Shown piece after piece: positions 1 to 55,493 of a stretch of DNA of 55,493 nt. The position numbers and the translations under genes are program-made. The DNA comes from Myxococcota bacterium (GTDB taxonomy: Bacteria; Myxococcota; Myxococcia; Myxococcales; Myxococcaceae): NCBI GenBank assembly GCA_049322255.1, contig JBMORE010000178.1, positions 1 to 55,493 of the forward strand, read 5' to 3'. Below the pieces are notes generated by a model that did not search any database, had not been told where the DNA came from, and worked only from the letters and a program-made list of their open reading frames with translations. Every line of letters begins with the position of its first letter. Within the stretch, counting starts at the first letter, position 1.

Positions 1-98
1 TCACCAACGATCAGAACGAACGAGCCGGTGACGACGACTACGAAGAAGGATCAACTCAACTCGCTGTCTCGGGACGCAAAGATTCGGACCCTGAATTC

Positions 99-123
99 GG
101 TCCGAACAATGGGGTCCACCTCC
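99..123 (+). mobile_element. Putative IS3-family right terminal inverted repeat (element body would lie upstream of the window)
   Basis: Reverse complement reads GGAGGTGGACCCCATTGTTCGGACC, resembling IS3-family ends from memory. FG-GAP coding similarity starts abruptly about 20 nt downstream. No transposase is visible in the window. Confidence 0.4.
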
Positions 124-193
124 GGTTGCTGGCTTCTGCCGCGCTGCGGGGAGCGCGGGCGACGTCAACGCAGATGGCTGGGCAGACCTCATC

Positions 194-2152
194 GTGGGCG
201 CCCAGGGATGGGACGGGACAGCCACTGGCGAAGGACGTGCCTATCTCTACCAAGGGAGCGCCACGGGACTGAGCCCCACGGAGGCGTGGGTTGCCGACCC
301 CACGAATCAGAACAATTCGAGCTTTGGCGTCTCACTCAGCGGCGCGGGAGACGTCAACCACGACGGCTATGGAGACGTGGTGGTTGGCGCCGCTGCGTGG
401 GACGGCGTTGGGCCCGACGAAGGGCGTGCGTACCTGTACCTGGGCAACGCGTCAGGTCTGGCCTCGTCCCCCGCGTGGACAGCGGACCCGACGGACCAAA
501 ACGGCTCCCAGTTCGGCACCTCCGTCGGAGGCGCTGGAGACGTCAATGGCGATGGTCATGCAGACATGGTCATCAGCGCCAAACAGTGGGACGGCGAGGC
601 GATCGACGAAGGCCGCGTGTACCTCTTCCTCGGCAGCGCCACGGGCCCGTCAACCGTTCCGTCCTGGTGGGCAGATCCGGCAGATCAGCTCGGCGCTCGG
701 TTCGGCCGCGTCGTTGCCTTGACGACGGGAGACGTCAACGGTGACGGGTTTGGTGACGTGGCGATCTCCGCCGACCGCTGGGACGGCCAAGCGGTGGACG
801 AGGGCCGCGCATATCTCTTTCTCGGCAGCCCGAGTGGACTTTCGGCGGCCCCCGTGTGGACGGCAGACCCCTCCGACGAGGCGGGCGCGCAGTTCGGAGA
901 CTGGGTCGCGGGCGTGGGCGACGTGAACGGCGACGGATACGCAGACGTGGCCGTGGGCGCTCCGCAGGCGGACGGCCAGGCCGTGGATGAGGGCCGCGTC
1001 TACCTGTACCTGGGCAGCCCCACCGGTCTATCGGCAACTCCCGCTTGGACGGCGGACCCTACGGACCAGCTCGACGCCCGGTTCGGTGTCTGTGTCCAGG
1101 GAGCTGGCGATGTCAACGGTGACGGCTTTGGCGACGTGATCATCGGCGCTCCTTCTTGGGACGGAGCCGCTCCTGGAGAAGGTCGCGCATTCCTGTATCT
1201 GGGAAACGCCGGGGGCCTTTCGCCCGATCCGGCCTGGATGGCGGACCCGACAGACCAAAGCGGTGCTTCCTTCGGTGTTGCTCTTGCGGGCGCAGGAGAC
1301 GTCAACGGCGATGGCTTCGACGACGTGGTGGTGGGTGCCTCGAACGCGAGCGCGCTCGACGAAGGGCGCGTGTATCTCTATCTCGGAAGCGCCGCCGGCC
1401 TATCCACCACTCCGGCGTGGATGGTGGACCCGACCAATCAAGCCACCTCCGGATTTGGTTACGCCCTTTCCAGCGCGGGGGACGTCAACGGCGACGGGTT
1501 TGGCGACGTCGTCATCGGTGCCAACCAATGGGACGAGGGGACCAGCGGCGACCACGGGCGCGCATACCTGTATCTGGGTGGCGATGTTTCCTCTACGGGC
1601 CTCATGCGAGGCCAGGCCCAATTCCAAGCAGACGGAGTCACGCGCATCGCGGTGGGTGGCAATGCCGACAGCACCTCCGTCGTCTTGAAAGGACGCGTCA
1701 CCCAAGAAAGCTTCGTCGGCGGTCCGCTTCGCCTCGAGGTCGAGGCCCAGCGCCTAGGCACACCGTTCACCGGCCAAGGTTCGGTGCTCTCGGCCGCGGT
1801 GCCGGCAGGGAGTGTAGCCAGTGTCACTCTGACCGGGCTGACAGCGGGTGCGGCCTACCGCTGGCGCGCGCGCGTGGTGTACCCGGTGGGCACCGGCCGG
1901 GGACGGTGGGTGGCCTTCGGCGGCAACTCCGAGGCGATGCCCGATTTCCGCGTCATTCCCCCTATCGATGCTGATACCGATGGGAGCGACGGCGGAACCG
2001 ATGGCGGCGTCCCCTTACATCTCAGGGTTGGCTGCGGCTGCGAGCAAGCACCCAGAGCACCGTTTTTCCTGCTCGTCTTCTTCAGCGTCGTCGTAGCCGC
2101 CGCCTCAGCCACCACGAGGCGACCAAAGCGAAGGCGAGCAGACCCGCGATGA
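194..2152 (+). CDS. FG-GAP/integrin-alpha-like repeat surface protein with C-terminal MYXO-CTERM-like anchor; probably 5'-truncated
   Basis: Eight GDVNxDG repeats at about 63-aa spacing, the first starting near nt 155 upstream of the annotated GTG. C-terminus is DGG linker + GCGC + hydrophobic stretch + Arg-rich tail. No signal peptide; in-frame stop at 92-94. Confidence 0.85.
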   Translation: MGAQGWDGTATGEGRAYLYQGSATGLSPTEAWVADPTNQNNSSFGVSLSGAGDVNHDGYGDVVVGAAAWDGVGPDEGRAYLYLGNASGLASSPAWTADPTDQNGSQFGTSVGGAGDVNGDGHADMVISAKQWDGEAIDEGRVYLFLGSATGPSTVPSWWADPADQLGARFGRVVALTTGDVNGDGFGDVAISADRWDGQAVDEGRAYLFLGSPSGLSAAPVWTADPSDEAGAQFGDWVAGVGDVNGDGYADVAVGAPQADGQAVDEGRVYLYLGSPTGLSATPAWTADPTDQLDARFGVCVQGAGDVNGDGFGDVIIGAPSWDGAAPGEGRAFLYLGNAGGLSPDPAWMADPTDQSGASFGVALAGAGDVNGDGFDDVVVGASNASALDEGRVYLYLGSAAGLSTTPAWMVDPTNQATSGFGYALSSAGDVNGDGFGDVVIGANQWDEGTSGDHGRAYLYLGGDVSSTGLMRGQAQFQADGVTRIAVGGNADSTSVVLKGRVTQESFVGGPLRLEVEAQRLGTPFTGQGSVLSAAVPAGSVASVTLTGLTAGAAYRWRARVVYPVGTGRGRWVAFGGNSEAMPDFRVIPPIDADTDGSDGGTDGGVPLHLRVGCGCEQAPRAPFFLLVFFSVVVAAASATTRRPKRRRADPR

Positions 2153-2720
2153 CGCGCACCGCTCCGCGCGAGCGCTCGTTGGCGATGGGCGCATCGGGCC
2201 GATAGGAATCGAGCGACGCTCGAAGGGCGCCGCTCAGCGCCTCGTACCGACCGGAGGGAATGCTGAAGGTCACCACCGCGTGGCGGCCTTCTCCCGCCAT
2301 CGCCGCCACCAGCACGTGTCGGGCTTGGTTTTGGGCACGCACCGTTCCCAAGACTTCGATGCGTGGCGAGGCCCCCGCGACGAGCTCGGCGCGCTCCATG
2401 GAAAACTTCAGCCCCAGCTCGTCGGCGTAATGGCGCACCACCGCAGTGGAGAAGTCGTCGCGGGCGGCGGGGCTGGGCTGAAAGCTCCGCTCCACGATGG
2501 ACACCAGCAAGCTGGAAGCATCCTCCTCTTGCCCGTCGATCAGCGCCGCCGAGAGCCAGCGCCCAGGAGCGCCTCCGGCCGCCGCCCCCGCGCGCGTGCC
2601 GTGGAAGAGGTCCATACGCGCCATACGGAAGTTCTGCGGTGGGCGCAGGACGTAGCCGTCCTGACGCAGGGGCGTTCCCAGGCTGGGCGCGGCCAACAAG
2701 AAGGCCCAAAGGAGCGACAT
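2082..2720 (-). CDS. Hypothetical exported protein with C-terminal TM anchor
   Basis: Signal-peptide-like MSLLWAFLLAAP; C-terminal hydrophobic helix followed by RRRLRRR; start uncertain. Confidence 0.7.
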   Translation of the reverse strand: MSLLWAFLLAAPSLGTPLRQDGYVLRPPQNFRMARMDLFHGTRAGAAAGGAPGRWLSAALIDGQEEDASSLLVSIVERSFQPSPAARDDFSTAVVRHYADELGLKFSMERAELVAGASPRIEVLGTVRAQNQARHVLVAAMAGEGRHAVVTFSIPSGRYEALSGALRASLDSYRPDAPIANERSRGAVRVIAGLLAFALVASWWLRRRLRRR

Positions 2721-2863
2721 CGGAGCCGCGAGCCTACCTGCTCCTTCTGCCATGGTGCGACCATTGCTCGGCCGCCTGCCCACCTCTAGAATCGCGGCTC
2801 GGACGTTTTTGTCATACTCGACGGCGACTCCCTGACGCTTCTGCCGTCCTTTTCGAGGGCTTC

Positions 2864-3949
2864 ATGCGGCTCGGCATCTTGACCGGCGGTGGTGACTGCC
2901 CGGGGCTCAATGCGCTGATTCGCGGAGTCGTCAAACGCGGCATCCTCGAGTTTCACCACGAGCTCGTTGGCATCGAGAACGGCTACCAGGGCTTGGTCGA
3001 GCCCGAGCTGGCGCACCCGCTCACTCTGGAGAGCACCCGCGGCATTCTCCCCAAGGGCGGCACCATTCTGGGCACCTCGAACAAGGCCAACCCGTTTTCC
3101 TACGCGGTGAAGGAGGGCGGGGTATGGGTGGAGAAAGATCTCTCCGCCGTGGCCCTCGCGCGCGCGAAGGAGCTAGGGCTCGATGGGCTCGTCGCGGTGG
3201 GTGGCGATGGCACGCTGTCGATCGCTTCGCGTCTGTCCGCTCATGGGCTCAAGGTGGTGGGGTGCCCCAAGACCATCGACAACGACCTGTCGGGGACCGA
3301 CCAAACCTTCGGCTTCGACACCGCGCGCGCCATCTGCGTGGAGGCGGTCGACCGACTGCACACCACCGCCGAGTCGCACGATCGCATCATGGTGCTCGAG
3401 GTGATGGGGCGCCACGCTGGCTTCCTCGCTCTGCACGCGGGAATCGGCGGTGGAGCAGACGTCATTCTCATTCCAGAGATTCCCTACGAGATCGAGCCGA
3501 TCGTGGCGAAGATCCACCGCCGAGCCATACGTAAGCGCAGCTTCTCGATCATCGTGGTTTCCGAGGGCGCCTACCCCAAGGGCGGCGCGGTCTCGGTGGT
3601 GGAAAAGGCTGAGGACATTCCCGGGCGGGGAGTGGTGCGGTTGGGGGGCGCGGGCAAGGTAGCGGCAGATCTGCTCTCCAAGCACGTGGAGGCCGAGATT
3701 CGCGTCACGGTGCTCGGGCACCTGCAGCGGGGCGGGTCCCCGACTGCCGCCGACCGGATTTTGGCCACGCGCTTCGGCTGCAAGGTGCTCGATCTGGTTC
3801 GCGACCAGCAATGGGGCCACATGGTGGCGCTCAAGGGGGTCGACGTCGTCCCCGTGCCGCTCTCGGAGTCGAAGAAGGAAAAGGTCGTGGACCCCAACGG
3901 CGAGCTGGTGCGCTTTGCCAAGAGCCTGGGCATCAACTTCGGAGCGTGA
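2864..3949 (+). CDS. pfkA: 6-phosphofructokinase (PfkA family, probably ATP-dependent)
   Basis: TGGGDCPGLN, GGTILGTS, GGDGT, PKTIDND, EVMGR and LGHLQRGG motifs. Confidence 0.97.
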   Translation: MRLGILTGGGDCPGLNALIRGVVKRGILEFHHELVGIENGYQGLVEPELAHPLTLESTRGILPKGGTILGTSNKANPFSYAVKEGGVWVEKDLSAVALARAKELGLDGLVAVGGDGTLSIASRLSAHGLKVVGCPKTIDNDLSGTDQTFGFDTARAICVEAVDRLHTTAESHDRIMVLEVMGRHAGFLALHAGIGGGADVILIPEIPYEIEPIVAKIHRRAIRKRSFSIIVVSEGAYPKGGAVSVVEKAEDIPGRGVVRLGGAGKVAADLLSKHVEAEIRVTVLGHLQRGGSPTAADRILATRFGCKVLDLVRDQQWGHMVALKGVDVVPVPLSESKKEKVVDPNGELVRFAKSLGINFGA

Positions 3950-5784
3950 CTTTGTCCCTCGTGGGCCGGCACATCGGGCGGTACCGTATCCTGGAGCAGC
4001 TGGGCCAGGGGGGGATGAGCGTCGTCTACAAAGGTCTGGACACGGCGCTCGATCGCGAGGTGGCGGTCAAGGTGCTCCACCCCCACCTGTCGGGCAAGGA
4101 GGAGTCGCGCAAGCGCTTGGCCCGCGAGGCGAAGGCGGTGGCGAAGCTACACCACCCCAACATCCTCGAGGTCTTCGACTTCGCCGCCGCCGAGGCCGAG
4201 GACGCCTACATCGTCACCGAGTACATTCGCGGACAGACGCTTCGGCAGTACGCCGCCGGCCAGACCTTCGAGCCTCCAGAGATCGCGGCGATGGTGATTC
4301 ACGAGGTTGCTGCCGCGCTTGCCCACGCTCACGAAGCGAACATCATTCACCGGGACTTGAAGCCCGAGAACGTGATGGTGCGCGACGACGGCGTGCTCAA
4401 GCTGATGGACTTCGGTATCGCCAAGATCATCGATCGCGACGAGAAGATGACCATGACCGGCGCGCTGGTGGGCTCGCCTGCGCACATGGCGCCCGAAATC
4501 ATCGAGGGAGACGAGGCAGGCCCGGAGGCCGACGTCTTCTCCCTGGGCACGATGCTTTACCTTTTCGCCACCACGCGCCTGCCCTTCACCGCCCCCAACA
4601 CCACCGCTACGCTGAAGAGGATTCTCGACGGCGTTTACGACGACCCGCGCCAACTGGTGCCCACGGTGTCCGACGAGCTGGCCGACATCATCGCCACTTG
4701 CCTGATGCGCCAACCCTCGCAGCGCTACCCCAACGCAGGAAAGCTGCGCGACGCGCTGAGCGATCACCTCGCCTCGCTGGGGTTTCCTCGGGTGAGCGAG
4801 GAGCTGGTCTCTTTCTTCGCCGACCCGCCCTCGTATCGCAAGCAGATGGTCAAGCGTCTCACCGAGGCGCTGGTGAAGAAGGGGGAGCGTTTCATCGCAG
4901 AGAAGCGGCCTGCCAAGGCGCTCTCCTGCCTCAATCAGGTGCTCGCCCTCGATGCGGGCAACCTCCGGGCGCACGAGCTGCTCGAGCAGATGAACCTCTC
5001 CAAGCAGCGGCAACTGCGCGCGGCGAAGTGGACAAGGGTGGGGGTGGCGGCGGCGGTCATCGCGCTGGTCGCTGCCGCGATCGCCCAAGTGTTCCATCTG
5101 GCGACGCGTGTGGACGACTTTCTTCCCCATCTCCGCCGAGGAACCGACGTGGCGGTGTTGGCGAAAGCCTATCCGCCCCTACCGCCTGTCCCGTCAGAAC
5201 TTCCTCCCGTCGAGACTCTCGTTCCGTCATCGGTTCCCCTGGTGGTCGAGCCGGCCATGAGCGTCACACCCGCACGCGTCCAGGTGGCCAAGGCCGAGTC
5301 AAGGCCTAGCTTCGCCGCCGTCGACGTGGTGGTGAACGTGCGGCCATGGGGAAGTGTGAAGGTGAACGGCGAGGCAAAGTCGCCCAACGAGCTTCCCCGG
5401 CACGTGCTCAAGCTGGTGCCGGGCAAGTACAAGCTCACCATCGGGTGCGAGCGGTTTTGCACCGAGGGAGGCATCACCCGGGAGATCGAGGTGGGGGCGA
5501 GCAAGACGACCACCGTCCTCGTGCCGGCACCGCTGCGTGCCTCCTCGCTCTCTTTCTTCGGCTTTCCACCCGAGGCGATGGTCACCGTGGGCACCGAGCA
5601 GCGCACGGTGCGCCAAAGCCAGGAGCAGCCCTTCACCATCGAAATGCCTCGTGAAGGCTCGCCCCGGATGGAGCACAAAGTACGCTACGCGGTGACGCTC
5701 GCCGGGTACCGACCGGCGGAGGGCACCAAAGTGATCGCGCCCGGCGTGGCGGAGCAAATTGGCGGGAGCCTCGAGCGCGAATGA
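3946..5784 (+). CDS. Hanks-type Ser/Thr protein kinase with TM segment and extracellular C-terminal domain (Pkn4-like position)
   Basis: GQGGMS, VAVK, HRDLKPEN, DFG and APE motifs; TM VGVAAAVIALVAAAIA; GTGA overlap with pfkA stop. Confidence 0.95.
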   Translation: MTLSLVGRHIGRYRILEQLGQGGMSVVYKGLDTALDREVAVKVLHPHLSGKEESRKRLAREAKAVAKLHHPNILEVFDFAAAEAEDAYIVTEYIRGQTLRQYAAGQTFEPPEIAAMVIHEVAAALAHAHEANIIHRDLKPENVMVRDDGVLKLMDFGIAKIIDRDEKMTMTGALVGSPAHMAPEIIEGDEAGPEADVFSLGTMLYLFATTRLPFTAPNTTATLKRILDGVYDDPRQLVPTVSDELADIIATCLMRQPSQRYPNAGKLRDALSDHLASLGFPRVSEELVSFFADPPSYRKQMVKRLTEALVKKGERFIAEKRPAKALSCLNQVLALDAGNLRAHELLEQMNLSKQRQLRAAKWTRVGVAAAVIALVAAAIAQVFHLATRVDDFLPHLRRGTDVAVLAKAYPPLPPVPSELPPVETLVPSSVPLVVEPAMSVTPARVQVAKAESRPSFAAVDVVVNVRPWGSVKVNGEAKSPNELPRHVLKLVPGKYKLTIGCERFCTEGGITREIEVGASKTTTVLVPAPLRASSLSFFGFPPEAMVTVGTEQRTVRQSQEQPFTIEMPREGSPRMEHKVRYAVTLAGYRPAEGTKVIAPGVAEQIGGSLERE

Positions 5785-6755
5785 ACCGCTTGGGGCTCCT
5801 CGCCAGTTTGTTCTTCTTTGCCGCAGCCGGAGCGCAGACTTTTTCTGCCCAGCGCGAGATCGAGCTGGTGCGCGCGCAGTTCGATGCCGGCAACTATCGG
5901 CAGGCGCTCGATCGCGCCAAGAACGCCCTCTCCTCGATGAACTTCACCGACGAGCAGCGCCTGGAGATGAACAAGCTCGCCGGCCTGGCGGCCTTCAACC
6001 TGGGCGAGACCGCCGGAGCCGACGAACACCTCTACAAGGTGCTCCAGCTCAACCCCGACTACGTGCTCGACCCTTTCGCGGTACCACCGTCGACGATCGG
6101 CCATTTCGAGGATCTCAAGCGAAAGAACGCCGATGCGCTCAACCTCGTTCGTCAGCAGATCGCGCTGCGGGAGGAGCAGGCTCGGCGCGAAGCCGCCGAG
6201 CGCGAAGAGGCCAAACGGCGGGAGGAGGAGGAACAGCGCCGCCGCCTGGAGCAGCTGGCGCGGCAGGCGACGGTGAAGACGGTGGAGCGGCGCTCGTTTC
6301 TGGTGAGCTTCGTGCCTTTCGGGGCCGGCCAGTTTCAGCAGGGCCGAACCGGCAAGGGCGTGCTGTTGGCCACGACGGAAGGGGCGCTGGCGGCGATCAG
6401 CGTGCTGTCGTACTTGGTCATCGATTCCCTGCGCAAATGCGATGACGTGATTTCGATGGGGCACCTGCCCACCACCGACTACCCCGACGGCAACATCGCC
6501 ATTCGCGTGTGTCGAACCCCACAGAACCGTCTCGGCGAGAAGACCACCTGGTCTTTGGTGAAGTACGCCTCGGGGGCGGCCTTCTACACCGTCTACGCCT
6601 ACGGAGTGGTCGACTCCATCTATCACCACCAGGACGAGGTCGTGACCGAGCACTTCGTGCCCCTCGCTGCACCTGTGTCTGCTCCCAACGGAGCCCAACC
6701 CTTCCTCTTCCCTACTCCCGGTGGCTTAGGAGCCGGGTTTCGGCTGAACTTTTAG
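5781..6755 (+). CDS. Exported TPR/coiled-coil hypothetical protein
   Basis: Signal peptide, TPR-like helices, E/R-rich coiled coil, PFGAGQFQQG motif; ATGA overlap with kinase. Confidence 0.8.
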   Translation: MNRLGLLASLFFFAAAGAQTFSAQREIELVRAQFDAGNYRQALDRAKNALSSMNFTDEQRLEMNKLAGLAAFNLGETAGADEHLYKVLQLNPDYVLDPFAVPPSTIGHFEDLKRKNADALNLVRQQIALREEQARREAAEREEAKRREEEEQRRRLEQLARQATVKTVERRSFLVSFVPFGAGQFQQGRTGKGVLLATTEGALAAISVLSYLVIDSLRKCDDVISMGHLPTTDYPDGNIAIRVCRTPQNRLGEKTTWSLVKYASGAAFYTVYAYGVVDSIYHHQDEVVTEHFVPLAAPVSAPNGAQPFLFPTPGGLGAGFRLNF

Positions 6756-6769
6756 AATCCACGAGGTCA

Positions 6770-8659
<1,890 letters not shown>

Positions 8660-8762
8660 AGCCTGACGGCGCTGTCGCACCCAGGGCCGAAGGCGCGTTG
8701 GAGCCTTCCTGTCTCGATCGCAAACCACCTGAAAACACTCATGACATCTAGCTCCTCACCTC

Positions 8763-8778
8763 TGGCAAGGCGGTTGCT
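8763..8778 (+). promoter_or_regulatory. Sigma54 (-24/-12) promoter
   Basis: TGGCAAGGCGGTTGCT matches TGGCACG-N4-TTGCW with correct GG/GC spacing, upstream of ATG 8792. Confidence 0.65.
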
Positions 8779-8791
8779 CTTCCGTCGCCTG

Positions 8792-9313
8792 ATGCATTGG
8801 GCAGGGGCGGTGGTGTTGGCGATGGCCGTGAGCAGTTGCCTGGTGCGTCAGGAAGACGACGTGCTACCCGAGCTCCCGCCTCTCAAGAACCGCCGGCCGG
8901 TGATCATCAGCCACCTCGAGCCGCAGCAGACCTTCACGGTCGACAGCGCTCGCTGCGGGTTGCAGCGCTTCGCGGCGACGATCGAGGACCCCGACGTGGG
9001 TGACCGCATTCACATTCGCTGGTTCATCGACCCGAAGTTCGGTGACCAAGACCCCGAGGAGCTGCCGCAAACCCCCTCGGTGGAAGTGGGTCGTTCGCCT
9101 TTGATCGTCGAGCGAAACCTCCTCATCGGAGGGGCGGGCAAGCTCTCGACCGGTAAGCACATGATCGAGCTTTTCATCGCCGATGGCTTTCCCGAGGGGC
9201 GTACGCCTCTTCCCAGGAACGTGACCATGCCCGACGGAACGACGAGGGAGAACGCCACCTACTTCGACTCCTTCCTCTGGTTCGTCGACGTTCCCGCGGG
9301 AGCCTGCCCGTGA
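8792..9313 (+). CDS. Hypothetical lipoprotein
   Basis: Lipobox-like AVSSC after hydrophobic stretch; start chosen downstream of the sigma54 motif. Confidence 0.75.
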   Translation: MHWAGAVVLAMAVSSCLVRQEDDVLPELPPLKNRRPVIISHLEPQQTFTVDSARCGLQRFAATIEDPDVGDRIHIRWFIDPKFGDQDPEELPQTPSVEVGRSPLIVERNLLIGGAGKLSTGKHMIELFIADGFPEGRTPLPRNVTMPDGTTRENATYFDSFLWFVDVPAGACP

Positions 9314-11010
9314 GAGCGGCGCGGCTCCTCTTGCTGGTCGCAGGCTGCAACGCCGGCCCCCCCAGCCCGGTGCAGCTGTGCCAGGACGACACCCAATGTT
9401 CTGCCCCGCAGATCTGCTTCCCCGAGGGCTGCGGAGACCCGGGAGCGGGACTGGTGGTGGAAGTGACCGCCAATACCCGCTCGGGGTTTCACGCCCAAGA
9501 CGTGGAGATTGCCAGCGGCGCACTGCGGGCCACTCACGACCTCCAGATTCAAGGCCCGCTGTCGCTGGTCGGCGAGATTCATCGCAACGCCGAGCCAATC
9601 AACGGCATCAGCGCGGTCTCCACCGTGCCATTCACCGGGGCGGTGACGGTTCGGGCCGTCGGGCAGAGCGCGAAAGTCCCCGGCGTCACTCGGCGCTACG
9701 AGGCGACGTTCTCCGCCCTCGAACGCGGTGCCTATTCAGTGTTCGTGGGAATGGGCAGGTTCACCGTCACCGCCCAGGCGCTAGACACTTCCATTCCTCC
9801 TTCGAGCGCGATCGACGTCACCATCGAGACCGTGCCGGACAAGCCCCGGCAGGTCACCAACCAAGACTTCCTCTTTCGCGCCCTGGGCGAAACGCGCGTT
9901 CTCACTGGCCGGCTCTTGCGCACCTACATCGCCGGCACGCCCGCAGTGGAGACGCCCATCACCCAGGCCGAGATCGATCTGCAGGCCTTCGACCCGGTAC
10001 GCAATGTCCCCCTCTCCCAAGCGGTGCCAGTGTCCTCCGGGCACAGCGGGAGCACCGGCGACTTCACGCTCTATCTCGATCCGAGCGTCGACAAGCTCGG
10101 CGCCTTCCAGCTTTTGGCGGTTCCGCGCCAAAGCGGTAGCGCGGTGCCGAGCAAGTCGTTCATCCTCGAGCACGATCGCACTCCTCCTTTGGTGCTGGAG
10201 ATGGGCGAGTATGGCGAGCTGGTACCGGTCACCGGGACGCTGCGAGCCACCGACGGGCAGCCGGTTTCAGGCGCCACCGTTCACCTGGAGGGCGTGGTGA
10301 ACGGCGGGGGAATCTTTCGCAGCCAGCAGGTCACCACCGATGGGTACGGCGTCTTCAAGACCGAGGCGCTGCCGTCGGCGCCCAACTCCGCCTATACCCT
10401 CATCGCCGCGCCGCCGCAGAGCAGCACCGCCGGCATTTTGGACATCAAGGTCAAGGTGCTCGCCACCCCCAACGAGAAGAACGAGTACCTGGCGCCCAGT
10501 TCCTTCGTATGTCCAGACCGAGTCCCGGTGTCGGGGGTGCTGCTCAGGCCCGACGGCCAATCGCCCGCGGTGGGAGCGAGGGTGATTGCCCAGGCCATCG
10601 ACGACCTCGACGAGCGGCCCTTGCCCCCCGACCCGATCGAGGTCGCCACCGACGCCACCGGACGTTACACGCTGTACCTCGACCCGGCGGTGTACCGAAT
10701 CGACTACGTCCCTGAGGTGAGCCTTCCCCGCCGTAGCCGGCAGATCACCGTGAAAGCCGAGCCAGCCCTCGAAGGTAAGGGCCTCAAGTCGATGGACTTG
10801 GGCAGCTACACCTTGACCAATGGCCGCCGCGTCACCGGGACGGTCACCTCCACCCAGCCCCTGATGTCCACCACCCGCGCCGCCGCAAACGCGTCGATTC
10901 GCTTCTTCCGCGTCACTTCGGTGGGCGGTAAGCGGTCGTCGGTGCTCTTGGGTCAAACGGTGGCCGACGAGAGCGGCAACTACGCCGTCACTTTGCCTTC
11001 GTCACGTTGA
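9310..11010 (+). CDS. Lipoprotein with carboxypeptidase-regulatory-like beta-sandwich repeats
   Basis: LLVAGC lipobox, Cys-rich N-terminus, repeated G-x-P-V-x-G-A-x-V and TD-x-x-G-x-Y/F motifs; GTGA overlap with previous gene. Confidence 0.8.
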   Translation: MRAARLLLLVAGCNAGPPSPVQLCQDDTQCSAPQICFPEGCGDPGAGLVVEVTANTRSGFHAQDVEIASGALRATHDLQIQGPLSLVGEIHRNAEPINGISAVSTVPFTGAVTVRAVGQSAKVPGVTRRYEATFSALERGAYSVFVGMGRFTVTAQALDTSIPPSSAIDVTIETVPDKPRQVTNQDFLFRALGETRVLTGRLLRTYIAGTPAVETPITQAEIDLQAFDPVRNVPLSQAVPVSSGHSGSTGDFTLYLDPSVDKLGAFQLLAVPRQSGSAVPSKSFILEHDRTPPLVLEMGEYGELVPVTGTLRATDGQPVSGATVHLEGVVNGGGIFRSQQVTTDGYGVFKTEALPSAPNSAYTLIAAPPQSSTAGILDIKVKVLATPNEKNEYLAPSSFVCPDRVPVSGVLLRPDGQSPAVGARVIAQAIDDLDERPLPPDPIEVATDATGRYTLYLDPAVYRIDYVPEVSLPRRSRQITVKAEPALEGKGLKSMDLGSYTLTNGRRVTGTVTSTQPLMSTTRAAANASIRFFRVTSVGGKRSSVLLGQTVADESGNYAVTLPSSR

Positions 11011-11016
11011 AAGCCT

Positions 11017-11520
11017 TCACCGTTGTGACGGGTCGCGGGCCACCTTCAGCGCGGCGCGGAAAGCGTCGACCGTGGGGCCGACCTCGCCGGCGTACTGCAC
11101 GGCGTGGGTGGTGTAGAGGTCCATCGCCTGGTCCAACCGGCGGAAGACTTGCCGAAGCTGCGCGCGGTCGCGCCATCCCACCGCGCAGTCTGCCTCCGCC
11201 TGACGCTGGTTCGTCAACCATTTCACGCGAAAAGTCGCCCACGCTTCGTCCGCCTGGCTGGCCGGCGCATCTTGGGTGAGTGCGGCACGACGAGCGTCGA
11301 GCTCTTCCCAGAGCTCCTGGGCACGATCGAGGCACTCGGGCACCGTGAGCACCTCTTCGATGGACGGCTGGCGGCCTGGAGTCATCGCACGCACCGAGCG
11401 CACCACGCTGACGATGACCAACGAAGAAAAGGTCCCCACGAACGCCAGGTACACGGCGTACATCGCCACCCGGTAGGGCTTGAAGCGCGGGTCTCGCTCA
11501 GGCTTGTCCGTACCGGCCAT
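11017..11520 (-). CDS. Hypothetical membrane-anchored protein
   Basis: N-terminal TM helix then helical domain; GGAG RBS; normal codon bias. Confidence 0.75.
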   Translation of the reverse strand: MAGTDKPERDPRFKPYRVAMYAVYLAFVGTFSSLVIVSVVRSVRAMTPGRQPSIEEVLTVPECLDRAQELWEELDARRAALTQDAPASQADEAWATFRVKWLTNQRQAEADCAVGWRDRAQLRQVFRRLDQAMDLYTTHAVQYAGEVGPTVDAFRAALKVARDPSQR

Positions 11521-11547
11521 TTGCGCTCCAAAGCCTGGTGCGGCGCC

Positions 11548-12519
11548 TCAAGGTAGGGGGGCGGGGGTCGGCGCCAAAGGCGCAGGCGGTTTCGCCGGCG
11601 CGGCAGGTGACGGGGAAGCCGGTTCTGCGCCTCCGTTGAGCCCCCGCTTGGCCGCCGCCAAACGCCCGCGCAGGGCGGCGGCGAACTCGCTCGCGGGGTA
11701 GGTGGCGAGCGCCTCGCGGGCCACCTCCGCGGCGCGCTCGTACTGCTGGGTTTGCTCGTACGCCTGGGCGAGCAGGAGCATCCCGTAGTCGCGGGTCTTG
11801 GACTTCTTGTCCTCTTTGACGAAGCGGGCCAGGTGAGGAATGGCCTGCTCATGCTTCTTGAGCTGGCTGAGTGCGGCGCCGAGAAAGAACGAGGCATCGA
11901 GCGCCTCGCCAGCGGCGGGGTTCATCGCCAGGAAGCGGTCGAGCTCGGTGACGGCCGTGGGGTAATCGTTCTTCCGAAAGGCGCTCTTACCCCGCTCGAA
12001 GGCGGCCTGCCCCACCTCCTTGCGCAGGGCCTCTGCGCGATCGGAGAGAGCGGCCTTTTCCAAGAGCGAGAGCCGGCTGGTGTCGAGCTTGACCAGCGAG
12101 TCGATGCCTTTGACCCGCTGCTCGCCCGGCAAGGTGGTCATCTGCTGGTAGACCTCGTTGGCCGCGCGCTGTGCCTGTGCCTGCGCCGTTCCTTCGGCCT
12201 TTTGCTTGTCGAGCTGGGTGTTGAGCTCGGCAAGCTGCTTCTCCAGCCGCTCCTTGTCCGCTCCCACGGAGGAGGTACGCGCCGAGGAGATCAGCATCGC
12301 GCCGGTAAGGCACAGCGCCGCGAAGACCAGATAGGCAACCCCCGACGACACCCACTGGCGCTTCTGAAAGTCCTCCTGCCGTTTGCCGACCATCTTGAGC
12401 TCGGCGTGCAGGTTCTTGAGCAGGTTGTCGGTCTTGATCACCAAGTTGCGGGATTCGATCACCTCACGGCGAATCTCCTCCAGTGACTTGTCCGACTCGT
12501 TTTTTGGCTCTGGCGGCAT
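11548..12519 (-). CDS. TM + coiled-coil + TPR protein (CpoB/YbgF-like C-terminus)
   Basis: Coiled coils flanking a TM; TPR helices ending LATYPASEFA. Confidence 0.8.
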   Translation of the reverse strand: MPPEPKNESDKSLEEIRREVIESRNLVIKTDNLLKNLHAELKMVGKRQEDFQKRQWVSSGVAYLVFAALCLTGAMLISSARTSSVGADKERLEKQLAELNTQLDKQKAEGTAQAQAQRAANEVYQQMTTLPGEQRVKGIDSLVKLDTSRLSLLEKAALSDRAEALRKEVGQAAFERGKSAFRKNDYPTAVTELDRFLAMNPAAGEALDASFFLGAALSQLKKHEQAIPHLARFVKEDKKSKTRDYGMLLLAQAYEQTQQYERAAEVAREALATYPASEFAAALRGRLAAAKRGLNGGAEPASPSPAAPAKPPAPLAPTPAPLP

Positions 12520-12594
12520 CGGCAGGGTGGGAGAGTTTCTCTTGACGGTGGCGTGTCTCACGCGACGTCTTTACCGCGGCGCGGCGGCCCGGCG

Positions 12595-13239
12595 CTAGAA
12601 GCGGCGAAAGCCCGTCTCGCTCCCCGGCTCGGAGGGGAAGTAGGTGGTGAAGCCCACGGAGAGCCAGTGTCCTCCTCCGTTGACTCCGCTGATGTGAGGC
12701 ACCATGCCACGCGCAAGGAGCAGCTTGTACTCCAAGGAGAGCCCCCAGCGCTCTCCCAAACGTACAGTGAAGCCGGCGGTGGCGGCATAAGCGGTGGTGA
12801 GCACCTCATGGGGCCGCTCCAAGCTCCGGCTCGAAACGAGGATGAGGGCGGGCCCGGTATGAACGCCGAACGAAGGCACCAGGGCGTCGAAGAAGAGCCC
12901 AGGCTTTTGCAGGCGCACGCCGATCAAGCCGCCGTAGGTCGTCGAACCGATCGGCTCCATCCCTGACAGGCGCAACGTCTCCGCTCCGCCGAAGAGGTCG
13001 ATTCCCACCTCGATCTCGTCGGTGGCGGCGTAGGCGAAGGAGCCGGTGACCTGCGGCCCGCCTAGAGATGGGCGCTCCGGGTCGTGCCCGGCACGCGAGG
13101 CGGAGTCGTAAAAGTAGTCGTTGGGAGTCAGCCGCCACCCCGGGTACGCGGTGATGCGGCCCACTCCCTCCATTCGGCGCGCTTGCGCACCGGCGGCCGC
13201 GGGCAAAAGGAGCGCCGCCACCCCAAGGAGCGTCTTCAC
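12595..13239 (-). CDS. Outer-membrane beta-barrel protein (OmpA/OmpW-like)
   Basis: Signal peptide, alternating amphipathic strands, near-terminal aromatic residues; GTGA overlap with upstream gene. Confidence 0.7.
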   Translation of the reverse strand: MKTLLGVAALLLPAAAGAQARRMEGVGRITAYPGWRLTPNDYFYDSASRAGHDPERPSLGGPQVTGSFAYAATDEIEVGIDLFGGAETLRLSGMEPIGSTTYGGLIGVRLQKPGLFFDALVPSFGVHTGPALILVSSRSLERPHEVLTTAYAATAGFTVRLGERWGLSLEYKLLLARGMVPHISGVNGGGHWLSVGFTTYFPSEPGSETGFRRF

Positions 13240-13640
13240 CACGTCTTCCAACCGTCGTTCGCCGCCGGACGCTTGGGCGTCGGCGCCGGAGGCGGAGACA
13301 TGACCCGCGGCAAGGGAATGGCCCGAGGCGCTGGTTCGTCGTTGCGCACCAACCGTGGCGACGGAGACGGAGGAGGAGTAACCGGCGCGTGGGCCGCCTC
13401 GGGCTTGGGCACCGCACCCATCCCCGCCTTGTCCTCGAGCAGCTTGACGTACATGCGCAGCTCGGCAATCGCCTGCTCCTTCTCCATCAACCGCCGGTAG
13501 AGGTCGACCCGCCGCTCCTTCTCCTCCATCAGCTCGGAGTGCAGCTGCATCAGCGACCCCATCGCCTTCTCCGCGAAGGCGGCGGGGACGATCGTCTGCA
13601 CCGAGGTGGCCAACAGCTCGTTTTCGTTCACAGGGCTCAC
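13236..13640 (-). CDS. Hypothetical coiled-coil/Pro-rich protein
   Basis: AAGGA RBS before GTG; coiled coil LHSELMEEKERRVDLY; ends DGWKTW. Confidence 0.7.
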   Translation of the reverse strand: MSPVNENELLATSVQTIVPAAFAEKAMGSLMQLHSELMEEKERRVDLYRRLMEKEQAIAELRMYVKLLEDKAGMGAVPKPEAAHAPVTPPPSPSPRLVRNDEPAPRAIPLPRVMSPPPAPTPKRPAANDGWKTW

Positions 13641-13641
13641 C

Positions 13642-13788
13642 CTATTCCTTGAAAGCCACGTCGAGGAAGGTGGTTTTTCTCCCGTCGAGACAAACCCACA
13701 CGCACTTGACGAGGCAGCGGAAGCCGAACTCCCGCCAGATGACACGGAAGTTCAAGAGCACGTCACGGTTGGTGATGACTCCGCGCAT
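13642..13788 (-). CDS. Small 48-aa hypothetical protein
   Basis: GGGAGG RBS before ATG; MRGVITNRDVLLNFRVIWREFG...TTFLDVAFKE; fills the gap exactly between mutL and the next gene. Confidence 0.7.
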   Translation of the reverse strand: MRGVITNRDVLLNFRVIWREFGFRCLVKCVWVCLDGRKTTFLDVAFKE

Positions 13789-13851
13789 CGTTGCCCTCCC
13801 GCGCAACAGGCTCGAAGCACACCGTAGCAGCACCGGAGGTCGGGTCAATTT

Positions 13852-15606
13852 TTAGGAACCGGCGCGGCGGCAAAGCTCCAAGAACGGCGTCTCGCTCACC
13901 ACCACCTGTCCGTGCAGGCAGGAGGCGTGGAAGTCGGAGCGATCGAGCTCGGCGAACAACCCCGCCACCTCCTCTTGGGACATCTCCCGCAGCGACCCGA
14001 CCGCATGGCAGGCGAGCAGACGCACCGCTGGCAAAAGCTCCTCGACGTTCGCCTCCCCTGCCGGAAGAAGCCGTGACAGCTCGACCAAGAGCTCGACATG
14101 GTCGATGCCCACCAGCGAGGGAGGCACCGACTCCAGCGCGAACGAGGAACCCCCAAAGGGAGAGAGGGTGAGCCCCAAGCGCGCCAAGGAAGAACGACGA
14201 GCGGTGATTGCCTTGGCTGCCTCGGGTGGCAGCTCCACGGTCGTGGTGAAGAGGGAGGGTTGCGCGGCGGCAGGCGGCCCTTCCACATGGCGCACAAGCT
14301 CGCCAAGCCGCACCCGTTCTAGGGCCGCGTGGGGGTCGACGACCACCAGCGTTCCTCCTCTGCCCTCGCAGACGAAGAAGCGCTTGCCCAAGGTGCCCAG
14401 GTAGCGCAGCTGGGTGAAGTACCCTGGCGGCGGCGCCTCGTTGAGCGAAGGGCGCGCCTGGCCATAGGCGGGCGGCGGCTCGGCGGCGACGGGGGTGAAC
14501 AGCGGCTCGGAAAGCCCGTCAGCGGAGGCGCGCGACAAGAAGCGTTCCACCGCGCTGGCGTAGTGCGCGCCCGGCAAGGTTTCGGACGGCCCGCCGGGCA
14601 CCGGCATCAGATGGACAGACGTCTTGAGCGCGCGGCTCACCGCCGAGAGCACCGCGTCGTGCACCCCGCGCCCGTCGGCAAAGCGCACCTCGAGCTTTTG
14701 CGGGTGAACGTTCACGTCGACGGCTCGCGGGTCCATCTCCACGAAGAGCACCCCCACCGGCTGGCGTCCGGGGGGCAGCGCGTCTTGGAAGGCGCGCACC
14801 ATGGCGTGGTGGAGGCCGCGATCGCGCACGAAGCGGTGGTTGACGAAGGCATACAGGCCGCGCGCGGAAGGCAGGGTGTATTCGGGCGAGGCAACCCAGC
14901 CGTGCACCCGAATCCCCAGCCGCCGCTCGTCGACCTCGAGCAGGTGGGGGTGAACGTCTTTGCCCAACGCGGAGGCGATGCGCTCTTTCGGGTCCGCCTC
15001 GCACGCGGGGCTGGTGAAGAGCTCTCTGCCCTCGTGCGCAAGGAAGAAGCTCACCTCCGGGTGGGCCAGCGCCAGCCGAACGAGCGCCTCCTCGCAGTGG
15101 GAAAGCTCGGTCTGTTCACGGCGCATGAACTTGCGCCGGGCCGGAGTGTTGAAGAACAGCTCGTCGACGTCGATGCGGGTACCGCCAGAGGCCGGAGCGT
15201 CCTCCACCGTGGGTGCTTCGCCGCCGTCGATGTGCAAGCGGGTGCCGAGGGGCGCGTTCGGCTCGCTGGTGGTGAGGGTGAAGCGGCTCACCGAGGCGAT
15301 CGCTGGCAGCGCCTCTCCGCGAAAGCCCTTGGTGGAGATGCGGAAGAGGCCCTCCAAGTCGAACAGCTTGCTGGTGGCGTGGCGGTGGAGCGCCAGTTGG
15401 GCATCTTCGCGGGACATGCCGTGCCCATCATCGGTGACGCAGATGGAGGAGAGCCCCCCTCCCGCCAGCGCCACCCGCACCGTGCGCGCGCCAGCATCGA
15501 CCGAGTTCTCGCACAGCTCCTTGACCACGGAGGCCGGCCGCTCCACCACCTCGCCGGCGGCGATCTTGTTGACCAGCTCTTCGCTGAGGACGGCGACCTT
15601 GGCCAC
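13852..15606 (-). CDS. mutL: DNA mismatch repair protein MutL
   Basis: NKIAAGEVVERPASVVKEL, DDGHGM, HATSK, GFRGEAL, FFNTPARRKF and DVNVHPQKLEVRF motifs. Confidence 0.97.
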   Translation of the reverse strand: MAKVAVLSEELVNKIAAGEVVERPASVVKELCENSVDAGARTVRVALAGGGLSSICVTDDGHGMSREDAQLALHRHATSKLFDLEGLFRISTKGFRGEALPAIASVSRFTLTTSEPNAPLGTRLHIDGGEAPTVEDAPASGGTRIDVDELFFNTPARRKFMRREQTELSHCEEALVRLALAHPEVSFFLAHEGRELFTSPACEADPKERIASALGKDVHPHLLEVDERRLGIRVHGWVASPEYTLPSARGLYAFVNHRFVRDRGLHHAMVRAFQDALPPGRQPVGVLFVEMDPRAVDVNVHPQKLEVRFADGRGVHDAVLSAVSRALKTSVHLMPVPGGPSETLPGAHYASAVERFLSRASADGLSEPLFTPVAAEPPPAYGQARPSLNEAPPPGYFTQLRYLGTLGKRFFVCEGRGGTLVVVDPHAALERVRLGELVRHVEGPPAAAQPSLFTTTVELPPEAAKAITARRSSLARLGLTLSPFGGSSFALESVPPSLVGIDHVELLVELSRLLPAGEANVEELLPAVRLLACHAVGSLREMSQEEVAGLFAELDRSDFHASCLHGQVVVSETPFLELCRRAGS

Positions 15607-15693
15607 GCGTTCGTCGCATACCCTACGGGCGGGCTCGTTGGGCTGACAAAAAGCGTGCTTTTGCGCTATCAGCCCCAACGGATGAGGAAGACC

Positions 15694-16764
15694 ATGGCCA
15701 AGGGCGTTCTGGGCAACGACCCCTTCCAGCAAGGCGCGGCCTCCCGTGAAACCAAGTTGCCCGTGCTGGCGCCCAGCACCGCACAGCCCCATGCGGGCTC
15801 TCCCGAGCTGGTCGGAGTGGTCAACGACCAGGCGCTGCCCCACCCTGCCTCCCCCGACCTACTCGAGGTGCGGACTCCGGACAAACCGACGGCGGCGGAG
15901 CCGAACGTGAACGTGAGTGCGCTGGCCCCGCCGACGGCCAGCGCTCCAGCGTGGCGGCAGGCACTCGATGCGGCCAAAGGACTGGCGCGCGTCCTGGCCA
16001 CGGGCTTGGGCACAGCGGCCGGCACGGAGGTGGACGCGTACGGCCGCGACGCGACGCTCCTACGCAACGTTTCTCCGCTGGCGAGCTTCCTCTTCGAGCG
16101 CTACTGGCGAGTCCAGGTCGAAGGGGCCGAGCACGTCCCTTTGGGGCGAGCCGTGCTCGTCGCCAACCATTCGGGGGCCCTGCCCTTCGATGGCCCAGTG
16201 CTTTCGCTGGCCCTGCGGCGCGAGCGTCCTCAGCTTCCGCAGGCGCGCTGGCTGGTGGAAGACCAGGTGTTCTACGCCCCCTTCCTCGGCCTGTTGGTCA
16301 ACCGCCTGGGGGCGGTGCGCGCCAGTCCCGAGAACGCCACCCGCCTTCTCGACGAGAGCCGCCCAGTCATCGTCTTCCCCGAGGGGATTCACGGCCTGAG
16401 CAAACCCTTCCAGGAGCGATATCAACTTCAGCGCTTCGGCCGCGGCGGGTATGTGAAGCTCGCGTTGCGCACTGGCGCGCCCATCATCCCGGTGGCGGTG
16501 GTGGGTGCCGAGGAGTCGCTGCCGCTTTTCGGCAAGCTGCCCGGAGGATGGCTGGGGCTGCCGTACCTCCCGCTCACTCCGCTGGGGCCCGTGCCCCTAC
16601 CGGCGAAGTGGATCATTCGTTTCGGCGAGCCGATCGACCTGGGCGGGCTGACGTCCGATGCCGCTGAAGACTTGGCCGAGGTGCAGCGCCTCAACGACGC
16701 CACCCGTGAGGCCGTCTCCAGCATGCTCGCCGCGCTCTTGCAAAAGCGAAGCTCGGTCTTCTAG
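15694..16764 (+). CDS. Lysophospholipid/glycerol acyltransferase (PlsC-like)
   Basis: NHSGALPFDG (HX4D-type), FPEG and PIIPVAVVG motifs; disordered N-terminus. Confidence 0.9.
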   Translation: MAKGVLGNDPFQQGAASRETKLPVLAPSTAQPHAGSPELVGVVNDQALPHPASPDLLEVRTPDKPTAAEPNVNVSALAPPTASAPAWRQALDAAKGLARVLATGLGTAAGTEVDAYGRDATLLRNVSPLASFLFERYWRVQVEGAEHVPLGRAVLVANHSGALPFDGPVLSLALRRERPQLPQARWLVEDQVFYAPFLGLLVNRLGAVRASPENATRLLDESRPVIVFPEGIHGLSKPFQERYQLQRFGRGGYVKLALRTGAPIIPVAVVGAEESLPLFGKLPGGWLGLPYLPLTPLGPVPLPAKWIIRFGEPIDLGGLTSDAAEDLAEVQRLNDATREAVSSMLAALLQKRSSVF

Positions 16765-16811
16765 AGAAGACCTTTCGCGCCCGGCCGGCGCGCGCCGTTT
16801 CGAGGCTCTCG

Positions 16812-19800
16812 ATGACCTTCCGCTTGCTTCTGGTGCCGTGCGCCCTGGTGTTGTGGGCGTGTCCCGAAAAGAAACCACCCCCACCGCCGCCGTCAGGACG
16901 CTGCGAGGTCGATCTCGAAGACACCGGGTTGTTCTCGGCGGTCGGTAGCGGCGCCCGCGCCAAACAAATCCAATCGCCCGACGAGCTGGTGGGAGGTCCA
17001 CACGCGCACGGAGCGGTGGGCGACTACTTGCTGGAGAACGACAAGATCCGCGTGGTGGTGCAGGGCCCAAGCCGCGAAATTGGGCCCTTGCCCTACGGGG
17101 GCGTCATCCTCGACGCCGACTTGAAGCGGCCAGCGGGCGAGGCAGGGGGCGACCAGTTCGGCCGCGCGGGGCTGCTCTACGCTTTCGGGCGAACGATCAA
17201 CGCCACCCAAGTCGAGGTGCTCGACGATGGCGCCAACGGCGGGCCGGCGGTGATCGCCGCCACCGGCCTGGACGCACTGAACGACTACATGAACATCCCC
17301 TTGATCATCGACGAGTACCTCGGCTTGGGGGTGGACTTGGTAATCGATCCCGAGTTGCCCCTCCCCTTGCGCACGACCACCTACTACGTGCTCTCCCCGG
17401 GAGAGAATCGCGTGCGGGTGCTCACCGCCTTCTGCAACGAAGGAGCGGACAATGTCGTCGTTCCCCTTGCCGACCTTCTGGAGCAAGGGGGCACCACCGA
17501 TTACTTCAACCCCACCGGCTGCAAGAACGGCCTGGGTGGCAACAAGGAGTGCCTCGTCGATCCTTCTCCCTGGTTCGGCTTCCAAGGCGATGGAGTGGCT
17601 TACGCGCTGCGCAGCTACAAGCTCACCGACCCTCAGCTGCCCGAGGAGAACAACGCGCTCTTGGCCGTTTCGGGTGTGGTGGCCCTGCTGGCCGGCGGCA
17701 AAGACCAGTCGGCGCTCTTGAGCTGGTTGGATTCAGAGGCCACGAAGCGTCCGGGAGCCTTCGGCATCATCGGCGGTTCCCAGCGCAACTACCTGCGCGA
17801 CTTCCTCGTGGTGAGAGATCTCGGCGAGGTCACCTCCTTCGTCACCGCCCAACGCGGCGGCGCCGGGGGACGGCTGGAAGTGACTGTCGTGCAGCCCAAC
17901 GGCCTCCCCGTGACAAATGCCCGGGTGGCGGTGATCGACGCCGTGACTGACAAGCAGCTCACCGTGCTCGTCAGCGGTACCGATGGCAAGGCGCGCGTCG
18001 ATCTGCCTGCAGGCGGCTACAAGGTCTCGGGGGCAGTGGAAGGTCGCGCCCCCAGCACCTTCGCCAACGCACAAGTGGGCAGCTCGGGGAAGACCGAGGT
18101 GAATCTCACTTTGGGTGAGACACGCAGGCTCTTGGTCAACGTCCGTGACCCTTTTGGCGCGCCGCTCTCCGCCAAAGTGACCGTGCTCTGTCCCGGCGGG
18201 CTGTGTTCGGTGCAGGCGATCTCCTACACCCAACACTTTCAGCTCGAAGAGCTGCCTTCGAACGTCGCGGCGCTGGGGTTGGTGCCGCCGCACGGAACGC
18301 TCGAGCTGTGGTTGCCGCCCGCGGCGTACGAAGTGGTCGTCAGCCGCGGTCCGGAGTACTCGGTGTGGCCCGATGCGTGGCCGGCGCGTGCCGAAGCGGT
18401 GGATCTGACCTCCACGGACCAAACTCTCTCCGCCGTCTTGGCGCACGTGATCGACTCCACCGGGTGGATGAGCGCCGATCTCCACGTTCACGCCGTGAAC
18501 AGCCCTGACAGCTCGGTGCCCAATGAACGGCGGGTGCTCAGCTACCTCGCCGAGGGCGTGGACGTACTGGTGTCCACCGACCACGACGTCATCACCGACT
18601 ACGCGCCAGTGATTCGCGCACTGGGGGCGGAAGGGGTGATCGGCTCGATGATTGGCTGCGAGGTGACGCCTTTCAACTTCGGGCATCAGAACGCGTACCC
18701 GGTGACACGGGCGGACACTCCCACCGGCGGCTCCTTCGACTGGGCGGGCGGCGAGGGTCCCACCTTGCGCCTCGACCAGCTCTACGCCGGACTCACGGAG
18801 CGCTTTCCCCACGTCGTCCTTCAGATGAACCACCCCCGCAGCCAGAACATGGGCTCGCTCACCACCCTCAAGGTGGACACTGCCACCGGAGCCACCCACG
18901 CCGACCCGGTCACCTTCCGCATGGAGCCCGCGCAGGGCGCCACCCCCAACGACACCAAACTCTTGAGCAACGCCTTCCACGCGCTCGAGGTGGCCAATGG
19001 CACCTCTGCGAGCACCGCAGTGCTCAACGACTGGATGACTTTCCTCTCGCGAGGAAGCGTGAAGACCGCCACCGCCACCTCCGACTCGCACGACGCGTAC
19101 AAGGTCACCGGAGGCTACTCACGCACCTACGTGAACCTCGGCGTGGACGATCCGGGAACGTTCGACCCGGTGGCGTTCTCCGCGGCGCTGAAGCAGCAGC
19201 GGGCGACGGGCACCAACGGGCCCTTCTTACGCGTCGGAGCGCGCCGGCTCGACGCCGCGGGCCAGCCGACGAACGTCACCGCCCAAGTGGGCGACACATT
19301 GCGTTTGAATGCGGCGGCTGGAGAGAAGATCGAGCTCACCGTCGACGTACAGGCGCCGGAGTGGATGACCTTCGACACCATCGAGGTCTTCACCCACGCT
19401 GATGGGCGCGAGGCGGTGAACGGCCAAGCGAACAGCACCTGGCCTCCCGAGCGGGTGCACGCCGTCAGGACGCTCGATCCTCTGGCGCTGCCGCTGGAGC
19501 CGGTGCCGGGGCAGAACGGCCAAAGCTTCCGCCGCGTCCACGTCACCGAGACATTCGTGCTCACTCCGACCGTCGACACCTGGTACGTGGTGATGGTCCG
19601 CGGCGGCGCGCAGTCACGCACACTCTTCCCGCTCATCACCCGGGGGGTGAAGTGCACCGGCGGCGTCTGCACCGCAGGGAGCGACAAGGCATACGCCTTC
19701 TCCAACGCCATCCTCGTCGATGCCGACGGCAGCGGCGCGTACGACAACTTCCCCCTTCAGATTCAACAAGGCCTGACGATGCCTCTGCCGCCGAGAGAAC

Positions 19801-19877
19801 CCGCATCGCGCAAAGTCCCCACCCATGAGGAGCTCGAGCGCGGCTTACAGGCGATGCTGCGGCACGAGCACGAATAG
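16812..19877 (+). CDS. Large lipoprotein, CehA/McbA-like PHP-domain metallohydrolase
   Basis: LWAC lipobox; DLHVH, STDHD, GCEVT, NHPR and SDSH metal-ligand motifs. Confidence 0.88.
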   Translation: MTFRLLLVPCALVLWACPEKKPPPPPPSGRCEVDLEDTGLFSAVGSGARAKQIQSPDELVGGPHAHGAVGDYLLENDKIRVVVQGPSREIGPLPYGGVILDADLKRPAGEAGGDQFGRAGLLYAFGRTINATQVEVLDDGANGGPAVIAATGLDALNDYMNIPLIIDEYLGLGVDLVIDPELPLPLRTTTYYVLSPGENRVRVLTAFCNEGADNVVVPLADLLEQGGTTDYFNPTGCKNGLGGNKECLVDPSPWFGFQGDGVAYALRSYKLTDPQLPEENNALLAVSGVVALLAGGKDQSALLSWLDSEATKRPGAFGIIGGSQRNYLRDFLVVRDLGEVTSFVTAQRGGAGGRLEVTVVQPNGLPVTNARVAVIDAVTDKQLTVLVSGTDGKARVDLPAGGYKVSGAVEGRAPSTFANAQVGSSGKTEVNLTLGETRRLLVNVRDPFGAPLSAKVTVLCPGGLCSVQAISYTQHFQLEELPSNVAALGLVPPHGTLELWLPPAAYEVVVSRGPEYSVWPDAWPARAEAVDLTSTDQTLSAVLAHVIDSTGWMSADLHVHAVNSPDSSVPNERRVLSYLAEGVDVLVSTDHDVITDYAPVIRALGAEGVIGSMIGCEVTPFNFGHQNAYPVTRADTPTGGSFDWAGGEGPTLRLDQLYAGLTERFPHVVLQMNHPRSQNMGSLTTLKVDTATGATHADPVTFRMEPAQGATPNDTKLLSNAFHALEVANGTSASTAVLNDWMTFLSRGSVKTATATSDSHDAYKVTGGYSRTYVNLGVDDPGTFDPVAFSAALKQQRATGTNGPFLRVGARRLDAAGQPTNVTAQVGDTLRLNAAAGEKIELTVDVQAPEWMTFDTIEVFTHADGREAVNGQANSTWPPERVHAVRTLDPLALPLEPVPGQNGQSFRRVHVTETFVLTPTVDTWYVVMVRGGAQSRTLFPLITRGVKCTGGVCTAGSDKAYAFSNAILVDADGSGAYDNFPLQIQQGLTMPLPPREPASRKVPTHEELERGLQAMLRHEHE

Positions 19878-19883
19878 ACGAAG

Positions 19884-19917
19884 CCCTCTCCCTCTGGGAG
19901 AGGGTTGGGGTGAGGGG
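19884..19917. repeat. REP-like short palindromic repeat
   Basis: CCCTCTCCC-TCT-GGGAGAGGG hairpin plus TTGGGGTGAGGGG tail; related copy at 32298-32330. Confidence 0.85.
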
Positions 19918-19937
19918 CGCTTTCTACCAGAGCCATC

Positions 19938-20630
19938 ATGTCCACGACCCCCGTCATCCTCTACACCCACGAAGAGCTCGAAGGCCCCTGCCTACTCGGT
20001 CCAGCTCTCACCGAGGCCGGCTTCCACGTGGAGGAACGCCTGCGTGCTCCCCGAAGGGAGGACATGAGCGCTCCGCTGCTCGTGGTGATGGGCGGACCCA
20101 TGGCGGTCTACGAAGCAAGCCGGCACCCCTTTCTCCTCGAAGAGCTGCGCATCATTCGCGAACGGCTTCGCCGACGTCGGCCTGTCCTGGGCATTTGCCT
20201 GGGCGCGCAGCTTTTGGCCGCGGCGGCGGGCGCTCGGGTCTACCCCGGCACCGCGGGCTTCGAGCTCGGGGTGGGGCCGGTGACGTTGGCGCCTCAAGCC
20301 CAGGATGACCCCGTCTTCGGGAAGTCACCTTCTCCGCTCGACGTCGTGCACTGGCATCAGGACACCTATGACGAGGTGCCCGGAGCGACACTCTTGGCCT
20401 CCAGCGAGCGCTATCGGCAGCAAGCTTTTCGCCTCGACCATTCCTACGGCATCCAGTTCCACATCGAGCTCGACCCCGAGACATTGACGCGATGGGCTGC
20501 GGCATCGCCTGAAATTCTCCAGCGAGCAGGCATCGCCGACGTCGGCTTGTCCAAACTCGAGGCCGCACTCCCAGAGCTCGAGGCCCTGTTGACTCGGCTC
20601 GCCCGCCAGCTAGCGACGGTCGCGTCATGA
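19938..20630 (+). CDS. Class I glutamine amidotransferase
   Basis: MGGPM, GICLGAQL (catalytic Cys), WHQD and QFHIE (His-x-Glu) motifs. Confidence 0.93.
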   Translation: MSTTPVILYTHEELEGPCLLGPALTEAGFHVEERLRAPRREDMSAPLLVVMGGPMAVYEASRHPFLLEELRIIRERLRRRRPVLGICLGAQLLAAAAGARVYPGTAGFELGVGPVTLAPQAQDDPVFGKSPSPLDVVHWHQDTYDEVPGATLLASSERYRQQAFRLDHSYGIQFHIELDPETLTRWAAASPEILQRAGIADVGLSKLEAALPELEALLTRLARQLATVAS

Positions 20631-20668
20631 ACCGGCTACTCGTCCCACCGCGCGGACTGACCGTCTAC

Positions 20669-20876
20669 GAGGGAAATACTCTGAGGATGCTCGTAGGCGA
20701 AGGTGAAATCTTCCGGAGGGGCGAGGGCTGTCGGGAGAAGTTCTCCCAAGACGCAGCGCGTCATCGGGGGAAATCCTCACTTCTGACGAGAGTCCGCGCA
20801 GAAAATCCTCGCTGACGGTAGGCGCCCCAAAATGAAATCCCTGCCCGTGACAAACATCGCCGACGCACCTCCTCGC
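20669..20876. repeat. 32-bp-period array of quasi-palindromic 15-mers with unique spacers
   Basis: Core GAAATCCTC-like motifs at 20673, 20705, 20737, 20770, 20802, 20834 and, degenerate, 20866. Confidence 0.65.
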
Positions 20877-21034
20877 CTCTGACCGGTGTCCCGCATGTGG
20901 ATTGCCGTCCTTGGAGAGACCCTTTAAGAAGATTCCTGCGCTGGCTGCCCGTGGGGCTGCCCGGCCTGTCGCGGGCGGCACGCTGCTGAAAGCGTGGGCA
21001 CGGCTTCGTGGCAGTTTTGAGGTACCTTTTCCTC

Positions 21035-22420
21035 ATGGAGGTAGCGGTCGCAGTTCAAGATAGAGCCGCTGCGAAGAGGGCGAGCAGGTGTGCCTCTCGG
21101 AGCGTGGCCCTCGTGATCGTCGCGCTGTTTCTGGCATGCGGTTCTGCCGCCGTTGCGGCCCCGACGAAGGCGCCCGAGGTCAAGGCGTACGAGGAGGCGA
21201 ACGCGGATCTTGAGAAGCTCGATGACGAGTTAGGCAAGCGGCTCCAAGCATGGCTGACAAGTGACAATCCGTACCGTCGGCAGACCGCACTCCTGCGTTA
21301 CCGCACCTTGCCTGGGGTGCTGCCGCCGACAGCCATAGATCCGCTCTTGTCTCTGCTCGATGATCAGACGAAGAGACCGATCGGTTCCTGTGTCTATCTG
21401 GTCCATCGAGATCGGACGGGCCAGCCCATGGGAGAGGGCGTGTACGAGGATCTGGCCGACTGTGAGCGGAATAAGCGCAGCAACGCCGACCTGGCTGCAG
21501 AGCTGCTCCCACACGTAGCGCAAGGAGCGAAGGTTCGCGATGTACTGTGCACGAAGGTCATCGCGACAGTCGGACGGAAGCCTCAGCATGCCGACCAGCT
21601 GCTCCCCACCGCTCGGACAGCGTGCAGCTACCTCGAGCTGCTGCGGGCAGTTTCCCAAGGTGCCACGCCGGCCGCAAGCCAGGCGCTCATTCGCATCTTC
21701 TTGGCGATTGGGGTGAGCCCGGACGAGAAAGAGCTGGCGGGTGTTCTTCCCTTGCTGAGCTCCTCGGATCGTGGAACGCGCGGGCTCGCCGCAATGGCCG
21801 TTCTACTGGCTGGAAAGCGTCAGGGCGTGAAGGTTCCACTCCAGGATGCGGTGAAAATACTCACCGAAGCCGTGGATGACGATAAGGCCGACGACATCCT
21901 GCGCGATCTCCCATTGATAGGTGAGGCCGCCGCGCCTCTCGGTCCGGCGCTGATCCGACGGCTGGAGCGGCCACAAGCCGTCAACCCGCATGCGACTCTC
22001 CAGGCTGTCGGTGCTCTGCGCAAGCTGCCTCCAGGCGGGTTCAAGCAACTGGCTCGCATGCTGGAAGGAGACTTCCCCGACCACGTCCTCCGCGCGATCG
22101 CCACACTTGAAGCGAGCGACGCGCGGAAGTTGCGCTCCCAGGTGCTGAGGGTGGCCCAACGGAGAAACCGCCGGCAGACAGAACTGGGTTTGCCGGCGAC
22201 CGACCTATCGTTGGCGCTGCGTGCTCTGCAGGCGGCAGATGCGCCGCTCTCCTCGGCAGAGTTCCAGGCCCTCGATCGCGTTTACCAACACGCATGCCTC
22301 AACCAGCCGGCGAGCTACCACGACGAACCGAACGAGGAGTGGTGTTCGGAGGCCGAGAAGTCGCTGACGGAGCTCGCGCTCGAAGGCGGGTTCCGATTCG
22401 CGCACCCGTCGGTGTACTGA
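21035..22420 (+). CDS. Orphan exported alpha-helical (HEAT-like) protein
   Basis: Long ORF, signal/lipoprotein-like segment VALVIVALFLACG, Leu/Ala-rich helices, more A/T-ending codons than neighbours; start uncertain. Confidence 0.7.
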   Translation: MEVAVAVQDRAAAKRASRCASRSVALVIVALFLACGSAAVAAPTKAPEVKAYEEANADLEKLDDELGKRLQAWLTSDNPYRRQTALLRYRTLPGVLPPTAIDPLLSLLDDQTKRPIGSCVYLVHRDRTGQPMGEGVYEDLADCERNKRSNADLAAELLPHVAQGAKVRDVLCTKVIATVGRKPQHADQLLPTARTACSYLELLRAVSQGATPAASQALIRIFLAIGVSPDEKELAGVLPLLSSSDRGTRGLAAMAVLLAGKRQGVKVPLQDAVKILTEAVDDDKADDILRDLPLIGEAAAPLGPALIRRLERPQAVNPHATLQAVGALRKLPPGGFKQLARMLEGDFPDHVLRAIATLEASDARKLRSQVLRVAQRRNRRQTELGLPATDLSLALRALQAADAPLSSAEFQALDRVYQHACLNQPASYHDEPNEEWCSEAEKSLTELALEGGFRFAHPSVY

Positions 22421-22602
22421 TAGGGCTGTCCTTCTGGTCTCCTGGACGGACCGACAAATTCCGCTCGGCGGTTCGCATGCCCGCAGGGAGGACTACGGCT
22501 GTTTTGGCACCGAGGTGGTTTCGCCCGCAAAGGGATCGTGCGGCGCGTCGACGGCGGCGAAGCTGCTCCCTAAGTCGGACATCTTGTCGCCCGGCTTTCA
22601 CC

Positions 22603-24081
22603 CTATGCATCACTCTGTAGCCGGAAGATCTGCCGCAGCCGGCTGAAGATGCGCCTGGCCTCGGGCGCGGAGTCGCTCGAGGTGGCGCTGGACTCAGCCG
22701 CGGCGCGGAGGGCCGATCTCCGATGGGCGAGCAGCGCCGAGAGCTGGTTAGCCAGCTCGGGATGGGCCTCGAACATCCGAGCAAACACCGGCCGATCGAT
22801 TTCCAAAAGCTCGGTGTCGCTCTCGGCGACGACGGTGGCGGACCGCGGCTCTCCTGTCAGAAGAGACATTTCCCCGAAATATTGCCCGCGGCCAAGCCGG
22901 CTGACCTCGATCGGTGGGCTGCCCGTCCGCACCGACACCTGCCCGGAGCTGACCACGTAGAAGGTGTTCCCCGCCGCTCCCTCGGAGATGATCGATTCAC
23001 CCCGACCGAACTGGCGCGGCATCACCTGGCTGGCCACGCCCTCGATGTCTCCCGGCGAGAGGTTGGCAAAGAGGTCCACGGTGCGAAGGAGCGAAACGAC
23101 TTCGGTGCGTTGCTCGGGAGGTGACTCGCCCGAGCGCAGGTGCATCACCCGCTGGGGATAAGGAATTTCGATGCCAGCGCGGCGAAAGCGGTACCAGAGC
23201 CTGGTCCAGATCTCCTCCATCACGTTGTCGCAATGGGCGAAGTCGGAAACGAAATAACGGATTTGATAGCGCACCGACGACTCGTCGAAGTGCCAGGTGC
23301 GACACCTGGGAGGCGGATCTGGCAATAGATTTGGAATGTCGCGCAGCGCCTCCAGCACCGCCGCCTTCACCTGATTGGGAGGGTTCTGGTACGAGACGCC
23401 GAAATACAGGTCCAGCGCAACCGGCAACCCCGCCCGGGAGTAGTTCTTCACCGCCTCCTTGGAAAGAATCTGGTTCGGGAGGGTGACGTGTTCCTTGCGA
23501 AACGTCTCGATGCGCGTCGCGCGCCAGGCGATCTGCACCACCCGGCCGGTGTGCTCCTTGATCGACACCCAGTCGCCGACCTGGAAGGGCCGCTCGAGCT
23601 GAACGGAGAGCCCGGCGAAGAAATTGCCAAGGGTGTCTTGCAGCGCCAGGCCGATGACCACCGAGACGATCGCCGAGGTGGCGAGCAGGCCGGTCAGATC
23701 GATCCTCAACTGCGTCTTGACGATAGGAATCGCCACCAGCGCGTACAGCGAGAAGTCCAAAAGGTCGCGCAGGATTTTCGGCGTCTGCACGCGCCGAAGC
23801 CGGACCAGGTAGAGCATCACCGAAATGGCCGAGCGAATCAGCCCGAAGGCGAGCGCCAGCCGCCACAAAAGCCCCAGCCACGCAGCGGCTCCTGACGGCA
23901 GCTGTCCGTGCAGCGCCCAGTCAATCACCCGCAGCACAGCAAAGACTAAAAGGAGCACGATCGCTCCCCGGAGATCCTTGCCGAATTCACGGTCAGCGCT
24001 GAAAAGACGCGCCGCGAAGAGCGCCAGCGCCAGCAGGGCCCCAACAATGAGGAACCAGTTGCTCTGAAGAAAGTCCGTCAA
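22603..24081 (-). CDS. MscS-family mechanosensitive channel with C-terminal cNMP-binding domain
   Basis: GLALQDTLGNFFAG, RPFQVGDW and GIEIPYPQR motifs; FGEMSLLTGEPRSATV. Confidence 0.95.
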   Translation of the reverse strand: MTDFLQSNWFLIVGALLALALFAARLFSADREFGKDLRGAIVLLLVFAVLRVIDWALHGQLPSGAAAWLGLLWRLALAFGLIRSAISVMLYLVRLRRVQTPKILRDLLDFSLYALVAIPIVKTQLRIDLTGLLATSAIVSVVIGLALQDTLGNFFAGLSVQLERPFQVGDWVSIKEHTGRVVQIAWRATRIETFRKEHVTLPNQILSKEAVKNYSRAGLPVALDLYFGVSYQNPPNQVKAAVLEALRDIPNLLPDPPPRCRTWHFDESSVRYQIRYFVSDFAHCDNVMEEIWTRLWYRFRRAGIEIPYPQRVMHLRSGESPPEQRTEVVSLLRTVDLFANLSPGDIEGVASQVMPRQFGRGESIISEGAAGNTFYVVSSGQVSVRTGSPPIEVSRLGRGQYFGEMSLLTGEPRSATVVAESDTELLEIDRPVFARMFEAHPELANQLSALLAHRRSALRAAAESSATSSDSAPEARRIFSRLRQIFRLQSDA

Positions 24082-24161
24082 ATGGGTCGCGCAGTCTTCA
24101 GAAAGTCATCCGGCTGGTCAAGGTTGACCGTCGAGCACGTCGACGCCGGCGAAGCTGCTCA

Positions 24162-24638
24162 TCATGGCTCGATGTGAATGATCCGTGGCTTCTTGAGCCG
24201 TACCCAAGACGCGAGCTTGCCGATGTCTTCATCGCTCGCCAGGGCAATACAGCCCTGCGTCCAGTCAATCGCGCTGTTGATCCGGCCGGCCCAAGTAAAC
24301 GCGCGCGCGGGGCCATGCACACCGATATCCCCTCCGGTGTAGCCCTTCGCAGCCTGTTGTGGAGTCGGATATGCGATCGGGATGAACATGCCGAACTTCT
24401 TCGACGCGCGCGGCCGGCCCAGCGGATAGCTGCCCAGCGGTGTCTTGTTATCTCCCCGCTTCGTCTTACCGGTGCCGCCCTTACCCAGCGAAACAGCGTG
24501 CGATTGCACCATCTTGTCGGCCTCGCACTGAATGAGCAGGTGCTCGCCCGTGCTCACAACAAGCGCGGTGCCACGCCCCTCACAGAAAGAGTCTGCCTGT
24601 GCGAGCGCCAGCGTGGCGATGAGAGCGAGTACGGCCAT
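24162..24638 (-). CDS. L,D-transpeptidase (YkuD) family protein
   Basis: GDNKTPLG, IGVHG and WTQGCIA (His...Cys) motifs; signal peptide. Confidence 0.9.
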   Translation of the reverse strand: MAVLALIATLALAQADSFCEGRGTALVVSTGEHLLIQCEADKMVQSHAVSLGKGGTGKTKRGDNKTPLGSYPLGRPRASKKFGMFIPIAYPTPQQAAKGYTGGDIGVHGPARAFTWAGRINSAIDWTQGCIALASDEDIGKLASWVRLKKPRIIHIEP

Positions 24639-24641
24639 TGT

Positions 24642-25979
24642 TCATGGCTCGCGCCACAGGAGCACCCCGGGCTTGATCTGTGGGTTCGCCCGCTGCTCGT
24701 AGAGGAAGACCAAATTCAGCTTGTTGGCTCGGTCGAAGTACAGCGTCGCCCACTTGCCGGCATAGCCGAAGAAGCGGCCGCCATCGGGGCTGCAGACGGT
24801 GAAGGTGGTGCCGTCGGTGGAGCGGGCGAGCTTCGGTCCTCCGCACTGCTGCGCTGGCTGGGTGGCGCTCTCGAACGACGCCACGATGGCGACTCTCCCG
24901 TTCGCGTCGAGATCGATCGACTGATACCAGCGCGTTCCTTCGGGAGCGCTCACCGCTCCGTTCCGCGGAATGGCCACCGGCGCCGCGAAGCTCAAGCCCT
25001 GCACATCGAGGCCCGCGCTGTAGCGAAGCTGTGCCGCCGGATCGCTCCCTGCGAGGTGATAGGCGAGGTGCGGGGTGTTGCCTCGGAAAGTCAGGCTCAC
25101 CGAGCCGTCGATGTCTACCTGTCCTTCAGAGTCGACCACCTTCCCTGCCGTCGCGGTCCCGGGCCTCCAGAACGCGAGCGTTACCGTGGGTGAGGCGGTC
25201 GTCTCGAGGAAGTACGCCAACCCGGGCTTCCCATCTGCATCCAGGGCCATCGCGATCGGTTTGGCGGGGTTGGCGTCGGTTCCGGCAAGCAGCGGCACCG
25301 CCGTGGCGGAAGAGAAAGCTCCCGAGGCGAGCCGCGAGCGGTAGAGCACGGCTCCGCATTGGGCACCGGTGCAGCGCTGGTTGGCCTGATGGTAGGCAAG
25401 ATGGACTTCTCCGCCATACAAGGCGAGCACCGGGTCATTGAGCGTCTCGTTGCCCGGCGCGCTCGCGGTTTCGATCGACCAGTTTTCACCCTCGTCATCG
25501 CTCAGCGCGAGGTTCACCTGAGTCGCCGACGCGAGGTAGGCGACGGCGAGCACGCCGGTGACTGAATCACGCGCGATGGCTACCTGCCGATGTGGGTGGG
25601 AGGTGTCGATCTGCCCCACTACATCGACGGTCCTCGGCGCCTCCCAGGCCTTATCCACGCCATTCCAACGGGTGAGCTCGACGCAGGTGTCAATCGCTAT
25701 GCCGTCGCCATTGGGGTCCTCGTGCACATACGCCACGAACGGCTGCTCGTTTTGATCGAGCACCATCGCCACCGAGGCACCGATGCGGTTCGACGCCCCG
25801 AGGTTGGTGGGCTGTTCAACCACCACCGAGTAGCCGGTGGGCGGCATCTGTCCCGCCGGCCGGGCGGCATCCGTGCCTGCATCGCTGCCGCCGTCGTCCC
25901 TTCCTCCGTCGGGAACGAAGCGTGGGCGTTCGCAGGCAACGGCCATCAGCGCGAAAAGCAAGAACGTCGTGCGGCTCAT
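24642..25979 (-). CDS. Hypothetical lipoprotein, probable beta-propeller
   Basis: MAVAC lipobox, DGG linker, repeated LDxxGxPxxAY strands, SDDEGENW Asp-box. Confidence 0.75.
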   Translation of the reverse strand: MSRTTFLLFALMAVACERPRFVPDGGRDDGGSDAGTDAARPAGQMPPTGYSVVVEQPTNLGASNRIGASVAMVLDQNEQPFVAYVHEDPNGDGIAIDTCVELTRWNGVDKAWEAPRTVDVVGQIDTSHPHRQVAIARDSVTGVLAVAYLASATQVNLALSDDEGENWSIETASAPGNETLNDPVLALYGGEVHLAYHQANQRCTGAQCGAVLYRSRLASGAFSSATAVPLLAGTDANPAKPIAMALDADGKPGLAYFLETTASPTVTLAFWRPGTATAGKVVDSEGQVDIDGSVSLTFRGNTPHLAYHLAGSDPAAQLRYSAGLDVQGLSFAAPVAIPRNGAVSAPEGTRWYQSIDLDANGRVAIVASFESATQPAQQCGGPKLARSTDGTTFTVCSPDGGRFFGYAGKWATLYFDRANKLNLVFLYEQRANPQIKPGVLLWREP

Positions 25980-27121
25980 GTGGTGGTCTTGAAGAGGTCG
26001 CGGGCTATCAGCATCCGCTGAATCTCGCTGGTGCCCTCATAGATCGTCTGCACCCGCGCATCGCGCAAGTAGCGCTCGACAGGGAACTCGTCGACATACC
26101 CATAGCCGCCGTGAATCTGTACGGCCTTGTCGCAGACTCGATTGGCCATCTCGGCTGCAAAAAGCTTCGCCATCGACGCTTCACGGGTGAACGGACCGCC
26201 GCCTTCCTTTTTCTGCGCGGCGCGCAAGGTGAGCAGCTCGGCGGCGGCAAGCTGCGTGGCCATGTCCGCGAGGAACCAACGCAGGGCCTGAAACTCTCCG
26301 ATGGGTTTGCCGAAGGCGTGCCGCTCTTTGCAGTACGCCACCGATGCCTCGAGCGCGGCGCGAGCGACGCCGCAAGCCTGGCTGGCGACACCGATGCGGC
26401 CTCCGTCGAGCGCGATCATCGCCAGCTTGAAGCCGTCACCCTCGTCGCCCAAGAGATTCTCCGCCGGAACCTCGCAATCCTCGAAGGTGAGCGACACCGT
26501 ATTCGAGCCGCGAAGGCCCATCTTGTTCTCGGGCTTGCCGATGTGCAGCCCCGGCGTCTTCCCCTCGACGATGAAGCAGGAGATGCCTGCGCTCCCTGGG
26601 CCACCGGTGCGTGCCCACACCACCATCACGCCCGCGTGGGCGCCGGAGGTGATCCACTGCTTGGCGCCCTCGAGCACCCAGCGGTCCCCTCTTCTCGTCG
26701 CGGTGGTGCGCAGCGCGGCGGCGTCGGAGCCGCAGTGAGGCTCGGAGAGCGCGAACGCCCCGGCGATTGCCTTGCCGGACACCAGGGGGGTGACGTACTT
26801 CTTCCGCTGCTCCTCGGTGCCGAAGCGGCAAATCAGCTCGGCGCACATGTTGGTGACCGCCATGCCCACCGAGGTCGAGGCACAGGCGGCGGAGATCTCC
26901 ATCATCGCCAGCGCGTAGCTGACCACTCCCGCGCCTGCGCCGCCGTACACCGGTGGGACATTCACTCCAAGCAGGCCCAGCTCTCCCATCTCTGGGTACA
27001 GCTCTGCGGGAAAGCGCTCTTCGCGGTCATGGACCTTCGCCCGTGGGGCAACGCGACTTTGGGCGAAGCTGCGCGCGGTGTCGCGGATCAGCTTCTGCGT
27101 CTCGGAGAGCCGGAAGTCCAC
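25976..27121 (-). CDS. Acyl-CoA dehydrogenase
   Basis: FALSEPHCGSD, GAKQWIT, GGRIGVA, QIHGGYGY and IYEGTSEIQ motifs. Confidence 0.97.
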   Translation of the reverse strand: MDFRLSETQKLIRDTARSFAQSRVAPRAKVHDREERFPAELYPEMGELGLLGVNVPPVYGGAGAGVVSYALAMMEISAACASTSVGMAVTNMCAELICRFGTEEQRKKYVTPLVSGKAIAGAFALSEPHCGSDAAALRTTATRRGDRWVLEGAKQWITSGAHAGVMVVWARTGGPGSAGISCFIVEGKTPGLHIGKPENKMGLRGSNTVSLTFEDCEVPAENLLGDEGDGFKLAMIALDGGRIGVASQACGVARAALEASVAYCKERHAFGKPIGEFQALRWFLADMATQLAAAELLTLRAAQKKEGGGPFTREASMAKLFAAEMANRVCDKAVQIHGGYGYVDEFPVERYLRDARVQTIYEGTSEIQRMLIARDLFKTTT

Positions 27122-27577
27122 CTACTCGATGGCCTTGAGGTTGAAGGGATACTCGATCGGGCGGTTCTTCCCATCGGGAGGTTTGGGGAAGCTCATCGTC
27201 GACAGCACCGCTACGACGCAGTCGTGCAGCTTCGGCTCGCGCAAGGTAGTCCCCTTCTTCTCCACCCGTGCCTTGGACACGATTCCCTCCGGAGTGATGA
27301 CCCACTTGGTCATCAGCTTGCCGGCGACCTTCTTCTCCTTCCCCGCCAGCGTTTCCTCGTAGCAGGACTGAATCTTCGGCAAGTGGTAGGTGACCACGGC
27401 GCGAATCGAATCGGGAGTGAACGGCATCTTTTCGATGTCGGGCGCGTTGGGGTCGGCGGTGGCCGCTTGGGTGTTGGTGGCGTCCTTGATCAGCTCCTTC
27501 ATCGTTCCGCTGGCAGCCTCTTTCTGCTGAGCGAGCACCGGGAGCGCGGCGAGGACAGCGGCGAATGCGAAGCGCAT
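27122..27577 (-). CDS. Exported AgmX/PglI-type (TonB-C-like) domain protein
   Basis: Signal peptide; IQSCYE...GKL..KWVI.PEG.V...CV...MSFPKP...IEYPF pattern. Confidence 0.8.
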   Translation of the reverse strand: MRFAFAAVLAALPVLAQQKEAASGTMKELIKDATNTQAATADPNAPDIEKMPFTPDSIRAVVTYHLPKIQSCYEETLAGKEKKVAGKLMTKWVITPEGIVSKARVEKKGTTLREPKLHDCVVAVLSTMSFPKPPDGKNRPIEYPFNLKAIE

Positions 27578-27580
27578 GGC

Positions 27581-28723
27581 TTACTCCTTGAGCAGGTTGC
27601 TGGAGATGACGATGCGCTGGATTTCGCTCGTCCCTTCGTAGATTTCGGTGATGCGCGCGTCGCGTACGTGGCGCTCGACGTCCATCTCTTTGCTGTAGCC
27701 CATGCCTCCGTGAATCTGGAGGGCCTTGTGGCAGACGCGGGTGGCCATCTCCGAAGCGTAGAGCTTGGCCATCGAGCTCTCCAGCGAGTGGCGCACGCCC
27801 TGGTCCTTGAGCAGCGCCGCCCGCAAGGTGAGCAGCCGCGCCGCGTCGAGCTCAGTAGCCATGTCGGCGAGCATGAACTGAATCGCCTGGTGCTCCCGAA
27901 TGGGCTTACCGAAAGTCTTTCTCTCGGCGGAGTACTGCAGCGCTTCTTCGTAGGCGGCGCGGGCGATGCCGATGGCTTGGGCGGCGATGCCGATGCGGCC
28001 ACCATCGAGAGTGCTCATCGCCACCTTGAAGCCGTCGCCTTCTTTGCCCAAGAGGTTCTTCGCCGGGACCGCGCAGTCCTCGAAGTAGATGGTGCAGCTC
28101 CAGGCCGCGCTGATGCCCATCTTCTTGTCGGGAGGTTGGCGGTTGAACCCCGGGGTATTGGTGGGGACGATGAAGGCGGAGATGCCCTTGTTGCCCTTTG
28201 CCTTGTCGGTCATCGTGAAGAGCACGATCGCATCGGCCTTGGGGCCCACGGTGATCCAGTTTTTCGAGCCGTTGATGACGTAGTGGTCGCCCTTCTTCAC
28301 CGCGGTGGTCTTCTGCGCGGCGGCGTCACTGCCCGCCTCGGGCTCGGTGAGGCCGAAGCAGCCCAGCTTCTCTCCGCGGGCGTAAGGCAAAAGAAACTCG
28401 CGCTTCTGCTCGTCGGTGCCGAACTTGAGCACCGGGTCGCAGTAGAGCGAGTTGTTCACGCTCATGATGACGCCGGTGGAGCCGCAGCCGCGGCTGATCT
28501 CTTCGATCGCCAGCGCGTAACAGACGTTGTCCAGCCCGGCACCACCCCATTCTTCGGGGACGGCGACGCCCAGAAGCGATAGCTCGGCGAGCTTCTTCAC
28601 CGCCTCCGCGGGCCACTCATGACGTTCATCCCAACGCCGGGCGTTTGGGGTGAGCTCTCGCGCCGCCAGCTCGCGGCAAACTTTCTGGATGTCTTGCTGG
28701 ATGTCCGTGAGCTCGAAGTCCAT
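27581..28723 (-). CDS. Short-chain (butyryl-CoA-type) acyl-CoA dehydrogenase
   Basis: FGLTEPEAGSD, GSKNWIT, LDGGRIGIA, QIHGGMGY and IYEGTSEIQ motifs. Confidence 0.97.
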   Translation of the reverse strand: MDFELTDIQQDIQKVCRELAARELTPNARRWDERHEWPAEAVKKLAELSLLGVAVPEEWGGAGLDNVCYALAIEEISRGCGSTGVIMSVNNSLYCDPVLKFGTDEQKREFLLPYARGEKLGCFGLTEPEAGSDAAAQKTTAVKKGDHYVINGSKNWITVGPKADAIVLFTMTDKAKGNKGISAFIVPTNTPGFNRQPPDKKMGISAAWSCTIYFEDCAVPAKNLLGKEGDGFKVAMSTLDGGRIGIAAQAIGIARAAYEEALQYSAERKTFGKPIREHQAIQFMLADMATELDAARLLTLRAALLKDQGVRHSLESSMAKLYASEMATRVCHKALQIHGGMGYSKEMDVERHVRDARITEIYEGTSEIQRIVISSNLLKE

Positions 28724-28784
28724 CGGCACTCCCCGTGCGAAAGGCCGGCATTCTATTCACCGGGGCAGCAAGGTACAGGACAGT

Positions 28785-29567
28785 TCAGCGGCCGTGGAAA
28801 GCCGCTGGGCGCTTCTCGAGGAATGCCTTCATTCCTTCCTTCTGGTCCTCGGAGCCGAAGAGGAGCGCGAAGGCCTGCCGCTCGAGCGCGTTGCCGGAGT
28901 CTTGGGAGATGTCCGCCCCGGCGTCGATCACCCGCTTGGCCTGGGTGACCGCCAGAGGGCCGCGCTGGGCGATGCGGCCGGCGACTTCCTTGCAGTGGGC
29001 AAGGAGCCTGTCGGGAGGAAGGACTTCGAGCGCCAAACCGATCGCCTTGGCTTTTTGCGCGTCGAGCATGTCTCCGGTGAAGATGAGCTCCTTTGCACGA
29101 GCGCGGCCGACACGGCGGGTGAGCCGCTGGGTGCCGCCGAAGCCCGGGATGACACCCAAACTCACCTCGGGTAGCCCCAGCTTGGCCTTCTCCGAGACGT
29201 AGAGCAGGTCGCACGCCAGCGCGAGCTCGCACCCTCCACCCAGAGCGAAGCCGTTGACCGCGGCGATGGTGGGAATGGACAGCGCCTCCAGCGCGCCGAG
29301 GACGCGGTGGCCGGTGGCGGAAAATTCGAGCGCCTGCGCGGGCGAGTACCCGGCCATCTCGGAGATGTCCGCTCCGGCCACGAAGGCCTTCTCCCCTGCT
29401 CCGGTGACGATGAGGGCGCGCAGCTTCGCGTCGGAGGACGCCTCTTTGAGCGCCTGCTCGACCTCGCGCAGAGTCTGCGAGTTGAGCGCGTTGAGTGCTT
29501 TGGGTCGATCGATGGTGAGGGTGGCGATCGCGCCTTCCATTTCCAGCTTGACGAATTCGAGCCCCAT
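28785..29567 (-). CDS. crt: Enoyl-CoA hydratase (crotonase)
   Basis: RPKALNALN, FVAGADI, GFALGGGCELA and PGFGGTQRL motifs. Confidence 0.95.
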   Translation of the reverse strand: MGLEFVKLEMEGAIATLTIDRPKALNALNSQTLREVEQALKEASSDAKLRALIVTGAGEKAFVAGADISEMAGYSPAQALEFSATGHRVLGALEALSIPTIAAVNGFALGGGCELALACDLLYVSEKAKLGLPEVSLGVIPGFGGTQRLTRRVGRARAKELIFTGDMLDAQKAKAIGLALEVLPPDRLLAHCKEVAGRIAQRGPLAVTQAKRVIDAGADISQDSGNALERQAFALLFGSEDQKEGMKAFLEKRPAAFHGR

Positions 29568-29577
29568 CCACCGCCTC

Positions 29578-30426
29578 CTAATAGGTATGGAAACCGCGGC
29601 CGGTCTTTTTCCCCAGCCAGCCGGCGTCGACGTACTGCCGCAGGAGCGGACAGGGCCGGTACTTGTCATCGCCCAGCCCGCGGTGGAGCACCTCGGCGAT
29701 GTACAGGCAGGTGTCCAGCCCGATGAAGTCCGCCAGCTGCAACGGCCCCATCGGCTGATTGGTGCCCAGCTTCATCGCCTTGTCGATGTCTTCGGCGGTG
29801 CCCAGGCCCTCCATGAGGGCGAAGCACGCCTCGTTGAGCATGGGGATGAGAATGCGGTTGACGATGAACCCGGGGAAGTCACGCGAAGTGACAGTGGTCT
29901 TCCCCATCTTTTCGGCGAGCGCTCGGGTGGCGGCAAAGGCCTCGTCGCTGGTCGCCGCGCCGCGGACGATCTCCACCAGGCTCATCACCGGCACGGGGTT
30001 CATGAAGTGCATTCCCACCACCGCTTGAGGGCGCGAAGTGGCAGCAGCGAGGCGGGTGATGGGAATGGAGGAGGTGTTGCTGGCAAGCACCCCGCCGGGA
30101 CGAACGACGGGGTCGAGGTCTTTGAAGATGCGCTTCTTCAGCTCTTCGTTCTCGGTGACTGCTTCGATGGCGAAGTCGACGTCCTTCGCTGCGGAGGCTT
30201 GGGTCGCGGTGCGCAGCCGATCGAGCGCGGCCTTCTTGCCCGCTTCGTCGAGCTTGCCCTTCTCCACCAGCTTGGCGAGCCCTCCGGCGATGCGTTGAGC
30301 TCCTTTATCGAGCGCCTCCTTCGAGACGTCGACCAAGGTGACGCGCAGCCCGGCTTGGAGCGAAACCTGCGCGATGCCCGCCCCCATCTGCCCTGCTCCC
30401 ACCACGATGATGTGTTCGGTTGCCAT
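29578..30426 (-). CDS. hbd: 3-hydroxybutyryl-CoA dehydrogenase
   Basis: GAGQMGAGIA, SNTSS, GMHFMNP, PGFIVNR and PMGPLQLAD motifs. Confidence 0.96.
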   Translation of the reverse strand: MATEHIIVVGAGQMGAGIAQVSLQAGLRVTLVDVSKEALDKGAQRIAGGLAKLVEKGKLDEAGKKAALDRLRTATQASAAKDVDFAIEAVTENEELKKRIFKDLDPVVRPGGVLASNTSSIPITRLAAATSRPQAVVGMHFMNPVPVMSLVEIVRGAATSDEAFAATRALAEKMGKTTVTSRDFPGFIVNRILIPMLNEACFALMEGLGTAEDIDKAMKLGTNQPMGPLQLADFIGLDTCLYIAEVLHRGLGDDKYRPCPLLRQYVDAGWLGKKTGRGFHTY

Positions 30427-30434
30427 GCGCCGGC

Positions 30435-30463
30435 CTCTTACGCGCGGGCCCAGACGGAATCAA
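30435..30463 (-). promoter_or_regulatory. Putative sigma70 promoter of hbd (leaderless-type)
   Basis: TTGATT-N17-TAAGAG, 8 nt before the ATG, no Shine-Dalgarno. Confidence 0.5.
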
Positions 30464-30551
30464 TCTTGCCGATAAGGGTGCGAACGCGAGGGTTCCGGCG
30501 CTGCAGCCCCGTTGTCGAGCCCCACGCTTTCGATCGCTGCGACTCCGGTCG

Positions 30552-30696
30552 CCCCCTGGGCGTCTCTTTGCGGGTCTTCGACTTCCGGGAATTCGCTATT
30601 ACCCTCGGCGCGTGTAAGCCCGCGAAAGCTCGTGGTCGCAAAAGCGCGAACACACATAAAAGGCCCCGATCGGGTAATCACCATTTCCCGGAAATC
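30552..30696 (+). repeat. Dispersed 145-bp element, copy 1
   Basis: Gap-free alignment with the reverse complement of 50806-50950 (105/145 identical); internal inverted AYTTCCGGGAA-N7-TTACCC sites. Confidence 0.9.
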
Positions 30697-30913
30697 GGAA
30701 GGGCCACAACAACCCCTCGGAGGCGGGGGCGGAGTCGCAACGTTGAATACGTGGGGCTCGACGGCGAGGGCAGCTGCGCTGGAACCCTCGCGTTCACACC
30801 CTTACATGTCGGTCGGCGCAGAGACCTCGCATCAGTGACACTCCCGGGCCAAGGCGTGGACGGCGACGACCGTGGACTGGCCATTCTCAACCGTGGACGT
30901 GTATACCGATGGC

Positions 30914-31318
30914 ATGACAGCTTCCGCCCAATCGACAATCAGCCGAGGACCAGCGTCCCCAGCTTCTCCCTCCACATCTCTCACGGTGTTCGACATGGTC
31001 GGGCTCGCATTCGGAGCCTGTGGACTCCTGTGGTCTGCAACGGCCACCGTGATCTTGGCGCCTACTTTCGCAAAGATGTTCTCCGACTTCGGAGGGAAGC
31101 TACCTGCCTTCACCGAGCTGTGCTTGACGCAGTGGTTCCCCTTGACCTTGGGATTGGTGCCGCTGGCAGTGGTGGGGGCCGGCATCTTCGGTGCAGCGAC
31201 GAGGAAATTGAGGGCGATATTGATGAGCGTCGCTATTTTTCTAACCCTCGCGCTCCCCGTCGGTTTCCTCATCGCCATGTATCTGCCCATCTTCAGCATC
31301 GCCGGAGCGGTGAAATAG
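30914..31318 (+). CDS. Small membrane protein resembling a compressed PilC/GspF
   Basis: PTFAKMFSDFGGKLPAFT and C-terminal IAMYLPIFSIAGAVK motifs; TATACC 6 nt before ATG. Confidence 0.75.
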   Translation: MTASAQSTISRGPASPASPSTSLTVFDMVGLAFGACGLLWSATATVILAPTFAKMFSDFGGKLPAFTELCLTQWFPLTLGLVPLAVVGAGIFGAATRKLRAILMSVAIFLTLALPVGFLIAMYLPIFSIAGAVK

Positions 31319-31495
31319 AAAACCGCGATTCCACGCTCCGCCCGGCCAACCGGCACATCGGATGCGGTGGTAGACGCAATTGTGGCTCGACGGACTCATC
31401 GCTGGCTTTGGCGCCGAGGCGTCATTTCCGCGGTACTGTTGGCGATTCCTCTTCTGGCGGTGGAGACGCTCACGGGGTGTTGGAGATCGGTTTTG

Positions 31496-32215
31496 CTAGG
31501 GAACAACTCTGGTCAGGCCCTCTGCGCAGGCGGAATCGGCCGGATCAAGCTCGACGCAACGCTCGAAAGCGTCGCGTGCTTCCGCGAGGTTTCCGCGGCG
31601 CCTCTCGACGATCGCCAGGTATCGCCACGCTGATGGATTGGCGTACACGCGGGCGATCGCGGTGGTGAAGCAGCGGGCCGCCTCGTCGAGATTTCCCCGC
31701 GTTAGCTCGACCACCCCGAGGTCGTGCCACGGACTGGCGAGCGTGGGCGCAACCAACGTCAGTCGGCGGTACTGCTGCGCGGCCTCTTGCAACTCACCCG
31801 CGCGAAAATGTGTCAGCGCCAGATTGCTGCGCGCCTCGTGATAGTCGGGGTTCACCTTCAGCGCACGCTCGAAGTAGCTGATTGCCTGTCGGAACGTTCC
31901 CTCCTCTAGGCTGAGCACTCCGAGGTTGTTGTAAGCCTGGGCTTGCTCAGGATTGAGCCGGATGGCGCGAATGAAGTGCTCCTTGGCGCTCCGGCGATCT
32001 CCGCGGCGCATGGCAATCAGTCCTTGGTTCGTCCACGCGTCGGCGTGGTCGGGTGAAAACTCCAGGGCGTGCGCGCAGTGTGAGCTGGCGACATCGAGGG
32101 AATTTTTTTCGAGCGCGAGAGCGCACAGCTCAGTGTGGCGCAAGGCCTCAGGGTGCGGTGGACGGTGTGGAAGGCAGGCGGAAAGGACTGCAATCAATGC
32201 GAGATGGCGAGACAT
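31496..32215 (-). CDS. TPR lipoprotein (Tgl/PilF-like)
   Basis: VLSAC lipobox; tandem TPRs (AWTNQG, AYNNLG, ARSNLA, PWHDLG); GGAG RBS. Confidence 0.8.
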   Translation of the reverse strand: MSRHLALIAVLSACLPHRPPHPEALRHTELCALALEKNSLDVASSHCAHALEFSPDHADAWTNQGLIAMRRGDRRSAKEHFIRAIRLNPEQAQAYNNLGVLSLEEGTFRQAISYFERALKVNPDYHEARSNLALTHFRAGELQEAAQQYRRLTLVAPTLASPWHDLGVVELTRGNLDEAARCFTTAIARVYANPSAWRYLAIVERRRGNLAEARDAFERCVELDPADSACAEGLTRVVP

Positions 32216-32297
32216 CGTTTTCTCCTGTCGATCCCATGCGTGGGAGGCGATCGGAGGAGAATGACGACGGGCTTGGGTGCAGACGCACTGTGACGTT

Positions 32298-32330
32298 CCC
32301 TCACCCTTACCCTCTCCCACTGGGAGAGGG
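32298..32330. repeat. REP-like short palindromic repeat
   Basis: CCCTCACCCTTA-CCCTCTCCCACTGGGAGAGGG; reverse orientation of the 19884 copy. Confidence 0.85.
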
Positions 32331-32390
32331 GGGCCAGCGGCACGCTGACGGCTGCGAAGCTCACTCCCAGATTGTCGGCAGGAGGCCAAG

Positions 32391-32777
32391 CTAGTTGTCT
32401 GGGATGACGGTGATTGTCTCCTCGCTTCCAACATGGATCGTCGGGCTGTAGATGTTCTCGGTACGCCCTTCCCGGCGCACGAACACCCGTGCTGGGTACT
32501 GACCATCACGCAAAGACATCTTCTGCACGATGTCGAAGCTCAAACCGGCTGGATACGAGAGCACCTCGCGCTTGAGCAGCTCTCCCTCATCGTAGATCTG
32601 GATCTCGACCTCACGGATCGACGCGCGCTCTCCAGGCAGCTGCCAGACCAGCTCCCGGGTCACGGGGAACAGACCGCCGCTGCCCTTCCACAGCCATAGC
32701 CCCGCTGCGATGACGAGCAGAATGGGTAATCGCCGCCAAAGCCCCCGCCACCGGCCCGATCTGTCCTTCGCCTCCGC
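32391..32777 (-). CDS. Hypothetical N-terminally anchored membrane protein (canonical start codon missing)
   Basis: Open frame includes TM RRLPILLVIAAGLWLW upstream of the first GTG (32663); AAGGAG-N6-GCG at the expected start. Confidence 0.55.
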   Translation of the reverse strand, partial: AEAKDRSGRWRGLWRRLPILLVIAAGLWLWKGSGGLFPVTRELVWQLPGERASIREVEIQIYDEGELLKREVLSYPAGLSFDIVQKMSLRDGQYPARVFVRREGRTENIYSPTIHVGSEETITVIPDN

Positions 32778-32780
32778 GGC

Positions 32781-33206
32781 CTACTCCTTCTTCTTCTTCG
32801 ATCTGCGGGCGTGAAGCTCGGTGAGCTCGACCTTCGATTCCCCATCGCCCTTGTCCTTGCGCGGAAGCAGGCGGACCTCCGCCTTCACCTCGATGGTCAT
32901 CCCGGTGAGCAGCTTCAAGAACTCGTCGCGCAGCTTCTCCGACTGGAGGAACCGCCGAATTTCTTCGGACACCACCCGCCCCAGCTCGTCCTTGGTGCGC
33001 TCGGCCTGGGAAAGGACATAGGAGAGCGCCTCCTTGGGAAGCTTGAGCTGCCCGGCAAGCGCGCGCAGACCTTCCTCGGTCATGAACAACGCGCCTAAGC
33101 CCGCCACCGCCATCTTGCGCACGAACTCGGGCACGAAGCCGCGCGTGCGTTCGTCGGGCCCGGGGGAGAAGAACTCTTCGGGAATCGGGTCTTCCGGCAA
33201 AGCCAT
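32781..33206 (-). CDS. Hypothetical protein (phasin-like amphipathic N-terminus)
   Basis: AAGGAG RBS; RKMAVAGLGALFMTEE resembles phasin-like proteins (inference). Confidence 0.75.
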   Translation of the reverse strand: MALPEDPIPEEFFSPGPDERTRGFVPEFVRKMAVAGLGALFMTEEGLRALAGQLKLPKEALSYVLSQAERTKDELGRVVSEEIRRFLQSEKLRDEFLKLLTGMTIEVKAEVRLLPRKDKGDGESKVELTELHARRSKKKKE

Positions 33207-33215
33207 CGATACTCC

Positions 33216-34301
33216 TTAGTGCGCGGCCTGGGCGTTCATCACCGGTAGCCGCACCCGCGAGTTCTCCTGCGAGACCCGGCCAGCCACGCTCTTGGCGATC
33301 GCCAAGAAGGCCTGCGCCTCGGGGCTGTCGGGGTTGCCCACCACCACCGGCACCCCGCGGTCGCCCCCCTGACGCACCGACAGCTCCAACGGCAGCTCGC
33401 CGAGGAAAGGAATCTCCATCACCTCGGAGGCCTTGCGCCCTCCTCCGCGGTCGAAGATCGACGTGCTCTGTTGGCAGTGCGGGCAGACGAACTGGCTCAT
33501 GTTCTCAACGATGCCCAAGACGGGAATGTGCACTTTGTCGAACATCTGCTTGGCGCGTACCACGTCGGCGAGCGCCACGTCTTGCGGAGTGGTGACCAGC
33601 ACCGCCCCCGCCGCACGTATTTGTTGTGAGAGGGTGAGCGCCACGTCGCCGGTACCCGGCGGCAAATCGAGCACCAGGTAATCGAGCTCGCCCCAATTCA
33701 CGTCCCGCACCAACTGGAGCAACGCCCCGTGCAGCATCGGCCCGCGCCACACCAACGCCTGATCCGGCTCGACGAGGAAGCCGATGGACATCACCCGCAT
33801 GCCGTGTGCCTCGAGCGGGTCGAGCGTCTTGCCGTCGCGGCTCACCGGCTTACGCCGGATACCGGTCATCAGCGGAATCGACGGACCATAGAAGTCGGCG
33901 TCGAGCAACCCTACTTTTGCTCCGCAACGCGCCAGAGCCGCGGCGAGGTTCACTGCCACGGTGCTCTTGCCCACGCCTCCTTTCCCTGCCCCCACCAGCA
34001 CCACGTTCTTCACCCCCGGGAGCAGCGCGTCCTTCGACAGGCCCGCGGGCGCCGAGCGGACAAGGGCCCCCCATTCAATCTCGAACGACTCCAGCCCCAA
34101 CTTCTCCAGCGCGGCCTTGGCGTCGGCTTCGATCTTCCCCTTGAGCGGGCAAGCGGGCGTGGTGAGCTCGATCTTCACCTGGAGCCGGCGCCCTTCCAGC
34201 CGCAGGTCTTTCACCATCCCCGCTCGAACGAGATCGACGTTCAGCTCCGGGTCCATCACGGTGGACAGGGCGGCCAGGACATCCTTCTCCGCAACGCTCA
34301 T
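33216..34301 (-). CDS. apbC: Mrp/NBP35 Fe-S cluster carrier ATPase
   Basis: DPEL..LTTPACP, GKGGVGKST, WRGPM, DLPPGTGD and ENMS..CPHC motifs. Confidence 0.96.
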   Translation of the reverse strand: MSVAEKDVLAALSTVMDPELNVDLVRAGMVKDLRLEGRRLQVKIELTTPACPLKGKIEADAKAALEKLGLESFEIEWGALVRSAPAGLSKDALLPGVKNVVLVGAGKGGVGKSTVAVNLAAALARCGAKVGLLDADFYGPSIPLMTGIRRKPVSRDGKTLDPLEAHGMRVMSIGFLVEPDQALVWRGPMLHGALLQLVRDVNWGELDYLVLDLPPGTGDVALTLSQQIRAAGAVLVTTPQDVALADVVRAKQMFDKVHIPVLGIVENMSQFVCPHCQQSTSIFDRGGGRKASEVMEIPFLGELPLELSVRQGGDRGVPVVVGNPDSPEAQAFLAIAKSVAGRVSQENSRVRLPVMNAQAAH

Positions 34302-34340
34302 CTGCGCGATTCCTCTCGAGGTTTTCTTCGTGAAGGGCGC

Positions 34341-34751
34341 TTAGCTGTCTACCACCTGCTCCAGGGTGCGCAACAGCGGCTCGACGAGCGGCCGCTCGAC
34401 CGAGCTCGCCGAAAGCAGCACCAAGGCAGCCTTGCAGACGTCGAGATCGACCCTGCCGCCGCTGTGCATCAGGTAGGTGTCGTAGCGCCCTCCGGCGGTG
34501 GCGGCTCCGCGAGAGAAGGTGCCAGTGCTCAGCCCCGCCCTCTGGCTCCATTCCACCGAGACATGGGCAAAGACGAGCTGTAAATGGTGCGGTGGCTGCT
34601 CGGCATGGCTCCAGGCGAACAGCTCGGTGGCGCTCTCGCCAAGAAACCAGCGCACCTGGGCGCCTTCCTCGTCGGGCACCAAGGTTGCGGGGTCGATCTC
34701 CCGAAGGCTTTTCCCCCACGCCAGAAGCTGCTGCTCGGTGGGAGCGCTCAT
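34341..34751 (-). CDS. Hypothetical protein
   Basis: ATGA overlap with upstream gene; normal codon bias. Confidence 0.7.
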   Translation of the reverse strand: MSAPTEQQLLAWGKSLREIDPATLVPDEEGAQVRWFLGESATELFAWSHAEQPPHHLQLVFAHVSVEWSQRAGLSTGTFSRGAATAGGRYDTYLMHSGGRVDLDVCKAALVLLSASSVERPLVEPLLRTLEQVVDS

Positions 34752-35371
34752 TCGAGGGCAGCCACCTTGAAGGCGCCCGCCTCGCGAAGAAGCTTCACGG
34801 CCTTGCCGTCGCCGACAGAAGCCTCGGCGACATCTCCCTTCCACACCCACTCCGCAAAGAGCGCAGCGCGGGCCCGGGCCACCCGTTCGCGTGCCAGCGG
34901 CTCGGCGGCGAAGTCCTCGGCCAAACGCTCGGGGGTGTAGCGGGCACGCCAGGCGCCAGAGAGCATCGCGTACGCGGCTGGGAAGTCGCCCGCCTCCACG
35001 GCATCGAGGAAGCGCGCCAGCACTTCCCGCGGCCCTTCGGTGGAAAACAGATCCTCCACCCGCCACACCTCGCCTTCGCGCACGGCGTCCAGCCCTTGGG
35101 CGTGCGCCCGCAAAGTGGGCAACGACGAGAGAATGGCCTCGGCACGGCGGACACGGGCCTGCGGGTCGGCGTAGTGCGCACGGAAGGTTTCTTGGCTCAC
35201 TTCCGCTCGGTGGGCGGCCGAGGTGAGCGCATAGGCGTCATCGAGGCGTCCCTCGGCGAGCGCACGGGCGTAGGCCTCGGTCACCTGCTCGGGGCCAGAG
35301 AGGGTACGGCAGGCGATTGCGAGCACGCACCATAGGAGCACCCACGGCCAGCAGGCGAAAAGTGAACGCAT
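34748..35371 (-). CDS. Hypothetical lipoprotein with two NTF2-like repeats
   Basis: LAIAC lipobox; duplicated GP.(Q/E)V...(Y/F)..A...G....AYA..S...RA pattern. Confidence 0.75.
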   Translation of the reverse strand: MRSLFACWPWVLLWCVLAIACRTLSGPEQVTEAYARALAEGRLDDAYALTSAAHRAEVSQETFRAHYADPQARVRRAEAILSSLPTLRAHAQGLDAVREGEVWRVEDLFSTEGPREVLARFLDAVEAGDFPAAYAMLSGAWRARYTPERLAEDFAAEPLARERVARARAALFAEWVWKGDVAEASVGDGKAVKLLREAGAFKVAALE

Positions 35372-35433
35372 GAAATCGCCTCGAAACGATAGCACCCGTC
35401 CCCTTGCGCCCAAGTTCGTCGCCACGGGTGCTG

Positions 35434-36183
35434 TCATAGGCCTACAAGAGCGCGCACGATGACCACCAGCGGCCAGCCGATGAGCCGGAAACGGCCCCAG
35501 TGCCGCTCCAGCTTCTCCATCTGCTGGGCCGCGGGCTGGTCTTTGGGCAGCTCTTTTCCCGAGACCGCGCCGCCGGGGCGACAAGCTTCACAATAGATGT
35601 CGCCATCGAAGGCCCACGCCTGATGCAGTGAGAGCACCTCATCGCAGTGGTGACACGAAAACGGCGAGCGCGGGTTGGGCACGTGGCGCGACGACAAGGT
35701 GGGCCGCGACTGTCCTGGAGCGAGCCAAGGGTCGGGCGCGGCAGGTGCAGGCGCCGGCACCTCCCAAACATCATTGGCCTTCGGGGACGGCGGCGGGGCG
35801 GCACCGGTGACGCCCTCGAGGGCCTCGAGCTCGCCTTTGTCCAGCCACACGCCTTCACAAGCCGAGCAAACGTCGAGGACGCACTGGGTGGTACCGACCA
35901 TCGCCAACGGCTGACCGCACGATGGGCAACAAGCCAGCGCGCTGCCGCAGCCCTGACACTGCAAAAGCCCCTTGGCGACGCGATGGCCGTTCTTGCGACA
36001 ACGCCCGGGAGCCAGACGAGCGTGGGAAAGGAACGCCTTCGCCGAGGGTCGATTGGGGAACAGCTCCAGCTCGCTGGCGTCGAACCACAGGCCCTCGCAG
36101 CGGGGGCAGATGTCCAGCTCGACGTCCTTGGCGGACACGGCGCGCATCGGCTGCGAGGGGCAGATGGGGCAGGCGCGGCTCAT
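35434..36183 (-). CDS. Multi zinc-ribbon (zf-TFIIB-like) protein
   Basis: Two CxxC...LD.CxxCEG.W.D..ELE units plus further CxxC pairs. Confidence 0.85.
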   Translation of the reverse strand: MSRACPICPSQPMRAVSAKDVELDICPRCEGLWFDASELELFPNRPSAKAFLSHARLAPGRCRKNGHRVAKGLLQCQGCGSALACCPSCGQPLAMVGTTQCVLDVCSACEGVWLDKGELEALEGVTGAAPPPSPKANDVWEVPAPAPAAPDPWLAPGQSRPTLSSRHVPNPRSPFSCHHCDEVLSLHQAWAFDGDIYCEACRPGGAVSGKELPKDQPAAQQMEKLERHWGRFRLIGWPLVVIVRALVGL

Positions 36184-36199
36184 GAAGGAGAATCTACCC

Positions 36200-37879
36200 T
36201 TACTTCACCGTCACCCAGGGGTACCACAGCGCATACAGGTGCGTCGCCGCCGTCTGTTGCAACAGCCGCAGCCAGCGCAGCCGGCGCGGGGGAGCTCCGT
36301 GCAGGATGACGTCGAAGTCTTCCACCTCTTTGCCCGCGAGCTGCAGCGCCCGTCGCCCCGCCTCCTCGAAGAGCCCCACCTTGTCCACCAGCCCAGCCTT
36401 CTGCGCGCCACGGCCCGAGTAGATGCGCCCTTGCGCCTTGGCGTGGATTTCCTCCTTGGCCTGGCGGCGGGCGGCGGCCACATGCTCGAGAAAGGCCTGG
36501 TAGGTTTCCTCGACGTCGGCCTCGAGCGCGGCGCGCTCGGCCTCGGTGAACGGCCGCGAAGAAGTGAAGATGGAGGCGTTCTGCCCCCGGGAGACGATCG
36601 CCCGGCGAGCTCCAAAGCGTTCGAAGAGCTTCGAGAGGTCGAACTTTCCCGCGAAGACACCGATCGAGCCGACGATGGCCAATGGAGCGCTCCAAATCTC
36701 GTTGGCGCCCAACGCGGCCATGTACCCGCCGCTGGCGGCGACTCGATCGAAATAGGCGAGCACCGGTTTCTTCTTCGCCACCCGCCTTACTTCCTCGAGG
36801 ATGAGCTCCGACCCCAGGGCAGATCCGCCCGGGCTGCTCACGTAGAGCAGCACCGCCCGGGTGCGTGGATCACGCGCGGCGAAGCGCAAGGAGCGGGCGA
36901 CCTGCTCCGAGCCACAGATCGCCGGACCCATGGGTGCCCCGCCGCCTCGTCCGTGGACGATCATCCCCGCGATGGGAACCACCGAAAGCCGGGCCCGCCG
37001 CCGCCAGGGCGAAAAGTAGAACGGGGGCAAACAAAGGGTCCGCGCGTAGCCGGCGAAGCTGTCGATGCGCACCTCGGGCACGCCGTCGCGGTTCTTCGTC
37101 GCCTCGGCCGGAGCGAGAAAAGTGCCCAGGTCCGCCTCGCTGACCAGCGCGTCCACCAGCCCGCGTTCCTTGGCGCGCTTGGCGCTGAAGGGGCCTTCGT
37201 CCACGCGTGCCTTGGCTTCTTCAGCCGTGAGGCGCCGGCCCTTCTGCAACAGGGAGATCAGCTCCTGATAGCGCTCGTCGAGGATCATTTCGAGGGTCTT
37301 CTTTTGAATCTCGGAGACCTCGTCGTGGGTGAACAGCTCGGGAGCGGTCTTGTGCTCTCCGCGGCGGACGAATTGCGCGGCGATGCCCATACGCCGAAGC
37401 CCCTGGCCGAGCGCAGTGGCCTCAGCGGAAAAGCCGATGAGATCCAACCGCCCAGCCGGCGAGAGCACGATGCGGTCGCAGCAGAGGAGTAGCTCGTATG
37501 CAGAGGTGTCGGCGCTGATGGCGTAGCCGATCACCTCCTTGCCACGAGCGCGCAGCGCCTCCAAGAGCCCCGCCACCGCATCGCGCTTGGCGGCCGCGCC
37601 GCGAAAGTCCTCCAGCTCGATCACGATGCCCTTCACCGAAGGGTCGCCGCCCAGGGAGCGCAGCTGCTTTCCCAGCTCGTACAGCGAGCGAACCGTGGCA
37701 GCCTCCTCCCGGCGGAAGAGCGAACGCCAACGCGGGAGGGCGCGGTAGGGAGGATCGGCCTTGAGCCGGAAACGCACGTATTCGGGACGAGCGCGGCGGC
37801 GAAAGAGGCGAACAGGCAGCGCCAGCACAAGAAGCACGAGAGCGACGAGGTTTCGTAAGGCCACGAGGAGAAAGCGCAT
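36200..37879 (-). CDS. sppA: Signal peptide peptidase SppA (S49, two-domain)
   Basis: GEHKTAPE, SPGGS, AASGGY, GSIGV, GRIYSG and GLVD motifs. Confidence 0.93.
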   Translation of the reverse strand: MRFLLVALRNLVALVLLVLALPVRLFRRRARPEYVRFRLKADPPYRALPRWRSLFRREEAATVRSLYELGKQLRSLGGDPSVKGIVIELEDFRGAAAKRDAVAGLLEALRARGKEVIGYAISADTSAYELLLCCDRIVLSPAGRLDLIGFSAEATALGQGLRRMGIAAQFVRRGEHKTAPELFTHDEVSEIQKKTLEMILDERYQELISLLQKGRRLTAEEAKARVDEGPFSAKRAKERGLVDALVSEADLGTFLAPAEATKNRDGVPEVRIDSFAGYARTLCLPPFYFSPWRRRARLSVVPIAGMIVHGRGGGAPMGPAICGSEQVARSLRFAARDPRTRAVLLYVSSPGGSALGSELILEEVRRVAKKKPVLAYFDRVAASGGYMAALGANEIWSAPLAIVGSIGVFAGKFDLSKLFERFGARRAIVSRGQNASIFTSSRPFTEAERAALEADVEETYQAFLEHVAAARRQAKEEIHAKAQGRIYSGRGAQKAGLVDKVGLFEEAGRRALQLAGKEVEDFDVILHGAPPRRLRWLRLLQQTAATHLYALWYPWVTVK

Positions 37880-37962
37880 CGGCGTTTGAGGCGACTAGCC
37901 GGGCTGGGCCTTGGTACGCAAGCGGTTCGAACGCCCCCGTCGTCCGTGCTACTTTGCCCGCC

Positions 37963-38283
37963 ATGCGCTTCGCTCTCCTGGCCACCCTCCTCTTCGCTGG
38001 CTCGCTGTGGGGAACCCACGCGCTCGCCCAACGCCAGGCGCAGGAGTTCAAAGAGCCGGCCCGAATGTCCGAGGAGGAGCTCGAAGCGGCCAAACAGGCC
38101 AGCAAGCAGAAATTCAACGCCTATCAAGAGACGATGGAGGAGAAGCCCGAGCCTTTCCCCTGGGCGTTCGCCACCCTGGTGGCGCTTGCATTCGTGGTGG
38201 CGATGCCGTTCGCCCTGCGGACGTTCAAGAGCACCGCGGCGGAGATCTCCGCCCACAAGCGCGCGCCTCCTCCCGAGCCTTGA
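37963..38283 (+). CDS. Small exported/membrane protein
   Basis: Signal peptide plus C-terminal TM; TG-C-TACTTT 7 nt before ATG. Confidence 0.75.
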   Translation: MRFALLATLLFAGSLWGTHALAQRQAQEFKEPARMSEEELEAAKQASKQKFNAYQETMEEKPEPFPWAFATLVALAFVVAMPFALRTFKSTAAEISAHKRAPPPEP

Positions 38284-38289
38284 AGGAAG

Positions 38290-39360
38290 CTAGCCAGCTT
38301 TCACCGCGCTCTTGGGCAACACCATCACTTCGCCACTCTCCACCACCACCACTATCGGCAGGAAGCGCTCGAGCACCCGGGCGTTGGTGGTCAGATGGGC
38401 GGAGATCTTCGCGGGACGGTAGCGGCTGGGGGCAGGCTCACCGAGCTTTCCGGCTGCCAAGAGCGCCGCGGGCACGAGAATTTGGTCGCCTAAATGCTCG
38501 TCGATTGCTCCCGCGCTTTCCATGAAGCGGGCCAGCTCGGCGGCCGCCTCGCGCCCCACCTCCTCGGCGCGTTTGCCCTTCTCCCCCAACGCGGAGAAGC
38601 CGGCCACCGAGTGCTCGAACTCTGCGCGAATGAAGACCATCGTGCCGGTCGAGCCCAAGCTGGGCAGCGGAACCTTCTCCACCTCGGCGGCGATGCCCCG
38701 CTCGCGCAAGGCGCTGCTCGCCGCCTTCGCCTGGCGCTCGGCGATCTCGAAAGGCAGGTTCGCCACCATCGAGGTCACGCCGACTTCGTACAGCATGCCC
38801 CGCGCGCGCAGGTCGACCCTTTGGCGCGACCCCAAAGACGGCGGAATCTTCGCGCGCAGCTCGCCCGTTCCCTCGGGGTAGAAGCCGGCGTAGCGCAAGG
38901 AAAGCGTGGCGTCGAAGCCGAACCGCCGCATTGCCGGCAGCCACACCCGGACGAGGTAGTGGTAGCTGGGGCTGTGCGCCACGTGGGTGCCGCCGCGCAA
39001 GGTGAGCTCTCCGCCGCCCCCGAGCGCCAAGGGGAAATAGAGGCACTGAAAGAGCAGCGGCGTCGAGCCGGCGGTGCCCACCTCGAGCAGGTACTGGCCT
39101 GGCTTCACCGGCCCGGGCTCAAACCACAGCTCGCTTCCGCCCACTTGGGCGCCCTCGACGCGCGCCCCCGACACAGCCACCGCGCCACGCACGCAGGCCA
39201 AATGTTGCGGCCGCAGCCCCGCGGGCTTGCGGTTCGCGCGAACGTTTTCGATGTGCAAGGCCCGACCGGTGATGAGCGAGAGGGACAGCGCAGTCCGGAG
39301 GATTTGTCCCCCGCCCTCCCCCTCACTCCCGTCGAGCACGACGGTGCCGCCCGACTCCAT
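38290..39360 (-). CDS. rtcA: RNA 3'-terminal phosphate cyclase
   Basis: DGSEGEGGGQILR, GLRPQH, GGTHV, GFYP, DEHLGDQ and HLTTN motifs. Confidence 0.96.
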   Translation of the reverse strand: MESGGTVVLDGSEGEGGGQILRTALSLSLITGRALHIENVRANRKPAGLRPQHLACVRGAVAVSGARVEGAQVGGSELWFEPGPVKPGQYLLEVGTAGSTPLLFQCLYFPLALGGGGELTLRGGTHVAHSPSYHYLVRVWLPAMRRFGFDATLSLRYAGFYPEGTGELRAKIPPSLGSRQRVDLRARGMLYEVGVTSMVANLPFEIAERQAKAASSALRERGIAAEVEKVPLPSLGSTGTMVFIRAEFEHSVAGFSALGEKGKRAEEVGREAAAELARFMESAGAIDEHLGDQILVPAALLAAGKLGEPAPSRYRPAKISAHLTTNARVLERFLPIVVVVESGEVMVLPKSAVKAG

Positions 39361-39403
39361 TGGCGCACCCTACCAAACGAGTCTCGGTTAGTGTGCCCGT
39401 GCC

Positions 39404-40657
39404 GTGGCATTCGCCATCTTCATCGTCACGTATGCCTTCATCGCCGGCACGCGACTTCCTTGGCTCAAGCTCGACCGCCCCGGTGCGGCACTGCTCGGCG
39501 CGGTGCTGATGGTGGTGTTCGGTGTCGTCACCCCCAGAGAAGTCTTCAACCACAGCGTCGACCCCTCGCTGCACGCGGTGGACATGGACACCTTGGTGCT
39601 CCTTTTGGCGATGATGATGCTCGCCAGCTACCTCACCCACGCCGCCTTCTTTCGCGCCATTGGTTACCACGCGGTGCGGCTGGCGAAGACGCCTCGCATG
39701 CTCCTCATCGCTTTGGGGGTTGCCAGCGCCGTGCTGAGCGCGATTCTGGTCAACGACACGGTGTGCCTGATGCTCGCCCCCCTCACCCTGGCGGTGGTCG
39801 AGGAAGCCCAGCTCCCACCCGTGCCTTATCTTTTCGCCGTATGCCTGGCCTCCAATGCGGGCTCGCTGGCCACCTTCACCGGCAATCCCCAGAACATGCT
39901 CATCCAGGGAGCCTCCGGGCTCTCCTACGCGTCCTTTGCGACGTATATGGCTCTGCCGGCGGTACTCTCCACCACCGCGGTGCTAGGCGTGCTCCTCTTC
40001 GCCTTCCGCAAGGAGCTCCCCCGGCACCGTTTCGCCCCACGCCCGCCGCCGCCTCCGGTGAACCGATGGCTGATGGCCCTGTGTGGCATCACCCTGGCGG
40101 GAGTCATCACCGCCTTCTTCGCTGGCCTGCCGATGAGCTGGAGCGCCCTGGCCGGCGCGGCAGTGGTGATGGCTCTCGCGGGTCACTCGCCGCGCGAGAT
40201 GCTCGAGAAGGTCGACTTCGTGCTCCTCCTCTTCTTCGCCAGCCTCTTCGTGGTGGTGTACGGCGTGCACAAGGAGGGCTGGGTGGAAAGTACCCGGCAC
40301 ATCCTGGCGCCGCTCACGCACGGTTCGGCCGTGCAGGAGATCTTCGGCTTTGCCTCGCTCACCGTGCTCGCGTCGAACCTCTTGAGCAACGTGCCTTACG
40401 TGATGGTGGCCCGCCACTGGGTGCCGGCGATGCAGTCACCCGTGCTGGGCTGGCACGTGCTTTCCCTGGCCTCCACCCTCGCCGGCAACCTGACTCTCAT
40501 CGGCAGCATGGCCAACCTCATCGTCTTCGAGGCCGCGCGCGAGCGAGCGAGGGTTTCCTTCTGGCAATTCTTCCGTATCGGAGCCCCGGCGACGTTGATC
40601 AGCCTCTTGTTGGGGCTGGCGGCGCTCTGGGGCGAGCACGCGCTCCTTCCGCCGTAG
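39404..40657 (+). CDS. ArsB/NhaD/CitMHS (ion transporter superfamily) permease
   Basis: About 11 TMs; VNDT, SNAGS.AT.TGNPQN, SNVP and STLAGNLT..GS.AN motifs. Confidence 0.92.
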   Translation: MAFAIFIVTYAFIAGTRLPWLKLDRPGAALLGAVLMVVFGVVTPREVFNHSVDPSLHAVDMDTLVLLLAMMMLASYLTHAAFFRAIGYHAVRLAKTPRMLLIALGVASAVLSAILVNDTVCLMLAPLTLAVVEEAQLPPVPYLFAVCLASNAGSLATFTGNPQNMLIQGASGLSYASFATYMALPAVLSTTAVLGVLLFAFRKELPRHRFAPRPPPPPVNRWLMALCGITLAGVITAFFAGLPMSWSALAGAAVVMALAGHSPREMLEKVDFVLLLFFASLFVVVYGVHKEGWVESTRHILAPLTHGSAVQEIFGFASLTVLASNLLSNVPYVMVARHWVPAMQSPVLGWHVLSLASTLAGNLTLIGSMANLIVFEAARERARVSFWQFFRIGAPATLISLLLGLAALWGEHALLPP

Positions 40658-40683
40658 ATGGAACCAGGCGGAACGACCGGGAT

Positions 40684-40816
40684 CGGGAGCGGGAGCGGGA
40701 GCGTTTGCGGGCATCGGGGACGCGTACGGCTCACGATGGCGGGCCACGTGTCCGGGCGCGTGCGACGTACCCGATTGCCGGCTCCGTTCCCGCAAACGCT
40801 CCCGCTCCCGCTCCCG
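40684..40816. repeat. Perfect 28-bp inverted repeat containing (CGGGAG)n, 77-bp loop
   Basis: CGGGAGCGGGAGCGGGAGCGTTTGCGGG at 40684-40711 and its exact reverse complement at 40789-40816, between convergent genes. Confidence 0.92.
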
Positions 40817-40869
40817 GCATTTTCAGCGGCTGGTTTGAGGCGAGCGCGCGCTCTTCTCGCCATGGAGAC

Positions 40870-41679
40870 CTACAGGGGGTCGGGATCAGGAAGCTCGCCG
40901 TCGTTCACTTCGGGCGGAGCATTTTTCTCCGGGGCCGTGGGCGAGCTTTCCTTCTCTGTACCAGCGTGCATCGCCGGGCCCTGCCGGCGGTCGGGCGGAT
41001 TCAAATCCTTGGCGAACTGGGTCGCCACAGCATCGAGGAGAGTGGTCAGCTCGGTGCGGAACATCGCCGGGTCCTTGGCCACCCGGAAGGGGTCGACGTG
41101 GGGGTTGTGCGCGTCCACCTGGTCGACGCGGAACGCTCGGCGCCACACCTCCCGCCCATCGACAAGGAAGAACATTCGCCCGTAGCCCTCGATGTAGGTG
41201 CCCGCGCGCCCTCCCGCGCTGCGCATGCCGAACTCTTCGATGACGAGCTCGAGCACCGCGTCGGCGCCCAAAGGAGCGAGCAACTGGTAATCCGGCGGGT
41301 TGGCCGGCACCTCCTCCACCAGAAAGCTCTGCAGCTCGCGGGCGACCGCCACCGGGTCGGTGGTCTGGGTCCAGGGCGCCTCCTTGGGCAAGAGCGCCAG
41401 CACCTTGGCGCGCAGGCCGTCGGAGATCTCGAACCGGCTCATCCCCTGCGAAAGCTTCACCATCAGGCGCCGGTCGGCCTCCTTGGGCTCGAGCTTCTTG
41501 AGCTTGCCGGAGTAAGAGCCATCTTGACGAAAGACGAACGACCTGGGGCCGGCACCCTCTTCGATGCGTGAGACGACGGCGGGCTGAACCACGCGATCGA
41601 GGTCGGCTCCGGAAAGCTGCTTGTGGGCACAGCCACCCGCGAGCGCGGCCATCACGACGGCGGCGAGGTGCTTGTTCAT
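40870..41679 (-). CDS. Hypothetical lipoprotein
   Basis: MNKH..LAGGC lipobox; strong codon bias. Confidence 0.8.
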   Translation of the reverse strand: MNKHLAAVVMAALAGGCAHKQLSGADLDRVVQPAVVSRIEEGAGPRSFVFRQDGSYSGKLKKLEPKEADRRLMVKLSQGMSRFEISDGLRAKVLALLPKEAPWTQTTDPVAVARELQSFLVEEVPANPPDYQLLAPLGADAVLELVIEEFGMRSAGGRAGTYIEGYGRMFFLVDGREVWRRAFRVDQVDAHNPHVDPFRVAKDPAMFRTELTTLLDAVATQFAKDLNPPDRRQGPAMHAGTEKESSPTAPEKNAPPEVNDGELPDPDPL

Positions 41680-41777
41680 GTCTCGTGTCATACCCCCAAA
41701 GCCCCTGGACCGGCGAGGCCGATCGAGGTACGAACGCGCTCGTTCCCATCGACCCTTCTTGGAGGGGAGTTCCCGCC

Positions 41778-42980
41778 ATGACCCTGCGCCGCGCCGCGCT
41801 CGTTTCCACCACTTGCTGCCTGGCCCTCACCTTCAGCGGCTGCCCGGACAAGAAGCCCGAGCCACCCCCGGAGGTGAAGGTGGCCACCCCGGTGGTAGAG
41901 CCTCCCCGCCCCGCGGAGACACCCGAGCCTCGTGCAGAAAAAGAGTGCGCCGCGCCGATCGACCTTTCGCCTCCCGTGGACGTCACCATCGGCACCCGCG
42001 CGGCCAAAGCCAGCGGCTACAAGCTGACCTTCAGCGAAAAAGACGCCGACGGCACGCTCACCTTGGGGGTCTTGGGGCCCGTCAACGAGGACTCGGGGCC
42101 GAACATCTTGACGCTGCGTAAGTACGTCAAGTTCTTCCAGCAGGAGAAGGCCGACGCCATCGTCGTCACCGGAGACGTGGGCGAGGTGGCCGCCGGTATC
42201 GCCCGCGCGCTCGAGGAGCTGGCCGCTTCCAAGCTGCCGGTGCTGGTCATCGCCGGCAACCGCGAGTGCCGCGCTGAGTACTCCGACGGAGTCAGCGCCG
42301 CCCAAAAGGAGCACTCGAACATCGTCAACATGAACTTGGTGCGCGCGGTGGAGTTCCCCGAGGCGACGCTCGTTTCGCTCCCGGGTTACCACGACCAGAA
42401 TTTCATCACCTGCGCCACCGGGTGCCGGTACCACAAGAGCACGGTGGACGAAGTGGTTCGGGTGGCCAAGGAGTCCAAAGGACCGGTGGTGTTGGTGAGC
42501 CACGGCCCGCCGCACGGTGACGGGAGCCAGGCGCTCGACTACGCCTCGGCAGGCGGAAACGTGGGCAACGAGCAAATCAACCAAGCCATTCAAGAAGGCA
42601 ACATCGCCTTTGGCCTGTTCTCCAACATCAAGGAGGCCGGCGCCCGGGCCACCTCCGATGCCGCCGGTACCACCATTCTCAAGCCGGCCACCCCCTCGAA
42701 GACCTTGTATTTGAACCCTGGTCCGGCGGACACCGTGGGCTGGGAGATGAACGATGGCACCAAGAGCCTGGGCTTGGCCGCGGTGATGTCGATTCAAAAC
42801 GGCCAGGCGAGCTACAAGCTCTTCCGCGCCAAGGCGCTCACCGCGGCGGAGAAGGCCGAGGCCAAGAAGCTCGAGCCACCGGCCCGACCGGAAGGCGGCG
42901 AAGAGACGATGCCGGCCAAAGGGGAGGCTCCTTCCCCGCCTCCCGGCACGCCCGCCGGTGCTCCCGTCCCCACCCCGTGA
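41778..42980 (+). CDS. Calcineurin-like metallophosphoesterase-fold lipoprotein (degenerate motifs)
   Basis: FSGC lipobox; VVTGDV, AGNRE, SHGPP and LNPG motifs; GGAGGGGAG RBS. Confidence 0.85.
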   Translation: MTLRRAALVSTTCCLALTFSGCPDKKPEPPPEVKVATPVVEPPRPAETPEPRAEKECAAPIDLSPPVDVTIGTRAAKASGYKLTFSEKDADGTLTLGVLGPVNEDSGPNILTLRKYVKFFQQEKADAIVVTGDVGEVAAGIARALEELAASKLPVLVIAGNRECRAEYSDGVSAAQKEHSNIVNMNLVRAVEFPEATLVSLPGYHDQNFITCATGCRYHKSTVDEVVRVAKESKGPVVLVSHGPPHGDGSQALDYASAGGNVGNEQINQAIQEGNIAFGLFSNIKEAGARATSDAAGTTILKPATPSKTLYLNPGPADTVGWEMNDGTKSLGLAAVMSIQNGQASYKLFRAKALTAAEKAEAKKLEPPARPEGGEETMPAKGEAPSPPPGTPAGAPVPTP

Positions 42981-42990
42981 AGGGAGAGTC

Positions 42991-43734
42991 GTGAGTCGCT
43001 CCAACCCACCCACCAACCCAGGCGTGAAGAAGAAGCGCTTGGGGGAGATTTTGATGGAAGCGGGGCTGGTCGACGAGCTTCAGCTCAATGCGGCGCTCGC
43101 CGAGCAGCGGAAATGGGGCGGCAAGCTCGGTCGCACGCTGGTGGAGATGAAGTTCATCGACGAGGAGACGATGATGCTCGCGCTCTCGCGGCAGCTGAAC
43201 CTCCCGCTCATCGACCTCGACCACGCTTCGCTGCCCCCTACCGTCGTGCAACACCTACGGGTGGACGTCGCCGAACGCTATGGCGTGTTCCCTGTCGCGG
43301 CCGACGTGGCGAACAAGACCATCAGCTTGGCCACGTCCGATCCCACGAACATGGAAGCCGCGCAGGAGCTGGCCTTCCACACCGGCTTACGCGTTCAGCA
43401 GTTGGTGGCCAGCGCGTCGGCCATCGACCGCGCCATTCGCCGCTTCTATTACGGTGAGACCACCGTGGCCTCTCCCACTGCCACACCGCAAGGCTTCGGG
43501 GTGAGCGAGACGGTATTCGACCCCGAGGCGCTCGCAGCCCCTCCCAAGGCTTCGCCTGAGGCCGCCACGGAGCTTTCAGGGCGCCTCGCTCAGCTCTCCG
43601 ATCAGCTGGCGCACGTGGAGAAGATCGTGGTGGGCCAGGTACGCGCCATGCGGGGGATGCTCGAGCTGCTCGTGGAGAAGGGCGTGCTCACCCGCGAGGA
43701 GTACCTCGCCCGGGTGCGCGGGCGCGACCAGTAA
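42991..43734 (+). CDS. MshEN/GspE-N-terminal domain protein without ATPase
   Basis: RLGEILMEAGLV....L...L..Q then KLGRTLV; AERY.VFP..LATSDP..AIRRFY. Confidence 0.88.
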   Translation: MSRSNPPTNPGVKKKRLGEILMEAGLVDELQLNAALAEQRKWGGKLGRTLVEMKFIDEETMMLALSRQLNLPLIDLDHASLPPTVVQHLRVDVAERYGVFPVAADVANKTISLATSDPTNMEAAQELAFHTGLRVQQLVASASAIDRAIRRFYYGETTVASPTATPQGFGVSETVFDPEALAAPPKASPEAATELSGRLAQLSDQLAHVEKIVVGQVRAMRGMLELLVEKGVLTREEYLARVRGRDQ

Positions 43735-43740
43735 AAAAAG

Positions 43741-45621
43741 CTACACCAGCATCAGGCCCTCTTCGCCCAGCTGCGCCACCCCCGAGAGCACTGCCTCCGT
43801 CCGCTTGCGGCGGTCGTCGGAAAGCTCGGAGACGAGCACCAGTATTTGCGGGTGGCTCAAGATGATGCGGTTGAAGTCCTCCCGCGGCAGCCGCAAGAGC
43901 GAGGTGCGCCGGGCAGCGCTGACCGTCGCCGACGCGGGAGCCTTCTCGAGCAGCGACATCTCTCCGAAGATCTCGCCTTCCTTGAGCTTGGCCAGGTTCT
44001 GACCGTTCTTCTTCACCTCGACCTCGCCCGAGAGCACCACGTACATTCCGTCGCTTTGCTCGCCCTCGCGAATGACCACCTCGTTGCGCCCCACGTCGCG
44101 GGCGCGGAAACGGCGCACCAGGTCTTTGCGGTCATCGCGGCTGAAGGGCTTGAAGAGCGCCGAGGTGCTCATCACGTTGGAAAGCAAGCGCTGCCGGCAG
44201 AACTTCTTGAGGGCCTGCGACACTTGCGGGTAGCGGCGTGACAGCTCGGTGAGGACGGAGGCGGAGATCTCGAGCAGCTGCGCCTGTTCGGAAGCGACCT
44301 CTACCGACGCCGTGCGGGGCGCGCCAGACAACAGCGCCATCTCTCCGAAGAACGAACCGTCGTGCAAGACGGCAATCTCCTGGCGCTGGCCCTCCTCATC
44401 TCGGAAGACGCGCACGTCACCGTCGCAAATGACGTAGAAGGCCTGGCCGAGCGTGCCCTGCTCGATGACACGCTCGCCTTTGGCGTACCGGCGCAGCGGG
44501 CAACGCTCGAAGAGCTCGATGAACGCGTCGGGCGACAGATCGGAGAAGAGCGGAATCTTCGGCAACTCACCGGGGCCGACCTTCCCGGGCCCGAGCTCTT
44601 CGGGAAGCTCGATGATCTCGTCCTCGACTTCGGCCATGTCGCCCCGCTGCTGAATCCCAGCGAGCGCCGCGGCCTCCACCGCGTGCAGCAGCGAATCGCC
44701 CATGGGATCGATCTCGGTGAACGACGACACGCTCCCCGGTTGCCTTCCCCCTCCCCTTTCGTTCTGGGAAAGCGGTGGGGAGAGGGCCGACATCTGATCG
44801 AGGTCGAGATCGAGCTCGTCAAAGCGCGAGAGAGGCGGAGGCTGGGAAGCGGGGACCTCTCCTGATCCCTTGAAACCGGGCGGAAGCCAAATGCGTGAAG
44901 GCTCTGCGGGTTGGCCCTCGGGGTCCCGGCGTGGGCGCAAGCCTGGAGGTCCTCCGCCGAAGGCGGCGCTGGCCACCGGAGGTGTGGCAGGGGGTGACTG
45001 AGGAGGTGGGGGAGGCGGCGGCTCCGGTGGCTTCGCGGCCGCTTCGGTCCGCAGCTCGGGAGGTAGCTCGTCGGACAGATCGATGGGCTTGGCAAGGTCG
45101 ATCTCGAGCTCGACGCGCCCAGCGGGTTTTACCCCCGGCCTCTCGATTTCTATCTCTTCGTTGCTTTGATCCTCCTCGGGAGGAAGCTCAATCGCGTCCT
45201 TGCGGTTCATCGGGTTGATCGCCTGCTCATCGCCGAAGGTGGCCGATTCCCGCTCGTGGGGCTTCGAAGGCGGAGGCGTGGAAGACGCCGGTCGCGCGGA
45301 GGGCCCCGCCTTGCGTGCATAGAGCTCGGCGAGCATCTTCTGCACGCCCTTGTGTGTTGGGTCGAGCTCGACAATCAGCTTGCTGGCGGCAATCGCCCGG
45401 GGCAGAAAGCCATCGCGCGCGTAACCTTCGGCGGCCGCCGTGTAGGCGACGATCGCCTTGGGCTTGTCACCCGCCTTCGCCCAGGCGTCCCCCATGCGCA
45501 GCTTGGCTTGGAGGTCCTTGGTATCTGCCTCGCAGTACTCTTGGTAGAGCTGCGCCGCCTTGGCGAACTTCCCCTTGGTGAAGGCCTCGGTGGCCTTGTC
45601 TTTGAGCTTGCGCAGATCCAT
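43741..45621 (-). CDS. TPR + Pro-rich linker + two cNMP-binding domains
   Basis: N-terminal TPR; FGEMALLSGAPRTASV and FGEMSLLEKAPASATV. Confidence 0.92.
   Translation of the reverse strand: MDLRKLKDKATEAFTKGKFAKAAQLYQEYCEADTKDLQAKLRMGDAWAKAGDKPKAIVAYTAAAEGYARDGFLPRAIAASKLIVELDPTHKGVQKMLAELYARKAGPSARPASSTPPPSKPHERESATFGDEQAINPMNRKDAIELPPEEDQSNEEIEIERPGVKPAGRVELEIDLAKPIDLSDELPPELRTEAAAKPPEPPPPPPPQSPPATPPVASAAFGGGPPGLRPRRDPEGQPAEPSRIWLPPGFKGSGEVPASQPPPLSRFDELDLDLDQMSALSPPLSQNERGGGRQPGSVSSFTEIDPMGDSLLHAVEAAALAGIQQRGDMAEVEDEIIELPEELGPGKVGPGELPKIPLFSDLSPDAFIELFERCPLRRYAKGERVIEQGTLGQAFYVICDGDVRVFRDEEGQRQEIAVLHDGSFFGEMALLSGAPRTASVEVASEQAQLLEISASVLTELSRRYPQVSQALKKFCRQRLLSNVMSTSALFKPFSRDDRKDLVRRFRARDVGRNEVVIREGEQSDGMYVVLSGEVEVKKNGQNLAKLKEGEIFGEMSLLEKAPASATVSAARRTSLLRLPREDFNRIILSHPQILVLVSELSDDRRKRTEAVLSGVAQLGEEGLMLV
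44753..44786 (-). repeat. Degenerate REP-like repeat inserted in frame in the cNMP gene
   Basis: CTCTCCCCACCGCTTTCCCAGAACGAAAGGG vs intergenic CTCACCCCAACCCTCTCCCAGAGGGAGAGGG (24/31). Confidence 0.6.
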
Positions 45622-47705
45622 CACTTCTCTTGCTTGGCGAGCGCGGCCTGGGCGGCTTCCCGCACACGTCGAAAGTAGTCGCCCTTGAGGGCGTCGAGCG
45701 CGTCTTGGTGCGGCCCGGCGCCCAGGGTCGCCAGGGCCTCCGCCGCCGCCGCCCGCACGTCGGGGCTGTCGTGGTAGAGGTCCTTGCCCACCACCGCGGC
45801 TGCCTTCGGATCACCGATCTTTCCCAGCGCCAGGAGCACTTCCTTGCGCGCTACTCCGGTGGTGTTTTCCAGGTAGTTGATCAAGGTATCCACCGCCGCC
45901 TTGGCGCGCAGCTCGCCCAACAGGTGTGCGGCGTGGGCGGCGTCAGCGCCTCCTTCTCGGAGCAGCCCTTCGAGCGTCGCTGTCGCGTCGGCAGTGATGC
46001 CCACCCGGTTGAGGGCTTCGAGCAGCCTTGTCTTGTCGCCAAGCCTCGGTACCACCGCCAGAACAATCTTCTGCCCCTCTTCGCCCTGCTCTGCCAGCGC
46101 TTGCGCGGCCACCTTTTGCACCTCATGGTCGGTGTCGGTGAGGCCTTGTTGGGCGAGCTGTAGGCCCTCCGCGCCCAACGAGGCGAGGCCCGCCAAGGCG
46201 GCTCCACGAACCGTGAGGTTGTCGTCGTCGGCGAAGGGGCGCAACAGCTCCAACGCCCCAGGGGCCTTCAGCCGGCCCAGGGCGCGCAAAAGGTGCGCCC
46301 ACAGCCGAAGCTGCTCGTCGCTTGCATCGGGAACGAGCTCTTTGGGCGGGTGCGCCGCCAGGAGGGTCTTGTGCAGCGCATCGGAGCGTGCGGCGTTCAA
46401 GGCCTCGACCTTCTGGAAAAGCGCCGCTTGTTTGAGCTTCTGCTCGCCCATCGGTGTCTGGTCGCCGGCGCCGTTGGGATCGAAGCCGGGCGCGTAGACC
46501 TTGGGCAGCTCGGCTCCGATCCAATCGGTGCGCGCGGGCTGAAAGCCTTTGAGCTCTTGCTCGTAGCGCTTGAGCACCGCGGGGGCGGCCGACAGATCGC
46601 CCAGCTCGGTCACGGCGTCGACGGCCAGCCGGCGCACGTTCGCGTCGGAGCTCGACAGGAGCGGCAAAATTCTTGGGAGCGCCGGTTGGGCTGAAGGCCC
46701 CAACGCGCTCAACGCGGTCAGGGCGTTGGCCTGCGTCGACGAGGTGCGCAGCTTGTCGAGAATGGTCTCGAGCGGGCAACCCCCTCGGTGGCGCATCTCG
46801 CGCCCAGCGGCGATCGCCTCCGAAGCGCCTGCCTGAAGGGTGATGTCGCAGAGCGCCTGATTGGCTTCATCGCTCGGGGGCAGCGCGAGAATCGCCGCGG
46901 TGGCCAACGCGCTCGCCGAGCTGCGCTCGAGGGCGACCGCGGTGAGCTGGGGCAGCGCCGCCACGTCGCCCAGCTTGAGCAACGACTCGCAGGCCGCCTC
47001 CCGCAGCTCGGGGAAGTTTTCGGCGAGCAGCTCGGAGATGGGCCCCACCGCCCGCTTGTCGCCGGCATTGCCCAGCCCGCGCACCGCCGCCGAGGCGAGC
47101 ACGACCTGGCTGTCCTCGAGCAGCGGTACCAACCGGTTGATCGCCTCGGCCCGTCCGCTCTTCCCCAACTCCTCGGCCGCCCCCACCCGCTCCGGGAGTG
47201 ACCCGTCGCCGAGCGCTGCCAGATTTCGCTCCCAGATCGCCTTGGCCTCCGCCGCCACCGCGGCGGCCATCGCCCCGGGCACATTTGCCGCCTGCAAGGC
47301 CTGCACGATCGCCTGGCGCGTGCCCCGCGAGCGCCGGGCGTACTGCATCGTCAGATAGGCCTTGGCCTTGTCGCCCCTGATCTCCGCCAGCGCCATGGCC
47401 GCCTTGGCCTGAACGCTCTCGTCGGGGTCACCCAGCGCCTCGCCGAGAATGTCGACCACCCGGGGATCTTGGCTCTTGCCCAGCGCCGCCAGCGCCTCGC
47501 TGCGCACGATGCCCGAGGGGTCTCGCGAGGCCTGAGTGAAGAGCACCAGGTCCTCCGGCTTGGCCTGCGCGGCGAGCTTCTTGACCGCAAGTGCCCGCTC
47601 CTCCGGGCGAACGCTTTGCAGCTCCGCCAAAAGCCTGTCGCGGCTGCCGTCGCACCCGAAAAGCGCCAAGAGCGCCGCCAGAGCTGGGGAAAGCCGCCTC
47701 GCCAT
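45621..47705 (-). CDS. HEAT-repeat lipoprotein
   Basis: LFGC lipobox; many D...VR..A..ALG repeats. Confidence 0.9.
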   Translation of the reverse strand: MARRLSPALAALLALFGCDGSRDRLLAELQSVRPEERALAVKKLAAQAKPEDLVLFTQASRDPSGIVRSEALAALGKSQDPRVVDILGEALGDPDESVQAKAAMALAEIRGDKAKAYLTMQYARRSRGTRQAIVQALQAANVPGAMAAAVAAEAKAIWERNLAALGDGSLPERVGAAEELGKSGRAEAINRLVPLLEDSQVVLASAAVRGLGNAGDKRAVGPISELLAENFPELREAACESLLKLGDVAALPQLTAVALERSSASALATAAILALPPSDEANQALCDITLQAGASEAIAAGREMRHRGGCPLETILDKLRTSSTQANALTALSALGPSAQPALPRILPLLSSSDANVRRLAVDAVTELGDLSAAPAVLKRYEQELKGFQPARTDWIGAELPKVYAPGFDPNGAGDQTPMGEQKLKQAALFQKVEALNAARSDALHKTLLAAHPPKELVPDASDEQLRLWAHLLRALGRLKAPGALELLRPFADDDNLTVRGAALAGLASLGAEGLQLAQQGLTDTDHEVQKVAAQALAEQGEEGQKIVLAVVPRLGDKTRLLEALNRVGITADATATLEGLLREGGADAAHAAHLLGELRAKAAVDTLINYLENTTGVARKEVLLALGKIGDPKAAAVVGKDLYHDSPDVRAAAAEALATLGAGPHQDALDALKGDYFRRVREAAQAALAKQEK

Positions 47706-47723
47706 TGGGTTTTCGCGGTTATA

Positions 47724-48518
47724 TCAGCCCCCCTGGGGAGCTCCATGTCCGTGGCGACGGGCGGGCAGACGAAAGTTTCTCTCCGGCGGAGGCGGGCCAC
47801 CCTGGGCCACCGCCCGGAGCGACTCCACCTCGGCCTTGGTCAAGACCCGCAAAGTGCCCGGACGTAAACCCTCCACCCCGACGCCGGCGTAAGAGGGACG
47901 AAACAGGCGCACCACCGGGTGGCCGATGGCGGCGCACAGCCGTTTGATGAGGTGCGGCCGACCTTCGGCGACGCTCAGCTTGAGCCAGGTGTTCTTCTCC
48001 GCTTTTTCGAATACCTCCGCCGAGAGCGGCTTGGCCATGCCGTCTTCGAGGCGCACGCCGCCGCGCAGCTTCTCCAGCGTCTTTTCGGTGGGAGCGCCCT
48101 TCACCTTGGCGAGGTAGGTGCGGGGCACCTGGTAGCGCGGGTGCATGAGCCGGTGGGCGAGCTCGCCGTCGTCGGTGACCAAGAGGGCCCCTTCGGCGTC
48201 GTAGTCCAGCCTACCCACCGGGAACAGCCGCGCCTCGAAACCCTTCAGGTAGTCCTTGACCGTGGGCCTTCTTTGCGGGTCCTCCAGGGTGGTGACCACG
48301 CCGGGCGGCTTGTAGAGCACCGCGTAGGTGTGGGCCGAGGGCGGCTCGACCAGCTTGCCGTCGACGGTGACGAGGTCTTTGCCGGGCTCGACCTTGGTGC
48401 CGAGCGTGATGACCTTCTGGTTGTTCACACAGACGCGGCCCGCGACGATCAGCTGTTCGGCATGACGGCGCGATGCCACCCCCGCGCGCGCGAGGAACTT
48501 CTGCAGCCGCTCGGGCAT
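47724..48518 (-). CDS. rluB: 23S rRNA pseudouridine synthase (RluB-like)
   Basis: S4 domain ERLQKFLA..SRR; KPPG; VGRLD; EGR; follows scpB. Confidence 0.92.
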   Translation of the reverse strand: MPERLQKFLARAGVASRRHAEQLIVAGRVCVNNQKVITLGTKVEPGKDLVTVDGKLVEPPSAHTYAVLYKPPGVVTTLEDPQRRPTVKDYLKGFEARLFPVGRLDYDAEGALLVTDDGELAHRLMHPRYQVPRTYLAKVKGAPTEKTLEKLRGGVRLEDGMAKPLSAEVFEKAEKNTWLKLSVAEGRPHLIKRLCAAIGHPVVRLFRPSYAGVGVEGLRPGTLRVLTKAEVESLRAVAQGGPPPPERNFRLPARRHGHGAPQGG

Positions 48519-48522
48519 GCTT

Positions 48523-49431
48523 TTAGGCCTTGGGCGCGCCGGGGTTGGAGGTGTCGAGGAAAGTCGCCGCTGCTTTCGCCTTGGCGTCGGCCGAGGAGAT
48601 CGCCTGCTCCAGCTCGGCCAGGGCGGCCTCCGAGGCCTGGCTCTGTTGCTCCAGGCGTGACTGGAAGGCAGGGTCGGCGAGCGTCTCCACCGTGCCCCGC
48701 ACCGAAGGCGGCGGCGCTTCCTTCTCGAGAATTTCCTGGTGCTCCTCGGTGAGCTCCTGGAACTCGCGCAGCGTGGGCAGAGAGGACAGATCCTTGAGGG
48801 CGAAGAACTCGAGAAACTCTCGGGTGGTGCCGTAAAGAATGGGCCGGCCCACCTCTTCCTTCTTGCCGAGAATCTTCACCAACCGCCGTTCGAGGAGCGC
48901 CTTGAGAACCGCGCCGCAATCCACCCCGCGAATGTCCTCGATCTCCGGGCGGGTGACCGGCTGCCGGTAGGCGACGATGGCGAGTGTCTCCACCGCCGCG
49001 CGGGTGAGCCTTTGCGGCTTGACCCTCAAGAAGCGGCGCACGTACTCGGCCGAGCCGGGGTCGGTGCGCAGCTGCCAGCCGCCCCCTACCTCGGCGAGCA
49101 CCACCCCGCTCACCCCCTCACGCAAAAGCCCGGAGAGCTTTTCCAGCGCCTGGGAGATTTTCGCGCGCTCGATGCCGGTGGCCTCGTGGAGCTGCTCGAC
49201 GCTCAAGGGCTTGTCGGTGACGAACAACAGGCTCTCGACCACCGTGCGTACCCGCTCGGGGGAGAGGCGCTTGCTCTTGGCCAAGAGCTTCTCGAAGGAC
49301 GTCTCGGGCTCCTCCCCCGCCTCGTCGATGTTGGCCGCGTCCACCTCGTCGAGCTCGGGGTCGGCCGCAGGCACCGCGGTGACCTCGGCGACTTCTGCCT
49401 CGGAGAATGGCTTGGGCTCACTGGTACTCAT
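48523..49431 (-). CDS. scpB: SMC-Scp complex subunit ScpB
   Basis: ETLAIVAYRQPVTR.EIE.IRGV and GRPILYGTT..FL..F motifs. Confidence 0.97.
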   Translation of the reverse strand: MSTSEPKPFSEAEVAEVTAVPAADPELDEVDAANIDEAGEEPETSFEKLLAKSKRLSPERVRTVVESLLFVTDKPLSVEQLHEATGIERAKISQALEKLSGLLREGVSGVVLAEVGGGWQLRTDPGSAEYVRRFLRVKPQRLTRAAVETLAIVAYRQPVTRPEIEDIRGVDCGAVLKALLERRLVKILGKKEEVGRPILYGTTREFLEFFALKDLSSLPTLREFQELTEEHQEILEKEAPPPSVRGTVETLADPAFQSRLEQQSQASEAALAELEQAISSADAKAKAAATFLDTSNPGAPKA

Positions 49432-50221
49432 GCTCGTTCACCTCCGTCGTGCCCAGCCCCGCCAGGGCGTCGCCCTTGGCGGAGACGAGGATGTCGTTTT
49501 GCCCTTCTTCCTGAAACACCCGCACCAGCTTGAGCTTGCACATCTCCAGTAGGGCCAGGAAGGTGATGATGACCTGCTGTCGGGTTCGCTGATGCTCGAA
49601 GAGGGCGAAGAACGTGGTGCGTTCGCCGGAGCGTAGAAGGTCGGCGATGCGGTGAATGGCGTCGGAGAGGCTCAACCGCTCACGAACAATCTCGTGCTGC
49701 AAGGTGGGCGAGAGCGCCTTGAGCACGCGATCGAGGGCCTCGATGAGCTTGAAGACCGAGATCTCCGCCAGGCCGATCTCGTCGTCGGGAATGGGCACGC
49801 GCTCGGCGCGAACGGCGCGGGCGAAGACGTCTCTGCCGAAAATGTCTTGGCGAATGAGCTGCTCCGCCGCGTCCTTGTACTTTTGGTATTCGAGCAGCCG
49901 CCGCACCAGCTCGGCGCGCGGGTCGCCCTGCTGCTCGGCCTCGGCGTCTCCTTGCGCCTCTTGGGGAGGCAACAAAAGCCGGCTCTTGATGTGGGCCAGG
50001 GTCGAGGCCATCACCAGGAACTCGCCGGCGATGTCCAGGTTGATCTCGCGCATCAGCTCGAGGTGCGTAAGGTACTTCTCGGTGATGAGCGCGATGGGGA
50101 TGTCGAAGATGTCGACCTTGTGCTCGCGGATCAGGTGGAGCAACAGGTCGAGGGGGCCCTCGAAGCTCGGCAAGGCGACCCGGAAGGCGTGGGCAGGCGC
50201 GGCTTCGGAGGCTTGGGTCAC
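49418..50221 (-). CDS. scpA: Segregation and condensation protein A (kleisin)
   Basis: FEGPLDLLLHLI, IKSRLLLP, DPRAELV.RLLEY and TFLALLE motifs; start uncertain. Confidence 0.96.
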   Translation of the reverse strand: MTQASEAAPAHAFRVALPSFEGPLDLLLHLIREHKVDIFDIPIALITEKYLTHLELMREINLDIAGEFLVMASTLAHIKSRLLLPPQEAQGDAEAEQQGDPRAELVRRLLEYQKYKDAAEQLIRQDIFGRDVFARAVRAERVPIPDDEIGLAEISVFKLIEALDRVLKALSPTLQHEIVRERLSLSDAIHRIADLLRSGERTTFFALFEHQRTRQQVIITFLALLEMCKLKLVRVFQEEGQNDILVSAKGDALAGLGTTEVNEHEYQ

Positions 50222-50297
50222 GCGCCTTCGTACCAGCGCGGTGTCCGTCCGGTCAACGCTTCCTCCCGCAACCGCTCGTGGGCACGTTTGAACCGTG

Positions 50298-50702
50298 ATG
50301 GAGAAGGGATGGAAGGTGCTGGCGCGCGCGGACATGGTCGGCGCCCTGCTCGTGGCGGTAGCGACCATGCTGTGCGCCGGCCCGCTTCTGTGGGGGCCGC
50401 CAGACGGTGATCCTTACTCGTACGTGGTGATTGCTCCGCTGGTGGGAGCAGTGTTCTTCGTGGCGCTGGTGACGATGTTCGCCGAGCGCACCCGGCACGG
50501 AGCCGCGCGGCTCTTGATGGCGGCAGGCTCGCTCGTGTTGGCGGCAGTGGGTTTCGCCTACGCCGGCCAGGTTCACCCCGCCAAACTGGTGTTCTTCTAT
50601 TGGCTGCCGGCGATTCTTTCCATCAGCGCGGCGTTGGTGCTTACCCGCGCTCGCCGTGCAGCGGGAATCGAAGCTCCCCAGCGGACACGGCGCGTGGGTT
50701 GA
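50298..50702 (+). CDS. Small four-TM membrane protein
   Basis: Four hydrophobic segments; divergent from scpA. Confidence 0.65.
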   Translation: MEKGWKVLARADMVGALLVAVATMLCAGPLLWGPPDGDPYSYVVIAPLVGAVFFVALVTMFAERTRHGAARLLMAAGSLVLAAVGFAYAGQVHPAKLVFFYWLPAILSISAALVLTRARRAAGIEAPQRTRRVG

Positions 50703-50805
50703 CGGCCTGTAGAGGAAGAGCGCTCGAGGGCAGTGCCAATGACATGCAGCGCCACGTCCTCGAGCGCTTCGCCGTCACCCCCCCGGTGTCGTTTGTCAGC
50801 CTGTA

Positions 50806-50950
50806 GATTTCCGGGAATTTGCCGTTACCCGATCGCGGCTTTCCCGGTGCGATCCGACGCAACCCGCAACGACGTTCCGCGGACTTACCGAGCGCTTGGG
50901 TAATGACGAATTCCCGGAAGTCGCAGACCCGCAAAGAGACACCCAGGGGG
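50806..50950 (-). repeat. Dispersed 145-bp element, copy 2
   Basis: Reverse complement aligns without gaps to 30552-30696. Confidence 0.9.
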
Positions 50951-51016
50951 TGCCGCGGGCGTCTTCTGTCTCGCCACGGGTGGACTGCCTCCAAATTGGT
51001 GTTCTATTCGTCGCCC

Positions 51017-51760
51017 ATGACGATTCTCGCCATCGTCCTCGCTGTCGCCGTGGTGATGATCTCCTTCGAGTGGCTTTGGCCGGGGCGGGGGTTTCCCCAG
51101 GTGCGCGGGTGGTGGACACGCGCGGCGCTGCTCAACTTCGCCCAGGCGGCGTCGATCTTCCTGCTTGGCCGTTCATTCGATGCTTGGCTGATAGCGCACC
51201 GCCCGTGGAGGACTGACGCCCTCGGGGTCGTCGGCGGCGCGTTGCTCGGCTACGTCGTCCACTCCTTCGTGTACTACTGGTGGCACCGCTGGCGACATGA
51301 GGTGGGGTTCTTGTGGCGCTTCGTTCATCAGGTGCACCACAGCCCGCAGCGCATCGAAATCATCACCAGTTTCTACAAACACCCGGTGGAGATCGTTCTC
51401 AACGCGCTTCTTTCCAGCGGGGTGCTCTACCTGGGAGTCGGGCTCGGACCCCAGGCGGCCACTCTCGCCTTCGTGCTCTCCGGCATGGCCGAGCTGCTCT
51501 ACCACTGGAACGTGCGCACTCCGCGCTGGTTGGGTTACGTGATTCAGCGACCCGAGAGTCACTGCGTGCACCACCAAGAAGGGCTGCACGCCTTCAACTA
51601 CGGGGACTTGCCGGTGTTCGACATTGTCTTCGGCACCTTCCGAAACCCCGAGCACTTCGACGGCACTTGCGGCTTCGGCGCTCACAACGAGGGCCGCCTG
51701 GTCGAAATGCTCGCCGGTATCGACGTGTCGCGAACGCCGCGGAGCGAGCCCGCGACATGA
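51017..51760 (+). CDS. Sterol desaturase/fatty-acid hydroxylase family protein
   Basis: His boxes HRWRH, HQVHH and HCVHH; NYG...D..FGT. Confidence 0.93.
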   Translation: MTILAIVLAVAVVMISFEWLWPGRGFPQVRGWWTRAALLNFAQAASIFLLGRSFDAWLIAHRPWRTDALGVVGGALLGYVVHSFVYYWWHRWRHEVGFLWRFVHQVHHSPQRIEIITSFYKHPVEIVLNALLSSGVLYLGVGLGPQAATLAFVLSGMAELLYHWNVRTPRWLGYVIQRPESHCVHHQEGLHAFNYGDLPVFDIVFGTFRNPEHFDGTCGFGAHNEGRLVEMLAGIDVSRTPRSEPAT

Positions 51761-52230
51761 GCCCGCGCGCACCCCAGGTGGCGGCGGTCGTGCTGACGGC
51801 GGTGGGCTCGCTGCAGATGGCCGCCGACCTCATGGGATGGACGACGCTCAAGGGCCTGGCTGCGGCGACGATGATTGCCCCTGCACCAAAGGTGTTTTCC
51901 GCCCACCAGGGCTACGAGACTTACTCGACCGCGTTCTTCATCGACTACACCGATGCCAGCGGCGCCCAGCATTCGACGCAGGTTACCTCCGAGCGTTACG
52001 CGGGCGTGCGCGGGCCCTATAACCGGCGGAACGTGTACGGGGCGGCGTTGGCCTACGGCCCTGTGTTGCCCGAAGGGCTGCGCACTCCGGTGATGCGCTA
52101 TGCCCTGTGCGGGGGTCGGCCGCTCCTGGCCGAGTTGGGCATCGCTCCCGCCGACGTGCATCGTGAGCTGCGCGTGCGCTTCGTCACCCGCTTCGGCGAG
52201 ACGACCTCGATTTCCGCGGGGTGCCGATGA
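51757..52230 (+). CDS. Hypothetical protein, partner of the HTTM-like protein
   Basis: ATGA overlaps on both sides; N-terminal hydrophobic segment, PAPKVFS, GPYNRRNVYG. Confidence 0.8.
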   Translation: MSPRAPQVAAVVLTAVGSLQMAADLMGWTTLKGLAAATMIAPAPKVFSAHQGYETYSTAFFIDYTDASGAQHSTQVTSERYAGVRGPYNRRNVYGAALAYGPVLPEGLRTPVMRYALCGGRPLLAELGIAPADVHRELRVRFVTRFGETTSISAGCR

Positions 52231-53462
52231 ACAACGGGTGGACGGGTGGCCAGTACAGCGTCTACCGCGTCCTCTTCGGCGCTTACCTTGCCGTGCACTT
52301 CGCCCAGCTCATTCCCTGGGGCACCGAGGTCTTCTCCTCCGCAGGCGTACTACCCGCCGATGCGAGCCCTCTTTTGCGCGCGTTCCCCAACGTGCTCGCG
52401 CTGAACGACTCACCAGCGACGGTGACGGCGCTGCTGGGCCTCGGCGTCGGCCTCAGCGCCCTTCTTGCCTGTGGCTGGAAAGACCGCTGGGCCACGGTGG
52501 TGCTCTGGTACCTGTGGGCGTGTCTCTTCGGCCGAAACCCTCTCATCTCCAACCCGGGGCTGCCGTACGTCGGGCTTTTGCTCGTGGTGCACGCGTTTCT
52601 TCCGCGTGCGCCCTACGGCTCGTGGGAGCGTCACGGGCAGGCCGACCCAGGGGCTGACTGGCGCATGCCCAAGGAACTGTACCTCGCGGTGTGGACGCTG
52701 ATGGCCCTGGGCTACAGCTACAGCGGCTGGACCAAATTGATGAGCGCTTCATGGCTGGACGGCTCCGCGGCTCGCTTCGTCCTCGACGGCCCCCTGGCCA
52801 GGCCAGGGGCGCTGCGCGAGGCGATGCTTTCACTGCCCGACGGGGTGCTCCGGGTACTCAGCTACGCCGCGCTCGGGCTCGAGCTCCTCTTCGCGCCGCT
52901 GGCACTGCTCCGCAGGCTGCGCCCACTTCTGTGGATGAGCCTGTTGGTGATGCACGTCTTCCTCATCGCACTCATCGACTTCGCCGACCTGAGCCTGGGG
53001 ATGGTGATGCTGCACGTCTTCACCTTCGACCCGGCGTGGATTCGCCCCCGTGCGGCGAAGGGCGTCGAGATCGTCTTCTACGACGGCTACTGCGGCCTAT
53101 GTCATCGCACCGTGCGCCTGGTGCTCTCCGAGGACGCGGCGGGCGCCTTCCGCTTCGCCCCACTGCAAGGCGAAGCCTTCGCCCGCACCATCCCCGGGGA
53201 CCGGCGCGCCGGCCTGCCGGACAGTATCGTCGTGCTCACCGACGGCGGCGAGACGCTCGTCAGGAGCGAGGCGGTCTTGCACATCCTCGCGCGGCTCGGC
53301 GGACTGTGGCGGCTCCTGGCGGCCCTCGTTGGCCTCGTTCCGCGCACATTGCGCGACGACATCTACGATGGCATCGCCCGGGTGCGAAAGCACATCTTCG
53401 CCACCCCCGACGCCGCCTGCCCGATTCTGCCCGCTCCGCTGCGGGCGCGCTTCGACCCCTAA
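52227..53462 (+). CDS. HTTM-like multi-TM domain fused to DCC1-like (DUF393) thiol-disulfide oxidoreductase
   Basis: TM domain with RNP and Y.YSG..K....WLDG; C-terminal FYDGYCGLC, FAPLQ, RSEAV and Y..IAR.R motifs. Confidence 0.88.
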   Translation: MNNGWTGGQYSVYRVLFGAYLAVHFAQLIPWGTEVFSSAGVLPADASPLLRAFPNVLALNDSPATVTALLGLGVGLSALLACGWKDRWATVVLWYLWACLFGRNPLISNPGLPYVGLLLVVHAFLPRAPYGSWERHGQADPGADWRMPKELYLAVWTLMALGYSYSGWTKLMSASWLDGSAARFVLDGPLARPGALREAMLSLPDGVLRVLSYAALGLELLFAPLALLRRLRPLLWMSLLVMHVFLIALIDFADLSLGMVMLHVFTFDPAWIRPRAAKGVEIVFYDGYCGLCHRTVRLVLSEDAAGAFRFAPLQGEAFARTIPGDRRAGLPDSIVVLTDGGETLVRSEAVLHILARLGGLWRLLAALVGLVPRTLRDDIYDGIARVRKHIFATPDAACPILPAPLRARFDP

Positions 53463-54469
53463 GCCAACCCGACCGCCTTCCGCACCGAGTCGATGGTTGG
53501 CGCGCCCAACTCGCGGGCACGGCGTGCTCCTTCTCGAAGAATCCGCTCCAGCTCACCCGGGTCACGCAAAAGCTCCTCGCGCCGCGCCCGCGCCGGACCG
53601 AAGGTGGCGTGGAAGTACTCGAGCAGCTTCTTCTTGTACTCGCCGTACCCCAACCCTCCCTGGCGCCAGGACACGTCGACGGCGGCGAATTCACCCTCCG
53701 GCGCCATTGTCTTTAGGAGCTGGTAAAGCGCATTGTTCTCCACCGGCTTGGGCGCCTGCACCGGGGTGGAGTCGGTCTTGATGCTCATGATCCGCTTCTT
53801 CAGCTCTTTCTCGTCGCCGAAGAGGTCGATCGCGTTCCCGTAGCTCTTGGACATCTTCTGCCCGTCGATACCCGGGATGACGGCCGTGCTCTCCTGCACC
53901 CGAAAGCGCGGCAGCTTGAGGATGCCCACCGGGTGTCCCTCCTTCCCTTCCGGGTCGGCCGGGTCGTACCCCTTCACGTAGGTCATGTTGAACTTGGTCG
54001 CCCAGTCGCGGGCAAACTCCACGTGCTGAATCTGGTCCTTCCCCACCGGCACCAGGTCGGTTCCAAAGAGGAGGATGTCGGCTGCCATCAGCACCGGGTA
54101 AGCGAACAGCCCGAAGTCCGCCGGCTGCCCTTTGGCCGTCTTGTCCTTGTACCCGTGCGCGCGCTCCAGGTTCGCCACCGGCACCACGGTGCCCAAAATC
54201 CACATCAGCTCCGGAATCTCGGGGATGTCGCTCTGCCGAAACAGCGTCGCCTTCGTCGGGTCGAGCCCCAGGGCCAAGAAATCGACCGCCGCCTCACGGG
54301 TGAGCTCGCGGGCGAGCGCCGGGTCACGCACGGTGTTGAGCGCGTGGAGGTTGGCGACGAAGTACAGCCCCTCGCCCTCGTGCTGCAGCTCGATGAACTG
54401 CCGAATCGCTCCGTAGTAGTTGCCGATGTGGAGCCGCCCGGAGGACTGAATGCCCGACAAGATGCGCAT
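53459..54469 (-). CDS. trpS: Tryptophan--tRNA ligase
   Basis: SGIQSSG.LHIGNY, YPVLMAADIL, VPVGKDQ and KMSKS motifs. Confidence 0.97.
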   Translation of the reverse strand: MRILSGIQSSGRLHIGNYYGAIRQFIELQHEGEGLYFVANLHALNTVRDPALARELTREAAVDFLALGLDPTKATLFRQSDIPEIPELMWILGTVVPVANLERAHGYKDKTAKGQPADFGLFAYPVLMAADILLFGTDLVPVGKDQIQHVEFARDWATKFNMTYVKGYDPADPEGKEGHPVGILKLPRFRVQESTAVIPGIDGQKMSKSYGNAIDLFGDEKELKKRIMSIKTDSTPVQAPKPVENNALYQLLKTMAPEGEFAAVDVSWRQGGLGYGEYKKKLLEYFHATFGPARARREELLRDPGELERILREGARRARELGAPTIDSVRKAVGLA

Positions 54470-54481
54470 GAGCGAACCTTA

Positions 54482-55369
54482 TCAGCGCCGGGGGTGGTGC
54501 CGGTCGTACACCGAGCGCAGCCGCGCGCGATTGACGTGGGTGTAGATCTGCGTCGTGCCCAAGTCGGCGTGGCCGAGCATCGCCTGCACCGCCCGCAAGT
54601 CGGCCCCACCCTCCAAAAGATGCGTGGCGAAGGAGTGCCGCAGCTTGTGGGGTGAAGGAGGCCTGGGCAGCCCCGCAGCGAGCGCGTAACGGCGAAGGAG
54701 CTTCCAGAAGCCCATGCGGGTCATCGCCTTGCCCCGCTCGGTGATGAAGAGGGCGCGCGCCGCTTTGCCCTTGAGCAGCGCCGCACGAGGCCCAGCCAGG
54801 TAGGCCTCCACCTTCTGGGCGGCGATCGCTCCCACGGGCACCAGGCGCTCCTTCTTCCCCTTGCCGAAGGCGACGAGAAAGCCGGCCTGAAGGTGGACGT
54901 CGTTGACCGACAGCCCCAAAAGCTCGCTCACCCGCACCCCCGTCGCGTAGAGCAGCTCGAGCATCGCCCGGTCGCGAATCCCTCGCAGGGTGCGCTCGTC
55001 GGGAGCGGCAAGCAGCGCCTCGATTTCCTCGAGCGTGAGGTAGACGGGCAGCTTCTTGGCAAACCGCGGGGTGTCGATGTCCTCGGTGGGGTCACGGCGG
55101 GCCAACCCTTCCGCGAAAAGAAACCGGTGAAAGCCCCGCACTGCCGCCAGATGCCGCGCCTGGCTGCGAGACGACAAGCCTCGCCGGTGCAGAAAGGCCA
55201 AGTGCTCGATCACCGTCTCGCGGGTGACCTCGCCCATCTCGGTGATGGCCTGACGGGCGAGATCTTCGAAATAGTCGCGCACGTCGCAGGCATATGCATC
55301 GACCGTGCGGCCCGACAGCCCGCGCTCCACCCGCAAATAAGCGATGAACAGATCGAGGAGCGGCTCCAT
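54482..55369 (-). CDS. xerD: Site-specific tyrosine recombinase XerD
   Basis: RDRAMLELLYATG.RVSEL, GKG.KER.VP, SPHKLRHSFATHLL, LGHADL.TTQIYTHV, HHPR. Confidence 0.95.
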   Translation of the reverse strand: MEPLLDLFIAYLRVERGLSGRTVDAYACDVRDYFEDLARQAITEMGEVTRETVIEHLAFLHRRGLSSRSQARHLAAVRGFHRFLFAEGLARRDPTEDIDTPRFAKKLPVYLTLEEIEALLAAPDERTLRGIRDRAMLELLYATGVRVSELLGLSVNDVHLQAGFLVAFGKGKKERLVPVGAIAAQKVEAYLAGPRAALLKGKAARALFITERGKAMTRMGFWKLLRRYALAAGLPRPPSPHKLRHSFATHLLEGGADLRAVQAMLGHADLGTTQIYTHVNRARLRSVYDRHHPRR

Positions 55370-55419
55370 CGGCCTTCACGGTAGCCAAGCTTTTCGGGCC
55401 CGCAAGAATTCCCGCGTCC

Positions 55420-55493
55420 CTAGTCCAGCCCCACGATGATGCCCTTGCCCTGGCGAATGATCTCGATCTCATCGCCAATCAACGACACCACCG
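55420..55493 (-). CDS. C-terminal fragment, probably Sua5/YciO/YrdC family
   Basis: VVSLIGDEIEIIRQGKG...* resembles the YciO C-terminal STVVD...IIRxGxG pattern; truncated by the window edge. Confidence 0.55.
   Translation of the reverse strand, partial: VVSLIGDEIEIIRQGKGIIVGLD

Follow-up and report, generated by a model that had tools for sequence, protein, structure and literature searches.

The DNA analysed here is a stretch of 55,493 nucleotides (hereafter the window) from a Myxococcota bacterium of the family Myxococcaceae (NCBI GenBank assembly GCA_049322255.1, contig JBMORE010000178.1, positions 1 to 55,493 of the forward strand). Its first gene (156-1535) contains eight repeats with a period of about 189 bp, presumably beta-propeller (FG-GAP-like) units, and a xerD-trpS-scpA-scpB-pseudouridine synthase-like gene order that is conserved in many relatives occupies positions 47724-55369, where it is interrupted by a palindromic element and by extra genes. 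Two families of short repeats are also represented in the window. One is a REP-type family (CCCTCTCCC..GGGAGAGGG; 19884-19916 and 32298-32330) with 190 motif matches genome-wide, which are often arranged as inverted doublets of 80-100 bp, in this genome devoid of any Y1_Tnp match, and the other consists of doublets of CGGGAG repeats (40684-40816), with 37 motif matches genome-wide and hairpins of 130-215 bp.

Two further stretches of the window, 30552-30696 on the forward strand and 50806-50950 on the reverse strand, align without gaps at 105 of 145 positions, as an earlier note on this DNA had reported; 2000 dinucleotide shuffles gave a mean of 39 and a maximum of 62. The blocks of conservation, the four 7-bp spacers and the central motif described in that note are all present. 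The boundaries that it drew are, however, too narrow, since the 145-bp stretch forms the core of an imperfect palindrome of ~330 bp with 37-bp outer arms and a strong DNA fold, and both the outer arms and the fold-back of the entire element had been missed. Nor is the element present only twice: BLAST and profile searches of the host genome (4.85 Mb in 196 contigs, 99.6% complete) locate four copies. Copy A (window 30473-30806, + strand), delimited by a repeat scan and by DNA folding, is a full-length fold-back of ~330 bp, whereas copy B (window 50703-50953, - strand) consists of the core and a diverged right outer arm and lacks the left outer arm. The genome search added copy C (C157:60462-60787), which is full-length at 326 bp with both outer arms, and copy D (C69:16133-16310), which is without the left outer arm. 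The score of the right outer arm of copy B was reached by none of 1000 shuffles and that of its left outer arm by 426 of 1000, and neither outer arm of copy D is significant (148 and 684 of 1000 shuffles); the similarity of B and D is lost at the same left position. Across the four copies the cores are identical at 87-110 of ~145 positions (60-76%), the order of the blocks is the same in A, in C and in the right side of B, and the BLAST and profile searches of the host genome found no solo arms or solo sub-blocks. An open frame of 110 codons crosses copy A.

The element is built from two imperfect inverted arms of ~150 bp, which flank an asymmetric loop of 54, 54, 54 and 55 bp in the four copies. 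Each arm comprises, from the outside inward, a terminal block (beginning TAAGGGTG in copy A), a variable segment of 13-14 bp and a GC block complementary enough to pair with that terminal block. A short GC stem comes next, and a T-rich linker then connects it to the site. In copy A the left outer arm (30473-30551, +), which begins with TA and has no counterpart in B and D, is followed by the left inner GC box, a short REP-like stem, with its T-rich linker (30552-30580, +), by the left site (TTCCGGGAA, spacer, TTACCC; 30581-30604, +, with a 6-bp spacer at 30593-30598) and by a loop motif that is conserved in all four copies and loosely resembles an IHF site (30614-30627, +). The inverted right site (30668-30695, -) then leads into the right inner box and the right outer arm (30696-30806, -), which ends in TACA. 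The corresponding features of copy B are the left site (50898-50921, -), the loop motif (50875-50888, -) and the inverted right site (50807-50834, +). The centres of the two sites lie at a fixed spacing of 85, 85, 85 and 86 bp, and the fixed length claimed earlier needs correction for a 1-bp insertion in the loop of copy D.

In all four copies the right site differs from the left site by 1-2 additional bases next to TTACCC. The spacers, which had been described as free, are in fact partly conserved, and the eight sites follow roughly the pattern W-T/C-N-G-Y-N-R. The sites fit RGG(A/T)A(A/T)-N6-TTACC equally well, and because two of the eight read TAA-N6-TTA, a 6-bp spacer is as suitable as one of 7 bp. 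Compared between copies A, B and C, the core arms agree at 50-54 of 67 positions for left against left and at 41-52 for right against right, and this same-side likeness exceeds that between the left and right arms of a single copy (33-44). The two outer arms of copy A are more alike (66 of 81 positions) than are the arms of A and C (56-59), and those of copy C, at 55 of 81, are not. The central loop motif agrees with the E. coli IHF consensus at 6 of 9 positions in copy A and 5 of 9 in copy B; the description of the motif as loosely IHF-like is borne out, and its reading as an IHF site is weak. Matches to the loop motif are mildly enriched in non-coding DNA (16 of 35, compared with 18 of 74 for the reversed control), and none lies near sigma-54-like promoters (0 of 6 and 0 of 3).

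The inverted outer arms of copy A identified by the repeat scan (30473-30509 and 30768-30804) enclose what is predicted to be one long DNA stem (30460-30820; -123 kcal/mol, z -11.5), and A and C, the two full-length copies, are each predicted to fold back strongly (z -16 and -10 to -7). Taken by themselves, the cores have only weak predicted folds (z -1.0 to -3.3 for A, C and D), apart from that of B, which folds well (z -7.0 and -4.9). In each of the four copies the predicted fold leaves the centre unpaired and has 1-2 extrahelical bases on the right arm. G-T wobbles number 24 on the top strand and 26 on the bottom strand, without strand preference. Changes on both sides affect 7 of 41 predicted core pairs, and 5 of 500 shuffles also reached the covariation score, a weak result given that the four sequences are related and that the structure was itself deduced from these sequences. 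At the ends of the element, copies share bases that lie outside the inverted arms, namely CCGA to the left of A and C and TACA-N-G-Y-CG to the right of A, B and C, and the exact ends are accordingly uncertain and may be asymmetric. The inverted arms of copy A carry TA at both ends and copy C has no TA on the left; since bases beyond the TA are common to independent copies, the TA may be internal. Apart from this possible TA, which is found on both sides of copy A only, no target duplication was seen at the copies.

The four copies lie in unrelated intergenic surroundings, their neighbouring genes share no function and their orientation to these genes varies. We interpret the copies as insertions because the matching places in relatives are empty, with no match to the arms in 38 orthologous loci. 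At copy C the distance from the stop codon of a LysM gene to the -35-like box of dprA is 358 bp, as opposed to 29-110 bp in five of five relatives. The 326-bp copy accounts for the longer gap, of which ~32 bp would be left without it, and there is no cargo at this site. In the region of copy B, 21 of 29 other loci have trpS no more than 1.5 kb upstream of scpA. Here, scpA and trpS are separated by ~2.7 kb of extra genes (50954-53458; fatty-acid hydroxylase family, DCC1-like), whose membership of the element is only conjectural, and copy B stands at one edge of them; the right end of B directly adjoins the stop codon of the gene at 50295-50702, and the small membrane gene beside B also occurs in two relatives. 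The small gene upstream of copy A is close to hbd in three of four relatives' loci, and here A edges ~1.9 kb of extra DNA with a small membrane protein gene, a TPR gene and a REP hairpin (30807-32390), which are unseen at this place in three of the four loci and which could only conjecturally be counted as part of the element. The extra DNA lies to the right of A and to the left of B. The earlier placing of the element beside accessory genes fails at copy C, whose neighbours on both sides are conserved genes and not accessory ones. The ends of A and C are 6-15 bp away from -35-like boxes, those of the promoters of hbd and dprA. Copy D follows an internally deleted ISKra4-family element (C69:15383-16117, ~735 bp), which is inserted 4 bp from D and retains both of its own ends and a 10-bp target duplication (one mismatch), all lying just outside copy D; as a candidate source of the enzyme this remnant was set aside for want of any link, and its ends differ from the element's arms.

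The proposal that the element is a recombinase-driven module for gene capture is not supported. Besides the lack of cargo at copy C, no direct-repeat core is found at the element's ends, and the genes that neighbour A and B occur elsewhere without it. The neighbour of A, a small membrane protein (30872-31318), weakly resembles a portion of PilC/T2SS F. It is matched in 54 of 207 other family genomes, although PilC itself may account for some of the matches, and the hydroxylase neighbour of B has homologues in 45 of 207. Among the best 30 loci of each search, less the host's own genome, the element is present in none of 58 (29 + 29). The suggested check for a copy adjoining an integrase also proved negative: the host genome has four tyrosine-recombinase matches, comprising the window's own XerD, another Xer-like gene (C57), a broken gene (C116) and an integrase (C55), of which only the housekeeping xerD is close to a copy (3.5 kb from B), in a neighbourhood with scpA that is conserved in relatives. 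No copy lies beside the C57, C116 and C55 genes, and no arm beside the latter two. The C55 integrase, a divergent and apparently intact 360-aa protein encoded beside tRNA-Gln at the end of a series of small genes without known function (C55:11000-14760; probably a prophage or island), was rejected as the mover, having no copy or arm beside it and belonging to a tRNA-Gln-linked element. The broken C116 gene lies upstream of a broken IS91-family transposase gene, after which comes a hairpin of attC-like appearance on visual inspection (C116:4700-6500), and neither this recombinase nor the IS91-like remnants (C116, C163), which are unrelated to the element, show any link to the copies. Two partial reverse-transcriptase matches (C187:50580-50870 and C73:20471-20704) were likewise dismissed as the enzyme, with no copy on those contigs. 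The host dif site, the sole match to Xer-type patterns with both arms, is at C66:7216-7243. The eight sites of the element agree with it at 10-14 of 28 bases, and over its XerD arm at 3-6 of 11. Agreement with the dif spacer is 3-5 of 6 bases for the left spacers; the XerC arm is matched at 8 of 11 bases by the left site of D and has CCGATAA in common with the left end of A.

Homologues of the element were sought well beyond the host genome. BLAST with copy A was negative in all 40 relatives, and the two-site pattern matched none of 207 family genomes, nor did a half-site pattern with one mismatch allowed match any of 330 in the order. A sequence-only model gave weak matches in 13 of 150 family genomes (best E 0.0014), with no palindrome at any of the 15 loci inspected, and three weak matches, none palindromic, in one (G016) of five closer genomes. 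The outer arm, with up to three mismatches, was matched in 15 of 207 family genomes, with no core in the 14 of 15 loci that were profiled. Three of 400 genomes matched the pattern used across the phylum, two of them by chance and the third through a repeat in the genome G224. Searches of viral contigs yielded 31 chance stretches in the first instance and none in each of three further searches, an all-genome scan gave at least 116 stretches, with none homologous among the matches listed, both matches in metagenomes are unrelated, and plasmids and phages gave short chance matches only. Among sequencing runs, the stretch was listed for no RNA data set and occurs, as contigs, only in the run that is its possible source, where no junction is seen at the element, a result that says nothing for or against mobility. 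The negative tallies for the family and the order, like the Y1_Tnp and ISKra4 end comparisons (L306, L403), include the unpublished genome G148. A literature search, with subscription journals and supplements outside its scope, found nothing on this element, which is most likely a new, lineage-restricted family within the known class of small palindromic mobile repeats.

That the element is mobile, by whatever mechanism, is probable, and the earlier proposal of a non-coding DNA element with fixed geometry, which would need an enzyme in trans, is in accord with the empty sites, the 85/85/85/86-bp spacing and the absence both of an Rfam family and of a G-T strand bias. As to how it moves, we favour, tentatively and at somewhat less than even confidence, a REPIN/MITE-like non-autonomous element mobilised in trans by an HUH (RAYT-like) transposase, with the folded single strand as the mobile form. 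The long fold-back, the lack of a clear target duplication, the possibly asymmetric ends and a likeness to the G224 repeat together suggest that the substrate of such an HUH Y1 transposase is single-stranded DNA in its folded state, a mechanism put forward for REPINs (PMC3116915). In G224, which belongs to the same phylum, the repeat family flanks a Y1_Tnp/RAYT-like gene and also forms gene-less doublets. The repeat agrees with the eight sites at 12-17 of 19 bases (17 in the best match), but the likeness is confined to these 19 bases, of which the search pattern itself dictated 11-12; this similarity in sequence is taken as a lead and not as a link. The G224 gene (C118; L212:1487-2494) encodes a Bac_DnaA_C-like tail and lies between inverted repeats, and the gene-less doublets are found on contigs C94 and C105 of the same genome. 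No Y1_Tnp gene is found in the host assembly, a model of the arms applied around 30 family Y1_Tnp loci or around the G224 gene gave nothing convincing (best E 0.045), and a conserved GTAG/GGAG foot was not seen in the copies.

REPINs are described as having conserved inverted ends and a less conserved spacer with preferred spacings (PMC3116915), and in common with them the element is intergenic, non-coding and composed of two inverted conserved ends around a less conserved spacer of preferred length, with a long hairpin (PMC3116915). It differs in that its arms, at ~150 bp, are far longer than REPs, which are given as 20-40 bp (PMC3733652), and in having only four copies, no solo REPs, no RAYT in the assembly and a conserved loop motif. 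Furthermore, the core arms keep their left and right identity across the copies, and protein binding to double-stranded DNA would fit this equally well. An alternative origin for such a structure is the nesting of two or three unrelated REP-type doublets, with the block copied once or twice and the symmetry of the arms maintained by template switching rather than by selection. REP-type doublets are abundant in this genome (the 190 and 37 motif matches), and B and D lose similarity at a common left position. In the genome G009, moreover, a homologue of A's neighbour is flanked by a nested palindrome of ~300 bp (L362:1207-1504) that contains REP-type stems but is unrelated to the element. Yet no solo arm or sub-block occurs in the genome of the host, and the blocks follow one order in A, in C and on the right of B; we regard this origin as improbable. 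About as improbable, and the least supported in comparison with the HUH, DDE and recombinase readings, is a structured RNA, or a regulatory module such as an operator pair looped by IHF, that was duplicated inside the genome. The closeness of A and C to the hbd and dprA promoters, the base pairs changed on both sides and the loop-like motifs read by eye upstream of dprA in two relatives would suit such a module. Set against it are the varying orientation to functionally unconnected neighbours, the absence of the element from the relatives searched, the lack of any Rfam match at or near the gathering score and the absence of a strand preference in G-T pairs and in folding energy; the earlier note had disfavoured RNA, and the Rfam and G-T results agree with it.

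Two other classes of enzyme merit comparison, each of which we consider unlikely. A classical MITE moved by an IS630- or IS5-like DDE transposase with TA duplication, and possibly with an internal IHF site, would be comparable to the Correia, ERIC and YPAL elements. The element is indeed non-coding, with terminal inverted repeats, several copies and empty sites elsewhere, and its size falls within the 50-500 bp of MITEs, among which families with truncated copies are known (PMC10969869); the TA at both ends of the inverted arms of copy A and a possible internal IHF site recall the 155-bp Correia element, for which an internal IHF site and TA ends are reported (PMC2229807). Correia/NEMIS, ERIC/IRU, YPAL and RUP are also described as long, intergenic stem-loops with size variants, but of 100-200 bp and hence shorter than the element (PMC2229807). 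The element is moreover GC-rich, its TA is missing on the left of copy C and may be internal, no duplication is seen beyond that possible TA, and of the two IS families compared, the ISKra4 element beside copy D has ends unlike the arms and the IS91 remnants are unrelated. The other class is that of the tyrosine recombinases, for which the element would be an attachment structure, either with the inverted sites folded into a single site, as in CTXphi attP(+) or attC, or with two double-stranded sites joined by IHF. In CTXphi attP, two inverted dif-like sites 90 bp apart form a structure of ~150 nt (PMC4246890), and the element similarly presents two inverted recombinase-like sites, with centres a fixed 85-86 bp apart, that are able to pair on one strand. 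The TAA-N6-TTA sites, the left spacers, the XerC-like left site of D and the CCGATAA at the left end of A speak for such a structure. However, the sites are poor mimics of dif, above all in the XerD arm, the pairing runs ~110 bp past them, no copy is near dif (contig C66, with the copies on C178, C157 and C69), and phage genes are absent beside the copies. As two sites of one copy have different spacers, a simple inversion is also argued against. With regard to integrons, the predicted unpaired centre and extrahelical bases are defining features of attC (PMC2727003), and the element further resembles attC in its two paired boxes, extra bases on one arm and variable top, although it is without R' and R'' boxes and is longer than 57-142 nt (PMC2727003). 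There is also no cassette array, no G-T strand bias and no consistent position downstream of an open reading frame, and no copy or arm beside the C55 or C116 recombinase gene. Of the attC box motifs, RYYYAAC occurs in no copy and GTTRRRY as a single stray match in A. The more specific version, in which the folded strand of a gene-free mobile unit is itself the recombinase site and XerC/D or another recombinase inserts it at degenerate dif-like targets at a distance from dif itself, sometimes with neighbouring genes, appears less likely still.

For the preferred REPIN-like element and HUH-type enzyme, the history may be pictured as that of a decayed family of small non-autonomous elements of ~330 bp, encoding nothing and made up of a 54-bp loop of fixed length between long, imperfectly inverted arms. 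In this lineage such elements would have reached a minimum of four intergenic positions, close to stop codons and immediately upstream of promoters, with the copies diverging afterwards and two of them losing the left outer arm. One strand would fold back on itself, and its arms would be recognised by a RAYT-type HUH Y1 transposase supplied in trans, which would excise the element as single-stranded DNA and paste it elsewhere without a real target duplication, and the loop motif may be bound by a DNA-bending protein of the host.

As a lineage-specific palindromic repeat, the element adds one family to a known class and is of modest interest. The long arms, the fixed loop and the side-specific boxes are nevertheless unusual, and the identity of the enzyme could therefore bring to light a combination of mobile unit and recombinase that is new. 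Were the reading as a folded site true, single-strand recombination of the Xer or integron type would be extended to gene-free elements in these bacteria.
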